Positions 1-64,000 of a DNA stretch of 64,000 nt are shown piece by piece (position 1 is the stretch's first letter; every line of letters begins with the position of its first letter). Position numbers and translations under genes: made by a program. Origin of the DNA: an uncultured delta proteobacterium (GTDB taxonomy: Bacteria > Myxococcota > Myxococcia > Myxococcales > Myxococcaceae); contig CAWCKH010000004.1 of NCBI GenBank assembly GCA_963796055.1, forward strand, positions 2,944,001 to 3,008,000, written 5' to 3'. The notes beneath the pieces are model-generated. The model was not told the DNA's origin and did no database searches. It saw only the letters and a list, made by a program, of their open reading frames with translations.

Positions 1-515
1 TGACCGAGCAGCACGGAGCCCCGGACGCGCTCGTCCTCGCCGCCGGGGTCACGCACAACGCGCTCTTCGCCTTCACCTCCGACAAGGAATGGGATGAGGT
101 CATCGCGACGAATCTGGGTGGACTGCTCGCCGTCGGGCGGCCAATCGTCAAGTCGATGCTCCGTGTTCGTGCCGGTCGGATCGTCGTGGTCTCCTCGGTG
201 GTCGCACACATCGGAAACGCCGGACAGGTCGCCTACGCATCCACGAAGGGCGGACTGAACTCGGCAGCGCTCTCTCTGGCCAGAGAACTTGCGCCACGGG
301 GCATCACCGTCAACGTCGTCGCGCCGGGGCTCGTGGACACGGAGATGCTTCGAGGAGCTCCGATCGAGCAGCTCCTCGACGGCGTCCCCGCCCGAAGGCT
401 CGGTCGTCCCGCGGAGGTGGCCCACGTCATCCGGTACCTCTGCAGCGAGGAGTCGGGCTGCCTGACCGGGCAGATCTTTCACGTCGATGGCGGGATGGCC
501 CTCCAGACCTCATGA
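1..515 (+). CDS. fabG: 3-oxoacyl-ACP reductase (SDR), 5' end outside window
   Basis: Frame open from base 3 (TEQHGAPDALVLAAG...WDEVIATNL); VVSS, GNAGQVAYASTK (YxxxK), VNVVAPGLVDT, TGQIFHVDGG. Confidence 0.9.
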   Translation, partial: TEQHGAPDALVLAAGVTHNALFAFTSDKEWDEVIATNLGGLLAVGRPIVKSMLRVRAGRIVVVSSVVAHIGNAGQVAYASTKGGLNSAALSLARELAPRGITVNVVAPGLVDTEMLRGAPIEQLLDGVPARRLGRPAEVAHVIRYLCSEESGCLTGQIFHVDGGMALQTS

Positions 516-976
516 CCGAACACCCGGGTGCGTTTCCGCCGGTCTCCAACGTCCTTCCGCACCGGGCACCGTTCCTGTTCATCGAGCAGGTCGTCGAGCT
601 CACCGAGGAGAGGGTGGTCGCGGTTCGGACCTTTCACCCCGATGAGCCCTTCTTCCTCGGGCACTTTCCTGGTCGCCCCGTGGTACCGGGAGTGGTGCTC
701 ATCGAAGGCCTCGCCCAGGCGATGGCCTATCACTCGTTGTTTCATCATCCGTCCCGGGAGATCTTTCTCGTTGGGATCGACCACGCCCGCTTTCGGTCTC
801 CCGTCGGGTTCGGAGTCGAAGTGAGATTCGACCTCCGCGTGGGGGAACAGCGATTCGGAATGGCGAAGGGGGTGGGGGAAGTCAGGACCGCCACCCGGCA
901 GGTCGCCCGTGCAACGCTGCTTGGATACAGCGCGGACCCCCGCGCGAGCCCCCCCGACGCTGGAGGTTCGCCGTGA
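512..976 (+). CDS. fabZ: 3-hydroxyacyl-ACP dehydratase, FabZ/FabA hotdog fold
   Basis: LPHRAPFLFIE...FFLGHFPGRPVVPGVVLIEGLAQ; ATGA overlap with fabG. Confidence 0.88.
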   Translation: MTEHPGAFPPVSNVLPHRAPFLFIEQVVELTEERVVAVRTFHPDEPFFLGHFPGRPVVPGVVLIEGLAQAMAYHSLFHHPSREIFLVGIDHARFRSPVGFGVEVRFDLRVGEQRFGMAKGVGEVRTATRQVARATLLGYSADPRASPPDAGGSP

Positions 977-993
977 AGGGCTCCGGACCTTGA

Positions 994-1687
994 TCACCGT
1001 CCGAGCTCGAGCAGCTCGTCGGGGACCGCGAATCCAGGCTGATAGTCCGTGACGGCGAGCTCGAGGCTGAACCCTCGCACGTCGGTCAGAACGACCCGGC
1101 GGGCGATGAGCTGGCCCTGCATGACCTGCCGCTGGTCATAGACGATCTCCAGCACCAGCCGGTCCTTGCGGAAGAAGCGTTTCCGGAAGACGGCGAGATC
1201 GTCGACGTCATGCCAGACCTCGACCGCATCGACGTCCTCCTCGTCCAGAGATCGTCGACTCACCCAGGCACCCTCCGAGAACTTCAGCGGCCCTCGTCCC
1301 TCGAGGAAGTAGATCCGCTCGACCGAGCGACCGATCTCCGAGGGGGTCGACCCGTGCGGCAACGTCCGGTAGGTAGATCCTCGACTCCCAGTGACCAGAA
1401 AGTCTCGCGACGTCGAAGAGCTTCGGTCCCACCGGGGTGTTCGCCGACACACGGAACGAGCCATCGCGGCGTCCCAGGAGGTACCCGGTCATCGGGAAGC
1501 TCCGTCCCTGGAACCGGGCAACCACCTGATGGAGCATCTTGAACGTCTCCGGCGCGGCCGAATCCAGCCGCTTCAGCTGCAGGGACGCCGCTTCCGCCGA
1601 AGAAGGAGGCGTGGGCACGTTGGAGGTGGTCGCACAGCCCGCGGCAGCGACCAGCGCGCAGAGCATTGAGGTGTGATGCGCTCTCAT
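994..1687 (-). pseudogene. Lipoprotein of aryl-polyene clusters (DUF3261-like), split by a +1 frameshift
   Basis: ORF 1208..1687 (lipobox AAGC) and ORF 994..1464 join into ...VDPSEIGRSVERIYF... if one base is removed from the G5 run at 1342-1346; lies downstream of MMPL/LolA. Confidence 0.6.
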
Positions 1688-4113
1688 CCGGGCGTGCTCG
1701 CCACTCCGTGCGTGGGCGACCGGAGGCGGGGAACGAGAAACAGAGCGACGAGGGCACTGATGCCGATGCCCAGACCCACCGCGACACCCATCGTCTGAAT
1801 GGCTCGATACGAGGCGAGCGAGAGCGTACCGAATCCGGCCAGAGTCGTGCTCGACGTCAGCAGCACTCCAGTGAACTCGACACCCGAGGTCCGCGTCGGG
1901 TTGGTCAGTCCTTGCACCGCAAAGATTCCGTAATCGACGCCGCAGCCGAGGATCAGCACCAGCGCGCTGGCTGAGACGAGGTTCAAGGGAACGTGCGTCA
2001 GAGACAGGATGGTGAGGGTCCCCAGCAACCCGAGTGCCCCCGGGGCGCAGGCGAGCAGAGCCAATCTCGCAGATCGAAAGGCGAACACCAGCAGCACCAG
2101 ATTCGACAGCAAACCGACACCACTGAGCAAAGTCATTTGTCTCGGGATCGCGGCGACCGTCTCCGCCGCCAGCGCTCCTCCGTCGATGACCGTGACCTCG
2201 GGAGGGAGGCGACTCTTGAGCTCGGGAATGACCGAGGGACGGGCTGGATCGAAGGGGGTGACGGCGATGCAGCCCGAGCTGGAGCAGCGCAGCAGCCGGC
2301 GCACCAGGGGGCCCAGTGAGGTCTGAGCCAGATCCCCCGGTTCCAGGGGAGAAGTCTCGCCTGAACGAGCCGCCTCGACACCACGCCAGAACGGTTCGAA
2401 CGCGTTCTCGGCGAATCCGAATCTCCCGGCGGCGTCCTTCAGCGCCGTCCTGCCGGCAGAGACGTCGAGGTCTTGAAGACGCTTCTGCCGCTCCTTCTGA
2501 GTCATCGAGGAAGGCAGGAACGAGCTCAGGCTCAGGACATGCGACACCTCACCCACGCGCTGGGCTCGATGGAGAACGCTTCCGACGGCATCCGAAAGGC
2601 GCAGTGCATCCTCCACCGTCGCCGCGCGGGCCACCACGAGGGAGTCGGAGCTCTGCAGACCGAAACGCTTCCGGACCTCCTCGTACTCGGCGAGCGTCGC
2701 CGGTCGCTGTGCGTCGAGGTGGCGAAGCTCGCCGTCGAACCGAAGTCGCGACAAGGACACCGCCGAGACGGCGACCACCAGGATGACGATGCTCCAGGCG
2801 AGAAGGGGTGGAAGCCGCAACGCCTGAAGGCTGAGCATCCAGCGAGGAATCGGCGAGAAATCCCGTAGCCCCCAGCGGGCACCGAGTGCCACGACCAGGG
2901 TCAGTGTGGCGGCGAACGCGAAGGCGATCCCTGTTCCTGCAAACAGGGCGAGCTCACGAAGCCCGGGGAACCGCGAGAAGAGCATCAGGGCGAACGCCAT
3001 CATCGTGGTGAGAAACCCGAGCCAGAGAGAACGACGGCTCTCCCTCAGTCCAGCGGCGAGGCGCTCGAGTGGCGAGCCTGCGTGCACGGAGGACGCGTTG
3101 AGCAGATACATCGGATAGTCGATCGCAATCCCGACCAGCACCGACCCAAAGGCGAAGGTCAGGGGGTGGATTCGACCCTGGATCGAAGCGACCGACAGCA
3201 ATCCGCCCACCATCCCGAAAGCCAACGTGACAGACGCCAGCGCGAGCAAGCGGAGGCTTCGGAACCTGAGCATGAAGATCGCCACTAGGGCGGCGACCGA
3301 GGTGACCATCGTCACGAGGATGTCTCGCTTGACGGTTGCGGCGCTCTCGGATGCGAACCGTGGTCCGCCGACCACCTGCAACCTGGCCACTCGACCGGCC
3401 TCCAGGGGAAGCTTCGTCGCGTCGTCTTCGAGCCGAGCGAGGAGCGAGGCCGAGGCTTCGGTCTCCAGGGCCGATGCCTTCGTGACCCCGATCAGCAAAA
3501 GATGCGTCTGGTCCGGAGAGAGGAGCTGACCGGCGTAGGACTTCACACTGACCGTACCGCTCAACCCCGAGAGGATCTCTTCGTCGAGATCGAGCGGGTC
3601 CTGGAGCAGGTCGCTCTTGGTCACGATCGCCTGTGGGGCGGAGAGCTTGGCCCTGAGGGTGGCCAGCAACCCTGGGAGCCGGGAGGCAGAGAGGCGGTCC
3701 TCGATCGCGGCGCGTGGGTCCTCGAGTAGATAGAACCGACGGGGGAAGAGGACTCGCCCCACCTTCATCATCTCCTCGGTGGTCTGTCCGGCGACGATCT
3801 CGGAGAACGCTCCGGAGGACCGAAGACGGGTTGCCAGCGCCTCACCCGCCCGGGCGAGCTCCGCCGGGCTCGCACCGGGGATCTCCAGATCCAGGAGCAG
3901 CACATTGAGGGCACCAAACTCCTCCAGAAGCTTGGCCGCCTCGCGCGGAGAGCCAGGCCCCTCCGGAAGCATGGCCCCGATGTCCTGCTCGACGACCGTG
4001 CTCCTCGCCAGCCAGAGGCCGGTGGTCAGGAAACAGAGAGAAAGAGCCAAGGAGAGAGCGAGATGCGAGGTCAGCCAGAGCTGAAGCCGTGTCAGACCAG
4101 GCTGCCCCTGCAT
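1684..4113 (-). CDS. MMPL/RND-type lipid exporter
   Basis: Two TM clusters with GIAIDY and GCGVDYGIF motifs separated by large periplasmic loops; ATG at 4113 abuts the LolA stop. Confidence 0.85.
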   Translation of the reverse strand: MQGQPGLTRLQLWLTSHLALSLALSLCFLTTGLWLARSTVVEQDIGAMLPEGPGSPREAAKLLEEFGALNVLLLDLEIPGASPAELARAGEALATRLRSSGAFSEIVAGQTTEEMMKVGRVLFPRRFYLLEDPRAAIEDRLSASRLPGLLATLRAKLSAPQAIVTKSDLLQDPLDLDEEILSGLSGTVSVKSYAGQLLSPDQTHLLLIGVTKASALETEASASLLARLEDDATKLPLEAGRVARLQVVGGPRFASESAATVKRDILVTMVTSVAALVAIFMLRFRSLRLLALASVTLAFGMVGGLLSVASIQGRIHPLTFAFGSVLVGIAIDYPMYLLNASSVHAGSPLERLAAGLRESRRSLWLGFLTTMMAFALMLFSRFPGLRELALFAGTGIAFAFAATLTLVVALGARWGLRDFSPIPRWMLSLQALRLPPLLAWSIVILVVAVSAVSLSRLRFDGELRHLDAQRPATLAEYEEVRKRFGLQSSDSLVVARAATVEDALRLSDAVGSVLHRAQRVGEVSHVLSLSSFLPSSMTQKERQKRLQDLDVSAGRTALKDAAGRFGFAENAFEPFWRGVEAARSGETSPLEPGDLAQTSLGPLVRRLLRCSSSGCIAVTPFDPARPSVIPELKSRLPPEVTVIDGGALAAETVAAIPRQMTLLSGVGLLSNLVLLVFAFRSARLALLACAPGALGLLGTLTILSLTHVPLNLVSASALVLILGCGVDYGIFAVQGLTNPTRTSGVEFTGVLLTSSTTLAGFGTLSLASYRAIQTMGVAVGLGIGISALVALFLVPRLRSPTHGVASTPG

Positions 4114-4114
4114 C

Positions 4115-4705
4115 TCAGCGCCCGTCTTTTTCGATGACGTGGTCACGGAAGGCGATGTCGGTCCGATCGCCATCGGGCTCCTGTAGGGAAACGTGCCGCA
4201 AGCGGTACTCCAGATCGAAGTCGAGATCGATTGCCTGGATCGAGTGAGAGAGCCCTTCGGAGCGCGGCTTCAGAGAGACCCTGAGTGGCCGGGCTCGATC
4301 AATCCTCAGCTCGAACAGCGGTGTGAGACGTTCGAGATCTGCTTCGAGCACGGCCCGGAGGGTCTCGAAGACCTTCCCCATGCCGGGCTCGGACGTGAGG
4401 TCGAAGCTCTGGGGCGACGACATGCCGGACATCGTCAGCGTGGCGGTCGTTCCCTGGAGGACGAGCTCGCTCTCGCTCGGTGGGTCGGTGTGCCAGACGA
4501 GTCGACCGCCGCGGTGGTAGCTAAGTCGCCCGGTGGTCACCAGCGTGTCCCGGAGTGCCTTGAGGTGCTTCGTCTGTTCGAAGCGCGCCGAGAGCGACCG
4601 GGTACGCTGCAGGGACTCGCGAAGCGGAGCCAGCTCCGGAGGCACGCCTTTCGGTGCGGGACTGGCAGAGAGGACCACCGGCAGGAGCACGGCAAGCAGG
4701 TCCAT
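4115..4705 (-). CDS. LolA-like outer-membrane lipid/lipoprotein carrier
   Basis: Signal peptide; SLSARFEQTK...TGRL...LVWHTDPP; C-terminal GDRTDIAF. Confidence 0.85.
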   Translation of the reverse strand: MDLLAVLLPVVLSASPAPKGVPPELAPLRESLQRTRSLSARFEQTKHLKALRDTLVTTGRLSYHRGGRLVWHTDPPSESELVLQGTTATLTMSGMSSPQSFDLTSEPGMGKVFETLRAVLEADLERLTPLFELRIDRARPLRVSLKPRSEGLSHSIQAIDLDFDLEYRLRHVSLQEPDGDRTDIAFRDHVIEKDGR

Positions 4706-4802
4706 CGGAGCGCGAGGCTATCACGCTGGCGCAGGAGCATCGTAGGCCAACGACTGGACTTGCTTCTCCTGGACATGGGAAGAAACGTGGTCAGGGAATC
4801 AC

Positions 4803-5966
4803 GTGCCTGCAGTCATCACCTCCGTGGGCGCCGTCACCGGACACGGGATCGGATGCGCCAAGCTCTTCTCGGCGCTGCTTCGCGGCGACACGGCGATCCG
4901 CTCGGTCTCTCGTTTCCCTGTCGACGGCCTGTGCAGCACCTTGGCTGCCGAGGCCCCCGTGGACGAGGAGCTGGAGGCGGCCTCCTCGGGGCTTCACCAG
5001 GGGCCAGCGGAGGACCGGGCCACCCGCCTTCTCCTGGCGGCCGCCGCCGAGGCCCTGGAAGGCCGGGAGCTCGAGGCATCGCCGCGCCGTGGGGTGCTCG
5101 TCGGAACCACCAAGGGAGCTTTCGAGCGCCTCGGACGCCGGACAGGAAGCGATGACCTCCTCGGGGCTCCCGCCCGCGCGCTGGCCGGCGCAGCCCACGC
5201 GCGTGGCCCGACCCTGGGCATCAGCGCTGCGTGCTCGTCGGGCGCAGCGGCGCTCGGTGAGGCGCTGGCTCTGATCGAGGACGGGATCTGTGATGAGATT
5301 CTGGTGGGGGGGACCGAGGCGCTCCATGCCTTCGTCTACCGCGGCTTTCACGCGCTGCGTGCCCTCTCTCCGCGACCGGCGATGCCTTTCGACGCCGCGC
5401 GCAGTGGGCTCTCGCTCGGCGAGGGTGCGGCGGTCCTGATCACCGAGTCCATCGCTCATGCGAGACGACACGGTCGTCGACCGATCGCAGTGCTGGAGGG
5501 CTTCGGTGCAAGCAGTGATGCGCATGACCAGGTCGCACCTGAGCCCGGCGGACGTGGGTTGCTCGCTGCCAGCCGGATGGCCCTCGCCAGCGCAGGCGTC
5601 ACGGCGAACGAGGTCGATGGCTACCACGCACACGGCACCGGTACGGTCCAGAACGACCGGATGGAGGCCACGGTCTTCGCCGGGCTGTTCTCCGGGCGCG
5701 CGGTGACCGTCTCGGCGATCAAGGGTTCCCTGGGGCACACGCTCGGCGCGGCAGGTGCACTCGATGCGCTCGTCTGCGCTCTCATCCTGCGGGCCGGGAC
5801 CGTACCGCCGGTCACCAATCTGAGGACGCTGGATCCGCGGGCGCACGTCCCTGCAGTCATCGGAGGGCCGAAGCCGCTCACCGGAAGCCGGATCCTGATG
5901 GCCAGCGCCGGCTTCGGCGGCATCAACGCCGCTCTCGTTCTCCGTACCGCTGAGGGAAGCGCATGA
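4803..5966 (+). CDS. Beta-ketoacyl-ACP synthase (active KS 1)
   Basis: Cys-His-His triad: SAACSSG, HAHGTGT, GHTLGAAG; GFGG. Confidence 0.92.
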   Translation: MPAVITSVGAVTGHGIGCAKLFSALLRGDTAIRSVSRFPVDGLCSTLAAEAPVDEELEAASSGLHQGPAEDRATRLLLAAAAEALEGRELEASPRRGVLVGTTKGAFERLGRRTGSDDLLGAPARALAGAAHARGPTLGISAACSSGAAALGEALALIEDGICDEILVGGTEALHAFVYRGFHALRALSPRPAMPFDAARSGLSLGEGAAVLITESIAHARRHGRRPIAVLEGFGASSDAHDQVAPEPGGRGLLAASRMALASAGVTANEVDGYHAHGTGTVQNDRMEATVFAGLFSGRAVTVSAIKGSLGHTLGAAGALDALVCALILRAGTVPPVTNLRTLDPRAHVPAVIGGPKPLTGSRILMASAGFGGINAALVLRTAEGSA

Positions 5967-6766
5967 TCTCGGAGGTCGGGGTCACCTCCTGGGCGATCTG
6001 GAACGCAGGTGGCGTCTCCATCAACGCGGCGCCCGCCCCCGGGGCGGGCGCCGGGTTGGGCCTCTGGCCGGAACGCCCACCTTCGACCCCTGGTGCCCGC
6101 GGACTGCCTGTTCCCGCGAGCGCCTCTGCACTCGTTTCGCTCGCTCGGCAGGTCCTGGCCGCTCGTCGCGTGGGCTCCCTCCCCGAGTTGCCGCCCCTGA
6201 TCGGCGTGAGGCTTGGAACGATGAGCGGCTCCAGAGAGAACGATCTCGCATTTCTCGAGAGTCTGGCCGAGCGCGGCGAGTCCCTCGGCTCACCGTCGCT
6301 CTTCGTCTACACCCTCTCGACTGCCGCCCTTGCCGACGTCTCGCTCGCTCTGGGCTGTCGGGGGGGCCTCTCCACCGTGAGCAACGGTGAGGCCAGTGGC
6401 CTGCTCGCAGTGGCGCTCGAAGCGGGAGCGGTCGCCGCCGGTCGTTCTGCAGCCTGCCTCTGCGGGGCGATGGACGTTTGTGGCTCGGACTCGGACGTCA
6501 TCGCCCTGTTCCTGCTCGAGCCCGCCCGGTCAGACATCGCGGTCCCTCGGCTGTCGGGCTGGGAATTCACCTTCGACACCACGAGCCCTCCGAGCCCCGG
6601 CTCGTTGCGGTCGAGCATGGAACGGCTGGTCCTCGCGCTCTGCAGCAACGAGGGCGGACCGGTCAGCGCCTCGTCCGGGACCGGCGAGTCCGTCCGCCTC
6701 TCCGTCGTTCCGGCGGGGCGGAGTGCCTGGAGTGGGCAGCGCGCTGGTAGCGCGGAGCGCGCGTGA
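5963..6766 (+). CDS. Chain-length-factor-like KS partner 1
   Basis: KS N-terminal-like, SPSLFVYTL motif, no catalytic Cys; ATGA-coupled to KS 1. Confidence 0.7.
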   Translation: MISEVGVTSWAIWNAGGVSINAAPAPGAGAGLGLWPERPPSTPGARGLPVPASASALVSLARQVLAARRVGSLPELPPLIGVRLGTMSGSRENDLAFLESLAERGESLGSPSLFVYTLSTAALADVSLALGCRGGLSTVSNGEASGLLAVALEAGAVAAGRSAACLCGAMDVCGSDSDVIALFLLEPARSDIAVPRLSGWEFTFDTTSPPSPGSLRSSMERLVLALCSNEGGPVSASSGTGESVRLSVVPAGRSAWSGQRAGSAERA

Positions 6767-7335
6767 TGGGCGGGGGACGGAAGGCCGTGGTGCTGGGGGG
6801 CGTGAGTGATCTACAGCGGGTCATCACCGAGCGCCTCGCCAGCGCCGGGCACAGGGTCACCCAGCTGGAGGCGGGCGCTGCCGCGGCCGAGCTCGACGCC
6901 GAGATCCTCGTCCACCTGGATGCGAGCCTCGCGCGCTCTCCGGGGCTCGTCGACCCGGATCAACCCTTGCTCGAGGCACGGGCGTCGTTCAGGGTGATCG
7001 AGCATGCCGCGCGGTCCATGGAGCTCGTGGGGTTCGGTCGAATCGTCCATCTCCGGGCGGCCCCGGACCCGGCCACGACCAAGTTCTCGTCAGCAGCCGC
7101 AGCGATGGCGACCTTCGAGCTGGCCGGGACGCTCGGGGTGCTCCAGGAGACGGCGCGGCGCCTGGCCCCCCTGGGTATCACCCTCAACGTGGTCACCCTC
7201 ATGACATCGTCTGTCGTGCCCACCCAGCGGAAGGCGACGTCCTCCGAGGTTGCCGCCCTCGTGGAAATGCTGTGCGACGACCAGGCCGGCTTCATCACCG
7301 CCCAGTCCTTTTCAATGGTGATCGGGCTGGGTTAG
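6763..7335 (+). CDS. Degenerate short-chain dehydrogenase-like protein
   Basis: GFGRIV, LAPLGITLNVV, EVAALVEMLCDDQAGFITAQ; no GxxxGxG or YxxxK. Confidence 0.6.
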   Translation: MMGGGRKAVVLGGVSDLQRVITERLASAGHRVTQLEAGAAAAELDAEILVHLDASLARSPGLVDPDQPLLEARASFRVIEHAARSMELVGFGRIVHLRAAPDPATTKFSSAAAAMATFELAGTLGVLQETARRLAPLGITLNVVTLMTSSVVPTQRKATSSEVAALVEMLCDDQAGFITAQSFSMVIGLG

Positions 7336-7343
7336 ATCGGCCC

Positions 7344-7646
7344 GTGCCCGCGCCCGCCCCCACCGACCCCTCGACCGAAGACGCGCTGCGGACGCTTCGG
7401 GAGGAGCTCAAGCAGCTCCTGGTGACCACCCTTCGACTGGAGAACGTCCGTCCCGAGGACATCGGTGACACCGAACCTCTGTTCTCTCCCGACGCTCGGC
7501 TGGGGCTCGATTCCCTGGCCGCGCTCGAGCTGCTCTCGGCAATCGAGTTCACCTACAAGGTTCGGTTCGGGGACGATGGCTCGGCACGTGAGCACTTCGA
7601 GTCCATCTCCACGCTCGCCACGTTCGTGGCGTCCGCTCGGACCTGA
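7344..7646 (+). CDS. Acyl carrier protein
   Basis: LGLDSLAALEL phosphopantetheine motif; GTG start inferred. Confidence 0.9.
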   Translation: MPAPAPTDPSTEDALRTLREELKQLLVTTLRLENVRPEDIGDTEPLFSPDARLGLDSLAALELLSAIEFTYKVRFGDDGSAREHFESISTLATFVASART

Positions 7647-7649
7647 GCC

Positions 7650-8816
7650 GTGCGTGGGGTTGCGATCACCGGCGTTGGCATCGTCTCGGCGCTGGGTTCT
7701 GGTTTCGCCGCTCATCTGGCGGGACTGCGGGAAGGAAGGTCGGGCCTGAGGCCACTCACCCTGTTTCCTGCCGAGGATCTGGGTGGGCCCCCGGTCGGCG
7801 AGGTCGCCGCCGGGCTCGTCCCGAGGAGCCGCGGTCCTCGCTGCATCCGTCTGGCCCTGCTTGCGGCTCGTCAGGCGCTGGCCGGGCGCAGGCTCGAGGG
7901 CGAGGGTGTGCTCTCCGTCGGCACGACCACCGGAGGCATCTTCGAGTCGGAGGCCCATTACTTGAAGCACCGGGGAGGCGTGGGTGCGGAGGACAGGGAT
8001 CTCCTTCTTCACCACCCGATCGGCGCAGTGACGGGGGTCTTGAGCCGGGCCCTGCGGCTTTCCCCTTCGCAGCACACGTTCTCCACCGCCTGTTCATCCA
8101 GCGCCAATGCCATCGGCTTCGGGGCGTCGATGGTGGAGCGGGAGGGCACGTGGGCCCTCGTGGGTGGGGTGGATTCGCTCTCTCGCATCACCTATTGCGG
8201 GTTCCACGCGCTCAAGCTGCTGGCGAGCGCGCCCTGCCGCCCGTTCGACCTGAACCGCCGCGGTGTGTCGCTGGGCGAGGGTGCCGCGTTCCTCTTGCTC
8301 GAACCGGAAGCAGAGGCTCGCCGACGGGGAACGCCCATCCTCGGCTTCGTGAGAGGATGGGGCAGCACCTCCGACGCTCACCATCCAACCGCCCCTCACC
8401 CCCGGGGTGAGGGTGCCGCGGCGGCCTCGCTTTCTGCTCTGGCCGACGCGGGACTGGACCCGGCGCAGGTGGATTACGTGAACGCCCATGGGACGGCGAC
8501 GGCGGCCAACAATCTCGCGGAAGGACTGGCCCTGGAACGGGTGTTCGGAGCAAGGCCTCCGCTGACCAGCTCGACCAAGGGGCTGACCGGGCACACCCTC
8601 GGCGCTGCCGGTGCGATCGAGGCGGTGCTGAGCCTGGCGGCGCTCTCCGGCGGTTTCGTCCCGGCCACCACCGGACTGGAACAGCCCGACCCCGAGATTC
8701 ACCTCCGGCACGTTCCACCGGGAGGGGTGAACCGACCTCTGTCGGTCGTGGTCTCCAACTCCTTCGGATTCGGGGGAAACAACGCGGTCCTCGTTCTTTC
8801 TCGGACGGCTGCATGA
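7650..8816 (+). CDS. Beta-ketoacyl-ACP synthase (active KS 2)
   Basis: STACSSS, NAHGTAT, GHTLGAAG, NSFGFGGNN. Confidence 0.93.
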   Translation: MRGVAITGVGIVSALGSGFAAHLAGLREGRSGLRPLTLFPAEDLGGPPVGEVAAGLVPRSRGPRCIRLALLAARQALAGRRLEGEGVLSVGTTTGGIFESEAHYLKHRGGVGAEDRDLLLHHPIGAVTGVLSRALRLSPSQHTFSTACSSSANAIGFGASMVEREGTWALVGGVDSLSRITYCGFHALKLLASAPCRPFDLNRRGVSLGEGAAFLLLEPEAEARRRGTPILGFVRGWGSTSDAHHPTAPHPRGEGAAAASLSALADAGLDPAQVDYVNAHGTATAANNLAEGLALERVFGARPPLTSSTKGLTGHTLGAAGAIEAVLSLAALSGGFVPATTGLEQPDPEIHLRHVPPGGVNRPLSVVVSNSFGFGGNNAVLVLSRTAA

Positions 8817-9691
8817 AGCCCACTGTCCACGGCCTGGGCACGGCGGACGCGCCCAGGACGGACATGGATCCACGGGTCAACCGACTTCCGCGTCTGGAGC
8901 GCATGGCGTTCGCCGCGGTGCGAGAGGCCCTCGGTGGGCGATCCCTTCCCGACTCACTCGCCCTCGTCTTCGGGACCGGATACGGAGGGTTGGCGGCCAC
9001 GGAGGCCTTCCTCCAGAGCATCGCCTCCCGGGGGATGGCTCACGGGAGCGCGACCGCATTTCACCAGTCCGTCCATCACTCCCCGGCCGGACAGCTCTCT
9101 CTCCTGCTCGGGATCCGCGGTCCGGTCCTCACCGTCTCACAGCGGGAACTCTCCGGCGAAGCAGCGCTGCGGGTCGGACTCACCCTGCTGGACCGCTTTG
9201 AGTTCGTGCTGGTCGTCGCTGCCGACGAGAAGACCGCCGTGCTCGAGGCGGCATACCGCGCGTTCGGCGGGCTGTTCCGGGCCGGAGAAGGGGCGAGCGC
9301 CATCCTGCTCGGCCGCGGCGAAGGGCCACTCTGGATCGAGCGATGCGAGCTGTTCTCGCATCCCACCTCGGTACGTCGCTTTGCGTCGCCGATCCGCTTC
9401 GGACCTCGGCTCGCCGCGGCGCTCACCAGCTCGCGCAGCCGGGTGGTCTCGATCGCTGCTCCCACGGGCGATGTCGAGCGCAACGAACGGGCACTGGTCG
9501 GTCGCCAAGCTCAGATCCTTCAGGACCAGGTCGCTCCGGGCGAGGTGACCTTTCATCCCTCGGCTGGGCTGGTGCGCAGTGTCCTGGCGGCGCGTCATCT
9601 ACTGACGAGCCCTGGCGCGTCGGCGTGCGTTCTGCACGGGCTCGCCCTCGGCGGTGCTCAGTCCATCACGGTCCTGCGGCGTGACTCCTGA
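8813..9691 (+). CDS. Chain-length-factor-like KS partner 2
   Basis: FGTGYG, SATAFHQSVHHSPAGQLS, VVAADE, GEGA; no active Cys; coupled to KS 2. Confidence 0.8.
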   Translation: MKPTVHGLGTADAPRTDMDPRVNRLPRLERMAFAAVREALGGRSLPDSLALVFGTGYGGLAATEAFLQSIASRGMAHGSATAFHQSVHHSPAGQLSLLLGIRGPVLTVSQRELSGEAALRVGLTLLDRFEFVLVVAADEKTAVLEAAYRAFGGLFRAGEGASAILLGRGEGPLWIERCELFSHPTSVRRFASPIRFGPRLAAALTSSRSRVVSIAAPTGDVERNERALVGRQAQILQDQVAPGEVTFHPSAGLVRSVLAARHLLTSPGASACVLHGLALGGAQSITVLRRDS

Positions 9692-10406
9692 GGCCTTCGT
9701 CGGCAGCGGCTTGCTTGGTCTGGGGGGACTGGCGGCGCTGACTGGCACGTGGGCCGTGTTTCACCCTCGATCGACCCTGTTCGGTCCGGTGTTGTGGCGA
9801 GGCCTTCGAGATCGGCCTTGGGCGGCCCTGACGTTCGATGATGGTCCGCATCCGGAGTACACGGAACGGATCGCCGAGATTCTGGCCAAGGAAGGGGTGC
9901 CGGCGACCTTCTTCTGTGTGGGAAGGTGCATCGAGCAGAATCCACGCATCGCCCGCGAGCTCCACCGGGCCGGCCATGCGCTGCAGAACCACACCTTCTC
10001 GCACGACACCGGGCGCCACCTCTTTCATGCCGACTTGCTCCGTGCCGACCTGCAGCGGTGTCAGGACACGCTCGTCGGGATCGGCTCGGCGCCCCCACGC
10101 TACTACAGGCCGGCGGTGGGTATCCGGAACCCAGTCGTTCACCGTGCGGCGCGCGAGGTTGGACTGGAGATCGTCACCTGGACCCATTCTGCCCGTGACG
10201 GCCTCCTTGCCCTGAACGGAAGAAGGGCCGAGCGGCTCGCTGCTCGGGCGGGACCGGGGAGCATCCTGGCCTTGCACGATGGGGCCCTCTCCGCTCGCTC
10301 GACGCTTCGGGAGCAAACGGTGCAGCACCTTCCCGAGCTGCTCCGCACATTGAAGCGACAGGGGCTTCAGCTGGTAACGCTCGACCAGCTGCTCACACCA
10401 TCTTGA
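9681..10406 (+). CDS. Polysaccharide deacetylase (CE4/NodB) with N-terminal membrane anchor
   Basis: ALTFDDGP, NHTFSH, YYRPAVG, ILALHD. Confidence 0.9.
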   Translation: MTPEAFVGSGLLGLGGLAALTGTWAVFHPRSTLFGPVLWRGLRDRPWAALTFDDGPHPEYTERIAEILAKEGVPATFFCVGRCIEQNPRIARELHRAGHALQNHTFSHDTGRHLFHADLLRADLQRCQDTLVGIGSAPPRYYRPAVGIRNPVVHRAAREVGLEIVTWTHSARDGLLALNGRRAERLAARAGPGSILALHDGALSARSTLREQTVQHLPELLRTLKRQGLQLVTLDQLLTPS

Positions 10407-11604
10407 CGAGTGCAGCGAGCGTCTTCTCGGGCTCCCGGACGAAAGGGTTGCCCTGGTCGGTCACGTATCCACCGAGCACCGCAGTGATGGCCTGTCTGAT
10501 CTCGGCGTTCCTCTTCGGACCGAAGATGAGACGCGGCAGCTCTCCCGCATACCAACTCCGGACGAAGGCCTTGAAGACGCCAACGGCTCGACCGACCGGG
10601 CCATCGTACTCGCGATCCCAGTCGACCGACTCTCCGGAGAGCGAACGATCAATCAGCGACGCCGCAATGCTTGAGGACTCGAGCGCGAGCGTGACCCCGG
10701 AGGATAAGACCGGATCCAGAAACTCGGAGGCGTTTCCGGCCACTGCCCAGCGTGGCCCATGGAACCGCGTCACGGCTGCGGCCCAACCGGAGAGCTTGCC
10801 GGTCCTCAGCACCGGGGTCGCGCTCCGCAGCCTTCGGTGGACGTTCGGGTCCTCATGAAGCAAGGCAAAGAGGCGTTCGCGGTCGGATCCGCCAACGCTC
10901 TCGTAGTCACTCTGCGGCATGACCAGGCCCACCGAGGTGCGCCCGTTGGAGAACGGGATGATCCAGGCCCAGGACCCGCGGGGATGGATGCAGATCCAGA
11001 TATCCCCCTCCAGGTCTCCAGTCGGGCGTGCGTCCCCCTCGACCCAGGTGAAAAGCGCCATTCTCGGGGGGACCTCGGAGGGCTTCTCCAGCGAGAGGAG
11101 ACGGGGCAAGACGCGACCGTACCCGCTGCAGTCGAGCACGAAGGACGCCCGCAACTCGAGCCGGCGCTCGGCCTCCACGTCCAGGACGGTCAAGGAGACC
11201 GAGTCAGGACGAAGATCGACCGCTTCGACCCGATGATTGTAGCGAACCTCCACCCCCTGGCTCCGGGCCGCGGTGGAGAGGGTCTGATCGAAGTCGTCTC
11301 GCGGAACCTGGTAGGTCTGGGTCGCTTGCCCGGGGAAGACGTCGGCAAAGCAGAACCGCTCGTGGCGCTCGCCCGCGAGGAAGAGAGCTCCTCTCTTGGG
11401 CTGGTACCCTCGAGCGACCACCGCATCGAGCAGCCCCGCCGCGGCAAGGAGGTCGTTGCATCGAGGAAGGAGCGACTCGCCAATCTGAAAGCGAGGCAAG
11501 GTGCCCGCCTCCAGGGTGATGACACGCCGGCCCTTCCGCGCGAGCAGCGCGCCGGCAACACTCCCTGCCGGGCCCGCTCCGATGATGAGAACGTCGGCAT
11601 CCAT
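10393..11604 (-). CDS. FAD-dependent halogenase-like oxidoreductase
   Basis: GAGPAG, IGESLLP, YQPKRGA, WAWIIP (WxWxIP), FLDPVLSSGV. Confidence 0.82.
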   Translation of the reverse strand: MDADVLIIGAGPAGSVAGALLARKGRRVITLEAGTLPRFQIGESLLPRCNDLLAAAGLLDAVVARGYQPKRGALFLAGERHERFCFADVFPGQATQTYQVPRDDFDQTLSTAARSQGVEVRYNHRVEAVDLRPDSVSLTVLDVEAERRLELRASFVLDCSGYGRVLPRLLSLEKPSEVPPRMALFTWVEGDARPTGDLEGDIWICIHPRGSWAWIIPFSNGRTSVGLVMPQSDYESVGGSDRERLFALLHEDPNVHRRLRSATPVLRTGKLSGWAAAVTRFHGPRWAVAGNASEFLDPVLSSGVTLALESSSIAASLIDRSLSGESVDWDREYDGPVGRAVGVFKAFVRSWYAGELPRLIFGPKRNAEIRQAITAVLGGYVTDQGNPFVREPEKTLAALVKMV

Positions 11605-11606
11605 CG

Positions 11607-12134
11607 CTAGGCCGGTCGGGGCGCCCGACGCCATCGACGAATCACGAAGGTCGTCGCCAGTCCGGTCACGACGGCCAGGACAGCGCCGACGATTGCCCCA
11701 CCGAGCACCAGCACGCCGAGGAGGTCGGCGACCTCTCTGAAGCTCCGGACCGCGCGCATCGCCTCCACGGACAGTGGAAGCCACCGGCCACGGAGCGACA
11801 GGGCGCCCACCTGGGCATCGGCGAAGAGCACGAACGCAGTGAGGGGCGGCACCGAGACCTGGAGCCCGAGCAGCACCGCCACGCGGTTGAGGCGGAGGAT
11901 CCACGCGAGCCCGAGCCCGACCAGGGTCTGGACCCCCAAGAAAGGGCTGCAGCCAATCAAGACCCCGAGGCCCACCGCCACACCCAGCTGGACGGGGTCG
12001 GTGTGTTCGTGGATGAGGCGACGGGTCGAGGTTCGCAGCGCTCCGCCCAGTGCGCGAGCACGCTCCGTGACCTGCGACCACGGAGCACACCGAGAGGCGG
12101 TCGCGCCAGACCCGGCTGGTTGACGTCCGGGCAT
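11607..12134 (-). CDS. DUF2062-family membrane protein
   Basis: TDPVQLGVAVGLGVLIGCSPFLGVQT...LRLNRVAV; start uncertain. Confidence 0.75.
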   Translation of the reverse strand: MPGRQPAGSGATASRCAPWSQVTERARALGGALRTSTRRLIHEHTDPVQLGVAVGLGVLIGCSPFLGVQTLVGLGLAWILRLNRVAVLLGLQVSVPPLTAFVLFADAQVGALSLRGRWLPLSVEAMRAVRSFREVADLLGVLVLGGAIVGAVLAVVTGLATTFVIRRWRRAPRPA

Positions 12135-12154
12135 CGATTCGGCATCACCCAAGC

Positions 12155-14155
12155 GTGGCCCAGCCACCTGTCCCACTCCTGTGCGACGAAGCACGGGCTT
12201 GCGTCATCATCCCAGTCTACAACAACGTCTCCACCGTCGGAGACGTGGTGCGGGGCGTGCTCGGCCACTGCTCCGCGGTGCTGGTCTGCGACGACGGCTC
12301 GACGGACGGCTCGGGGGACGTTGCCGAGGCGGCGGGGGCGATGGTCCTCCGGCATCCGCGAAACGAAGGCAAGGGTGTCGCGCTGCGGACCCTGCTGGCC
12401 GAGGCGCACCGGCAAGGGTTCCGTCATGCGATCTCGATGGACGCCGATGGCCAGCACCTCCCCGGCGACCTTCCGGTGCTCGCCGCCGCGCTCATCGACG
12501 AACCCGGCTCGATGGTGCTGGGAGTGAGGGACCTCGTGGCTGCCGGAGCCCCGCCCTCGAGCGAATTCGGTCGGCGCTGTTCGAACTGGTGGATCTGGTT
12601 CGAAACGGGACTCCACCTGCCCGACACCCAGTCCGGATTCCGCGGATACCCGGTCCCGGAGGTGAGCGAGCTCGGGGCAGGACACCGCCGCTACGAATTC
12701 GAGACCGACGTGCTGCTCCGGGCGGCGTGGGCAGGCATCCCAATCCGCTCCCGGCCGATCACGGTTCTGTACTCGGCGAACCGGACTTCGCATTTCCGGC
12801 TGGTCCTCGACAACGTCCGGATCGTGGCCTTGAACACGGTTGCAGTCCTCCGGCATCCGCTGCCGCTCCCGCTCGGGAAGTCGTTGTTCCGCGTCCCACG
12901 CCGCCCCGGATGGTCTCTGTTCGAGATCCGAAGGTGGGCCTGGCTGGGCGGCTCCGGACCCCTCTGGCGTGGTCTGGCTGCGCTGGCGGGAATCCTGGGC
13001 GCCGGCTCATTCGCCGGGACTCACTCCGGGGCGCTCGCCTGGGCGACCTGCGCGGTGGCGGGGATCGGCGCCCTCCCCGCGCTGCTCGCGACCCATGGAT
13101 ACCGCTGGCTTCTGGGGAAGCAGGTCTCGCCGGTCTGGAGCACCGTCTTGGTGGTGGGGTGCTGTGTCGCCTTCGGAGTCGGAGAGCTGGCGCGGGCGCC
13201 GAGGCGGGCGAGGCCCACGGGCTGGACGGGAAGGAGCCGGGGCGGCGTCTTCGGACACTGGTTCTTCCTCACCCTCACCCGCGCGTTCGGCAGGTCGGTG
13301 GCCTACTGGGTCCTCTACCCGGTCACGCTCTACTTCCTCTTCGCCGCCCCCGCGGCGAGGACCGCCTCGCGCCAGTTCCTCGATCGGGCCGTGGGTCCGA
13401 CCGGATGGTGGGGTTCGATGGCCCGCTCCTATCGCCACCTTCTGGCCTTCGCCCGGACGATGGTGGATCGGGCACTGCTGCGAACGCGTGGGAAGACCGC
13501 CTTCCGGTACGTCGAGCAAGGCCTGCACCACATTCACCAGGCGGCCTCGGAGGGAAGGGGTGCCGTCCTCCTGACGGCCCACGTGGGCAACTGGGAACTT
13601 GCCGCAGGGCTGTTGAGCGGCGACCTCGGGGAGAAGCTGGCGGTCGCCGCTTACCAGGGGGAGCGGGAGGCCATCGCTCAGTTCATGAGGCGTTCCGGCG
13701 GCCCCGACCTCAGGGTCATCGACGTCGGGCGCGACGTGCTCGCAACGCTGGAGATGATCCGGGAGCTCCGTGGAGGGACCTTACTCGCGGTGCATGGAGA
13801 CCGCGCCATCGGCGAGCAAACGGTGTCCATTCCTTTTCTGGGCCGGGAAGCGCGCTTTCCCATCGGCCCCTTCCTGCTGGCCGCGGTCAGTGGTGCTCCG
13901 CTGATCGCCACCTTCTCGCTGCAGGTGGGACCAGCGGAGTACCGCTTCTTCGCCCAGGAGCCCCAGCATCTGAGCTTCAGCGCGGGCCAGGACCGAGCGA
14001 CCCAGCTCGCGGCCTGGGTCCGGCAGTACGTGTCCTTGCTCGAGTCTCTGGTGAGGCAGTACCCCTACCAGTGGTTCAACTTCTACGATTTCTGGGACGC
14101 GTCGCCTCCGCCGCTGGTGTCGCAGACGCAGTTCGCCACCGGGGAAGCTGCCTAG
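12155..14155 (+). CDS. GT2 glycosyltransferase fused via TM linker to LpxL/HtrB-type acyltransferase
   Basis: IIPVYNN, DDGSTD, DADGQH, DTQSGFRGYP; C-terminal LLTAHVGNWE, HGDR, YPYQWFNFYDFW. Confidence 0.88.
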   Translation: MAQPPVPLLCDEARACVIIPVYNNVSTVGDVVRGVLGHCSAVLVCDDGSTDGSGDVAEAAGAMVLRHPRNEGKGVALRTLLAEAHRQGFRHAISMDADGQHLPGDLPVLAAALIDEPGSMVLGVRDLVAAGAPPSSEFGRRCSNWWIWFETGLHLPDTQSGFRGYPVPEVSELGAGHRRYEFETDVLLRAAWAGIPIRSRPITVLYSANRTSHFRLVLDNVRIVALNTVAVLRHPLPLPLGKSLFRVPRRPGWSLFEIRRWAWLGGSGPLWRGLAALAGILGAGSFAGTHSGALAWATCAVAGIGALPALLATHGYRWLLGKQVSPVWSTVLVVGCCVAFGVGELARAPRRARPTGWTGRSRGGVFGHWFFLTLTRAFGRSVAYWVLYPVTLYFLFAAPAARTASRQFLDRAVGPTGWWGSMARSYRHLLAFARTMVDRALLRTRGKTAFRYVEQGLHHIHQAASEGRGAVLLTAHVGNWELAAGLLSGDLGEKLAVAAYQGEREAIAQFMRRSGGPDLRVIDVGRDVLATLEMIRELRGGTLLAVHGDRAIGEQTVSIPFLGREARFPIGPFLLAAVSGAPLIATFSLQVGPAEYRFFAQEPQHLSFSAGQDRATQLAAWVRQYVSLLESLVRQYPYQWFNFYDFWDASPPPLVSQTQFATGEAA

Positions 14156-15626
14156 CGAGGTGCTGGACCTCCTCGGCGAGCGAACGGTCCGGGTTCACCG
14201 GGGTCACCTGCTCACACAGGAAGTCCAGAAGGGCAGACCCCGCCGCGGAGCTGGGCGCCGGGCCTCCGAGCGAAGCGGCCTGCCGGAGCCCAAGCGCGAG
14301 CGAGGCCTGGACCAGCGCGAGCCTCTCGCTCTGCCGGAGCGCCTCCAGGGCTGCCTGGGTGCCAAACGGAACGATGTCCTGATTGTGTCCGTTGGTCGGC
14401 AGGCTCTGTGTGCTGGCCGGCGCGGCGTAGCGTCGCATCGAGGCGACGATGGAGGTCGCGGCCAGGTTCACCCCTGCGAGCCCCGACTGCGCCCCGGGCT
14501 GCGCAGAGAGCATCGGCGAACGCCCGCCGTTCCGGTTCGGGTCCATCAAGAGATCCAGCTGGCGTTCGGCGAGATTGGCCAGCTGGGTCAGGGCGAGATT
14601 CAGGGAATCGCTCGCAAACGCCACCTGCTGCCCGAAGAAGTTCCCGCCGTGAACCACCTGTCCCTTGTCGGGGAAGAACACCGGATTGTCGCTCACTCCA
14701 TTGAGCTCCGCCGTCACCACGCGCTCGACGTGCCCCACGGTCTCCTCGACTGCTCCGACCAGCTGGGGCACACAGCGAAGGGTGTAAGCCTCTTGCAGTG
14801 GCCGGCCGGTCCCGGCGGTCGAGCCGCTCAGAAGTGCGGAGAGCGTTCTTGCCGTCGCGTGAGCGGACGCGTGGCCTGAGAGGCGCAGCAGCTCGGGCGA
14901 GGTGAACTCGCTGGATGCTCCCAGGAGCTCCACCAGGAGTCCGGTCAGCTCGAGCGCAAGCTCGACCGAGGCGCGCGCGGAGTTGACCGCGAGGCCGGCC
15001 GCTGCGGCGCTGAGCGAGGTCCCGTTGACCAGAGCGAGCGCATCCCGCCCGCGGAGACGCAAGGGACGGAGGCCGGCCCGGTGGAGGGCGGTGGGCGCCG
15101 GAAGTCGCTCCCCGTCGCAAAAGGCCTCGCCCTCACCGCAGAGCGCTCCGATGGCGTGCGCCAGCGGAGCGAGATCCCCGCTGGCTCCGACCGACCCCCA
15201 CTCTGGAACCGCCGGAGCGAAGCTCGTGCCGAGTGAGGCCGCGAGGAGATCGAGCACCTCGGGGCTGATCCCGGAATGGCCCTTGGCCAGGGTCCAGAGC
15301 CGGGCGAGAAGCATTGCCCTGACCACGCGTGGAGCAAGAAGCTCTCCCTGTCCCGCGCGCAGATGGTTGAGCAGCCCGAGCCCGTGCGTCTCGAGGTCGG
15401 CGGCCGCTCCGTGGGTCACCAGGGGTCCGAAGCCCGTGGACATTCCATACACGGGCCGTCCGCTGACGATGAGTGCACGGACGAACTCGGCGCAGCGGAT
15501 GACCGCGGACCGGGCAGCATCGGAGAGGGCGACGCCCAGCGGCCGTTCTGCCGCTTCGAGATCCACCGGAGCAAGGACGCGCTCGGCGTCCACGACCAGG
15601 TTGAGGGAGGGGCTCGGAGAGGTCAC
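14076..15626 (-). CDS. MIO-dependent aromatic amino-acid ammonia-lyase, probably tyrosine ammonia-lyase
   Basis: VYGMSTGFG, GSVGASGDL (ASG), QEAYTLRC, DNP, HGGNF, NQD; NHL specificity position; GTG start overlaps the CoA-ligase stop. Confidence 0.9.
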   Translation of the reverse strand: MTSPSPSLNLVVDAERVLAPVDLEAAERPLGVALSDAARSAVIRCAEFVRALIVSGRPVYGMSTGFGPLVTHGAAADLETHGLGLLNHLRAGQGELLAPRVVRAMLLARLWTLAKGHSGISPEVLDLLAASLGTSFAPAVPEWGSVGASGDLAPLAHAIGALCGEGEAFCDGERLPAPTALHRAGLRPLRLRGRDALALVNGTSLSAAAAGLAVNSARASVELALELTGLLVELLGASSEFTSPELLRLSGHASAHATARTLSALLSGSTAGTGRPLQEAYTLRCVPQLVGAVEETVGHVERVVTAELNGVSDNPVFFPDKGQVVHGGNFFGQQVAFASDSLNLALTQLANLAERQLDLLMDPNRNGGRSPMLSAQPGAQSGLAGVNLAATSIVASMRRYAAPASTQSLPTNGHNQDIVPFGTQAALEALRQSERLALVQASLALGLRQAASLGGPAPSSAAGSALLDFLCEQVTPVNPDRSLAEEVQHLARQLPRWRTASATPAAEATRPRNRRS

Positions 15627-16933
15627 GAGGATTGGAAGAGTTCCTCGGCGCGCCGGCGTGACACCTTCCCAGAAGGAGTCGTGCACGCGACCCAGAAGCT
15701 CTCGGGCATGGTCCGCGGCGGTCGGTGAGGAACGGGCAGGTGGAAGTCGGGTGGAATGTCTCCGCGGACCAGGGGCTGGACCATCGATTGTCCTGTCCCG
15801 ATGAGAAGGACTCGGTCACCGAAGGATAGCTCCAAAGGAACGGGGTTCACCATGCGCCCGTTGTCGAGCTTGAAGCGCTCGTCGGAGCGGCCCTGGAAGA
15901 CGAAGCCGCCGTCATCCGTCGGGATCGCCAGGTCACCCGTCGCGAGCCAGCCCTGTGCATTCACCACCGGTCTCACGCTTCCCTCGGAGAGCTGGCCCAG
16001 GGCGGTGTTCTTCCCGCGGACCAGCAGCTCCGTTTCACCGTCATCGTCGGGCGCTCCGAGCATCACCTCGCACCCCAGTGGTCGACCGAGGAAGTCGTCG
16101 CACTCCCACTCTCCGGGCCTGCCGAGGGTCACTCCCGGTGAGCATTCGGTCTGGCCGTAGCCTACGCACAGCCTGGTGCGCTTCAGCCTCTCTCGCAGCA
16201 GCCCTCTGACGGGAGCGCCACCAACAATCCCTCCGTGAAGAGAGGTCAGAACTGGATCCGGAATGACAGACAGCGTCCGGGGGACGCCAAAGAGGACCTC
16301 CGGACGGTCGGCGGTCAGAATCTCATGGAACGATGCGGGGGGAACCGAGCGCAGACGGGCCCCGTTCAATACGCCCATCAGGAATTCGAGCGTGAACCCG
16401 AACGCGTGCGTCCAGGGGAGACAGCCCAGGATCCGGGTCCCCTTGGGATAGCCGAGCGCAGCGTGGTGGCTGTCCACGACGCTCAAGAGGCCGCGCTCGC
16501 CGAGCGCAATCGCTCGTGCACCTCCCGATGTTCCGCTGGTGAAGAGGACGAGGGTTGGCCACGGGCCACCTGGCTGGCGGTTCGGCCGTCGGCGAACGAG
16601 GGATCCGCCCGCCGAGAGGACCCCGGTCGCGTCCGCCGCCCTGACCCTGTCGTGGAGCGCGGATGGTGCGAGACACGGATTGATCGCAGCGAACGTGACC
16701 CCGAGTCGAACACAGGCGATGAAGGAGGCGGCGAACTCCGGGCCATTGGGGAGGGCCACGGCGAGGACTTCGCCTGGACCGAAATCGCCGGCACGGAGTC
16801 GGGAGACAAATTCTTCGGCCAGCGCGCGGGGATCTCCTGGCGCTCGACCAGCGGAGTCGAACACGTCCAGCCGCACGACGGCGTCCAACCTCGAGTTGAG
16901 CTGCGAAGCCAAGGGTGTGGAAGAGTCAGTCAT
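15623..16933 (-). CDS. AMP-dependent acyl/aryl-CoA (or -ACP) ligase
   Basis: LFTSGTSG, GYGQTE, TGD, QGRSD, TPSGKVSR. Confidence 0.85.
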   Translation of the reverse strand: MTDSSTPLASQLNSRLDAVVRLDVFDSAGRAPGDPRALAEEFVSRLRAGDFGPGEVLAVALPNGPEFAASFIACVRLGVTFAAINPCLAPSALHDRVRAADATGVLSAGGSLVRRRPNRQPGGPWPTLVLFTSGTSGGARAIALGERGLLSVVDSHHAALGYPKGTRILGCLPWTHAFGFTLEFLMGVLNGARLRSVPPASFHEILTADRPEVLFGVPRTLSVIPDPVLTSLHGGIVGGAPVRGLLRERLKRTRLCVGYGQTECSPGVTLGRPGEWECDDFLGRPLGCEVMLGAPDDDGETELLVRGKNTALGQLSEGSVRPVVNAQGWLATGDLAIPTDDGGFVFQGRSDERFKLDNGRMVNPVPLELSFGDRVLLIGTGQSMVQPLVRGDIPPDFHLPVPHRPPRTMPESFWVACTTPSGKVSRRRAEELFQSS

Positions 16934-17117
16934 TCGCTCGCGATGCTGTCTTTGATTCGACCGGGCTGAGAAGAGACAGCCTACTTCGGCTCGGCCGAGG
17001 ACGCCGCCCGGCATCTTCTCCTGGGCCCGACCGGCAATCAGCTCGACCACGCCCTTGGCCTCTCGGGCAAGCGCGTGCGCAAGAACCGTCATATGATTGC
17101 TTCTCGAGGAAGCATTC

Positions 17118-17459
17118 ATGATGAAGCTGCTCTGTGCCGTGCTGCTGATCACCGGAACCGATGTCTTCGCTGAGGATACGATGAAGAGTGCGGGCGCAGA
17201 CATCGACAAGGCGGCTCATGCCACCAAAGGGGTCGTGAAGAAGGCGGCAAGGGACATCGCAGACGGAAGCAAGAAAGCGGCGAGCGAGACCGCAGACGGG
17301 AGCAAGAAGGTGGTGAGCGACGTCTCCACCGCCACCAAGAAGGCCGGCTCGGGCGGCGCGGACGCGAGCGAGAAGGCCGCGCATGCGACCACGAAGGCGG
17401 CCTCGAAGACCGAGGATGCTGCGAAGAAGGCGGCGAGCGACGTGTCGCCCGAGAAGTAA
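17118..17459 (+). CDS. Secreted Ala/Lys-rich repeat (LEA-like) protein
   Basis: Signal peptide then 11-residue-type repeats (ADGSKKAASET / ADGSKKVVSDV); GAGG RBS. Confidence 0.65.
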   Translation: MMKLLCAVLLITGTDVFAEDTMKSAGADIDKAAHATKGVVKKAARDIADGSKKAASETADGSKKVVSDVSTATKKAGSGGADASEKAAHATTKAASKTEDAAKKAASDVSPEK

Positions 17460-17536
17460 CCTGCGGCTCCGATCCTGCCCGGCCCTGGGAGTTGCGCCCG
17501 ACATCAGCGGTGACCTGCTCCTGCTTCTCGGCGGCT

Positions 17537-20500
17537 TCAGTCCGAGAACGCGGCGGGCGCCGCGGGCGCCCAGCACGAGAGTTCGGCCACGGCCTGGGCG
17601 AGGTCATCGATGTCGACGGGCTTCGTGAGGTAATTCTGGAACCCGGCGGCGAGTGCGTGTCGCCGGTCTCCGACCCTGGCCAGCGCCGTGAGGGCGACGG
17701 CAGGAACATCGCCTCCTCGCTCCGCGCCCAGGGCTCTCACCCGGCGAATCAGCGAGTACCCGTCCTCTCCGGGCATCGCGATGTCGCACACGAGGACCTC
17801 CGGACGAAACTCCTCGAGGGTCAGCAGGGCGTCGCTGGCGGAACCGGACGCTCGAACCTCCGCTCCCATCACGCTCAGCATCTCGACCACCGCCTCACGG
17901 CTTCCCGGATCGTCCTCGACCACCAGGACTCGCACGCCGCGCAACACGTCTCTCGACCTGGCCCTAGTGGACCCAGACTTCGACGCTGGGTTTCCGGAGG
18001 AGGTCGATGCGCCCTCGGCTGCGTCGGACGCGGCGTCCCTGATCGGAAGGAAGACCGAAAAGGTCGAACCTTTTCCCTTGCCCCCGCTCTCACCGCACAC
18101 GGTCCCACCGTGCGCCTCGACGAGATCGCGGACGATGGCCAGTCCCAGACCGAGCCCGCCGTGCTTCCGGACGGTCGTTCCATCTTCCTGGGCGAATCGC
18201 CGGAAGACGTGCGGGAGGAACTCGGGCTCGATCCCGACCCCGGTGTCCCCGACCCGAAGGCGGGCGTGTCCGTCATGCCTGTCCAGGAGAACCGTCACCT
18301 TCTCGTTCTCGAAGCTGAACTTGACGGCATTGGCCAGCAGATTGGTCACCACCTGCTGGAGGCGCGTCTGGTCGCCCGAGACGGGCCCGACGGTCTCATC
18401 GAGCACGACGTGGAAGGTCACCGCCTTCGCCTCGGCGACTCCTGCGACCCCCTCCACCGCCGCCCGGACGACCGCGCAGAGGTCGACGGGCCCCTGGTCG
18501 AGCTTGAGCTTGCCACTCACGATGCGCGAGACGTCGAGGAGGTCGTCGACGAGCCTGACCTGCATCCTCGTGCCCCGCTCGATGGCGTCGGCCGCACGCT
18601 TGATCTTCACCGGGTCAAGGCTTCCCCGTCCCAGCAGCTGGGCATGCATCAACATCGAGGAAAGCGGCGTCCGGATCTCGTGCGACAGCGTCGCGAGGAA
18701 CTCGTCCTTCGCCAGATTGGCTCGCTCGGCCTCGCCCCGTGCCCGCTCGGCCTCGTTGACGTGGTGCTTCAGCGCGTCGATGTCGATCAGCGACAGCGTG
18801 GCGCCGTCGATCTTGTTCTCGATCGTCTTGTAGGGCCGGATCTGCATGCGGTACCAGCGTCCGCTCCTGTCCTGCACCTCGGACTCGTGCATCTGGTTGG
18901 TCTCGATGACCTCGGAGATCTGCTCGTCCAGGTTGTCCAGCCGGAGATTCGACTTGATGTCCTCCAGCGGCCGCCCGAGATCCGTGGGGAGGACGTTCAG
19001 GATGGTCCGCGCCTTTGGCGTGAAGCGCCGGATCCGGCGTTCCCGGTCAAGGATCAGGATCGGCACGTCGACGGTGGCGAGGATGTTCATCAGATCGCTA
19101 TTGATCTCCCGGACCTCCTGATTCCGGGTGTTGAGCTCATCGTTGACGGTCGTCAGCTCCTCGTTGGTCGACTGGAGCTCTTCCTTGGCCGTCTCCAGCT
19201 CCTCGTTCATGCTCTGGAGCTCTTCGTTGCCCGAGACCAGCTCCTCGTTGGCCGCGTTGAGATCGTCGTTGGTGCGTTCTCGCTCGTCGATGAGCGAGTG
19301 CAGGTACTGCTGGGTCGCCTCCAGCTCGCTTTCGAGCTTGAGGACCCGGTGTCGCCCCGCGCCGACCGTCGAGCGGCGGGACGTCCTCTGCAGCTTCGAC
19401 GCGCTCGGCCGTCCGGCGATCTCCTCGAACAGAACGGCGAAGAGCTGCTCCTTGGCCTCGGGCGGTACCGCGAAGGGCACGACGACGACGTCACAGGTGC
19501 CGGGGGCCGCGCCGCGCTCGACTTCGACCTCGACTCCCTTGGTCCTGACCGGCTCCCGCCCCCGCTTCGCTTTCGCGATGGTCGTGCGCAGCGCGCTCAG
19601 CAACCCCCCCCGCGCCATCTTCAGGAGGTTGTGCTGAGGGTCGCCGGGCGGGTCCTGGAGATACCGCCCCGTGTTGCCGACGAACTGGAGGATCTGCATC
19701 CTCTCGTCGACGAGAACGCCAGGCGGCGCGTAGCGCGTCAGGAGCAGCCGATCGAGGTGCCTGGCCACGTCGACGGCGCGCACGGGAGGCGTTGTGCCGG
19801 GGGAGGCGTTCGTTCGGGAGGTGACCGGATGCACCTCGGTCCGGGGAGCGAAGTGGAGCGTGCTCACCGCCGTGGTCCGGACGAAGATCTTGTTGTTCTT
19901 GTCGATCGGGGAGAAGTGCTGTCTGAAGCCGGGGAGGCTCTCCGCGCGGCCGAGGAGAAGGAACCCACCCTGCCGCAAGGCGTAGTGCAAGGTCGGCAGG
20001 ACCCGACGCTGGAGCGCTTGTCCGAAGTAGATGAGTACGTTCCGGCAGGACACGAGATCGAGCTTCGAGAACGGCGGGTCCCGGGCGAGATCGTGCCGGA
20101 CGAAGACGCACAGCTCTCGGACGTTCTTGTTGATGCGATACCCCGACTCGACCTTGGTGAAGAAGCGCCGGCGCCGCTCCTCGCTGACGTCGCGCATGAC
20201 CGCATCGGAGTAGGCGCCCTTGCGGGCGCTCTGGACGGCGCGCTCGCTGATGTCCGAGCCGAAGATCTGGATGGGATGGTGTCGGGCCGAGTCGTCCAGG
20301 AACTCGAGCAGAGCGATGGCGAGCGAGTAGAGCTCTTCCCCGGTCGAGCACCCGGCGACCCAGAGGCGGATGGGGTCTCCGGGCGCTTTGGTCTTCAGGA
20401 TGTCCGGAAAGACCGCGGACTTCAGACTCTCGAAGACGTCTGGATCCCGAAAGAACGAGGTGACATGGATGAGAACCTCCTCGTATAGACGACCGGCTTC

Positions 20501-21328
20501 CTCGGGGTGGTCGCGGAGCAGCGCGAGGTAGTCGCGCAGATTCTCGATCCGCAGCAAGGCCATCCGGCGCGCGAGCCGCCGCTGGAGCGACGAAGCCTTG
20601 TACTCGCCGAAGTCGACGCCGAGCGCGCTCCGCACCAGGCCGAAGATCTCGTTGACGGCGTTGTCGTCGCTGGCAGATGGCCTTGAGGCCGCCCCCGAAA
20701 GGTACGGATGGCGGCTCAGGCGATGGAGCTCACGCGCGATCTCGGGGACTGGTGAGACGTAGTCGACGACGCCCGCTTCGATGGCGCTGCGCGGCATGCC
20801 ATCGAACTTCGCCGACTTGGGATCCTGCGCGAAGGTGATCCCGTCTTCCCGCTTGATGGCCCTCAACCCTTCGGTGCCGTCCGAGCCCGTCCCGGAGAGT
20901 ACGACACCAATCGCCTGCTTCCCCAGCTCCTCCGCGAGAGACGCGAGGAAGTAGTCCACGGGCAGGTGTAGTTTGCGCGCTTCGGTCTTCCGGGTCACGA
21001 GCCTCAGGACGCCGGACCGGATTGCGACGTCGGCGTCCGGAGGGATGACGTAGACGCGGTCGGGAACGACGCGCTCGCCGTCCTTGGCCTGCCCGACCAC
21101 CATCTTCGTCGCCCTGGCCAGGGCATCGGCCAGGAAACTGGGATGTGTCGGGTCGAGATGCTGGATGACCACGAACGCCATTCCCGTGTCGGACGGCAGC
21201 TCCGCGAGGAGCTGCGTCAAGGCTTCGAGCCCCCCGGCAGAGGCGCCCACGCCGACGACGGGAAACGGCACGTTCGGACGGATGGAGGTCGACTTCCTCT
21301 GCGCCCGCGCTCGGGTCTTCGTCATCAC
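17537..21328 (-). CDS. CheB-CheR-PAS hybrid histidine kinase with receiver domain
   Basis: GASAGG/IQH/GSDG (CheB), GCSTGEE/CRNVLIY (CheR), EELQS coiled coil, LSHEIRTPL, GGLGLGL, VEDD...CDIAMP. Confidence 0.95.
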   Translation of the reverse strand: MMTKTRARAQRKSTSIRPNVPFPVVGVGASAGGLEALTQLLAELPSDTGMAFVVIQHLDPTHPSFLADALARATKMVVGQAKDGERVVPDRVYVIPPDADVAIRSGVLRLVTRKTEARKLHLPVDYFLASLAEELGKQAIGVVLSGTGSDGTEGLRAIKREDGITFAQDPKSAKFDGMPRSAIEAGVVDYVSPVPEIARELHRLSRHPYLSGAASRPSASDDNAVNEIFGLVRSALGVDFGEYKASSLQRRLARRMALLRIENLRDYLALLRDHPEEAGRLYEEVLIHVTSFFRDPDVFESLKSAVFPDILKTKAPGDPIRLWVAGCSTGEELYSLAIALLEFLDDSARHHPIQIFGSDISERAVQSARKGAYSDAVMRDVSEERRRRFFTKVESGYRINKNVRELCVFVRHDLARDPPFSKLDLVSCRNVLIYFGQALQRRVLPTLHYALRQGGFLLLGRAESLPGFRQHFSPIDKNNKIFVRTTAVSTLHFAPRTEVHPVTSRTNASPGTTPPVRAVDVARHLDRLLLTRYAPPGVLVDERMQILQFVGNTGRYLQDPPGDPQHNLLKMARGGLLSALRTTIAKAKRGREPVRTKGVEVEVERGAAPGTCDVVVVPFAVPPEAKEQLFAVLFEEIAGRPSASKLQRTSRRSTVGAGRHRVLKLESELEATQQYLHSLIDERERTNDDLNAANEELVSGNEELQSMNEELETAKEELQSTNEELTTVNDELNTRNQEVREINSDLMNILATVDVPILILDRERRIRRFTPKARTILNVLPTDLGRPLEDIKSNLRLDNLDEQISEVIETNQMHESEVQDRSGRWYRMQIRPYKTIENKIDGATLSLIDIDALKHHVNEAERARGEAERANLAKDEFLATLSHEIRTPLSSMLMHAQLLGRGSLDPVKIKRAADAIERGTRMQVRLVDDLLDVSRIVSGKLKLDQGPVDLCAVVRAAVEGVAGVAEAKAVTFHVVLDETVGPVSGDQTRLQQVVTNLLANAVKFSFENEKVTVLLDRHDGHARLRVGDTGVGIEPEFLPHVFRRFAQEDGTTVRKHGGLGLGLAIVRDLVEAHGGTVCGESGGKGKGSTFSVFLPIRDAASDAAEGASTSSGNPASKSGSTRARSRDVLRGVRVLVVEDDPGSREAVVEMLSVMGAEVRASGSASDALLTLEEFRPEVLVCDIAMPGEDGYSLIRRVRALGAERGGDVPAVALTALARVGDRRHALAAGFQNYLTKPVDIDDLAQAVAELSCWAPAAPAAFSD

Positions 21329-21858
21329 ACCCTCCGAGCCACGCCCCTGCGCCGGCCAGTCGAGCCGCCAAGGGGACGTCCACTGCGATGGGCTGTGTGT
21401 GACGACCAGAGTCCAGCGACCGAGACGGCCCCGAGGGGACGTTCCACACGCTTGTCGAGCTTTTATGGCCGTGGAGTCAATCGGAACGACCGGAATCGAC
21501 GGAATTCCAGCGAGGACGAATTCTCTTCCCGAGGTGGCCCAGTGATGCGGGGTGGCGAACGTTCCAGGACGCTCGTCTCATTCTCTGGCTCCGAACGCAG
21601 CGTGAGCGTTGCGTCCGGCTCCGCGGCGAGTGGCCCTCCTCGCGAGCGTCACTCCAAGACTCGAGGCTCGTGAGAAGATGCAAGGTGGATCGCTGCTGAG
21701 CGAACCCGCGAGGTGGCGCCTCTCTCGATCCCGTTCGTCCTCACGGTGGCAGCGAACTCGGTCGGCGTTCAGCGCGGGCCGGGATGGCGTCAGCCTTCGC
21801 GGCCTTCTTGTCGGCCTGTCCTGCGCCTTGTACGTCTTTCTGGCGCGCGCCCCACGAA

Positions 21859-22158
21859 CTAGACGCTGGGCGACTTTCCCGGGCGAAACTGGCCAGCTGC
21901 TTCGGGTGACATCGACGGGGAGGGCGAAGCGGATGGCGGGGGGTGGAGCACTTTGTCCACGCGGCGCGCGAGACCCTGCCGCCGCTCGGCCCCCGACGTT
22001 TTCGTGAAGAGCAGCGCGACCACGGCGCCCACCATGGCGCCGAACACCAGGCCACCGACCGCGGGGGCGACCCAGTCCGCAGTTCGCTTACGCTGAACCC
22101 CGAGGGCGCCAAGGATGGTGTCTGCGTCGAGGTTCTTGAGATCGTTCAGGTGAGACAT
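21859..22158 (-). CDS. YtxH-like small membrane protein
   Basis: GLVFGAMVGAVVALLFTKTSGAERRQ; AGGAG RBS. Confidence 0.65.
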   Translation of the reverse strand: MSHLNDLKNLDADTILGALGVQRKRTADWVAPAVGGLVFGAMVGAVVALLFTKTSGAERRQGLARRVDKVLHPPPSASPSPSMSPEAAGQFRPGKSPSV

Positions 22159-22298
22159 GACCATCGCTCCTCTTGTTGGGCCGCGAGCCGGGAACTCCGT
22201 TCCACACGGACTCGACATCGGGCCTCCTCCCTACCGGCCTCGTCTGCTCCAGTAGTAGCCACCGCCCCCGCCGAACCCGGGGGTGGTGTTGTCTGTCG

Positions 22299-22520
22299 CT
22301 ATTTCTTCGCGGATTCCTTGATGGCCTCCGTTGTGTCCTTCACCGCGTTCTTCACGTCCTCCGTCGTATCCTTCACCGCGTTCTTCACGTCCTTGACGGT
22401 ACGTTCGACTTGGCCCTTGACCTGGTCCCTCTCGCCCTCTCGCTTGAGCCCCTTGTTGCCCGTCACGTCACCTACGACTTCCTTGATGATGCCTTTGGCC
22501 TTGTCAGTGAACTCGCCCAT
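22299..22520 (-). CDS. csbD: CsbD-family general stress protein
   Basis: DKAKGIIKEVVGDVTGNKGLKREGERDQVKG; GGAG RBS. Confidence 0.88.
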   Translation of the reverse strand: MGEFTDKAKGIIKEVVGDVTGNKGLKREGERDQVKGQVERTVKDVKNAVKDTTEDVKNAVKDTTEAIKESAKK

Positions 22521-22577
22521 TTTCGTCTCCTACGCTGGTCCAGAGGCCCACGGTGATGCGAGCCGAGAGGCAGGCAG

Positions 22578-22592
22578 GCACGATGTGTGCCG
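22578..22592 (-). promoter_or_regulatory. Candidate sigma-54 promoter of csbD
   Basis: CGGCAC-ACATC-GTGC (GG-N10-GC) about 58 nt upstream of ATG. Confidence 0.4.
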
Positions 22593-22796
22593 TCCGTCAC
22601 CCAAATTCGGGAAGGGGAGGCACACAGGCCGGAAGGCGGCCTCTGTAGGTCGTAGGAGAGTCGCGTTCGACGCATCACTTGCGGGCGCGGCGCATTGATT
22701 GCGCCGGGCGTCATTGTCTCCTCTCCTCGGCTCGACGCCGAGGAAGCCGTGGCGCTCGGTCACGGTTTCCACCTCGAGCAGCTCGCAGCGAGGCGA

Positions 22797-22853
22797 CGGA
22801 GGAAGGCCACGGGCTCCTGGACGAGATGCGGCTCTCCCGACGGAGACGCTCGC
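22797..22853 (-). mobile_element. IS91/ISCR-like transposase fragment
   Basis: RASPSGEPHLVQEPVAFLR; aligns ungapped with 48062-48118. Confidence 0.7.
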
Positions 22854-23216
22854 GCGACTTCGTCGCCGAAGAGGGCCACTTGATGGGGCGGCTCGGCACG
22901 GTCGACGCTCACCTCGAGGGGCCGCCCGAAGGACGTCCGCTCGAGGTCGGTCGCCCTGGCCGCCCTCCCGGCGGACGTTCGACGTTCCGGCGTTCCCCCG
23001 TTCCGGCGCAAGCAGCAGCCGGTCCTCCGCCGCGGCCCGGGTCAGCGGCTCGAGTCCGGCTCACGTCCATGCCCTTGGAATCGCTCGCGTGGGGACGGAA
23101 GGCGCGCGTACGCCTCGCGCCATGCCTTGGCATGGCTACCCAGTCTCTTGCCAGAGCAACGTTACTCCGCTAGGGAGCCGGGCCTGACGAGAACTCCTCA
23201 CCGCCGGAGGTTCATC

Positions 23217-23819
23217 GTGAGATTCTGGGCGCCCGTTCTTCTGCCGCTCGCAGCTCTCGGTTGCGCAGCCTCACTCAACGAAGGCGCGTCGTTTCCCCCC
23301 AAGTACTATGCCTCGGGCCCCCTGCCGCGGACCGTCCCAGCTTGCGCTGGACCGATCGCGGTGACGGTGGCGGACGGTCGGGACAACCCCAGTGAGGCGG
23401 GTCGACGCTTCGAGGAACAGAAGCCGGCCACCGACTACCCCATCAAGATGACGGGGGACAACGCAGCCTTCGTGCAGAGCGCCCTCGAGGGCATTCTCAA
23501 GCGGGCCGGCAATCCCGGGCCCGGACCCACCGCGACCAAGCTCGCAGTCACGCTGGACGATCTGTATCTCGAAGAGAAGACCTACGTGAACGCCGAGTTC
23601 TCGGGCGGCGTGACACTCGAGGTCGTCGTCAGCGGGGCGAACTCTTCGACTCCCTGCTGGAAGGGCGAGATCACGGGCCAGGGGAACAACTACGGCAAGG
23701 TGGGGAGCACGGAAAGCTATCAGCAGACGGTGAACCGGGCTCTCGAGAACGCCGTCTTCAATATGTTCCGCCAGAAGAAGTTCCGGGAAGCGCTCTGCGG
23801 GAAGTGCGCCTCCTCCTGA
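23217..23819 (+). CDS. Lipoprotein of unknown function (YajG-like)
   Basis: GGAGG RBS, lipobox ALGC, coding-like codon use. Confidence 0.7.
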   Translation: MRFWAPVLLPLAALGCAASLNEGASFPPKYYASGPLPRTVPACAGPIAVTVADGRDNPSEAGRRFEEQKPATDYPIKMTGDNAAFVQSALEGILKRAGNPGPGPTATKLAVTLDDLYLEEKTYVNAEFSGGVTLEVVVSGANSSTPCWKGEITGQGNNYGKVGSTESYQQTVNRALENAVFNMFRQKKFREALCGKCASS

Positions 23820-23919
23820 ACCTCAGTGGTGAACCTGGAGGTCCGCGTCCTCCGCCTCAGGAATGCGTGGGCCGGGTGAGGTCAGGGAGCGTCGGGGTGT
23901 GCCCGGGCCGTCCTGATCC

Positions 23920-24178
23920 AAGCGTTGGCGGTTATGCGGCAGCACGCATGAAGCACTTGCCGACGAACGAATCGCTCGGCGTTGCGATCATCATGAACGC
24001 GCGCGGCGTTATGGAGATGGTGGTGGTGAGCATCGCTTATCGAGAGGGTCTAGTTGATCAGGAACTGTTTTCCGCGTTGCTGGTGGTTGGCATCGTCACG
24101 ACGGTGGTGACGCCGTCGATGCTCAAGCGTTGGCTTGCCAGGCCGTTCAACGCCAGAATTCGCGAGGCCGGCGAGTAG
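23920..24178 (+). pseudogene. C-terminal fragment of a CPA2 cation/H+ antiporter
   Basis: GVAIIMNARGVMEMVVVSIA...FSALLVVGIVTTVVTP; N-terminal part absent. Confidence 0.75.
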
Positions 24179-24344
24179 ATGTCTCCGCTCGAGCCCACTC
24201 CTCTTACTTCGCGGGGTCTCGGGGCGCAGCGAGTGGAGTGAGCGCTCTCAACGAGGGCCGGAGCAGGGGTCCGGTGGGGCTGGAGCGTCGCAGGACGTCA
24301 GGGACGCGCGATGTCCCCGCCGGCGGAGGCGTACACTTCTGCCG

Positions 24345-25478
24345 ATGCGCGGATTCACCCACCGAGGGAAGAGGTCGTCACGCCCTCGTGGCCCGGCGCT
24401 CCTTCGGGCGTCGTTCCTGGTGCCGGCCTCGCTGGCGTTGCTGGTCGTCGTCGTGGCGGTGTCGCTTCACCCGCTCGCTCGGAGCAGGACCCGCGCGGCG
24501 CTCGACCGCCTCGAGGGCGCGCATGGGGAGTTCCTCGACGCCCGACTGTCGCTCTTCCCGCTCCGCTACACGGTGACCCACCTCAAGATCCGAAATCTAG
24601 AGACTCGAGTGCAGGAACCGTTCTTCTATGCCGAGAGCGTGGCGGTGGATCTCCGCTGGGCGAGCCTCTTCCGGGGCCGCCTCATCGGCAGCATCGACGC
24701 CCGCGGGGTGAAGATGGTCATCGAGCAACCGAAGCCAGGTGCGAAGCTCCGACTGCCCTCTCCGTCGGACCTCGTGCCCGTGGCCGCGGTCGTCGAGCGG
24801 CTCCAGCTGACGAAGGGGGAGGTGCTCTACGCCTGGGTGCGGGAGGAAAACCAGCCCACCCTCTGGTTTCACGAGATCGAAGCGACGCTCGAGAACCTCG
24901 GGTCGCGGCCCGGGCTCACCGAGGGGCCGCTGGTGCTCGCCGCGCGGGGCCAGTTCGCCAGACAGGGGACGATGCGGGTCACCGTCACCGCCCAGCCGTA
25001 CGCCACGCCGCTCGTCTTCGCCGGGGAAGCCGTCGCTGAGAACCTGGACCTCTCCCAGATGAACCCCTACATCGCGGCGACGAAGGGGGTAGAACTCACG
25101 CCGGGGGCGTTCTCGATGCGGATGAGCTTTGCCTCCAGGAACGGTCGGCTGACCGGAACCATCGATCCCCACCTCACCGGAACGAAGATCCAGTCCGCCG
25201 ACGAGGATCTCGGCAGCAAGCTGAAGGTACTCCTGGGCAAGATCAGCCTGAGCGTCTCCGGCCCGACGGAGGGGACAAGCTCCTCGGGCCGCATTGCGGT
25301 GAGCGACGACTTCCGTGACCCTTCGCTGCAGCTCGCGCCGGTGCTGGAGAAGACCATCGAGAACGGGTTCCTCCTCGGGATGCAGGAATGTCTCAAGCGG
25401 GCTTACTCCGGGCCGCCGGGGAAGCAGCCCGATCAGGCCAAGCCGGAGGCGACCCCGCTCAAGACCCAGCAGAAGTGA
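24345..25478 (+). CDS. DUF748/AsmA-like periplasmic protein
   Basis: N-terminal TM then beta-rich repeats (EIEATLENL, LDLSQMNPY, NGRLTGTIDP). Confidence 0.6.
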   Translation: MRGFTHRGKRSSRPRGPALLRASFLVPASLALLVVVVAVSLHPLARSRTRAALDRLEGAHGEFLDARLSLFPLRYTVTHLKIRNLETRVQEPFFYAESVAVDLRWASLFRGRLIGSIDARGVKMVIEQPKPGAKLRLPSPSDLVPVAAVVERLQLTKGEVLYAWVREENQPTLWFHEIEATLENLGSRPGLTEGPLVLAARGQFARQGTMRVTVTAQPYATPLVFAGEAVAENLDLSQMNPYIAATKGVELTPGAFSMRMSFASRNGRLTGTIDPHLTGTKIQSADEDLGSKLKVLLGKISLSVSGPTEGTSSSGRIAVSDDFRDPSLQLAPVLEKTIENGFLLGMQECLKRAYSGPPGKQPDQAKPEATPLKTQQK

Positions 25479-25563
25479 GGGGACGAGCCGGGCTCTCGAC
25501 TTGGGTTGTCTAGGCACGACGGTCCTGCGCTCCGCGCGGGCGGTGGGCTTCGCATGAGCCCAT

Positions 25564-26145
25564 CTAGTGGGTCGCATGCTGGCGGACGTATGTCAGCGTG
25601 AACTCCACGGGTCCGGGCAGTTTCGGGCTCTTCATGACGCGCGTCACGATCAGCGTCTTGCCGTCGGGCTGCAGCTTGAACTGCGTTGAACCGCTCCCAT
25701 CGTCCGTCCGGCCCTGTTGCAGAAGCGCGCCTCCGACGAAGTGCTGGCTGTTCTGGCTCTCGTCTCCATACTTGTTCGTGTGCTTCACTTCCGTGCCACT
25801 GGTCGGCGAAAACTCTGGTGGATAGCCGGGCGTATCGACGCTCACATCTCCCTTGCCGTCGAAGCTGATGGTGTAGGTCGGACGGATTTCCGACCGCTTC
25901 ATCAGTGCACTACGAGCGAACCCCGTGGCGATGCCCATCCCGTCCGTGGCTCTATCGACCGCCGCTTGAACGGCTGCGCGTTCTGCATCGGTTCCAGCGT
26001 ACACGTACGTTCCGGCATAGCGCTTCTCGAGACTGTGCGAGGGTGGCCGCGACGTTCCCTTCGCGGGGACGCTCGTCTCCACTGGAGTGGAGTGGGCGCA
26101 CCCCAACGCGGCGATGGAGAATGCCGTCCAAGCCCAATGTTTCAG
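25564..26145 (-). CDS. Hypothetical lipoprotein
   Basis: Lipobox ALGC; globular beta-rich body; no clear canonical start codon. Confidence 0.55.
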   Translation of the reverse strand: MKHWAWTAFSIAALGCAHSTPVETSVPAKGTSRPPSHSLEKRYAGTYVYAGTDAERAAVQAAVDRATDGMGIATGFARSALMKRSEIRPTYTISFDGKGDVSVDTPGYPPEFSPTSGTEVKHTNKYGDESQNSQHFVGGALLQQGRTDDGSGSTQFKLQPDGKTLIVTRVMKSPKLPGPVEFTLTYVRQHATH

Positions 26146-26405
26146 CGTCTTCGTTGGAGAATACCCAACCGTATCGGCGCGGCGGTCATCGCAGTGCAAT
26201 CCATGCGGTTCGAACCACGGGAAGCATTTCTCGGACCGCGGCCTCGATCCGAATTGAGCCAGGCCTTCTTCGCTCGGCCCGGGGGGAGGAGCGCAGATTC
26301 TGCGCCCAGAGTCAGTTCCCCAGCTGGGCGTCGAGCGTCTCGCCAGGCATCTCGCCCGAGCCGAGCCGGAGGTCCCCCGCGCCTGCAGGGGGTATCCTGC
26401 CGGCA

Positions 26406-27545
26406 ATGCGCCGTGCGGACCACGTCCTGCTGGTGCCCGGCTTCTTCGGGTTCGGGAGCTTCGGCCAGCCGGGCGGGCCGCGCATCGTCTACTTCGACCG
26501 CGTGATGAAGGCGCTCGTGTCCGCCCGGCGCGAGTTGCGCGGGCGGATCCACGTCCACGAGCCGCCGCCGATAGGGTCGCTCGAGGTGCGCGTCCGGAGC
26601 CTGCAGGACGCCCTGCTGCAGCTCCTCGGCGGCGCCCTCTTGCGCGGCGAGTCCCGCCGCGGCCACCCGCGCATCCACATCATCGGTCACTCCACGGGCG
26701 GGCTCGACGCGCGCCTGCTCCTGAACCTGCGCTACCACTTCAAGGGCGAGGACCCCGCGCTGCGCGAGCGGCTCGCCGAGCGCGTCGGCACGGTGGTGAC
26801 CCTCTCGGCCCCCCATCACGGCACGCCCATCGCGGGCAGCTTGGTGCACGGGCTCTCCCACCTCGTGCTCGAAGGGATGTCGCTCGCGACCATCCTGGCC
26901 GCCGCGGGGCAGCTCCGGAGACGGTTGGGGCTCCCGGGCTTGAGCTTCCTCGTGACCCTCATCGAGGCAGTCGCGCCCAGGCGCAACGTGAACCTTCCCG
27001 CCATGGCGCTGCTCGCTGGCATGGACGAGGAGACGGCGCGCCAGATCTCCCGCTTCCGCGGGATGGTCATGTCCGACACGCGGCTCCTGCACGACCTCGC
27101 ACCGGAGCGAATGGCGCAGCTGAACGCGCGCATCGGCGAAGGTGACCTGGAGCGGCTCGTCCAGATCGTGACCGTCGCGCCGCGTCCGACGCTCTGGGGC
27201 GGCCTCCACGGGCTGGACCGCCGGGCGGCGTACGCGCTCTGCTACGCCGCCACCGCCAGCGAGGCGTTCCGGCCGGACCGCTTCCCCGACGGACCCTGGA
27301 TCGCAGCGCGCCCGCCCGGCACCGAGCGCGCAGCGGTGGAAGACGCTCCCCGGGCCAACGACGGGATCGTACCGGCGTCGTCGCAGACGCTCACCAGCAG
27401 CGCCGAGCGGCTCGTCCTCGCCGACCACCTCGACGTGATCGGGCATTTCGAGTGGCGCTGGAACACGACCATCTTCAAGTCGGGCGCGGGGTTCGCCCGG
27501 CGCGAGTTCATGGCGCTCTGGCGGTTCGTCGCCGAGGCGCTTTGA
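26406..27545 (+). CDS. Alpha/beta-hydrolase (lipase/esterase)
   Basis: VPGFFGF, GHSTGG nucleophile elbow, PHHGTP, NDGIVP, DHLDVIGH. Confidence 0.88.
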   Translation: MRRADHVLLVPGFFGFGSFGQPGGPRIVYFDRVMKALVSARRELRGRIHVHEPPPIGSLEVRVRSLQDALLQLLGGALLRGESRRGHPRIHIIGHSTGGLDARLLLNLRYHFKGEDPALRERLAERVGTVVTLSAPHHGTPIAGSLVHGLSHLVLEGMSLATILAAAGQLRRRLGLPGLSFLVTLIEAVAPRRNVNLPAMALLAGMDEETARQISRFRGMVMSDTRLLHDLAPERMAQLNARIGEGDLERLVQIVTVAPRPTLWGGLHGLDRRAAYALCYAATASEAFRPDRFPDGPWIAARPPGTERAAVEDAPRANDGIVPASSQTLTSSAERLVLADHLDVIGHFEWRWNTTIFKSGAGFARREFMALWRFVAEAL

Positions 27546-27660
27546 ATAGGAACCCGGGTCGGAGGGAGCGCACGCCGCCCGGCGAGTCGAGTTTCATTGC
27601 GGCAAGGGCCCGTCCCTGGTCTGAATGTCCCCCGGGACCGTCACTGAGGAGCGAGGGGCG

Positions 27661-29025
27661 ATGGCTCGGGTCTGGAGGCGGGGCGTGGTCCTCCTGGGCT
27701 GCATGGCCGGACTCCAGTCCGCGCGGGCGCAGCAATTCGTGCTTCCGCAGACGCTGGCTGTGAGCAACCGCGACCGGATCTTCCCCGGCCTCTACGAGTT
27801 CAGCGAAGCGGGCGCGGTGGTAGCCCGGGTTCGGGATGCTTCCGCCACCTGGTACAACCCTGCCGGCCTCGCGCTGTCCGAGCGGACCACGTTCAACGTC
27901 AGCTCTGCCGCGTACCAGCTCACCAAGCTGGGGAGCGACAACGCGCCCGCCGAGTTCACGCGGACGGCCAGCTTCCAGCCCATCCCCAGCGCTCTGGGCG
28001 TTGCCTTCGGAAGGGAGGTCCTCGAGTGGCACGGGATGCGCCTGGGACTGGGGATCTACAACCAGGCCAACTGGGACGCCGCGGTGCGTATCGAGAGCAA
28101 CCCCAGCCCGGACACCCGCGTGAGCTACGTGATGAAGTCCTTGTTTCGCTCGACCGTCTTCACTGCCGGAGGCGGGTGGGCGCTCGATCCCCGCTACCGC
28201 TTCGGCGCCGCGCTGCTCTTCGACTACACCGAGACCGGTGACATCGGGCAGACCTCGGGGGACACCCAGGACGGAACCGCGCTGCAGACGGTGATCCAGT
28301 CGCTGGATTTCAGCGGGAACACACTCCACCTCATGGCCACGCTCGGTGCCCAGGCCGAGCCCTTGCCCTGGCTGTCGCTGGGACTGGTGCTCCAGACCCC
28401 GGGAATTGCCCTGCTCCGCGGAGGCTCGGTTCGCTACGAGGCCCAGACCTCCACGCTCCAGACCCACCAGCTGGCCCTGCTCGACGACAGCAACTCCGAG
28501 TTCGACCTCCGCAAGACCTTCAAGGCCACCCTGGGCATCGGAGTGCGGTTCTGGAAGATCGAGCTGGAGGGAGACATCCGCTGGTACCCGGCCAGCGCGA
28601 CGTACACCCTGCTCGCCACCTCGGTGCCGATCCAAATCAGCACCCAGCTGCCCGGGCAAGCGCCGGTGGTGACCGAGCAGCAGTTCGCGTCGATTTCCTT
28701 TGCCACCCGCAAGGTGTGGAGCGGCAGCGTCGGGCTCCGGCTCCGGCTCAGCGACCTGGTCACGTTCCACGGCGGGTTCTACGTCGACCCCTCTCCGGTG
28801 AGCACCGCAGTCAACGGTCTCTTCCAGAAGGCGGATTTCGCAGGGTTCCGGGGCGGAGTCTCCTTCACCGCCCGGCAAGGGGTCTCCGGGTCGATCAGCT
28901 TGGGCTACGAGCGGGGAACGGCCGATACCACCGTCGGCGTGGGGGGGCTGGCGGTGACTCCGCTGCCCGTGGAGGTTTCGTTCACCACCTTCAACCTGAG
29001 CTTTGCGATCGGCTACAAGTTCTGA
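27661..29025 (+). CDS. Outer-membrane beta-barrel, FadL/OmpP1-like
   Basis: Signal peptide; DASATWYNPAGL motif; C-terminal IGYKF. Confidence 0.8.
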   Translation: MARVWRRGVVLLGCMAGLQSARAQQFVLPQTLAVSNRDRIFPGLYEFSEAGAVVARVRDASATWYNPAGLALSERTTFNVSSAAYQLTKLGSDNAPAEFTRTASFQPIPSALGVAFGREVLEWHGMRLGLGIYNQANWDAAVRIESNPSPDTRVSYVMKSLFRSTVFTAGGGWALDPRYRFGAALLFDYTETGDIGQTSGDTQDGTALQTVIQSLDFSGNTLHLMATLGAQAEPLPWLSLGLVLQTPGIALLRGGSVRYEAQTSTLQTHQLALLDDSNSEFDLRKTFKATLGIGVRFWKIELEGDIRWYPASATYTLLATSVPIQISTQLPGQAPVVTEQQFASISFATRKVWSGSVGLRLRLSDLVTFHGGFYVDPSPVSTAVNGLFQKADFAGFRGGVSFTARQGVSGSISLGYERGTADTTVGVGGLAVTPLPVEVSFTTFNLSFAIGYKF

Positions 29026-29039
29026 GGGCGTGCGCCGCC

Positions 29040-29131
29040 TGCCCCCGCAGCGTGGGCAGGCGAGGACGTCGGTGCGGAACGTCCGCCCGAGGAGCTCGGC
29101 CCGGGGGACGGGGCGCCGAGGTCGGCGGGGA
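29040..29131 (-). mobile_element. IS91/ISCR-like transposase C-terminal fragment
   Basis: RAELLGRTFRTDVLACPRCGG; matches about 47806-47897. Confidence 0.8.
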
Positions 29132-29221
29132 CGATGCCCGACCTGTCCTTCGCACCGGTGTCGCGCATGATGTTGCTGCCATTCGTTGAAGCAACCCTCG
29201 GCTGAGTTGCGCGGGTGGCGA

Positions 29222-30898
29222 CTACGAACGCTCCTCCCGGTGTGGGGGTCCGGCGAGCGGGCGCTTTCCGCCGACCACACCGTAAGCCTTGAGCTTCCGG
29301 TACAAGGTGGCCGACCCAATGTGGAGCTGGCTGGCGGTGTGGGTCTGGTTCCCGCCGTTCAGCTTCAGCGCGGCGAGGATGTACTCCTTCTCGACGTCCG
29401 CCAGGGCCCGCACCGCTCCCTCGCTGACCGTGGGTCTGGGGATGGCCCGTCGGACCTCCTCCGGCAGGTCCTCCGCCTCCACCCTGCTCCCCGGCGCCAG
29501 CGCCACGGCTCGCTCCATGGCGTTCTCCAGCTCGCGAACGTTTCCCGGCCAGTCGTACCGGAGGAGCTGGTCGGCTGCGCCCATCGCCAGTCCGGAGACC
29601 TTCCGCTTCATCCTCAGTGCGGCGTCCGCCAGCAGGACCCGGGCCAGGGGCAGGACATCATCCCGGCGCTCACGGAGCGGTGGCACGTGGAGCTCGACGA
29701 CCTTCAGCCGGTAGTAGAGGTCCTGCCGAAAGTTGCCTCCGGCGACCCCGCTGGCCAGGTCGCGGTTGGTGGCCGCCAGGACCCGCACGTCGACCCGTCG
29801 GTTCTTGTTCTCCCCGACTCGACGGATCTCCCTCTCCTGAAGGACGCGCAGGAGCTTGACCTGCATCCCCGGCGAGACCTCCCCCACCTCGTCCAGGAGC
29901 AGGGTGCCGCTGCTGGCCGCCTCGAAGAGACCTGGACGGTCGGCCGTCGCTCCGGTGAAGGCGCCGCGGGCGTGACCGAAGAGCTCTGATTCGAGGAGCG
30001 TCTCGGCGATTGCCCCGCAGTTGACCGCGATGAACGGACCGAGCGCTCGGGTGGACTCGTCGTGGACCAGCTGGGCGATCCGCTCCTTCCCCGACCCGCT
30101 CTCGCCGGTGATCAGCACCGTGGAGTCGACCCTGGCAACCCTGCGCGCCAGGTCCACCACCTGTTGCATCATCCGGCTCCGGGCGACGATGCCCAGCGGC
30201 TCGACGTCGTCGCGGGCCACCCGGACCAGCGCCCGTCGGCGCTCGCGGAGCTTCCGCTCAGCCGCCTTGAGTGTTTCGGTGACGCGATGGAGCGAGACGT
30301 CGAGGCACTCCTTCAGCCGCTTGGGCTCGAAGAAGTGCAGCTCGTCGGCTCGCGCCTCGCCCCACTCCTCCCGGGTCCGGCCGAAGAGGTGACAGGCAGC
30401 GTCGCCCTTTCCCACGCAACGATTCTCGAGCACCGAGATCACCCTTCCGCTGCTCCGGCTGAGGTATCCGCTGGTCAGCCCACCGATGGTCCAGCACACC
30501 GGAACGTCCAATCGACCGAAGTGTAGGAGGTGCTGCTCGGCCTCGTAGGAGGCGTCGAGCATCACTCCGTCGTCGGAGAGGGGTCCGGTACTTCCTGGTC
30601 CCAGCCGAAAGAGTCCTTCCAGGGAGGCGATGTGTGTGCCGGCGCGGAGCCAATCCTCTTCGGACTCCCATTTGAACTCTGAATGCATGGCTTCGGCCAT
30701 CCGCCAGCCGTGGGCGAAGCCGAACTGGGTGAGCACGGTGCGCGCGGCGGTCAGGCCGAAGTTCTCGACCAGGTACTTGCGGAGGAGTCCCATTGCCACC
30801 GCGTCGAGGAGCAGCGCCCGCTGACCGGCGAAGCGGATAACTCCTCCTTCCGGATCCAGCTCGAGCAACTCCCTGTGGTGGAGCTCGTCGGCACGCAT
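29222..30898 (-). CDS. Sigma-54 enhancer-binding protein, XylR/DmpR-type (XylR_N + V4R + AAA+ + HTH)
   Basis: [34 protein letters not shown], Fis-type HTH; N-terminal YEAEQH...PVCW. Confidence 0.93.
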
Positions 30899-31008
30899 CA
30901 GTCGCCCCTCTCCATCGAAATGAGCGACCGGTACGTCAGAACGATGGGGAAGGCCAGGACGCTCCGCACCTCCAGCTTCAAGTGTGCGCCGTTGCTCATC
31001 GGCGTCGC

Positions 31009-31025
31009 CTGGCCCGGAAGGTGCT
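31009..31025 (+). promoter_or_regulatory. Candidate sigma-54 promoter
   Basis: CTGGCCCGGAAGGTGCT (GG-N10-GC), divergent from the EBP gene. Confidence 0.35.
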
Positions 31026-31112
31026 CTCCAGTGTGGTGCACCACCCTCGGGGCCTCAGGGCGCTGGAGATGGCCGCGCATCCTGCGCGTCCTTCGGTGCG
31101 CGAAAGGCAACC

Positions 31113-31643
31113 GTGCTCTGGACAATTGCAGGCGTCCTCGCTGCCTTGTGGCTCCTGGGGATAGTCACCTCGTACACGATGGGGGGACTAATCTACCTCC
31201 TCCTGGTCATGGCGGCGGTGGTCGTCCTCCTCCGGTTCATGTCCCGGCGCGGCCCTTTCCTGGCCTCCCCTTCCCTCACCCGAGGTACTACCAGCCAGAC
31301 GACATTCCTACTGTCTCTGGCCGCGCTCGTCCTCGGAGCGGGTGCCTCGTCACCAATCAACAGCGAGAAGCTGGCCAGCTCCGAATTGAGCGTGCGCGGG
31401 GCGGAGGAGGTCGGCGCCTCGGGCGTTCCTGCGGCCAAGCTCCACCTGCAGCTGGCCCGTGACGAGAGCACCGAAGCAAAGAAGCTCGCTGCTGGCGGGG
31501 ACCCACGGTCCGAGGCGCTCTTCGCCCGGTCCGAAGCCGACGCCGAGCTGGCGCTCGGGCTCGCCCGGGAGGCCACCATGCACAACGAGGCGCTGAAGGC
31601 CACAGAGGACCTGAACGCCGTCAAGTCAAAGGGAGCTCCGTGA
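31113..31643 (+). CDS. lmo0937/DUF5670-like membrane peptide fused to DUF4398-like domain
   Basis: MLWTIAGVLAALWLLGIVTSYTMGGLIYLLL; then AEEVGA...PAAKLHLQLARDE...RSEADAELAL. Confidence 0.6.
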   Translation: MLWTIAGVLAALWLLGIVTSYTMGGLIYLLLVMAAVVVLLRFMSRRGPFLASPSLTRGTTSQTTFLLSLAALVLGAGASSPINSEKLASSELSVRGAEEVGASGVPAAKLHLQLARDESTEAKKLAAGGDPRSEALFARSEADAELALGLAREATMHNEALKATEDLNAVKSKGAP

Positions 31644-32332
31644 GAGCGATGAAGGACCTGGCCACGGTCGCGACGGTCAAGGAGGGGACCCGCGGAGTGG
31701 TCGTCTCCCTCTCTGGGAGCGGCCTCTTCGCCTCGGGGCAGTACGCACTCCTGAACACCGCCATGGCCAGGCTCGATCAGGTGGCCAGCGCGCTGATTGC
31801 ACAGGACGCCGACAAGCGATCGGTGGTCGAAGGGCACACCGACAGCCGGGGTTCGGATGCCATCAACCAGCCGCTGTCGGTCAACCGGGCGAACGCGGTG
31901 CGCGACTACCTGGTCGCCCGCGGAGTGGACCCGGCGAAGATCAGCGCCATCGGTCTGGGTTCGAGCCGGCCGATCGTGGACAACAACACCTCCGAGAACC
32001 GCTCGAACAACCGGCGGGTGGAGATTGTCATCAGCAACGGGACGGTCACGCAGAAAGCGCTCGCCGCCGGGGTGCCGGTGTGCGTCGTTCCCTTCGGACG
32101 CGACCAGCCGGAGGTCGCGCGGAGAGTGGAGCTCGCGGGCGCCGGCACACGGTTGCCGGCGTCGCGGCTCGGTCCCGAACGATTGCTGGGGGCCATCCGG
32201 AGGGCGATCGGGTGCAAGGCCGGCGTGATGCGTATCGCGGCCGCATTCTCCGCAGCGGGACCATCGGCCGCCGCCGATGCGCTCGAGGAGCTGCTCCCTG
32301 CCGCGCAGCGCGGAAGGAGGCCGGCTGCATGA
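31640..32332 (+). CDS. OmpA-family C-terminal domain fused to a GT1/MGT glycosyltransferase C-terminal fragment (chimera)
   Basis: VEGHTDSRG...NQPLSVNRANAV...NRRVEI; then QKALAAGVPVCVVPFGRDQ. Confidence 0.75.
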   Translation: MRAMKDLATVATVKEGTRGVVVSLSGSGLFASGQYALLNTAMARLDQVASALIAQDADKRSVVEGHTDSRGSDAINQPLSVNRANAVRDYLVARGVDPAKISAIGLGSSRPIVDNNTSENRSNNRRVEIVISNGTVTQKALAAGVPVCVVPFGRDQPEVARRVELAGAGTRLPASRLGPERLLGAIRRAIGCKAGVMRIAAAFSAAGPSAAADALEELLPAAQRGRRPAA

Positions 32333-32348
32333 GAGCATCGATGGTCCG

Positions 32349-32392
32349 AGAGCCTGATGCCTGGCCGTACAGAGCCTGATGCCTGGCCGTAC
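32349..32392. repeat. Perfect 22-bp tandem duplication
   Basis: AGAGCCTGATGCCTGGCCGTAC x2. Confidence 0.95.
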
Positions 32393-32521
32393 AAGGAATG
32401 ATCCAGCGAGGACATCTGGTGGAGGTACGGCGATCCGCCCAGCGTTGGACTGACGAGCGGACTTCTCGCAGCGGTGCTACACCCTCGACGTCCCGCTGCT
32501 CAGAGTGGCTGAGCCGTTCTC

Positions 32522-33610
32522 GTGCTCCACGACTTCATCGAGCTGAACCGCGACGAGCTGGTCGCGCGCACGAGCGAGAAGGCCGCCTCGCGGCCATTCG
32601 AGTCGAGGGAGCTCCGGGAGATCGAATACGGGGTCCCCCTCTTCCTCAGTCAGCTGGCGGAGACGCTCCGGCGCGAGAAGACGGGCTCCCCCTTCCCACC
32701 CAACGAGATCGGGTCAGCCGCAGCGAAGCATGGGCAGGAGCTGCTGGGAATGGGGTTCACCGTGGCGCAGGTTGTCCACGACTACGGGGACATCTGCCAA
32801 GCGATCACCGAGCTGGCGATCGAGCGCAACGCGCTCATCAGTGCCGAGGACTTTCACACCCTGAATCGCTGCCTGGACACGGCCATCGCCGAGGCCGTCA
32901 CCGAACACGCTCGCCTCCAGCAGGAAGCGAGCGGGCGTGAGGAGGTGCTCCGTCTGGGCCGACTCGCTCATGAGCTTCGGAACCAGATCCACGTCGCGCA
33001 CCTCTCGCTCGAAGCCTTGCAGAGTGGCGCAGTCGGCATCGGCGGGAGCACGGGTGCGGTGCTGGCCCGCAGCGTCGTGGCGCTGAGGGACCTCATCGAC
33101 AGCGCGCTGGCGGAGGTTCGGCTCGAGGCCGGCGTTCACCACCGTGATCGGGTGTCCCTGCGAGGGTTCGTGGGCGAGATCGCCGTGGCCGCGCAGCTGC
33201 ACGCCGATTCCCGGAAGGTCGAGCTGGTGGTGGACAGCGTCGATCCGGCGCTGGTCATCAATGTGGATCCGCAGCTCCTCACGTCCGCACTGATGAACCT
33301 GCTGCACAACGCCTTCAAGTACACCCAGCTCGCCGGGCGCGTGGTGCTCAGGACCCGGAGTGAGCCGGGCCACATCCTGATCGAGGTCGAGGACCAGTGC
33401 GGCGGTATGCCGGAGACCGACGACCAGTTTCGCGCCTACGGAGACCGGCGAGCCCGCGATCGCTCAGGGCTGGGGCTCGGGCTCTCGATCAGTCGGAGGG
33501 CGGTGGTCGCGAACGGGGGCGAGATTCGCTCGCTCAGCTTGCCCGGGAAGGGCTGTATCTTCACCATCGACCTGCCCGTCGGGACCGTGCTCGAGTCAGC
33601 CGCCCCCTAG
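32522..33610 (+). CDS. Cytoplasmic sensor histidine kinase
   Basis: LAHELRN, NLLHNAFKY, EDQCGG, GLGLGLSI; helical N-terminal domain. Confidence 0.9.
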   Translation: MLHDFIELNRDELVARTSEKAASRPFESRELREIEYGVPLFLSQLAETLRREKTGSPFPPNEIGSAAAKHGQELLGMGFTVAQVVHDYGDICQAITELAIERNALISAEDFHTLNRCLDTAIAEAVTEHARLQQEASGREEVLRLGRLAHELRNQIHVAHLSLEALQSGAVGIGGSTGAVLARSVVALRDLIDSALAEVRLEAGVHHRDRVSLRGFVGEIAVAAQLHADSRKVELVVDSVDPALVINVDPQLLTSALMNLLHNAFKYTQLAGRVVLRTRSEPGHILIEVEDQCGGMPETDDQFRAYGDRRARDRSGLGLGLSISRRAVVANGGEIRSLSLPGKGCIFTIDLPVGTVLESAAP

Positions 33611-33798
33611 AGTCGGTGGGACGAGCTCGTGCGGCTTGCACAGCCGCCGCCTGATCGCGCCAATCTGGGTCGACGGTGTTCCGCTCGTCCTCGATTCAGG
33701 AATCTCCTTTCCCAATATCTCGTATTCGTTGGTTGCTTGACTCTCCTCGTCAAAGGGTTGCCCTGTGGTCCTGCAATCAACCCCAAGAAAGTGAATCC

Positions 33799-34968
33799 AT
33801 GAATCGAAACAGTCTGCCGCTTGCTCTGTGCCTGTGGGGCGCAGTCGCGCTGGCGAGCCCGCCAACTCCTGAGGAGGTCGCCAGGCGGCTCGTCCGGAGC
33901 ACGGCCATCGCCCAAGGCGATCTGGTGCGGGTCTCGGGAAGTACGAAGGATCTGCCGCTTCTCACGGCGATCGCCGTCGAGGTGGAGAAGGCCGGCGCCA
34001 CGAGCTTCTTCGCGCTCAGCAGCGACGAGTCGGTTCGCCGCATCTGTCACGAGGTTCCCGCCGAGCGCGACGCGGGGAACGCGTCCGCCACCCTGAAGCT
34101 CATCGCCGCGATGACCGCGGACATCTCCGTCTCACCTGGTAGCGATCCCCGGCTGTGCAGCGACGTCGATCCCGCGCGGCTCGCAGCGCGCGGCAAGGCC
34201 TTCCAGGAAGCGAACGCCGCCTACACCAAGGGCGGCATCAAGGCCATCAACCTCGGGAACCGGATGGAGCCTGCCGACTGGCGAGCGAAGCGCTTTGGCA
34301 TCACGCCGGCACAGCTCTCCTCTCTCTACTGGAACGGGATCAACGTCGAACCGGCCAAGCTGAAGGAGGCCGCAGATCCGATCATCCGCGGGCTCGCCGG
34401 GAAACGCCTCACGGTCACCGCTGCCAACGGCACGAGGGTGTCGATGTCCATCGAGGGCCGGCCGGTGGTCTTCAGCGACGGGCAGGTGAATCCGGAGATG
34501 GCAAGGAAGGGGCAGACCCTCATCGCCTGGCTGCCCGCGGGTGACGTCTACCTGGTGGCGGTCCCCGGCACTGCGGAGGGAACGGTGGTGGTGGACCGCT
34601 TCTGGTACCACGAGAAGCCCATCGACGGGCTGACGCTGACGATCAAGGGCGGGAAGGTGGTCGAGATGCAGGCCAAGAGTGGCCCCGTGGAGCAGTTCAA
34701 GCGCGCCTACGAGGGCTCGGGTGGCGCGAAGGATGCAGTCGGGGTGGTGAACATCGGGACCAATCCCAACCTCCGGGCACCGGCCGGGAGCAGGCTCAAC
34801 GCCACGCCAGTCTGGGGGATGGTGAGCATCATGACCGGCGACACCAGCTGGGCCGGCGGTTCCGACGTGAGCTCGTGGAACTTCATCGGCTTCGTCCCCG
34901 CGGCGACGGTGACCATCGACGGGAAGACCGTGGTCGACAAGGGACAGCTCATGGCCCCTGCCGCCTGA
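33799..34968 (+). CDS. Secreted M29 aminopeptidase-like protein (metal ligands apparently lost)
   Basis: Signal peptide; ANGT, LPAGDVY, AEGTVVVD, NIGTNP, C-terminal TVTIDGKTVVDKG. Confidence 0.7.
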   Translation: MNRNSLPLALCLWGAVALASPPTPEEVARRLVRSTAIAQGDLVRVSGSTKDLPLLTAIAVEVEKAGATSFFALSSDESVRRICHEVPAERDAGNASATLKLIAAMTADISVSPGSDPRLCSDVDPARLAARGKAFQEANAAYTKGGIKAINLGNRMEPADWRAKRFGITPAQLSSLYWNGINVEPAKLKEAADPIIRGLAGKRLTVTAANGTRVSMSIEGRPVVFSDGQVNPEMARKGQTLIAWLPAGDVYLVAVPGTAEGTVVVDRFWYHEKPIDGLTLTIKGGKVVEMQAKSGPVEQFKRAYEGSGGAKDAVGVVNIGTNPNLRAPAGSRLNATPVWGMVSIMTGDTSWAGGSDVSSWNFIGFVPAATVTIDGKTVVDKGQLMAPAA

Positions 34969-35111
34969 GCCGACACCCGCTCGTCGCGCCGGCCTCGGGG
35001 CCGCTTCCCACCCCGATGGCCGATGCGGCGACGAGACCTCGTTTCCGGGTGACCCCCGCAGATGCAGGATGCCACTGCGCGTACCGGAGACAGTCGTGAG
35101 AGCGTGCCGGC

Positions 35112-35336
35112 CTAGTGCCGGACCAGGTGGTCCAGCCTGTCCTTGTGGACCCTGATGGTCCGAGGACTGCTCTGGGCGTCGAGAAGAACGCTCTCGCTCT
35201 CCACCGCAGAGACCTGCCAGAGCGACCCCACCGACACCCTCGTCGATTCGGTCGGCGCACCCTCTGGGTGCGCGCTGAAGGCCTGAACGCACTTGAGCCA
35301 GGACCCGGCGTGCAGATCTGACAGGGCGAGCTTCAT
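35112..35336 (-). CDS. Small hypothetical protein
   Basis: 74-aa ORF 9 nt downstream of the RHH-like gene. Confidence 0.4.
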   Translation of the reverse strand: MKLALSDLHAGSWLKCVQAFSAHPEGAPTESTRVSVGSLWQVSAVESESVLLDAQSSPRTIRVHKDRLDHLVRH

Positions 35337-35345
35337 CGGGGCATC

Positions 35346-35552
35346 CTATTCCAGCGAGGCGATCCAGCTGTCCAGGATGTCGCGGAGCACCTCCGAAGCA
35401 TCCTGGCGACCACTGCCGCGTTGGGCAGCCAACTCCATCGCCGCCCGGTGAAGCGCCGCCCAGTGCCGGCGTCTGATGCGAACCGTCGTCGTCACGATGG
35501 CCTCAGTGGGGTCCGCCCCCTGCTCGGCCAATGGCTTCGCTCGTCCGACCAT
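35346..35552 (-). CDS. Ribbon-helix-helix (CopG/ParG-like) DNA-binding protein
   Basis: TTVRIRRRHWAALHRAA...ASEVLRDILDSW; GGAGG RBS. Confidence 0.55.
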   Translation of the reverse strand: MVGRAKPLAEQGADPTEAIVTTTVRIRRRHWAALHRAAMELAAQRGSGRQDASEVLRDILDSWIASLE

Positions 35553-35666
35553 TCCCTAACCTCCCGGAAACACTGTAGCATACCGACAGGCACGTACGAA
35601 TACCACGACCTACGTTGTCAGGTATCCACGAACGTACGTATGCTGACGAGGAATCGAGGGAGTCGT

Positions 35667-36086
35667 ATGCAAAGCATCGAGGCGGTGAGGAGCGACTGGC
35701 GCGGCGAAGGACGGGCAGCCCTCGAGCAGTCGCACTGGGAGCTCCAGAGCTGGGAGCGCGCCTATCCGACCCTGCCTGTGCCGTCGGAGGTGAACGGCGC
35801 AACCGACGCCCAGCGTGCCGATGCGTATCGAGCGGCCACCCGCGCCTGCCTGCGTTTCATCTTCGAAGGCATGGCCCTCGGGAGGCCGGGCGCTCGGAGA
35901 TGGCCCGAACGCGTCTGGGCCGTGATCCAGCAGTACGGTGTCGGGCGGGCCCGAGATCTCGAGGGGTCACCCATCGAGTCGAGCGAATACGAGACGGCCC
36001 TCTACGACATCGTGGACTGGTATCGGGACCTGGCCGCACGAACTCTTTCGAGGAGCGAGCGGCTTGGGCGGGCCAGCGCAACATAG
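35667..36086 (+). CDS. Hypothetical protein (mobile-element type)
   Basis: GGAG RBS; stop lies inside an att-arm repeat. Confidence 0.5.
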   Translation: MQSIEAVRSDWRGEGRAALEQSHWELQSWERAYPTLPVPSEVNGATDAQRADAYRAATRACLRFIFEGMALGRPGARRWPERVWAVIQQYGVGRARDLEGSPIESSEYETALYDIVDWYRDLAARTLSRSERLGRASAT

Positions 36087-36198
36087 GCGCAACGTGGCGC
36101 TGTCCAAGAAGCCTACGTGAGTTCTGATGCTTGACGGCCAAGCCTGCGGAACGCTTGGACTCGAGTTGCACATGGTTGCGAACACTGGCGCAACATGA
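36072..36198. repeat. attP-like junction of integrase arm sequences lacking the core
   Basis: 36072-36093 identical to 56409-56430; 36102-36169 is 54/68 identical to 49529-49596; GCGCAACA doublets. Confidence 0.75.
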
Positions 36199-36975
36199 TG
36201 CGAAGCGTCCTACGACGCGACCTACAAGGTGGAGTCGGTCAACGCGCTCCTGGCGAAGCTGCAGGATGCCCGCGAGACTCTAGAGATGATCGCCCAATGC
36301 GCCACGTCGCGCGAGCAAGAGCAAGAGTGGGCACGGAAGGCAATTGAGATCCTCTCCAGAAGGAGTCGGTGATGAAGGACCATCATCGCGATCCTGCCGG
36401 TGCGGTCCGGCAGTAGCCCCAGTCCTGCGCGGAAACGGAACGCCCTCGACGAGACGCTCGAACGATCGGCCCGGGACGCCATCCCAGGGGAGAGCCAGGA
36501 GCGGCTTCGCGGATATGCCTCGGGGTCGGCGACCTTGGGCCGCGCGACCGTGGGGCTGCTTGAGCTGATCACCTACCAGGGTGCGCTGGGCTGCAAGCGG
36601 GTACTCGAGAATGACGAGAGCCGATGGACTGACCTCGATCTGACGTGCTCGTACGGGTTCTGGGAAGTTCACGCACTGGCGGCCGCCTACGATGTCGACC
36701 CGTCACCGACGAAGCACGCCCGCACGAATCTGGACAATGCAGCGCGAGTCTGGCCCTCCGGGCAAGTTGGTTGCAGAGAGCAGAGTGGGGGCGTACGGAG
36801 AACGGCGTAGTCCGATTGCCCTCACCGGCTTCAGCCGAGCGACCTCTCGCTGCTCCTCCTGATCGTCTCTCCGGCAGGAGCCGTCGCGCCTGTTCATCGG
36901 GGGACGACAGGAAGGCCAGCCGACCGCCCCGGGTGCGCGAGCCGCGGTAAGGAGCTGCCAGTTCGGAGGTCCGCC

Positions 36976-37911
36976 ATGAAGGCAATTCGGATGCACACCC
37001 GCGGGGGGCCGGAGCTCCTGGTCTACGAGGAGGTGCCCAAGCCGGTGCCGTCAGACGGTGACGCGCTGGTGCGGGTCGACGCCTGCGCCATCACCCCCAC
37101 CGAGCTGAGCTGGAGCGAGACCTACACCACCAGGGACGGCGCCGAGCGCCTCCCGACGATCCCGGGCTACGAGGTCTCTGGGGTGGTCGAGGCGCTCGGT
37201 GACGGCGTCGCCGCCCCAGGAGTGGGAGAGGCCGTCTTCGGGCTCACCGACTTCAACCGCGATGGAGCAGCGGCCGAATACGTTCTCGTCCACGCGGACG
37301 ATCTGGCGCCAAAGCCTCCCTCGCTGAGCCATGTCCAGGCCGCATCCGTTCCGCTCTCGGCCTTGACCGCCTGGCAAGCCCTGTTCGACCACGCTGGTCT
37401 CACCCAAGGCCAGAGGGTGCTGATCCACGCCGCGGCCGGCGGAGTCGGAACCTACGCGGTTCAGCTGGCGCGTTGGTGCGGGGCCAGGGTGATTGCGACC
37501 GCTGGTGCCGAGAACGAGGGTCTGGTGCGCGAGCTCGGGGTGGACGAATTCATCGACTACACCGCCGTCCCCTTCGAGCGGCACGTGCGTGAGGTCGATG
37601 TTGTCCTGGACACGGTCGGCGGCGAGACCCGCGAGCGGTCCTGGGGGGTAGTCCGCCGACATGGGGTCCTGGTCACCATCGTGGGTGCGGCGTCTCCACA
37701 GGACGCCGCGCGCCATCACGTCCGGGGCGTGGACTTCATCGTGAAGCCCATCCGTTCGCAGCTGCTGGAGATCGCGAATCTCGTCGAGGCTGGAAAGGTA
37801 CGGCCCATTGTCGGAGGAGTCTACCCGCTCGAGAAGGCTCGGGAGGCGTTCGAGGACGGATTGCGCGGGCACGGCCGCGGAAAGCGGGTCCTGCAAGTGC
37901 GCCCCGGGTAA
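36976..37911 (+). CDS. NADPH:quinone oxidoreductase-like MDR protein
   Basis: IPGYEVSG, LTAWQALF, IHAAAGGVG, GKRVL; GGAGG RBS. Confidence 0.9.
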   Translation: MKAIRMHTRGGPELLVYEEVPKPVPSDGDALVRVDACAITPTELSWSETYTTRDGAERLPTIPGYEVSGVVEALGDGVAAPGVGEAVFGLTDFNRDGAAAEYVLVHADDLAPKPPSLSHVQAASVPLSALTAWQALFDHAGLTQGQRVLIHAAAGGVGTYAVQLARWCGARVIATAGAENEGLVRELGVDEFIDYTAVPFERHVREVDVVLDTVGGETRERSWGVVRRHGVLVTIVGAASPQDAARHHVRGVDFIVKPIRSQLLEIANLVEAGKVRPIVGGVYPLEKAREAFEDGLRGHGRGKRVLQVRPG

Positions 37912-37949
37912 CCGCCGACCTTGCCTCGGGCTTTGCCTTGGCGCGCCTC

Positions 37950-38320
37950 ACTCGAATCAGGTGCCGGAGGCGAGGCAAACGCCGGAGAGCGGGGGAGCGC
38001 TCACCGCGACGGCCGCACGCTCCCACTCGAACAGCTCGATCTCGTCCAGCGCCACCGGCCGCCGCTCGAACACCAGGACCGCGCGCAGGCCATCGGTAAA
38101 GTACGGATCGCCGGTCAGGTTGTGATGGGGTCCCCTGGTACTCCAGCGGCGTGAGCCACATCCGGATGTGGTTGCGCTGGTGGATCGATTGCCGCGCCTT
38201 CTGCCCGGCGAGGTCTTGGAACCGCTCCAGCGCGTAGAGCGGGCTCACCGGCGAGTAGCGGTAGCGGGACCCGAGGATGAACGACTTCAGCGTCTTCCAC
38301 GACGAGCCCAGGTAGATGGT
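37950..38320 (-). pseudogene. LssY-like C-terminal domain fragment
   Basis: YSPVSPLY...QDLAGQKAR...RNHIRMW and TGDPYFTDG in different frames; truncated by IS fragment. Confidence 0.6.
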
Positions 38321-38326
38321 GTCGGT

Positions 38327-38414
38327 GGCCCACGGGCGCCGTAGTTGCAGAGCCGCTCGAGGCCGACGACGTCATTCTCGTGAAGCCAGGTGTCGGGGTG
38401 GAGGGAGAAGCCCT
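38327..38414 (-). mobile_element. IS91/ISCR-like transposase fragment (catalytic Tyr region)
   Basis: GFSLHPDTWLHENDVVGLERLCNYGARGP; near-identical to about 48176-48263. Confidence 0.85.
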
Positions 38415-38625
38415 GCTCGACCCACGCGTGAGACGCGCAGATCCCTCGGGGTTCGGCCCTCGGGTTGCGGGGACGAATGGCTATGGACAGCAAGCGCGTA
38501 GGCATATCCCGAGAAAGCGCTCGGCAGAGCAGCCGGATGGGTGGTCGATTCCTGCCCTGCGCAATGAAGATGCGCCCGGCCGCACGGCCAGCCTTGACGG
38601 CGCGGATGCGTTATGGGCACCACCT

Positions 38626-38656
38626 CGGCTGCCCTTGCGGCTGCCCTTGCGGCTGC
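38626..38656. repeat. 12-bp tandem repeat, about 2.6 copies
   Basis: CGGCTGCCCTTG CGGCTGCCCTTG CGGCTGC. Confidence 0.85.
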
Positions 38657-38695
38657 TCGGTGCGCGCAGGGCGCACTCGCACGGAGGATGATGTC

Positions 38696-39238
38696 ATGCC
38701 CACGTTTCAGGGAATGTCTGAACAGGACAAACTCAGTGATATCGAGATTCTAAACAGAGCTCTCTTTTTCGAGAACCAGGGCGTGTGGGCGTATCGCTTC
38801 GCGGCCGACAAACTTAGTACTTCAGAGGTCGGCCGGGCCGTACTGGCACTTGCCGCTCAAAACCGAGCCGATCACGAGGCTCATCAAGATCTCGTCGGCA
38901 ACGCAATTATTAGTTTGGGCGGCACTCCGGTCAAAATGGAAAGGGAATATGACCTTTCTAGTTTGATCGGCAAGGGACTAGGAAATCTCGATAGCGACAT
39001 CAACATTGCCAAGCTCGCGCTGGCTCTGGAGGTTGGTGCAGCGGCAGGATACGTATCCGACACCATGCAATTGAAGTCCCCCGCGCTGAGAGAGCTGGAA
39101 GCTGGGATTGCGTGTGTTGAAGCCATCCACGCAGCCCGCATCCGCCTTGCATTCAATGACCTGGGGGTCAGGGTACCAGTGGTTCCCAGCGTCGTGGTGA
39201 CCGCGAGCAGTCGGAACGACTGGGTCCTCAAGGTCTGA
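38696..39238 (+). CDS. Ferritin-like di-iron protein
   Basis: DIEILNRALFFE...HEAH...LE...EAIH; GGAGG RBS; lower GC than flanks. Confidence 0.8.
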   Translation: MPTFQGMSEQDKLSDIEILNRALFFENQGVWAYRFAADKLSTSEVGRAVLALAAQNRADHEAHQDLVGNAIISLGGTPVKMEREYDLSSLIGKGLGNLDSDINIAKLALALEVGAAAGYVSDTMQLKSPALRELEAGIACVEAIHAARIRLAFNDLGVRVPVVPSVVVTASSRNDWVLKV

Positions 39239-39334
39239 GGCCACCGCGGCTGCTCTCTGAGCGCATGCCATTCCGGTCTCGCGCTCTCGCCGTTCCGAGG
39301 CCGGTTCTGATGCTCTAGGCGGGACTGGTGTGCC

Positions 39335-39455
39335 CGGACCCGGATGGCGTTGCTCACCCTGACCGACGGGAACTCGCCCTGCGCCACGATCCGGTACACC
39401 GTCGCCCGGCACACCTGGAGCGCATCGGCGACCTCCCGGACGGTGAGGCTGAAGA
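39335..39455 (-). pseudogene. Excisionase-family HTH fragment
   Basis: LTVREVADALQVCRATVYRIVAQGEFPSVRVSNAIRV. Confidence 0.75.
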
Positions 39456-39499
39456 AGCTGACCGCCGTTCCAAGATTCAGGGCGTACCCGGTTCTTGAT

Positions 39500-40190
39500 G
39501 TCGATCTCGGTGAACGATCGCCCGTCACGAGGTTCCCGGTCTCGTAATCGATGACGTCGTACTTGCGGAGGTCCTCAGGGAGCGTCAGGTCCTCGAGCTC
39601 CTCGGCATCGACGACGCGTCGGAAGATCACGGGCATGTTGAGGGGCTTGGCGTCCTGGACCGGGTCCGCCGGGGTCGTGTAGCTCTTGGGCTTGTCGTAC
39701 GTCTCCGCGAACGTCAGCGGCCCGTCTTGGTAGTGCTTCCAGACGCCCTTCTTACCGTCGATCGCAGAACGCGCCGCGGTGAGGATTTGCGGGATCTAGT
39801 CACCGGCGCTCTCGAATAGGAACGGGAACGCGAGGCCCCGGCGCACGAGCTCGAGGGAGAGCATCTTCCCCTTGTCGGCGGACTTGTCGGACTCCCACAC
39901 GTAGCCGGGCACGCGGCCGTGATTGTCTAGGATGTCGCGGTCAAGCTCGACGAGGCCATATCCCGTCTCCTGCAGCGGTGTTCAGGAGATAGTCCGTCGC
40001 CGGCTTCCAAAGGGGCTGCGAACGCTCATGCTGACCGGGTTTCAGGGAGTGCTCGACGCCCTCTGGCTTGAAGCGCGAGCCGACGTAGTGCTCCTCGGGT
40101 GCGTCGATGCCGGACAGCCGGATTGTGAGTCCCGCCTCGTACCACCAGTGACTCAGTACAGCGTGTCACTGCCGGGGTCCATCGGGCAAG
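39500..40190 (-). pseudogene. Thermonuclease (SNase) family pseudogene
   Basis: IRLSGIDAPE, DNHGRVPGYVW, LVRRGLAFP, GKKGVW; frameshift and internal stop. Confidence 0.75.
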
Positions 40191-40477
40191 GACTCAACGC
40201 GCCTGGACCAACAGAGAACCAAGGGGTGCGGGCAGACCCAGGAGCCGACTCGAAAGGGACTCGGGGAAGAACCGGACGAACTCGTCGGCCGTCCTGGGGC
40301 CCGTCGAATGCTGACAGGGCAGGCAGCGGGCCACCAGGTTCCACGGCAGCCTGACCGTGGAAAAAGAAATGTCGTGAAGACGAGATTGGAGCTGGCCAGG
40401 AGAGCATCAGCCACACAAGCTCGGTTAAGCCGGTTATCGCAGCACATCATCCCGAAAACTAAGAAGCGGTGCATAAC

Positions 40478-40864
40478 ATGATGAAGCTCATCCTCTCCGT
40501 ATTTCTCTTTACCTTCGGCTTTGCCGCGGCAGCGCATGGCCAGCAAGTGAATACACTCCTTACGAAAAAGCTGCCGGAAGCACCGGGTAAAGAGATTGAA
40601 GTCATTACTGTCAATTACGCCCCAGGAGCCGTCGATGCGATCCACCGGCATGATGCGCATGCGGTTGTCTATGTTCTCGAAGGGGAAGTTGAGATGCAGG
40701 TTCGTGGAGGCACGCTTCAGCGGCTTGGTCCCGGGCAGGTATTTTACGAATCACCTGAAGACGTTCATACCATAAGCCGTAACGCGAGTAAGACGAAACC
40801 AGCGAAGTTCGTCGTATTTTTTGTCAAAACTGAAGGAGCACCGATTCTCACTCCAGTTCACTAG
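40478..40864 (+). CDS. Secreted cupin-domain protein
   Basis: Signal peptide; HRHDAH...YVLEGE, FYE...H. Confidence 0.85.
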   Translation: MMKLILSVFLFTFGFAAAAHGQQVNTLLTKKLPEAPGKEIEVITVNYAPGAVDAIHRHDAHAVVYVLEGEVEMQVRGGTLQRLGPGQVFYESPEDVHTISRNASKTKPAKFVVFFVKTEGAPILTPVH

Positions 40865-40937
40865 CTTCGGACGCGAGCATTTTATTCCCCGATGAAACCA
40901 TTGTGCCTAAGGCAATATTACTTACGCGGAGGCACGT

Positions 40938-41402
40938 ATGAATTCAAAAACCGCGCAACTCACCGAGAATTGGACAGAGATTGTCCGTCTGTTCGCACGG
41001 CTTGCGCTAGGAGCTTCCTTTCTATCCGCTGTGGCTGATCGTTTTGGCTTATGGGGCCCATATGGAGCAAAGAACGTATCCTGGGGAGATTTCGCTCATT
41101 TCGTGGAGTACGCGGGCGCGGTGACGTCTCTCTTCCCCAGTTCATTGACGGTGTCGTTTGCATGGGCAGCTACCGTCGGGGAGACACTCTTTGGAATATT
41201 GCTCATCGCAGGCTTCAAAATACGAATGGCCTCCGTCCTCTCCGGTCTTCTCCTTTTGTCATTTGCTATGGGCATGGTCACAGGTCTTGGCATCAAGACG
41301 CCATTCGACTATTCGGTGTTCTCGGCGGCCGCTGCAGCATTCTTGCTGGCGTTCTGTGAGCCTGACAGATTCACGTTGGATAAGCTTCTGAATCGAGCAT
41401 GA
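40938..41402 (+). CDS. DoxX-family membrane protein
   Basis: [20 protein letters not shown]...E...GILLIAG. Confidence 0.8.
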
Positions 41403-41455
41403 AACTAATAGCTTATATTCCAGTGAGGAGACAAATGACTGAGGAGTCAATTCCT

Positions 41456-41599
41456 ATGAAACTGACTTGGCACGGCCATTCCGCATTTCGCATCGAGGCG
41501 GGCGCGGCCAAGATTTTGATCGATCCGTTCCTGTCCGATAACCCGTCCTGGGACAAAGGATGGAGCGGCTACCTTGCAGGCAAGAACTCGACACATTGA
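41456..41599 (+). pseudogene. N-terminal fragment of a metallo-beta-lactamase-fold hydrolase
   Basis: [14 protein letters not shown]...[11 protein letters not shown] then stop. Confidence 0.75.
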
Positions 41600-41607
41600 G
41601 GTGACCG

Positions 41608-42552
41608 ATGAAAGCGATCGTGGTGACGGATCAGGCTGCGGGAACGGCCGGGATGAAGCTGGTGGAGCGGCCCGAGCCGCAGGGGGCGGCGCTCGCCAGC
41701 CTCTCGGGCGCGAATTACGGCGATGTCGTTGTTCAGGTTCATGCGTCGGGATTCACCGGGGATGAGCTGTCGTGGCCCTCGACCTGGATCGACCGCCTCG
41801 GCCGTGACCGGACGCCTTCGATCCCCGGGCACGAGCTGGCCGGAGTGGTCACCGCCCTCAGCCATGGAACGACGGGGCTGTCGGTGGGACAGCGGGTGTT
41901 CGGCCTCACGGACTGGACTCGCGACGGAACACTGGCGGAGTATGTAGCCGTCGAGGCACGCAACCTCGCGCCGCTGCCGGGCGACGTTGACTTCACGGTG
42001 GGCGCGGCCCTTGTGATGCCGGGCCTGACCGCGTGGCAGGGGCTGTTCGAGCACGGCCGCCTTCGTGCGGGGCAGAGCGTCCTCGTGCACGGTGCGGCCG
42101 GCGTAGTCGGTTCGATGGCGACCCAGCTCGCACGTGAGGCCGGCGCGTACGTCATCGGCACCGGACGCGCTGGCGGCCGTCAGACGGCTCTCGACTTCGG
42201 CGCGCAGGAGTTCGTCGACCTCGACAACGACGCCCTAGAAGATGTCGGCGGGGTCGATCTGGTTTTCGATGTCCTCGGCGGCGACATCGGGAAGCGGTCT
42301 GCGGGCGTGATTCGCGCCGGAGGAACGCTGGTGACCATCGCCGGCCCGACCGAGGCGCGGCCCGCTGACGGCCTGACTATCGACTTCGTCGTCGTACCCG
42401 ATCGCGCCCAACTGAGTGAGATCGTCCGGCGGGTCCGGGATGGTGGGCTGCGGACAAACATCGGCAACGTGGCTGCCCTCGACGATGCCGTCGCCGCCTT
42501 CAACCCGACCGGGCGACGCAAGGGGAAGACGATCATCCGCGTTCGTCCGTGA
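41608..42552 (+). CDS. NADPH:quinone oxidoreductase-like MDR protein (paralog of 36976..37911)
   Basis: IPGHELAG, LTAWQGLF, VHGAAGVVG, GKTII. Confidence 0.9.
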   Translation: MKAIVVTDQAAGTAGMKLVERPEPQGAALASLSGANYGDVVVQVHASGFTGDELSWPSTWIDRLGRDRTPSIPGHELAGVVTALSHGTTGLSVGQRVFGLTDWTRDGTLAEYVAVEARNLAPLPGDVDFTVGAALVMPGLTAWQGLFEHGRLRAGQSVLVHGAAGVVGSMATQLAREAGAYVIGTGRAGGRQTALDFGAQEFVDLDNDALEDVGGVDLVFDVLGGDIGKRSAGVIRAGGTLVTIAGPTEARPADGLTIDFVVVPDRAQLSEIVRRVRDGGLRTNIGNVAALDDAVAAFNPTGRRKGKTIIRVRP

Positions 42553-43386
42553 GAAGCCGACGGGTGAATCCGCAAGTCCGGCCAACGTTTGCGGCCGGGT
42601 CCCCATCAAGATTGCGTAGCCCAGGTGTTTGGCGAACGTGACGAGCTGTTCGCAGGCCTTTCGCTCGTCGGCGGGGAGACCTGCTGGCGGTGGTTCTCCA
42701 CCGAAGAGTGCCGCCTTCAAGATCTCGACCGGGACTCCCCCCGGCATGTTGGTGTGAATTCCGAGCAGTTCCGGCGGCGCCTCTGCACCGATCAGATCTG
42801 TGACCACCGCGCCCCAGTCACCGCTTTGCGCCACGAACTGCACGTACCCCAGGCGCTTCATGAGAACGATCCAGGCACGGGCGATGCGGACAGGATCCCA
42901 TCCGGTCGTAGTCGGCTTGCCCGAAAATCCGAGCCCGGCATCGAGGGAATCACCACGTCGAAGGAGTCCGATGCGCTTGCACCATGTGCCGTCGGATTGG
43001 TCAACGGATCGATGATCTTCAGCTGCTCGATGAACGAACCCGGCCACCCATGTGTGACGATGAGCGGCAGCGCATTCTCATGCTTCGAGCGAGCATGAAT
43101 GTAATGAATGTCTAACCCATCGATCTCGGTAATGAAATGCGGCAGTGACTTGAGTGGAGCTTGGCATCTGCACCAGTCGTATTCTGTCGCCCAGTAGCGG
43201 GCGAGCTTCTGGATCGTCGCACGCTGCGAGCCTTGCGACAAATCAGTGACCGTTTCGCGCTCCGGCCACCTCGTTGCCCTGATACGGCTGCGCAGCTCGG
43301 TGATCTCCTCTTCTGGAAAAGATGGGAACAGGAAAGGGACGAATATCGGTGGTGTCGCTACCAGCTTGCTTCGTGCCGTGAGCCAT
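42553..43386 (-). pseudogene. Epoxide hydrolase pseudogene
   Basis: IRPF, IDGLDIHYIH, THGWPGS, QSGDWG over three frames; 3' end truncated at LADSPVG. Confidence 0.85.
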
Positions 43387-43808
43387 CGCTTGAGACCTTT
43401 CTCCAGCGCCGAGACGACCGGGCGGCCCGGTTGCCCCCGGCGCGGGTCGGTATGCCCTCCCTGCGACGAGGCACAACCGCGCGGCGTGACACTGTGCGAC
43501 TGCGTACAATGCAGGCCAGTCGCGACCACCCCATCCCAGCATTCCGCCGGCTGACCCCTACGGGCGGCACGGCGTCCTCCGGGCGGTCCAGACGGAGCGC
43601 GAACCCCCCGAAGGCCTCGGGTGAAATCGCCGAGGAACCCCTGCGCACGAGAATGCCGGGCAATAGCCGGTAGCCGTGCTCAGGCCTAGCCGGCCGCCAC
43701 CCCCCGGACCGAGAACAGTCGCCCTGCCCGCCGTCAAGCGCGCTGAAGCGTGCTTCCGCGCCTTCATCGATCTAAGGGGTCATTCCAGCCCGTGCGAGGA
43801 GTACACTC

Positions 43809-44408
43809 ATGTCGCCACCTGTGTTCCAAGGACGGCCCCGCGACCAGGCAGCAGCGGATCGCCTTCCGCCTGGCCAGTACGTGACTCGAGACTTTCCTGT
43901 CTTGTCGGCCGGCCCCACGCCTCGAACGGCGCTTGCAGATTGGACGTTCTCGATCAGCGGAGAGATTGCGAAGCCAAAGCAGTGGACCTGGGAAGAGTTC
44001 CACAAGCTGCCCAGCGAGACGATCACGCGAGACATTCACTGCGTGACCAAGTGGAGCAAGTTCGACACGGTGTGGGAAGGCGTGCCCGTGGACACGTTGT
44101 TGAAGGGGATCAACACGACTGCCGGGTACCTGATGGCGTTCTCCGACGGTGGCTACACGACGAATCTACCACTGGCGGACGTGATGGACGGAAAGGCCTG
44201 GGTGGCCTTCGCGTTCGGTGGTTCTCCGCTCGCTCCGGAACATGGTGGCCCCGCGCGACTTCTGGTGCCGCACCTCTACTTCTGGAAGAGCGCCAAATGG
44301 TTGCGCGGACTCCGCTTCATGGCCCGAGACGAACCTGGATTTTGGGAGATGTACGGCTACCACATGTACGGGGACCCATGGCGGGAGCAACGCTACAGCG
44401 GCGACTGA
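43809..44408 (+). CDS. Sulfite-oxidase-like molybdopterin oxidoreductase (no signal peptide)
   Basis: RLPPGQ, DIHCVTKWS, EHGGPARL, WKSAKW, GFWE.YGYH. Confidence 0.92.
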   Translation: MSPPVFQGRPRDQAAADRLPPGQYVTRDFPVLSAGPTPRTALADWTFSISGEIAKPKQWTWEEFHKLPSETITRDIHCVTKWSKFDTVWEGVPVDTLLKGINTTAGYLMAFSDGGYTTNLPLADVMDGKAWVAFAFGGSPLAPEHGGPARLLVPHLYFWKSAKWLRGLRFMARDEPGFWEMYGYHMYGDPWREQRYSGD

Positions 44409-45133
44409 CCTGGCTCCAGGCACGACTCAGCAGGCGTCTGGATGAGACGCCACGCGCGAAGACTCTGGTCCTGGATGTGCCCGGCTGGCCGGGCCACATG
44501 GCAGGCCAACACGTGGACGTCCGCCTCACCGCGGCCGATGGCTATCAAGCTCAACGCAGCTACTCCATCGCATCGCCGCCCGACGACCACGACCAGCTGT
44601 CACTGACCGTCGAGCGCATCGAGAACGGAGAGGTTTCGCCGTACCTGACCGACGTGCTCGCGGAGGGTGAGCAACTGGAGCTGCGCGGACCCATTGGCGG
44701 CTACTTCGTCTGGTCGACAGAGTCGGGCGGGCCGCTGTCCCTGATTGCCGGCGGCTCGGGCGTTTGCCCCCTCATGGCCATGATCCGGCAGCGCGCAGCG
44801 CGGGGAAGCCATGTGCCAACGCGTCTGTTGTACTCAGCACGTTCGCTGGAAGAGATCATTTACAAGCAAGAGCTCGACCAGCTGGCTGAGCGCGCCGATG
44901 GCCTCGAGGTTTTCTACACATTGACCCGGAGCCAGCCACCTGGCTGGCGTGGCGGCTCCAGACGGATCGATCGCGCCATGCTCGCCGAGGTCGGTTTTGG
45001 GGCCGAGCAACTCCCGCTGTGCATGGTCTGTGGGCCAACCCCGCTCGTGGAGGCAGTCGCCAGCACGTTGGTGGAGCTGGGCCACCGGCCAGACCGTGTG
45101 AAAACGGAGAGGTTCGGACCCACTGGAGGTTAG
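44378..45133 (+). CDS. Ferredoxin-NAD(P) reductase-like flavoprotein
   Basis: RSYSIAS, GEVSPYL, RGPIGG, AGGSGV, VCGP, ERFG. Confidence 0.9.
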   Translation: MAGATLQRRLTWLQARLSRRLDETPRAKTLVLDVPGWPGHMAGQHVDVRLTAADGYQAQRSYSIASPPDDHDQLSLTVERIENGEVSPYLTDVLAEGEQLELRGPIGGYFVWSTESGGPLSLIAGGSGVCPLMAMIRQRAARGSHVPTRLLYSARSLEEIIYKQELDQLAERADGLEVFYTLTRSQPPGWRGGSRRIDRAMLAEVGFGAEQLPLCMVCGPTPLVEAVASTLVELGHRPDRVKTERFGPTGG

Positions 45134-45135
45134 GG

Positions 45136-45408
45136 ATGGACGAGACTCAGCTGAGGTTGGACGGCAACGCGGCGGCCGGGATCTTCCGAGAGCTGTTCGT
45201 GCACGAGATGACCGTTTCGCGCGGTGCCTGCGCCTCCTGCGGGTCGATCGCGCAGATGGGCGCACAGGAGCTGTACATGTTCCCCCTCTCGCCAGGTGCG
45301 GTTCTTCGCTGCAACCGCTGTCACGGGGTTCTGATGGTCGTCGTTCATGGCGGCGGACGCTATCGGGTGGGACTGCAAGGACTCTCCTGGTTGGAAATAC
45401 CGGAGTGA
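45136..45408 (+). CDS. DUF6510-like small CxxC/CxxC protein
   Basis: LDGNAAAG...CASCG...PGAVLRCNRC. Confidence 0.75.
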   Translation: MDETQLRLDGNAAAGIFRELFVHEMTVSRGACASCGSIAQMGAQELYMFPLSPGAVLRCNRCHGVLMVVVHGGGRYRVGLQGLSWLEIPE

Positions 45409-46370
45409 CGAGCGCTCCGACCCGAGAGCTCGGGCGCACCGGACTCGCCGTCAGCCGAATGGGGCTTGGGCTCGCCGCGGTGGGGCGCCCCGCGTACATC
45501 ACACTGGGCCGCTCGACCGATCTGGGCGCAGACCGGACCGTCGCGGCAATGCGAACCCGGTCGCACGCACTGCTCGATGCGGCATACGCAGCCGGGGTTC
45601 GCTACGTGGACGTGGCACGCTCCTATGGTCGCGCCGAGGAATTCCTCGCTGAGTCTCTCTCGACACACGACGTGCCTGGGGCGGTGACCGTCGGCTCCAA
45701 GTGGGGTTATCGCTACACCGGCGACTGGCGCCTCGACGTGAAGGTTCAGGAGGTGAAGGATTTGAGCGTCGACAATCTCCGCCGCCAGTTTGCCGAATCG
45801 CGAGCCCTGCTGGGAGATCATCTACGGCTGTACCAGGTCCACTCGGCCACGCTCGAAAGCCGCGTCCTGGAGGATGCCTCCGTTCTAGCCGAGCTCCGGC
45901 GGATCAAAGAAACGGGCCTGGCGATTGGATTGACTGTCACGGGTCCGCGTCAATCCGAGACCATCGAGCGCGCGCTCGCCGTTGGTTTGTTCGACACGGT
46001 GCAGGTCACCTGGAACCTTCTGGAGTGCTCGGCCACCCACGCGCTCGAGCGGGCACACGCGGCGGGAGTGGGCGTCGTCATCAAGGAGGCGCTCGCCAAC
46101 GGGCGGCTGACGGCGGCTGGCGAGGAACGAGCACTGTTCGACGTGGCCCGCGAGCTCGAGGTCGCCCCGGACGTGATTGCTCTGGCGGCCGTGCTCAATC
46201 AGCCCTGGTCGGACGTCGTCCTCAGTGGAGCCGTCACGCCCGAGCAGCTCGTCAGCAACCTGGCGGCCCTGGATGTCGTGGTCGACGACTGGTTGCAGGC
46301 ACGCCTGGGACGTCTGGCCGAGCCCGCGGAGCGTTACTGGTCGGAGCGATCCCGATTGCCCTGGGTGTAA
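45405..46370 (+). CDS. Aldo/keto reductase
   Basis: DVARSYG.AE, GSKWG, YQVHS, IKEALANG. Confidence 0.88.
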   Translation: MTSAPTRELGRTGLAVSRMGLGLAAVGRPAYITLGRSTDLGADRTVAAMRTRSHALLDAAYAAGVRYVDVARSYGRAEEFLAESLSTHDVPGAVTVGSKWGYRYTGDWRLDVKVQEVKDLSVDNLRRQFAESRALLGDHLRLYQVHSATLESRVLEDASVLAELRRIKETGLAIGLTVTGPRQSETIERALAVGLFDTVQVTWNLLECSATHALERAHAAGVGVVIKEALANGRLTAAGEERALFDVARELEVAPDVIALAAVLNQPWSDVVLSGAVTPEQLVSNLAALDVVVDDWLQARLGRLAEPAERYWSERSRLPWV

Positions 46371-46385
46371 GGATCGACTGCAGCC

Positions 46386-46601
46386 ATGGATGGATACTGG
46401 ACGCCACGAATCCTGTACGTCTCTCGTGAGTTCTGGAAGCCGGGTCATGACGCCCAGCTGAACCGGATCGAAGCCGAAGGCGCGCGCGTGTGCATTGGCC
46501 TCGGGGTCCCGCGTCCGTACCTGGGCATCGAGTCGCTGACCGGCTCGAAGGAGGTCTGGTACCTCAATGGATTCGCCTCGGCCGGGCAACTGGCCAAAGT
46601 C
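46386..46601 (+). pseudogene. Hypothetical gene truncated by IS end
   Basis: Coding-like 72 codons run directly into the IS-end repeat at 46602. Confidence 0.5.
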
Positions 46602-46877
46602 AGGTCCAAGGAAGAACAAACCGGGCTTTCGTGGCGGAGGCCCGGGCAGGGGTCCGAGTCGCCGGGCCGGAGTGGGCAGGACGAGGCTGCCGGGAAGGGT
46701 GCGGCGGGGCGCTCACCCGTTGGAGGGTAGAGCAGTCCCAGGGCCGTGGTCGGGCCGGGGCGAGTCTCGAACCTCGGACGGCACCTACCAGAGGCCGAGC
46801 TGGGGCGGGGAGGTTGGCCGGAGCGAGCGGAAGCGGCCTGGAGGGGAGCCGCAAGTGCTCGAGGATGGCCTGGGCCG
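46602..46877 (-). mobile_element. Second copy of IS91/ISCR-like downstream (oriIS-like) end with transposase C-terminus
   Basis: Aligns with about 47492-47768; both start AGGTCCAAGGAAGAACAAA; encodes AILEHLRLP...PPQLGLW. Confidence 0.85.
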
Positions 46878-46993
46878 TCGAGACCTCCAGGACGCGGCGA
46901 GGAGCACCGTGGGGAAGGTTCTCGAGATCGCCGCCGCCGCGCGCACCCAGGCTGCTCGGCGGATGGGCACTGCGTGTTTCCCCGGGTGCTGAT

Positions 46994-47275
46994 TCAGCCC
47001 TGGTCGTCCCACGCGAAGACGTATTCGTCCTCGGACGTGTACACGACCAGCCCGGCCACGGGCTTCCCGGACGCGCCCGCCACCTCGCCGGCGAAGATGC
47101 TTCCGGCCTCCCAGGGGTTCCTGGGCAGCGAGTGCTCCTCGAGGAACTCCCGGGCCTGATCCTCGACCCAGCGCCGCGCGCTCATGAGCGCCGCCCCTGC
47201 GTCCGGGTCGCCGGGAAACGTCTTCGCGCGCGGAGGAACCGTCCCGACCTGGGCGCTGTACGAGGTGCTCATCAC
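46994..47275 (-). CDS. Hypothetical protein between IS ends
   Basis: AAGGAG RBS, 93-aa coding-like ORF. Confidence 0.55.
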   Translation of the reverse strand: MMSTSYSAQVGTVPPRAKTFPGDPDAGAALMSARRWVEDQAREFLEEHSLPRNPWEAGSIFAGEVAGASGKPVAGLVVYTSEDEYVFAWDDQG

Positions 47276-47491
47276 GGGCTCCTTTCCCCGAGTGCTACCA
47301 CGAAGCCAATCTCACCCGTGGCGGCGGATGAACTCCCCCGCCTGCCCGAGCGCCTCGCGGCCGGCCGCCAGCCCAGCGTTCCACACCGGCCACGCACGGA
47401 TCATGTGCGGCCACATACGTCCTCCGTTCAGGGGGTCCGCATCTCCGTCACCAGCCGTCCCGCCCCGTACACCTTCTCCAGTCCCTCGAGG

Positions 47492-49050
47492 AGGTCCAAG
47501 GAAGAACAAACGGGGCCTTCGTGGCGGAGGCCCGGGCAGGGGACCCGAGTCGCCGGGCCGGAGGGGGCAGGACGAGGCTGCCGGAAAGGGCTCGGCGGAG
47601 GTGGTGACCCGTCGGAGGGTAGAGCAGTCCCGGGGCGGTGGTCAGGCGGGGGCGAGTCTCGAACGTCGGACGGCACTCACCAGAGGCCGAGCTGGGGCGG
47701 GGAGGTGGCCGGGGCAAGGGGAAGCGGCCTGGAGGGGAGCCGCAGGTGCTCGAGGATGGCCCGGGCCGCCCGAGGAACGGAGAACGACTGCCACGACGCG
47801 GCGGGTGCCCCCGCAGCGAGGGCAGGCGAGGACGTCGGTCTGGAAGGTCCGCTTGAGGAGCTCGGCCCAGGGGATGGGGTGGCGAGGCCGAGGGGACCGG
47901 ACAGGCTCCGGCGCCAGGGGGCAGGAAGCTGCCTCGATGAGCGCCGCGGGGGGAGGAGGCGCGGGCACGACGCGGGGACGCACCCGGGCGTTGGGGGCGA
48001 AGACCCCGAAGTAGCGGACGCGGGTTGGCCCTGGGGGGCGGGACGAGCGCGGCCACCGGGGCGGAGGAAGGCCACCGGAGCCAGGACGAGGTGCGTCTCT
48101 CCGGTGGGGGAGGCCCGCTTCATCCGGTAGGCGAGCCGGCCGTCAGGCAAGGCCGAGAGTCGCTCCAGCGACAGGGGCCCGCGGGCGCCGCAGTTGCACA
48201 GCCGCTCGAGGCCGACGACGTCATTCTCGTGAAGCCAGGTGTCGGCGTGGAGCGAGAAGCCCTCGGGCGAAGGCACAGCGGCGGGCAGACCGGCGCGCGG
48301 GAGGACGCGGCCCGCTCCGTGGAACCCGGATGCCTTCGAGCTGGAGGACATCGAGCGCTCCATCCGGCACGGCCTGCTCCTCGAGGGCGCCTCGAGCGTG
48401 GAGCAGGCGAAGGACACGACGGGCCACGGTGACGGCGAGTGCCTCCACCTCGGCGTGGGTGGGCCGAGGCAGCGGGTGGAGACGCATTCCGCCCCGTCCA
48501 GTTCCTCGAAGACGGCCTCGGGGACGAGGACGTGGAAGTGGGGCGTCAGCTGCAGCGCCGAGCCGAAGCGCTGGACGAAGGCGACCGCTCCAGTCAGCGG
48601 TCGGGCCACCCCGAGCCGCCGGGCCGCCCGGCGCTGGAAGGTGAGGAGCGCCCGGACGAAGAGCCTCAGCACCTCGGACAGAAGCCGGGCGTCCCTGGCC
48701 AGACAGAAGCGCACCGGCATGGGCAGCGACAGCGTCCACTGGCGGTACGGAGCCCGTGGAAGCACCCGCTCCACGAGGTGGATGGCCGTGCGCCCGGCGC
48801 GCGTTGCAGGAGGGACACACCCCTCGGGACTTGCACGAGAAGGGGACCAGCACCTCGCTCCGGCACGCAGCGCAGGCCAGCCGGGCGAAGCCGTGGGCCA
48901 GCACTCCGCAGCCAAGGTACCGGCTGAAGTCCCGCTCCACGAAGCGCGGGAGACCGCCCCGGTCGGCCGCCTGGGAGAAAGCTGGCGAGGTGGCCGCGCA
49001 CCACCTGGTGCAAGACGGTGCCCTCGACGTCGCGGCGATGGTCGACCGCC
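47492..49050 (-). mobile_element. IS91/ISCR-family rolling-circle element with frameshifted transposase
   Basis: Zn finger (CGVLAHGFARLAC...SCKSRGVCPSC), QRFGS, HUH (HFH), GFSLHA, DVLACPRCGG; several frameshifts; catalytic Y appears mutated to C; upstream boundary not defined. Confidence 0.88.
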
Positions 49051-49242
49051 CCGAGCGCCCGCTTCCCCTCTGGCCCGAGAATGGTCTCGCGCTCCCCGTC
49101 GCCCGCAGCCCCCGCCCGCCGCGCCACCGCCGCAGGCCCTCGTGCAGGCGCCGCGCCAGGAGACGACGGCGGGGCCGCGCTGCACGCGCCGTCCAGTCAC
49201 CTGGACGCCGTCTATGGGAGCTCACATGTGCGCCGGTAATAA

Positions 49243-49475
49243 GAGCGCGACCTTCGGACGGCGCTCCTGAACGGGACCTACGGAACGGCCTCCGAGGTGC
49301 CGACCGTCGCGGACATGTCCATCGCGCTCCTGGAGCGCACGCGCCTCCGCCGGAAGGACTCGACGGGGGTCTTCTACGAGGTTGATGCTCGAGAAGCCCA
49401 TCGTGCCGCGAGAAAACGCGGGTAACCGAGGTGATCCCTGAACGCATCGACCGCTTCGCGCGAGCGATGACCGAT
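49243..49475 (+). pseudogene. Possible tyrosine-integrase N-terminal relic
   Basis: ERDLRTALLNGTYG...VPTVAD...KDST...LEKPIVP...IDRF across frameshifts, directly beside the att core. Confidence 0.4.
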
Positions 49476-49495
49476 GCCAGTTACGTGGGGAATCG

Positions 49496-49517
49496 AGCTG
49501 GGGAACTAGGATTCGAA
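49496..49517. repeat. att core: direct repeat of tRNA-Gln 3' end
   Basis: AGCTGGGGAACTAGGATTCGAA identical to 56476-56497. Confidence 0.95.
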
Positions 49518-49862
49518 AATAGAAACAAGTCCAAGAAGCCCAAGTGACTCCAAGTGGTTACGGGCCAAGCCCGCGGAATGCTTCGACTCGAGTTGCTTGG
49601 GACAGGTCGAGCTGGGTTTCGCCCTGTTGAACGGCCGAGCGCAACACTGGCGCAACATGACTCGGGAGATGAGAATCTTGGACCCGATCGGAGTGGCCAG
49701 CAGCCCAACGGGCACCACTGCGGTTGCTGAGCCGGCCTACCGTGGTACCCGCAGTCGCGCCGTCGATTGGCCGGTCGGTCGGCATCGACTAGCAGTGACG
49801 TCTTGAGCCGGCCGTCTGCGAGTTCGCAGGCGACCGGCCATCGACCGAGCAGGTTGGGTCGG

Positions 49863-51935
49863 TCAGATCTTTCGGAGGTACGCGAGCAGAGCGGGAACCT
49901 CGGCGTCCGTGAACGGACGGTCTTGCACCGGAGGTACGACGCCCGGCTGGGTGGTGAGTAACGGCGCTGTCGGCGCTTGGATCGCGACGCGTTGGAAGAA
50001 CGCCTTGTAATGGTCGAGCACCTCTTCGAGCGTGGCGGCGGTGTTGCTGACGAAGTAGGGCGCGGTCTTGCTGATTCCGCGCAGGTTCGGGTTGTCGAAG
50101 TGCTCGATGTCGCCGGGGCCGCCGGGCACCGGGTAGCCGGTGAGGAGCATCCGGCCCGGATCCGACGTCGTGACGCGCGTGACGCAGGGAGGCTGGGGCG
50201 CAGGCCCTCCGCACGCAGTTCCGCTCGGCGGCACACCGCTGTTGGTGATCTCGTAGGTCCGCACGTTCGCCATCTGGCTGGGGCTGCACGGCTTGAACAG
50301 GAAGCGGGGCGGAGACACCGTATCGACCGGACGCGGGCACGGGGAAAAGATGGAGTGGTAGCGGATGAGGGCAGTGGGCGTTCCTTCCGTCCCTTGAAGG
50401 ATCGGCGTGCTGCCGCTCGGGTGGCCACCCTGGTTGCCGTGGCATTGCCCGCAGGACCGGTTGAAGACTGCCTTGCCCGCAGTTTCGAGCGCGTCCAACT
50501 CGGGATCGGGATCCGGCAGGGGAACGGTGCCCGCCGCCATCGCGTCGGAAAGGATCTCCACGCCAGGCGAGGAAAACTGGGTGCTCTGGAAGTCTGCCAC
50601 GTCGTCCAGGAAGCTCACCGGTGGGTCCACTTTGATCGCCGCGTGGGACCGGAGCGCAGCCAGCGCCTGGTTCTGCAAAGTGTCGATCCGGCCGTCGAGC
50701 TGGTAGCCCCCGCTCCGATTCGGCCCGCGGAGCGATACCGGAGCGAGGCCGTCGGGACCGGTGATGTTGACGTTGAGGATTGACGGAACGGAGCGCCAGA
50801 CGTCGGCAACGGTCTCGGAGGTCGGCCGTGCCGTCGCGGGACAAGGAACGGTCGACCCGCAATCGAGCAGCTTCACGTTTGGCGGCAGAGGAATGGTCAC
50901 TCGAATCAGACCGTTCACGGTCAGATTCGTGTAGTCGTGGGCGGCCGCGCCATTGATGCGGAAGTCGTTGGCGTCGATCGGGCGGAAGAGCGGGTCGTCC
51001 TCCCCTGAAGTGGTCATCTCGTTGAACCGCGCCAGGGCCGCCTCGGGCGTCAGCTGAAATCTCTCTGAGGGCATGTGGCAGTCGGCGCAGGCGCGCCCGT
51101 TGCCGTCCAGTCCGGCGAGGGTGCGATCGTGGAAGTTCGCCTTGCCGCGGCAGAACACGCTGTCGATCGGAGTGTGGGAGGGACCCGCAGCCACGTCGCA
51201 CGAATCGGTGGTGCATTCGTTACCGTCGTCGAGCGCGATGGGGGTGTGAATGACGACGCCGGTGACCAGATCGCACGTATCCGTCGTGCAGGCGTTGTCG
51301 TCACTTTGGACGGGACCGGGGAGGCCCAGGTGAATCTCGGTCGTTGGAAGATGCTTGTCACCACGCTGCACGTGAAGATGAAATGTGTCCGCAGTCACGA
51401 TGCTGCCTGCGACGGGAAGCGGATCGGCCGGCCCATCGCTTTCGTTGGCATCGTCATCGTCCGCGGGTTCAGCGCCCAACCTGCACTTCTTGAACACGTA
51501 CAGCAGCCCGCCGGAGCCGAAGTCACCGTTGCCGCGGTAGACACAGGTCGTAAAGGAGCCGCCTCCGCTACTGAAGCTCAGCTGCGCTCGGCCTTTCGCG
51601 GAGGCGCCGGCGGTCACCGGGATCTCGGAGGGGATGGGGAAGGTGAGGGAACCCCCAACAAAGGTGACATCGCCGTCAGTCCAGCTCTTGGGGTGGTAGG
51701 TGCGCCGCGCGTCCAGCGAAACGCCGGCGCAGGGGGACAGGGCATCGGCAACCAGGCCGCCGTGCCCGGTGCGGGCTGGTGAGGTCGGCGCGGAGGCGGG
51801 CTCCTGCCGAGCTGTCGCTCCGGGCGCTGCCGCAGGATCGATGACCCCGCACCCGGCGGCGCTGAGCAAGAGGAGCGCCGCCGCCGTTGGACAGCCAAAG
51901 TGAGTCCGGACGAGAGGTCGGCCAGGGATTCCCAT
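49863..51935 (-). CDS. Lipoprotein with Cys-rich repeats and di-haem cytochrome c peroxidase/MauG-like domain
   Basis: Lipobox AAGC; DDNACTTDTC/DDGNECTTDSC; CADCH and CGQCH; YQLDGR; PNLRGISKTAPYF. Confidence 0.85.
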   Translation of the reverse strand: MGIPGRPLVRTHFGCPTAAALLLLSAAGCGVIDPAAAPGATARQEPASAPTSPARTGHGGLVADALSPCAGVSLDARRTYHPKSWTDGDVTFVGGSLTFPIPSEIPVTAGASAKGRAQLSFSSGGGSFTTCVYRGNGDFGSGGLLYVFKKCRLGAEPADDDDANESDGPADPLPVAGSIVTADTFHLHVQRGDKHLPTTEIHLGLPGPVQSDDNACTTDTCDLVTGVVIHTPIALDDGNECTTDSCDVAAGPSHTPIDSVFCRGKANFHDRTLAGLDGNGRACADCHMPSERFQLTPEAALARFNEMTTSGEDDPLFRPIDANDFRINGAAAHDYTNLTVNGLIRVTIPLPPNVKLLDCGSTVPCPATARPTSETVADVWRSVPSILNVNITGPDGLAPVSLRGPNRSGGYQLDGRIDTLQNQALAALRSHAAIKVDPPVSFLDDVADFQSTQFSSPGVEILSDAMAAGTVPLPDPDPELDALETAGKAVFNRSCGQCHGNQGGHPSGSTPILQGTEGTPTALIRYHSIFSPCPRPVDTVSPPRFLFKPCSPSQMANVRTYEITNSGVPPSGTACGGPAPQPPCVTRVTTSDPGRMLLTGYPVPGGPGDIEHFDNPNLRGISKTAPYFVSNTAATLEEVLDHYKAFFQRVAIQAPTAPLLTTQPGVVPPVQDRPFTDAEVPALLAYLRKI

Positions 51936-51974
51936 TTGAACGCTCGCAGTGTGGAGGGAGAGGTCTCTGATCCC

Positions 51975-52003
51975 CGTACGGAATCAGTCCGGAAAAGCGG
52001 CCA
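51975..52003 (-). promoter_or_regulatory. ECF-type promoter box 1 (di-haem gene)
   Basis: TGGCCG-cttttccggactga-TTCCGTACG. Confidence 0.75.
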
Positions 52004-52079
52004 TTCCTAGGTTCTGGCCGGGCGTCGCGTCGGGTACGCTCTGGACCGCCCTGGCGCCGACGCTGGGACGCTGACTGGT

Positions 52080-52280
52080 GGATCACCGTCGCGGACCTGA
52101 ACGGGGACGGCCACAACGAGGTGATCGCCGCTGCGGGCGGAGCGTTCGTCGTCTTCCCGGGCGGGTCGGACGGCACGGTCGGCAGCGCCATCCGGTACCC
52201 GGTCCAGCAGGGTGCAACCTCGCTGGTGGCGGCCGACGTCGACGGCGATCGCGCTCCGGAGCTGGTGATGGCGGGAACTA
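52080..52280 (+). pseudogene. FG-GAP/VCBS repeat fragment
   Basis: ADLNGDGHNEV...ADVDGDRAPELV; no start, no full propeller. Confidence 0.65.
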
Positions 52281-52316
52281 GCACCACCCTCGAGCACGCC
52301 TGCACCCGCGGGGCGG

Positions 52317-52448
52317 TCAAGGCGGCGTTCGGATCTCCGTCCCCCCGGGCGGCGGCGTGCCCCTTGCGTCCTTCGAGCCGCATCCCGAGAGTGCCGCTCC
52401 AGCCCAGGCGACGGCAGCTCCCAGGAACAACGCCTCGACGACCCTCAT
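52317..52448 (-). CDS. Short (43 aa) lipoprotein or truncated lipoprotein gene
   Basis: GGAGG RBS; MRVVEALFLGAAVAWAGAALSGC lipobox; stop shortly after a G-run. Confidence 0.55.
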   Translation of the reverse strand: MRVVEALFLGAAVAWAGAALSGCGSKDARGTPPPGGTEIRTPP

Positions 52449-52484
52449 GACGGGTCCCCTCCGCGCCGGCATCCCCACAGGGCA

Positions 52485-52513
52485 CGTACGGAAGGTGCCG
52501 ACAGGACCGGCCA
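52485..52513 (-). promoter_or_regulatory. ECF-type promoter box 2 (short lipoprotein)
   Basis: TGGCCG-gtcctgtcggcacc-TTCCGTACG. Confidence 0.75.
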
Positions 52514-52587
52514 GCCGGGCAGACGGAGCGTTGAAATCCCGCCATACTTCGGCGGGACGCTGCACCCTGGAACCTGCCGAACCGGCC

Positions 52588-53160
52588 GTGGACAACGCCG
52601 ACGCACCGCTGACCGATCTCCTTCAGCTCGCCGCCCGCGGTGAACCGGGTGCGCTGGACAAGGTCTTTGCCGTCCTCTACCCGGAGCTGCGGCAGATCGC
52701 GCACGCCCGGCTCCAATCACAGGGCGGCGTCGCGCACCTCGAGACGACCGCCCTCGTCCACGAGAGCTTCCTGCGTTTCGTGGAGGCGCAGCGGCTCGCG
52801 GTCACTGGCCGCAAGCACTTCTTCACCTATGCGGCGAAGACGATGCGGAACATCATCGTCGACTTCGCGCGCGAGCAGCTCGCCGAGCGCCGTGGGGGTG
52901 GCCAGCCCACGCTGGAACTCACCCCGACGCTCGCGGGCACGGTCCGCTCGGGCGACGGGGACGTCACGCTCATCCGCATCAACGACGCTCTCCTCGAGCT
53001 GGCGAAGGTGGACCCCCTCCTCACCCAGGTCGTGGAGATGAGGTACTTTGCCGGATACACCGAGGTCGAGATCGCCGAGCTGCTGGGCTCGTCCGAGCGC
53101 ACGGTGCGACGGCAGTGGGAGAAGGCCCGGGCCTTCCTGCTGGTCAGTCTCCAGCCCTAG
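52588..53160 (+). CDS. ECF sigma factor, kinase-associated (ECF43/TIGR02999-like)
   Basis: LYPELRQIA, LETTALVHESFLR, MRNIIVDFAR...RRGGG, VVEMRYFAG, TVRRQW. Confidence 0.92.
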   Translation: MDNADAPLTDLLQLAARGEPGALDKVFAVLYPELRQIAHARLQSQGGVAHLETTALVHESFLRFVEAQRLAVTGRKHFFTYAAKTMRNIIVDFAREQLAERRGGGQPTLELTPTLAGTVRSGDGDVTLIRINDALLELAKVDPLLTQVVEMRYFAGYTEVEIAELLGSSERTVRRQWEKARAFLLVSLQP

Positions 53161-53165
53161 CAATC

Positions 53166-53194
53166 TGGCCGTTTCCGGAGCCGCGTTCCGTACG
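53166..53194 (+). promoter_or_regulatory. ECF-type promoter box 3 (kinase gene)
   Basis: TGGCCG-tttccggagccgcg-TTCCGTACG. Confidence 0.75.
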
Positions 53195-53217
53195 TGGGAG
53201 GACGAGGCGGGAGTCCG

Positions 53218-56200
53218 ATGAACGTATCGCCCGAAACCTGGCACAGCCTCTCGAGCCTGCTCGACCAGGCGCTGGACCTCGCTCCGGACGGACGGGCGGC
53301 GTGGCTCGAGGGAGTGGCCCGGACGCAGCCCACACTCGTGCCGACCCTGGTCCGGCTGCTCGAGGCCCATGCCTCGGGCGAGAAGACGGACGTGCTCGGG
53401 AGCTCGCCGGCCGCGCCCTTCGCGGCGAGCATGCCCGGCGAGGAGAACGGCCTCGGGGCCGGCGATCGCGTGGGACCGTACCGTCTGCTGAGGCCGCTCG
53501 GCTCCGGCGGCATGGCGGACGTGTGGCTCGCGGAGCGGGACGACGGCGCGTTCGCCCGGGAGGTCGCGCTCAAGCTGCCGCTGGTGAGCCGGCTCCGGCG
53601 GGATCTCGCTGTCCGCTTCGCCCGTGAGCGGGACATCCTCGCCCGCCTCGAGCATCCGCACATCGCCCGCTTCTACGACGCCGGCGTCAGCACCGACGGG
53701 CTGCCATACCTCGCAATGGAGTACGTGGACGGACGTCCAATCACGACCTGGTGCGACGAGCACCGGGTGGACCTGGCGGCCCGGATCCAGCTCTTCGCTC
53801 AGGTGCTCTCCGCGGTGCAGTTCGCGCACGCCAACCTCGTCATCCACCGGGACCTCAAACCGTCGAACATCCTGGTCACGGACGACGGCCAGGTCCGTCT
53901 CCTCGACTTCGGAATTGCCAAGCTGCTCGCCGTTGACGAGGAGCGCGCTCCGGAGACCCAGCTGACCCGGTCGAGTGGTCGGGCGTTGACCCCGGAGTAC
54001 GCGAGCCCCGAGCAGATGCGGGGAGAGGCGCTGACGATCGCCAGCGACGTCTACTCGCTGGGGGTCGTCCTCTTCGAGGTCCTGGTCGGATCGCGCCCGT
54101 ACCGGCTGAAGATCGAATCGGCCGCCCAGCTGGAAGAGGCCATTCTCGCAGCGGACCCGCTCCGGCCGAGCGCGAGCGTGACCGACGCGGCCGCGGCATC
54201 GCGTGGAGTGTCGCCGAGCCGTCTGGCGAAACAGCTCGCCGGGGACCTGGACACGATCGTTCTCAAGGCGCTGGCCAAGGCGCCCGCCGCCCGGTACGCG
54301 ACCGCGCTGGCGCTGGCCGAGGACCTGGAGCGCCACCTGCGCGGTCTGCCGGTCCTCGCACAGCGGCCTTCGGCCTGGTACCGGCTGCGCAAGTTCGTGG
54401 GCCGGAACCGCTGGCCAGTGGTCATCGGCGCCGGCGCCGCGTCGGCGCTGATCGCCGCGACGGCCATCGCCCTGGCGCAGGCGCATCGTGCGACCGAACA
54501 GCAGCGCGTTGCCCAGGAGGAGGCCCGCAAGGCGACGGCCGTGAAGGACTTCCTCGTGGAGTTCCTCGGGGTCGCGGACCCGGCGGGGACGAGTGGGAAG
54601 CCTCCGGGACAGATCACGCTGCAGGAGGCGATCGACGGCGCCACCGGCCGGATCGGATCAGCGCTCGCGGACCAGCCGGAGGCGAAGATGGCGGTCCTCG
54701 AAGCTCTGTCATCCGTCTACGAGTCGCTGGACAAGAACGAACGGAGCGCCGCCTTGCTCCGTGATGCGCTCGCCCTGTCGGAGCGTCACGACGGCGTCCC
54801 TCATCCGAACCAGGCGCGCTTCCTGATGGAGATCGCCAACATCGAGATGTTCGCCGGCCGGTCCGAGGAGTCGGGGCGCTGGCTCGACCGGGCCGAGTCA
54901 GTCTTTCGGGCGCTGGGCGACACGACGTCGCGCGCCTTCGCCAGTGCACTGAAGCTCCGTGGCAACCTCCTCCGGCGCGGTCCGGCGCCCGACTTCCAGA
55001 GTGCGACGGTGCTGCTCGAGCGATCGGCGGCGCTCTTCCGGACGCGCTACCCGCATGATGAAGGAAGGCTGGGCGCGCTGTTCTATCTGGCCCAGACTCT
55101 GCGGTCGGTCGATGCGGCGGACCGCGCGGAGGCAATTGCCGACGAGGCGGTCGCCCTGGCGGGAGAGTCGAAGATGCCGGGCTTCGACATCCCGAATGCG
55201 TACTCGCTCAGGGCGGCGATCCGGGAGAGCAACGGCGACCTCCGTGGGGCGGACACCGACTATGCGGCGGCGACCACTTTTTACGAGAAGAGCGTCGGCG
55301 ACGCGCATTTCCTCACCCTGCAGAACGCCGGACTGCACGGGATGACCCTGCTTGAGATGGGTCAACGGGACCGCGGACTGCAGATGATCGAGACGTCCAC
55401 TGCGTTGCTGGCGAAGACGCGCACCGGCAGCAACACCCACGCGGCGGCGGTGGAGCGGCTCGGGATCGCCTACGTCCTCGTCGGCAGCTTCGAGCGGGCG
55501 GATCCGCTGCTCGAGGAGGCGCGCACGCTCCTTGGAACGCGCCACGACGACCTCGTTCGGACCGGCCCCACCGTGTACCTGGCCGTCGCCCGTGCGGAGC
55601 GCGGCCGGTACCAGGAGGCGCGAGCGCTGCTGGACGAGGCGCTCGCGGTGCGTCGCGATCGGGCACACGTCTCGTGGCTTCCGGTCGCCGAGGTCCACCT
55701 CACCAAGGGCCTGGTCGCGCTCGACGAGGAGGATGCAGCCGTCGCCCGGACCGAGCTGGAGCGGGCCGTCACGCTGTCGGCCACGCGGACGCGCGGAGAC
55801 CTCTCCCGTCGCGCGCTGGCGTATGCCGGCCTGGCCACCGCGGCACAGCTCGTCGGGGACGGAGACGCGGCGCGGGCGGCCGCCGATCGCGCGGGAACCT
55901 TCGCCGCCGAGCCGTCGTTGAGCCAGATCCCGCTGCTGCAGGCGACGGTGGTCGAGGCGAAGGGGACGAGCCTCTGCCGATCCGGGCGGGCGCAGGAGGG
56001 GGAGCCGCTGCTGGCACGCGCCGCGGCGAGCGAGGCGGAGCTGTTCTCGCCCGGAAGCCCGCTGCTGGCGCGGGCGTGGCTGCTCCATGCCGAGTGCCTG
56101 GCGGCGCTCGGGCGCATCGGTGAGGCGCGCGCGCGTGTGGAGGCAGCCGCGAAGCTCCTCGCACCCGACGGGACCGCGCCGCACCTCCGGTCGCTCCTGG

Positions 56201-56244
56201 CGCACGTGCGGGCGCGCCTGGCGAGGCCCGGGCCCGGGCCGTAG
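53218..56244 (+). CDS. Membrane Ser/Thr protein kinase with extracytoplasmic TPR-like repeats
   Basis: GSGGMADV, VALK, HRDLKPSN, DFG, TPEYASPE; one TM; helical repeats. Confidence 0.95.
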   Translation: MNVSPETWHSLSSLLDQALDLAPDGRAAWLEGVARTQPTLVPTLVRLLEAHASGEKTDVLGSSPAAPFAASMPGEENGLGAGDRVGPYRLLRPLGSGGMADVWLAERDDGAFAREVALKLPLVSRLRRDLAVRFARERDILARLEHPHIARFYDAGVSTDGLPYLAMEYVDGRPITTWCDEHRVDLAARIQLFAQVLSAVQFAHANLVIHRDLKPSNILVTDDGQVRLLDFGIAKLLAVDEERAPETQLTRSSGRALTPEYASPEQMRGEALTIASDVYSLGVVLFEVLVGSRPYRLKIESAAQLEEAILAADPLRPSASVTDAAAASRGVSPSRLAKQLAGDLDTIVLKALAKAPAARYATALALAEDLERHLRGLPVLAQRPSAWYRLRKFVGRNRWPVVIGAGAASALIAATAIALAQAHRATEQQRVAQEEARKATAVKDFLVEFLGVADPAGTSGKPPGQITLQEAIDGATGRIGSALADQPEAKMAVLEALSSVYESLDKNERSAALLRDALALSERHDGVPHPNQARFLMEIANIEMFAGRSEESGRWLDRAESVFRALGDTTSRAFASALKLRGNLLRRGPAPDFQSATVLLERSAALFRTRYPHDEGRLGALFYLAQTLRSVDAADRAEAIADEAVALAGESKMPGFDIPNAYSLRAAIRESNGDLRGADTDYAAATTFYEKSVGDAHFLTLQNAGLHGMTLLEMGQRDRGLQMIETSTALLAKTRTGSNTHAAAVERLGIAYVLVGSFERADPLLEEARTLLGTRHDDLVRTGPTVYLAVARAERGRYQEARALLDEALAVRRDRAHVSWLPVAEVHLTKGLVALDEEDAAVARTELERAVTLSATRTRGDLSRRALAYAGLATAAQLVGDGDAARAAADRAGTFAAEPSLSQIPLLQATVVEAKGTSLCRSGRAQEGEPLLARAAASEAELFSPGSPLLARAWLLHAECLAALGRIGEARARVEAAAKLLAPDGTAPHLRSLLAHVRARLARPGPGP

Positions 56245-56477
56245 GCGGTCGGCAGAGCGGCTGCCACTCCGGGGGGCGACATGCGTCGTCTGGGTGTGTC
56301 TGGGGTGTGGAGGCTCGAGCGTCATCTCCACACGAGATCAAAGCCACCCGCGAGCTGACCGGTGCACATCTAATCCCGTCGAAGAGCCGCCCGTCACCGC
56401 CGAGACCAGCCAGCGCAACATAGGCGCAACATGATCGAATCAAACTTTGTAAGTTGCTGAATTATTTATTGAAAAAG

Positions 56478-56548
56478 CTGGGGAACTAGGATTCGAACCT
56501 AGATAGACAGATCCAGAGTCTGCCGTCCTGCCGTTAGACGATTCCCCA
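56478..56548 (-). tRNA. tRNA-Gln (CTG), CCA not encoded
   Basis: TGGGGAA/TTCCCCA acceptor stem, GCAGA-CTCTGGA-TCTGT anticodon arm, GGTTCGAATCC T-arm. Confidence 0.97.
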
Positions 56549-56554
56549 AGACCA

Positions 56555-56902
56555 CTACTTCTTCGGTGCCTGCTTCTTCTTCGGCGCCTTCGCCGGGACA
56601 CCTTCCGGCGGAACGACGTACACCCTGACTTCCTCGTTGGCCTCGTAGACGTTGAGGCCCGCCCAACCCTTGCCAGCCGGGTTGGCGATGTGGATCGCCT
56701 TCACCCCCGGCTGGTTGACGATCAGCCGGCGGGGGTGCGTCGCCGTCGGGTAGACCGTCTTGAAGTACTTCAGCGTGTTTTCCCAGTCCTGCGGAACCCG
56801 GTACCGCCGCTCGCCCACCTTGGAGGACTTGTCCGGCAGCTGCACGCCGTCCAGGAGCTCCGCCCGTGCCGTGCCGGCCAGCATCAGCACCGCCACGGCC
56901 AC
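56555..56902 (-). CDS. Small exported hypothetical protein
   Basis: AxA signal peptide, high GC3 codon use; start uncertain (56902 or 56962). Confidence 0.7.
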   Translation of the reverse strand: MAVAVLMLAGTARAELLDGVQLPDKSSKVGERRYRVPQDWENTLKYFKTVYPTATHPRRLIVNQPGVKAIHIANPAGKGWAGLNVYEANEEVRVYVVPPEGVPAKAPKKKQAPKK

Positions 56903-56923
56903 CGCCGCCCACGCGGAGAGCGG

Positions 56924-56952
56924 CTTATAGGAACCGACTTTTGGGGTGTCAA
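56924..56952 (-). promoter_or_regulatory. Sigma-70 promoter for small gene and tRNA-Gln
   Basis: TTGACA-17 nt-TATAAG. Confidence 0.7.
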
Positions 56953-56976
56953 GACGAGCCACGGGAACCCCCGAAT

Positions 56977-58395
56977 CTAGCGCAGCGCCACGTCGATCCG
57001 ACCCAGCGCCTCGTCCTTGCCGAGCAGCTCCAGCGTCTCTCCGATCGGCGGGCTGACGGTCGACCCCGTGACAGCCACCCGGATCGGCTGGGCCACCTTG
57101 CCCAGTCCCACCCCCGCCGACTCGGCCAGTGACTTGAGCACCGGGTCGATGGCCGACGCGGCCCACGGACTCAGCGGAGCGAGCGCCTCCCGAGCCTTCC
57201 GGAGCAGCGCCTTTCCCGCGTCGTCCAGATGCTTGGCCACGGCCTTGGGGTCCATCTCCGCACGGACGAAGAACGGCCGTGCCAGCTCCGCCATCTCCAC
57301 CAGAGTCTTGCTTCGCTCGCGCAGCGCGACGACGACGCGCGGAAGCCGCGGGTCCCCGGCGGCGTTCACCCCGCGCTCCGCCAGGAACGGGACCAGCCGC
57401 TGCGCCACGTCCGCCTCGGGCAAGGTCTTGAGGTAGTGCTGGTTGAGCCAGAGCAGCTTCTCGGGGTTCCACACCCCCGAGGTGCTTCCCACGTGGTCGA
57501 AGCCGAACCACTGGACCATCTGCTCGCGGGAGATGATCTCCTCGTTCCCATGGCTCCACCCCAGCCGCACGATGAAGTTCAGCAGCGCCTCGGGGAGGAT
57601 GCCGTTCTTCTTGTGCAGCATCACGTCCGCCTCGGGGTGGCGGCGCTTGCTGAGCTTCTCGCGGTCCGGGCCGAGGATCAGCGGTAGGTGCGCGAAGTCC
57701 GGCGTCTTCCAGCCCAGCGCCCGGTAGACCAGGAGCTGCGGAAAGGTGGAGTTGATGTGCTCCTGGCCCCGGATGACCAGGGTGATCTCCATCGCGTGGT
57801 CGTCCACCACCGCGCCGAAGTTGTAGAGCGGGATGCCGTCGGCCCGGAGCATCACGAAGTCGTCCAGGTCGCTGGTCTGCTTGGAGATCCTCCCGATGAC
57901 CCGGTCCTCGAAGGTCAGCGTCTCGTCCGCGTCCGGCATCCGGAAGCGCACCACCGCGGTGCGGCCCGGTACCGGCTCCGTCCGGTTCCGGCAAGTCCCC
58001 TCGTACTTGTAGGGCCGCTTCTGCCGTTCGAAGACCTTCCGCCGCTCCTCCAGCTCCTCCTTGGTGCAGTAGCAGAGGTACGCCTTCTTCTCGGCGACCA
58101 GCCGGTCCGCCGCCGCCCGGTACGTCGCCAGCCGCTCGGTCTGGAAGTAGGGTGCATAGGGTCCGCCCACCTCGGGACCCTCGTCCCAGTCGAGCCCCAG
58201 CCACCGCAGGCCGTCGAGGATCGCCTGCACCGACTCGACGGTCGACCGCTCGCGGTCCGTGTCCTCGACCCTCAGGACGAAGCGGCCGTGCTCGCGCCGG
58301 GCCTCCAGCCAGTTGAAGAGCGCGGTGCGTGCGCCGCCGATGTGCAGGTAGCCGGTGGGCGAGGGGGCGAACCGGACTCGGGGGGGTGTGGCCAT
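56977..58395 (-). CDS. gltX: Glutamate--tRNA ligase
   Basis: RFAPSPTG.LHIGG, RVEDTD, KLSKR. Confidence 0.97.
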   Translation of the reverse strand: MATPPRVRFAPSPTGYLHIGGARTALFNWLEARREHGRFVLRVEDTDRERSTVESVQAILDGLRWLGLDWDEGPEVGGPYAPYFQTERLATYRAAADRLVAEKKAYLCYCTKEELEERRKVFERQKRPYKYEGTCRNRTEPVPGRTAVVRFRMPDADETLTFEDRVIGRISKQTSDLDDFVMLRADGIPLYNFGAVVDDHAMEITLVIRGQEHINSTFPQLLVYRALGWKTPDFAHLPLILGPDREKLSKRRHPEADVMLHKKNGILPEALLNFIVRLGWSHGNEEIISREQMVQWFGFDHVGSTSGVWNPEKLLWLNQHYLKTLPEADVAQRLVPFLAERGVNAAGDPRLPRVVVALRERSKTLVEMAELARPFFVRAEMDPKAVAKHLDDAGKALLRKAREALAPLSPWAASAIDPVLKSLAESAGVGLGKVAQPIRVAVTGSTVSPPIGETLELLGKDEALGRIDVALR

Positions 58396-58475
58396 GCGGA
58401 GCCCGCGGGATTAACAGCGCCGCCCCCGGGGGGTCAACGCACGCACAGGGGTTCCCGTGCTACGCGTGCGAGGAC

Positions 58476-59354
58476 GTGAGAGTTCTCGCCGTCCTCGTCG
58501 CCGCCGTCGCGGCCCTGGTCACCGGCTCGACCATCCCCTACGTGCGCAGCCGGACGGACCGGAACGCTCCCGACGGTGGACACTGCCTGGGCTGGCCGGC
58601 AGGAACGGTCGAGTTCCGTGAGAATGTCGACAGCGCCCCGGATGCCGGAGAGGCCGGTTTCACCGCCATGGAACGTTCGCTCGGGACGTGGGCGACACAG
58701 ATGGATGCCTGCGGCAATCTCACATTGAGCATGGGCCCGAGGATCACCACCCGCACCACCGGCTTCGACGACACCCAGGGCGCGGTCAACGAGAACGTGC
58801 TGCTCTTTCGCACCCGGCTGTGCAGCCAGGTGGTCCGGCCTGGTGACCCCTGCCTCGCCGACGGGACCTGCTCCAACGTGCACGACTGCTGGGACTTCGC
58901 ATCCGGGACGCTGGCCATCACCACCACCACGTACAACACCCGCACCGGCCGGCTCTACGACGCAGATCTGGAGATGAACGCCAGCGTCCACCGCTTCACC
59001 ACCGTGGACGCGCCGCCCTGCAGCGGCTTGGACATGATCGGCTGCGTGTCCACCGACGTGCAGAACACCGTCACCCACGAGTTCGGCCACGCGCTGGGGC
59101 TCGCCCACTCGCCCGATCCACACTCCACCATGTTCGCCGGGGCCGAGCTGGGGGAGACCTCGAAGCGGGTGCTGGACGACGGCAGCGTCGAGTTCGTCTG
59201 CACCGCGTACCCTGCGGGCGGTCCGACCCTGGACTGCGACGGCACGCCGCTCGACCTCACCAACGCCGCCGGCTCGTGCACCGTCGCGCCCACCGGACCG
59301 TTCGCGATCCTCACCCTGGCGCTCGCCGGACTGCGCCGTCGAGGGGGCGGGTGA
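58476..59354 (+). CDS. Matrixin-like zinc metalloprotease with MYXO-CTERM-like tail
   Basis: HEFGHALGLAHS...STM; C-terminal GSC...hydrophobic...RRR. Confidence 0.85.
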   Translation: MRVLAVLVAAVAALVTGSTIPYVRSRTDRNAPDGGHCLGWPAGTVEFRENVDSAPDAGEAGFTAMERSLGTWATQMDACGNLTLSMGPRITTRTTGFDDTQGAVNENVLLFRTRLCSQVVRPGDPCLADGTCSNVHDCWDFASGTLAITTTTYNTRTGRLYDADLEMNASVHRFTTVDAPPCSGLDMIGCVSTDVQNTVTHEFGHALGLAHSPDPHSTMFAGAELGETSKRVLDDGSVEFVCTAYPAGGPTLDCDGTPLDLTNAAGSCTVAPTGPFAILTLALAGLRRRGGG

Positions 59355-60070
59355 TGGCGGCGATCGCCTTCTTCGACTTCGACGAGACCCTCATCGTCGG
59401 CAACTCCGGCCGGCTGTGGATCCGCCGCGAGCTGAAGGAGGGGAACATCTCCCACTCCCAGTTCCTCCGCGCCGCGGTGTGGATGCTCCGCTACAAGCTG
59501 GGCTGGGCCTCGATGGACGATGCGCTCCGGACCGCCATCGGCTCGCTGCGCGGCCAGACCGAGCAGGCGCTCCGCGCCCGCACCCGCGCCTTCTACGAGA
59601 CCGAGGTTCGGATGCTCTACCGCACCGGTGCCCGGCCGGCGCTGGAGCGACACCGGGCCCGCGGCGACGCCATCGTGCTCTTGACCGCCTCCTCGCTGTA
59701 CCTCTCCGAGCTGGTGGCCGAGGAGCTCGGCTTCGACGACGTGCTCTGCAACCGCTTCGAGGTGGACGCGGGGGGCACCCACACCGGCCGGCCGGTGGGC
59801 AGCCTGTGCTTCGGCGCCGGAAAGCTGGGGTATGCCGAGGCGTACGCCAGGCAGCGGGGGGTGTCGCTCTCCGACTGCTGGTTCTACACTGACAGCTACT
59901 CGGACCTTCCGGTCCTGGAGCGCCTCGGCCATCCGGTGGTGGTGAATCCGGACCCGAGGCTCCGCCCGGAGGCCGAGCGGCGCGGCTGGCCGATCGAGTG
60001 GTGGGGAGAGGCACTGTCCGGGGCCGACCCGGGCGCGTCGATGTTCCAGGGGTCGCAGCAGGAGGGGTGA
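59354..60070 (+). CDS. HAD-IB family hydrolase
   Basis: FFDFDETL, LTAS, K, YTDSYSDLP, VNPD. Confidence 0.92.
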   Translation: MAAIAFFDFDETLIVGNSGRLWIRRELKEGNISHSQFLRAAVWMLRYKLGWASMDDALRTAIGSLRGQTEQALRARTRAFYETEVRMLYRTGARPALERHRARGDAIVLLTASSLYLSELVAEELGFDDVLCNRFEVDAGGTHTGRPVGSLCFGAGKLGYAEAYARQRGVSLSDCWFYTDSYSDLPVLERLGHPVVVNPDPRLRPEAERRGWPIEWWGEALSGADPGASMFQGSQQEG

Positions 60071-60099
60071 CTCGCCTGCTAGGCTCGAAGGTCTCCTCC

Positions 60100-61812
60100 A
60101 TGTCGCTCCTCCTCGCCTCCGTCCTCGCCACCGCGCTCAGCGCGGCTCCGTCCTCCGTCGACCCCCGCCTGTCCATCCTCGATGCGATGAAGGAGGAGCT
60201 GGAACGCAACCGCACCCGGCTGAAGCTGGGCGAGAACCCGCCCCCGTACTTCATCAGCTACGCGGTGAAGGACCTCACCCAGTCCTACGTCGCCGCGCGG
60301 TACGGCGCGCTGTTCGACGACTCCACCAACCGCGACCGGCGGGTGTTCGCCGACGTGCGGGTGGGGAGCCACGAGCTCGACAACTCGGTCAACGAGGAGT
60401 TCGACTTCAACTTCTCGCTGAAGGGAACCAGCTACACCACCCGCAAGGAGGCGCCGCTCGACGACGACCTCACCGCGCTGCGCACCGCGCTCTGGCTCAT
60501 CACCGACGAGAAGTACAAGGGGGGGCTGTTCAATCTCTTGAAGAAGAAGGGCGAGGCCGTCTACGTGGTGGACGACCCGAAGAAGCCGCCCTCCTTCAGC
60601 CGCGAGCAGCCCAGCAGCTTCATCCAGCCGCCGGCCACCTACACCTTCGACCGGCCGCGGTGGACTGCGCTGGTGCGCAAGGTGTCGGCCCGCTTCAACG
60701 AGGCGGGGAAGATCTTCGACACCGACGTCCGCGTCACCGCCGACAAGGAGGTCCGGTACTTCGTCAACTCGGAGGGGTCGCGCATCCTCACCGAGATGAC
60801 CTTCTACGGGGTCCACCTCTACGCGGTGACCCGGGCCGACGACGGCCAGCTGCTCGACGACTCGCGCGACTACTACGGCTTCCGCGAGTCGGAGCTGCCG
60901 AGCGACGAGCGGCTGATGAAGGACGCCGAGTCGCTCATCCAGGAACTGCTCGCGCTCCGTGCCGCCCCGGCCATCGACCCGTACACCGGGCCGGCCATCC
61001 TCGAGGCCGAGGCCGCCGGGGTGCTCTTCCACGAGGCGGTGGGGCACCGGCTGGAAGGCGACCGGATGGACAACGACGCGGAGGGCAAGACCTACAAGGG
61101 GCAGATCGGGCGCGCGGTGCTCCCGTCCTTCATCACCATCGTCGACGACCCCACCCTGGCCACCCTGGGGGGCAAGTCGCTCAACGGCTTCTACCGGTAC
61201 GACGACGAGGGCATCCCCGCCCAGCGCGTCACCCTGGTCGACGCAGGGGTGCTGCGGAACTTCCTGGTCTCCCGGCACCCGGTGGACGGGTTCCTCCACA
61301 GCAACGGGCACGGGCGAGCGCAGGCGAACCGGAGACCGGTGGCGCGGATGGCCAACCTCATCGCCTCGTCCACCAAGCAGGTCAGTGACGCCGAGCTGAA
61401 GCGGATGCTGATCGCCGAGGCGAAGCGGCAGGGAAAGCCCTACGGGCTCATCATCCGCGACATCCAGGGCGGGAACACCAACACCTCCAGCTTCGGGTAC
61501 CAGGCGTTCAAGGGCATCCCCCGGCTGGTGTACCGGGTGGACGCGCGCGACGGGAAGGAGACCCTGGTCCGCGGGGTCGAGGTGGTGGGGACTCCGCTGT
61601 CGGCGGTGAGCAAGATCGTCGCCACCGGGAAGACCCAGGGCGTGTTCAACGGCTTCTGCGGGGCGGAGAGCGGGAACGTTCCGGTGTCCACCGTCGCCCC
61701 GGCGACCTTGCTCCGGGAGATCGAGCTGCAGCGGGTGGTGGAAGGCCGCGACCGGCCGCCGCTCCTCCCCAGCCCGGCCACCGAGCCGCCGCAGCGGGCG
61801 CAGGTTCCTTGA
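60100..61812 (+). CDS. TldD/PmbA-family metalloprotease with signal peptide
   Basis: HEAVGHRLEG, DDPT, YDDEG, NGHGR, RMANL, GFCG; alternative GTG start at 60067. Confidence 0.88.
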   Translation: MSLLLASVLATALSAAPSSVDPRLSILDAMKEELERNRTRLKLGENPPPYFISYAVKDLTQSYVAARYGALFDDSTNRDRRVFADVRVGSHELDNSVNEEFDFNFSLKGTSYTTRKEAPLDDDLTALRTALWLITDEKYKGGLFNLLKKKGEAVYVVDDPKKPPSFSREQPSSFIQPPATYTFDRPRWTALVRKVSARFNEAGKIFDTDVRVTADKEVRYFVNSEGSRILTEMTFYGVHLYAVTRADDGQLLDDSRDYYGFRESELPSDERLMKDAESLIQELLALRAAPAIDPYTGPAILEAEAAGVLFHEAVGHRLEGDRMDNDAEGKTYKGQIGRAVLPSFITIVDDPTLATLGGKSLNGFYRYDDEGIPAQRVTLVDAGVLRNFLVSRHPVDGFLHSNGHGRAQANRRPVARMANLIASSTKQVSDAELKRMLIAEAKRQGKPYGLIIRDIQGGNTNTSSFGYQAFKGIPRLVYRVDARDGKETLVRGVEVVGTPLSAVSKIVATGKTQGVFNGFCGAESGNVPVSTVAPATLLREIELQRVVEGRDRPPLLPSPATEPPQRAQVP

Positions 61813-61869
61813 GGTCCGAATGCCGGTGCCGGTGCGGGCCGCAGCCCTCGCGCTGGACCCGCCTCATGA

Positions 61870-62724
61870 TCAGTGTTCGGAGGTCAGCGCCGGCTGGAAG
61901 CCTCGCCAGCTCAGGTAACGCCGGAAGTCGGTGGCGAAGGACTCGACGCTGATCCCGACCGCCTCCTGGAAGGCCTCGAGGAAGCCCTTCCGGACGCGCA
62001 TCCGGTCGAGGATCCGCAGCGCCGTCGCGTCCCCGTAGCGCCGGTCCAGGAAGTCGAAGGCATGGTACGCGGCGCCGTAGGCGATCGCCGGGTCCGTCCG
62101 CACGATCTTCCCCGTCCCGCGCAGCAGATCGACTCCGGGATGCGCCGCGAGCCACTGTGCCAGCGACTCGGGCGGCGGCCACTGCGCTCCCTCCCCGGCG
62201 GTCACCGTCGCCATCCCCTCCCGGAACCAGAAGGGAATCCGTTCGCGCGGGTCCGACGGCGACCCGCCCGCCCGCTGGAACATCAGAGAGTGCGTGAGCT
62301 CGTGCTTGAGGAGATCGATCACCTGCGTCCTTCGGACCTGAGCGGCCAGCGCCGGATGCTCCGCCACACCGGGCGGAAGCGGCCACCAGCGCGGGTCCCA
62401 GAGAACCACCTGGTTCCTCCGTGCCCAGGCGGAGATGCCCGGCAGCGGACGGCCCACCGCCTCCTCGAGCTCCCGGTGCGAGTTCACCACGGTGATCGTC
62501 ACTGGCTCCGGAAGCCCACCCCATCGGGAGAGCACGTTCGCCGCCCCCGGAACTGTCGTGCGGAGGAGCCCTGCGATCTCCTCGTTCCACTCCACGAACT
62601 CGAGCCGGATCGTCCCGGTCTCGGTCAGCACCACCTCGCCGCCGCTGGCCCGGTGCGCCCCGCAGCTGATCGTGCCGACCGAGAGCATCGCCAGCAGGAC
62701 CGCGAGCCCGCGCGCTCCAATCAC
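61870..62724 (-). CDS. Peptidase MA-like (gluzincin) lipoprotein
   Basis: HELTH...WFREGMA; lipobox-like TISC. Confidence 0.7.
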   Translation of the reverse strand: MIGARGLAVLLAMLSVGTISCGAHRASGGEVVLTETGTIRLEFVEWNEEIAGLLRTTVPGAANVLSRWGGLPEPVTITVVNSHRELEEAVGRPLPGISAWARRNQVVLWDPRWWPLPPGVAEHPALAAQVRRTQVIDLLKHELTHSLMFQRAGGSPSDPRERIPFWFREGMATVTAGEGAQWPPPESLAQWLAAHPGVDLLRGTGKIVRTDPAIAYGAAYHAFDFLDRRYGDATALRILDRMRVRKGFLEAFQEAVGISVESFATDFRRYLSWRGFQPALTSEH

Positions 62725-63638
62725 CCCGCGGCTCCGGCGATGAGCCCCGCCACATCGGCCACATTCTCCGGCGCCTGATCCTCGAGGGGCGGAAAGGACA
62801 GCAGCGCCACCGGCGCCAGGGTGTGGTTCCGCGTCCGGAGGTCCTCCACGTTCCCGTGGTCGCTGCACACCAGGACACGCACGTCCGCCGGCCGCCGCCG
62901 CAGCACCGCTCGGGCGAAGGCATCGAACGTCTCCAGCGCCGACTCCGCCAGCGCCATGTCCTTGGCGTGCCCCGCCTCGTCCGCGAGGAAGTGCTCGAAG
63001 AGGGTGAAGTCCGTGCCCTCCGCCGCCCGCCAGAAGATCTCCGCCGCCTCATCCGGCGTCCGCAGCGGCACGTCGAACCCACGCGCGCGGCCGCGAGCAC
63101 CCGTCACGTCGTGCGACAGCGCTTCTCCTGCCCGGAGCTGGTCCAGGGTTCGCAGCGGCACCTCCGCCGCCGCGAACGCCAGAGTGGTGGACGACGGCTT
63201 GAGCCGCCGCCGCGCCCGGGCGGGAATCTCCACCTCGGGCTCGCGCGCCGGCGCGTGCGGCAACCCCAGCGCCGCCAGGTACGCCCCCGGGTACCCGTTC
63301 ACGAACGTCGCGCGACGGCCGGCGCCGACCAGCCGCTTCACCACCGAGGCGCGGAGGAGAATCTCCCGCAGCGCTGCGTCCGGGAACCCCAGCACATGCC
63401 GGCCCAGCAGCCGGGGGGCCGGTTCACCGGTCAGGATCGCCGTCTGGTTCGTCGCCGACTGGGGCCGGCCGGGCACCCCGAAGGTCGTCTCCAGGAGCGT
63501 TCGCGCGCCGCCAGGCAACACGGTGCCGCTCCCATCCTCGAACTGCGAGAGGAGCCACTCACCCCGGGCGAGGGGGTTGAACTGCGGGTCCCGGGCGCCG
63601 ACCCCGACGCCGTCGATGAAGAGCAGCGCGACGCGCAC
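62721..63638 (-). CDS. Alkaline-phosphatase-superfamily metalloenzyme (phosphoglycerate mutase/phosphopentomutase-like)
   Basis: FIDGVG, PQSATNQT, DEAGH, SDHGN, HT. Confidence 0.85.
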   Translation of the reverse strand: MRVALLFIDGVGVGARDPQFNPLARGEWLLSQFEDGSGTVLPGGARTLLETTFGVPGRPQSATNQTAILTGEPAPRLLGRHVLGFPDAALREILLRASVVKRLVGAGRRATFVNGYPGAYLAALGLPHAPAREPEVEIPARARRRLKPSSTTLAFAAAEVPLRTLDQLRAGEALSHDVTGARGRARGFDVPLRTPDEAAEIFWRAAEGTDFTLFEHFLADEAGHAKDMALAESALETFDAFARAVLRRRPADVRVLVCSDHGNVEDLRTRNHTLAPVALLSFPPLEDQAPENVADVAGLIAGAAG

Positions 63639-63655
63639 CGGGGCGCGTCCTCGAC

Positions 63656-63847
63656 TCAGGCGGCCTTGGTGACCTTGCCCGCCTTGATGCAGCGGGTGCA
63701 GGCCAGGACGCGCTGGGTGCGCCCATCCACGGTCGCCCGGAGCTTCTGCAGATTGGGCAGCGACCGCGTCTTGGACTTGTTGTTGGCGTGGCTCACCTTG
63801 TTCCCGACCAGCGGGCGCTTGCCACAGATGTCGCACTTCCAGGCCAT
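63656..63847 (-). CDS. rpmB: 50S ribosomal protein L28 (Zn-binding form)
   Basis: CDICGK...GNKVSHANN...PNLQ...CTRCIK. Confidence 0.97.
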
Positions 63848-64000
63848 TGCCAGGGACTCCCGAGACGGACGAAGCGGGGCTGTGTAGCCGAAACCCGGCC
63901 CGAGCGCCAGCCGGAGTGCCCAACCCCGCTACCGCTTGAGCGGATCTCGCTTCCGGACCTGCTCGTGCACCAGCCCCGCCGCCCGGGCCGCCGCCAGCAG

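Follow-up and report, generated by a model that had tools for sequence, protein, structure and literature searches.

Which sigma factor reads the three near-identical boxes that surround a sigma factor gene and a receptor kinase gene in this DNA, and what does it transcribe from them? In our reading, which we consider probable, the boxes would be promoters of the adjacent ECF43-type sigma factor, which would be switched on when a TPR-bearing kinase phosphorylates its residue Thr54, with a constant core and a variable cargo carried on one cassette. The features discussed are collected in Table 1; the window is the whole analysed stretch of 64,000 nucleotides.

Table 1. Features of the sigma factor–kinase cassette, in window positions
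Feature	Position	Strand	Remarks
Left att-like repeat	49496..49523	.	28-nt copy (93%) of tRNA-Gln 3' end
Conserved left cassette end	49496..49660	.	GCGCAACA-N2-GGCGCAACATG repeat; common to same-genus cassettes with different cargo
Di-haem predicted lipoprotein, 690 aa, Cys29	49863..51935	-	Dicty_CTDC repeats; boxed target; MbnH/MauG/CcP superfamily domain
Box 1	51975..52003	-	Predicted promoter of di-haem gene; -35 TGGCCG, 17 nt, -10 CGTA
FG-GAP repeat fragment without start	52073..52300	+	PF13517, PF01839; opposite strand to neighbours
43-codon PKD-domain lipoprotein remnant	52317..52448	-	Residues 1-37 share 92% identity with P0241; frame lost beyond
Box 2	52485..52513	-	Predicted promoter of lipoprotein remnant; divergent slot upstream of sigma gene
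Weak sigma-70-like site	52520..52548	+	CAGACG-N17-CATACT, 7/12; upstream of sigma gene; predicted housekeeping promoter
ECF43-type sigma factor, 190 aa, GTG start	52588..53160	+	TIGR02999, PF07638; sigma-2.2 ETTA, Thr54 = EcfK T51
Box 3	53166..53194	+	Predicted internal promoter of kinase gene; 5 nt past sigma stop
Hanks-type receptor kinase, 1008 aa	53218..56244	+	Kinase domain 88-306, motifs intact; C-terminal TPRs
Conserved right cassette end	56345..56475	.	Carries GCGCAACA repeat as left end does
tRNA-Gln(CTG), integration site	56477..56548	-	tRNA 3' end = right repeat 56476-56503

Three boxes and an ECF43-type pair

A sequence-only reading had described three like boxes at a fixed spacing, each 23–39 nt upstream of a start codon in the matching orientation, with no other full copy in the window. 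That description holds. TGGCCG-N14-TTCCGTACG occurs exactly three times in the window and gave no match in 100 dinucleotide shuffles. The distances from box to start, measured on the sequence, are 39 nt (ATG 51935), 36 nt (ATG 52448) and 23 nt (ATG 53218). The boxes read TGGCCG / CGTACG and have the makings of an ECF-type promoter: a bipartite motif, a fixed spacer, a CGT-type -10 and a coding-strand position upstream of gene starts. A scan of the whole genome (5,530,790 bp, 7 contigs), which the same reading had proposed, found no exact copies beyond these three, and no wider regulon emerged from exact matches. Allowing one mismatch adds a single site, C4:2421633, which is without the -10 T.

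The sigma factor matches TIGR02999 at 170.5 bits (cut-off 126.15) and Sigma70_ECF (PF07638) at 145.1 bits, also over the cut-off. The LETTALVHE segment ascribed to it is present; in sigma-2.2, DAED is replaced by ETTA, an S/T motif with a conserved Thr. The gene at +1 encodes a Hanks kinase with its catalytic motifs, a TPR_12 match in the C-terminal TPRs and one transmembrane helix at about residues 399–421, predicted from hydropathy only. No anti-sigma family was found among the scanned proteins, and the neighbours of the sigma gene are the kinase gene and a pseudogene. The accessible ECF43 description (Casas-Pastor et al. 2021, PMC7826278) lists Sigma70_ECF, a +1 kinase with one transmembrane segment and outside TPRs, and an S/T-substituted sigma-2.2; the window is like it in the Sigma70_ECF domain, the +1 kinase and the substitution. 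Two characterized members resemble the pair here, as far as their accessible descriptions go. EcfP/PknT of Vibrio parahaemolyticus likewise has no anti-sigma and an S/T motif in place of DAED, of which the second Thr is phosphorylated, but its motif is STTA rather than ETTA and its output is polymyxin resistance. EcfK/PknS of Xanthomonas citri (PMC13147305) likewise consists of a sigma factor followed by a one-TM Hanks kinase (the helix here being predicted) with TPRs and an N-terminal extension; its output is the T6SS, as against predicted surface lipoproteins here.

The motif beside related sigma genes

Loci of related sigma genes were searched with a relaxed motif, TG[G/T/A]CCG-N17-CGT, a pattern chosen after inspecting an earlier result. 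With this post hoc pattern, 39 of 106 ECF43-type loci have a match within 100 nt past the sigma stop, 37 of them with a spacer of 17; shuffles gave a mean of 0.7 and a maximum of 4, and the reverse strand gave 0. The box is absent from this position in the other 67, among them all 16 loci of less than 45% identity. Upstream of the sigma gene, the motif is divergent in 27 of 103 loci and lies on the strand of the sigma gene in one. Patterns taken from the window only behave in the same way in 101 foreign loci: TGGCCG-Nx-CGTA has 27 matches at N17 versus 0–9 at other spacers, and TGGCCG-Nx-TTCCGTA has 5 at N14 and none elsewhere. The window-only pattern is present in 13 of 16 close-clade loci. 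Box density is 1.48 per 10 kb near related sigma genes versus 0.024 in the genome, an enrichment of about 60-fold that includes the matrix training sites. When the genome is scored with a matrix built from 33 foreign sites, the window boxes take ranks 2, 4 and 7. An exact-motif scan of a contig collection was less specific: among the at least 120 stretches listed, one (L068) adjoins an ECF43-type sigma and kinase, and the remainder look like chance.

The kinase gene accounts for 31 of the 85 boxed ORFs, including 5 in which it is divergent from the sigma gene or kilobases distant; where the kinase gene has been moved, the box stays with it. As far as gene layouts tell, the kinase is very likely the constant target of the box. 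The other boxed ORFs tend to have a hydrophobic N-terminus (35 of 54, against 164 of 547 background ORFs).

Because the motif is rare in the genome, is placed past the sigma stop or divergently, and stays with a moved kinase gene, the boxes very likely serve as the promoter that sigma factors of this subclade recognize. The sequence-only reading had taken them for this ECF's promoter and had suggested an enrichment test; the fixed 17-nt spacer, the bias in strand and position and the density near related sigma genes all favour that assignment.

Literature searches, with subscription journals outside their coverage, found no published consensus promoter for ECF43, EcfK or EcfP and no mention of TGGCCG/TGTCCG boxes. 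The accessible group text (PMC7826278) gives a predicted ECF43 promoter, -35 GTC and -10 CAG, which is not a membership criterion and which the window boxes do not match. The GTC does lie within the TGTCCG variant described below, but CAG differs from CGT(A). The same text describes no internal kinase promoter or cargo. In the accessible literature, activation by phosphorylation is established and the promoter is only a three-base prediction; the circuit type is already known, and no printed record of this promoter came up, which makes for moderate novelty. A defined promoter lets regulons be read from the genomes of uncultured soil bacteria.

Proposed activation of the sigma factor and possible insulation from its paralogue

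How would the sigma factor be controlled? A sigma-70-like site at spacer 17 precedes all 16 close-clade sigma genes, although in the window it scores below the cut-off of a strict scanner. Such conserved motifs suggest that a weak housekeeping promoter likely drives constitutive synthesis of the sigma factor; basal kinase would probably be supplied by read-through. Autoregulation was rejected on the count of a single same-strand upstream box among 103 loci. By analogy with PknS, an outside signal would then act through the TPR domain to activate the kinase. The kinase would phosphorylate the sigma factor at Thr54. The phosphorylated sigma factor would bind core polymerase and fire the TGGCCG-N17-CGTA promoters of the di-haem lipoprotein, of the dead lipoprotein gene and of the kinase itself. 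The last would constitute a positive feedback through box 3, which we infer from gene layout.

Part of this scheme is open to another account, in which the boxes are still promoters of this sigma factor, but the Glu in ETTA or acidic residues in the linker would help it to be active without Thr54 phosphorylation, or else the internal promoter gives no feedback and serves only to balance the dose of kinase. Thr54 aligns with T51 of the Xanthomonas floridensis EcfK orthologue (35% identity), and a Thr is found there in 99 of 107 aligned sigma factors; an acidic residue, Asp or Glu, precedes TT in 74 of the 107. The accessible account of EcfK states that it keeps an acidic residue (QATE) and that a T51A mutant still complements (PMC13147305). 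Since ETTA keeps its Glu and the EcfK mutant is functional, the switch may involve more than Thr54. Against this account stand the conservation of Thr54, the intact kinase motifs and the boxing of the kinase gene even when rearranged, and we think it unlikely. At the X. floridensis orthologue, unlike here, the stop codon of the sigma gene overlaps the start of the kinase gene, so an internal kinase promoter is lacking; its recognition helix also differs from that of the window's sigma factor, and a 38-kb stretch of the T6SS region there contains no box of this class.

A different sigma factor of the host might read the boxes instead. The genome has three TIGR02999 sigmas, and a paralogous ECF43-type sigma at C4:3075940-3076476 has boxes that differ from the window's only at -35 position 3 and in the bases after CGT; two of these variants rank 1 and 3 genome-wide with the 33-site matrix. 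At L068 both variants are present next to a single sigma gene, and the ECF41/ECF42 promoters given in the accessible text of PMC7826278 (TGTCACA or TGTCGAT with CGTC) resemble the boxes. However, in unrelated hosts too the TGGCCG/CGTA form accompanies this sigma clade, and the remainder of this genome lacks it; the TGTCCG variant is found with more distant homologues. Variable bases also agree between boxes of one locus (39 and 40 of 48 pairs versus 23 and 17 expected). On this evidence, reading by the paralogue or by an ECF41/ECF42-type sigma is quite improbable. A site of the TGTCCG/CGTC form, C4:1732859, may be a distal target of the paralogue itself.

The two forms may reflect a code in the sigma-4 helix. 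Gln176 goes with G in 16 of 17 sigmas and Asp with T in 28 of 31, a strong raw association that ignores kinship. On the tree it amounts to 3–5 independent pairs (p 0.25–0.5), none in the opposite direction. In sigma-E, R173, which seems to be the equivalent of this position, touches the backbone. The code by itself is a hypothesis. A wider and tentative proposal, which we rather doubt as a whole, is that phospho-sigma, kinase and self-amplifying promoter would form a plug-in module on integrase-less tRNA-Gln cassettes, capturing surface-protein genes via the 29-nt box, with paralogues insulated by a two-base code (TGGCCG/CGTA versus TGTCCG/CGTC) set partly by Ser169 and Gln176 versus Thr and Asp. 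If true, it would provide orthogonal, kinase-gated bacterial switches. In any case, a defined promoter, a predicted kinase loop and a paralogue pair with variant boxes make the circuit testable by simple reporters.

Cargo on a tRNA-Gln cassette

The sequence-only reading had called the unit self-contained. It had overlooked that the unit is a mobile 7-kb cassette behind a tRNA-Gln gene, bounded by repeats, which accounts for that look. It has a copy of the tRNA 3' end and conserved ends; relatives have other cargo between the same ends, and tandem or circle-type junctions are seen for such cassettes. None of 23 PF00589 (tyrosine integrase) matches falls in the window, and the cassette would be mobilized by a recombinase encoded elsewhere. 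That the boxes would be remnants of local duplication or recombination signals of this scarred cassette, rather than promoters, is hardly credible. Some spacer bases are common to boxes 1 and 3, but spacer sequences otherwise vary while both box ends and the spacing of 17 nt persist among sigmas with as little as about 45% identity; the boxes face a gene start in every case, and the cassette ends bear a different repeat.

The constant core would consist of the sigma gene, the kinase gene and the kinase box, and the cargo of interchangeable boxed surface-protein genes. The di-haem gene had been read as the defining output of the circuit. It is boxed in the window and in three near-identical islets, but of 8 further homologous loci only 1 has a box; in one genome of 95% completeness the gene is present and no TIGR02999 sigma was found. 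The di-haem gene was therefore rejected as a fixed output; judged from gene content, the di-haem protein is interchangeable cargo. Its domain has CxxCH at 283 and 495 and a C-terminal 'PxLR...APY' segment, as in the bCcP/MauG superfamily. In a profile search of solved structures, MbnH (PDB 6e1c) was best (E 6e-8), followed by MauG (0.02–0.04), and in the alignment the invariant Tyr643 falls opposite Tyr312 in the 6e1c chain, which we take to be the axial haem ligand. It falls outside the MbnH family TIGR04039 (30.9 bits, cut-off 362.85). The two CxxCH motifs are shared with the MbnH and MauG enzymes, but the protein here is a predicted lipoprotein with Dicty_CTDC repeats and is without a partner or substrate gene. 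CCP_MauG occurs in 12–71% of members in most rows of its Atlas neighbours; an AlphaFold2 model of the haem domain was unusable (mean pLDDT 41.6). The cassette thereby points to an uncharacterized, highly conserved MbnH/MauG-like surface enzyme.

The middle target is a dead gene. What had been called a short lipoprotein gene was rejected as an intact small lipoprotein, its 43 codons being a frameshifted, truncated pseudogene of a PKD-domain lipoprotein. The adjacent FG-GAP fragment, missing or eroded in relatives, is by all appearance a scar. Public runs were matched as contigs only, with shares of at most 0.35. A 56430-to-49700 joint occurs at 85% likeness in two public RNA-library contigs, which may stem from other cassettes. 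In three of four public DNA runs, a joint was found that corresponds to relatives without the FG-GAP piece but with the lipoprotein-remnant region kept.

Candidate promoter boxes beside related sigmas

The motif TGGCCG-N14-TTCCGTACG is present in three copies in the window and in none of 100 shuffles. As the sequence-only reading had it, each copy precedes a start codon on the matching strand, at 39, 36 and 23 nt. No other exact copy exists in the 5.53-Mb genome, and so the motif is not common genome-wide, which would have spoken against that reading; allowing one mismatch adds a single site, and allowing two brings the total to 22. With a scoring matrix derived from 33 sites of foreign loci, the window boxes rank 2nd, 4th and 7th genome-wide.

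Features of the sigma/kinase unit and of the paralogous locus (window numbering unless a contig is given)
Feature	Position	Strand	Remarks
Di-haem gene	49863-51935	-	690-aa predicted lipoprotein
Box 1	51975-52003	-
Middle target	52317-52448	-	43-codon ORF
Box 2	52485-52513	-
Sigma	52588-53160	+	over cut-off for TIGR02999 and PF07638
Box 3	53166-53194	+
Kinase	53218-56244	+	Hanks domain intact, one predicted TM helix, TPRs
Paralogous sigma + kinase locus (L259)	G000:C4:3066700-3076500		boxes precede about 1,100-aa lipoprotein and 244-aa secreted-looking protein

For comparison, 79 metagenome loci, 29 from the window's phylum, L068 (uncultured Rubrivivax) and two paralogue loci were gathered, leaving 106 once identical sigmas and shortened loci were removed. 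Using TG[GTA]CCG-N16-18-CGT, a pattern loosened post hoc when the loci had already been inspected, a box was found within 100 nt past the sigma stop in 39/106 loci, 37 with spacer 17, against a shuffled mean of 0.7 (maximum 4) and 0 on the reverse strand. By identity to the window sigma, this box is present in 12/19 loci at 65% or more, 27/71 at 45-60% and 0/16 under 45%. In the region before the sigma gene, the motif faces away from the sigma in 27/103 loci and towards it in 1/103. Because of the loosening, 101 foreign loci, all with less than 90% identity, were also scanned with window-only patterns at spacers 10 to 24. TGGCCG-Nx-CGTA gave 27 matches at spacer 17 and 0-9 at each remaining spacer, while TGGCCG-Nx-TTCCGTA gave 5 at spacer 14 and zero elsewhere. 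TGGCCG-N17-CGTA is present in 13/16 close-clade loci versus 4/85 distant loci. The proposed enrichment near ECF43/kinase pairs was also found, at 1.48 sites per 10 kb near related sigmas (matrix training sites counted in) versus 0.024 in the genome. It is well supported by these comparisons that the three boxes represent the predicted cognate promoter of the ECF43-type sigma.

The genome has three TIGR02999 sigmas. The paralogue at C4:3075940 has two TGTCCG-N14-TTCCGTCC boxes ahead of secreted-looking proteins, and no box ahead of its kinase gene. Boxes within a locus are concordant at two variable positions in 39/48 and 40/48 pairs, where 23 and 17 are expected. Gln176 of the sigma pairs with TGGCCG in 16/17 loci, and Asp with TGTCCG in 28/31. 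Viewed on the tree, the association comprises one large clade and one outside case, and independent-pair tests were not significant; we hypothesize that a code may relate residue 176 to the -35 base. L068 has one sigma, two kinases and four boxes, two per -35 variant. A TGTCCG/CGTC box with a high score, about 12 nt ahead of an ATG (G000:C4:1732859, plus strand) and far from any ECF43 sigma, is possibly a distal target of the paralogue.

The boxed genes

There are 90 box sites in the target set, 85 with a downstream ORF under a simple rule. The kinase is the boxed ORF in 31/85; these fall in 30 loci, of which three are near-identical to the window. Five of these cases (L215, L217, L231, L173, L068) have a kinase gene that runs divergently to the sigma or lies kilobases off and yet retains its box; therefore, the box goes with the kinase gene and not with the sigma 3' end. 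The 54 non-kinase boxed ORFs are of diverse kinds, with a hydrophobic N-terminus in 35/54 versus 164/547 background ORFs. One further boxed target, in near-identical islets (L132:11767-13944, L133, L134), is a 725-aa lipoprotein with zero Pfam matches. An orphan kinase adjoining tRNA-Leu(TAG) (L260, G000:C5:158117-161038; 52% identity across 988 aa), with neither sigma nor box in its neighbourhood, is a possible cross-talk partner.

The 690-aa lipoprotein contains two CxxCH motifs. Its closest solved structure is the di-haem enzyme 6e1c; MauG matches are weak, the protein scores below the MbnH family cut-off, and its predicted fold was not usable. The invariant Tyr of the domain aligns with Tyr312 of the 6e1c chain, presumably a haem ligand. 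In near-identical islets, the gene is shifted to the kinase's other side with its own box kept, and an extra boxed lipoprotein is present. Beyond those islets, sigma, kinase and box accompany 1/8 di-haem loci, and genome G189 (95% complete) encodes a homologue 85-89% identical with zero TIGR02999 matches. The di-haem gene is thus cargo, and not the defining output first proposed. A search of 8 same-genus genomes found the domain in none of them. It is patchy (4/401 genomes in each of two samples) and unusually conserved (window 49863-51170; P0121-P0240; 76-94% among the best 120 of 2,691 matches); one di-haem locus adjoins a tRNA-Leu gene.

The short lipoprotein, previously read as an intact gene, is a frame-lost remnant. 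Compared with a longer PKD-domain lipoprotein, the 43-codon ORF is 92% identical over residues 1-37, is thereafter out of frame, and is followed by an FG-GAP fragment on the opposite strand. Two near-identical islets have lost the ORF and retained the box. Judged from its sequence, the middle boxed target is dead.

Regulation of the sigma and relation to known ECF43 systems

As described in parts of PMC13147305, PMC7826278, PMC8999054, PMC8103513 and PMC6713349, kinase phosphorylation in sigma-2.2 activates ECF43 sigmas. The window system agrees in every ECF43 feature open to testing and may work like EcfK/PknS and EcfP/PknT: an outside signal would act on the TPR kinase, the phospho-sigma would fire the boxes, and this would amplify the kinase and induce surface proteins. 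Thr54 aligns with T51 of the EcfK orthologue from a Xanthomonas floridensis genome, whose QATE motif and T51/T104/T106/S108/S110 numbering agree with the relevant part of PMC13147305. A caution for a Thr54 phosphorylation switch is that EcfK T51A is still functional (same part of PMC13147305) and that the window sigma retains Glu in ETTA. The orthologue differs in having overlapping sigma and kinase genes, whereas an internal kinase promoter is predicted here. No box was found in 38 kb around the orthologue, nor directly past the sigma stop in 16 other distant ECF43 loci. The published predicted ECF43 promoter is GTC/CAG (PMC7826278, supplement part 13). Literature searches, with coverage that lacked the primary EcfP paper, found no printed consensus of the TGGCCG/CGTA form, in keeping with the earlier reading, to which no description of this promoter was known.

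Upstream of the sigma gene, the best sigma-70-like site has a 17-nt spacer in 16/16 close-clade loci, with a mean of 7.6/12 matches versus 5.3 shuffled. The window's own site scores 7/12 and was not called by a strict promoter scanner. The conserved site fits a sigma made constitutively and activated post-translation, as we infer. A small GC hairpin (52537-52556) across the predicted -10 is probably incidental, since its right arm is altered in L131-L133.

The tRNA-Gln cassette

The unit described as self-contained is indeed bounded; its nature is that of a tRNA-Gln cassette, with 28 nt of the tRNA-Gln(CTG) 3' end copied 6,980 nt from the tRNA. At the same tRNA, two same-genus genomes have 7.7-kb and 7.2-kb inserts sharing left and right ends with the window and differing in cargo (an RHS/YD lipoprotein; VWA and other lipoproteins). 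The three inserts (7.0, 7.2 and 7.7 kb) are thus similar in size, with common ends bearing a GCGCAACA-N2-GGCGCAACATG repeat and no common cargo. Three further same-genus genomes have other DNA at the site, and right ends are joined to left ends in G310, G805 and L131. Within the genus, the tRNA-Gln(CTG) adjoining gltX is a hot spot for cassettes. A tyrosine-recombinase search placed 0/23 matches inside the window. Cassette ends lie at window 49496-49660 and 56345-56503, and in L282 (G310), L283 (G090), L286 (G805) and L131. A second, worn set of end motifs at 36072-36200 suggests an older stacked island spanning 36-49.5 kb. Directly left of the cassette (46600-49450) are a duplicated segment with an 890-nt period and pieces of an IS91/ISCR-type transposase in two frames (47677-49200, 48221-49447).
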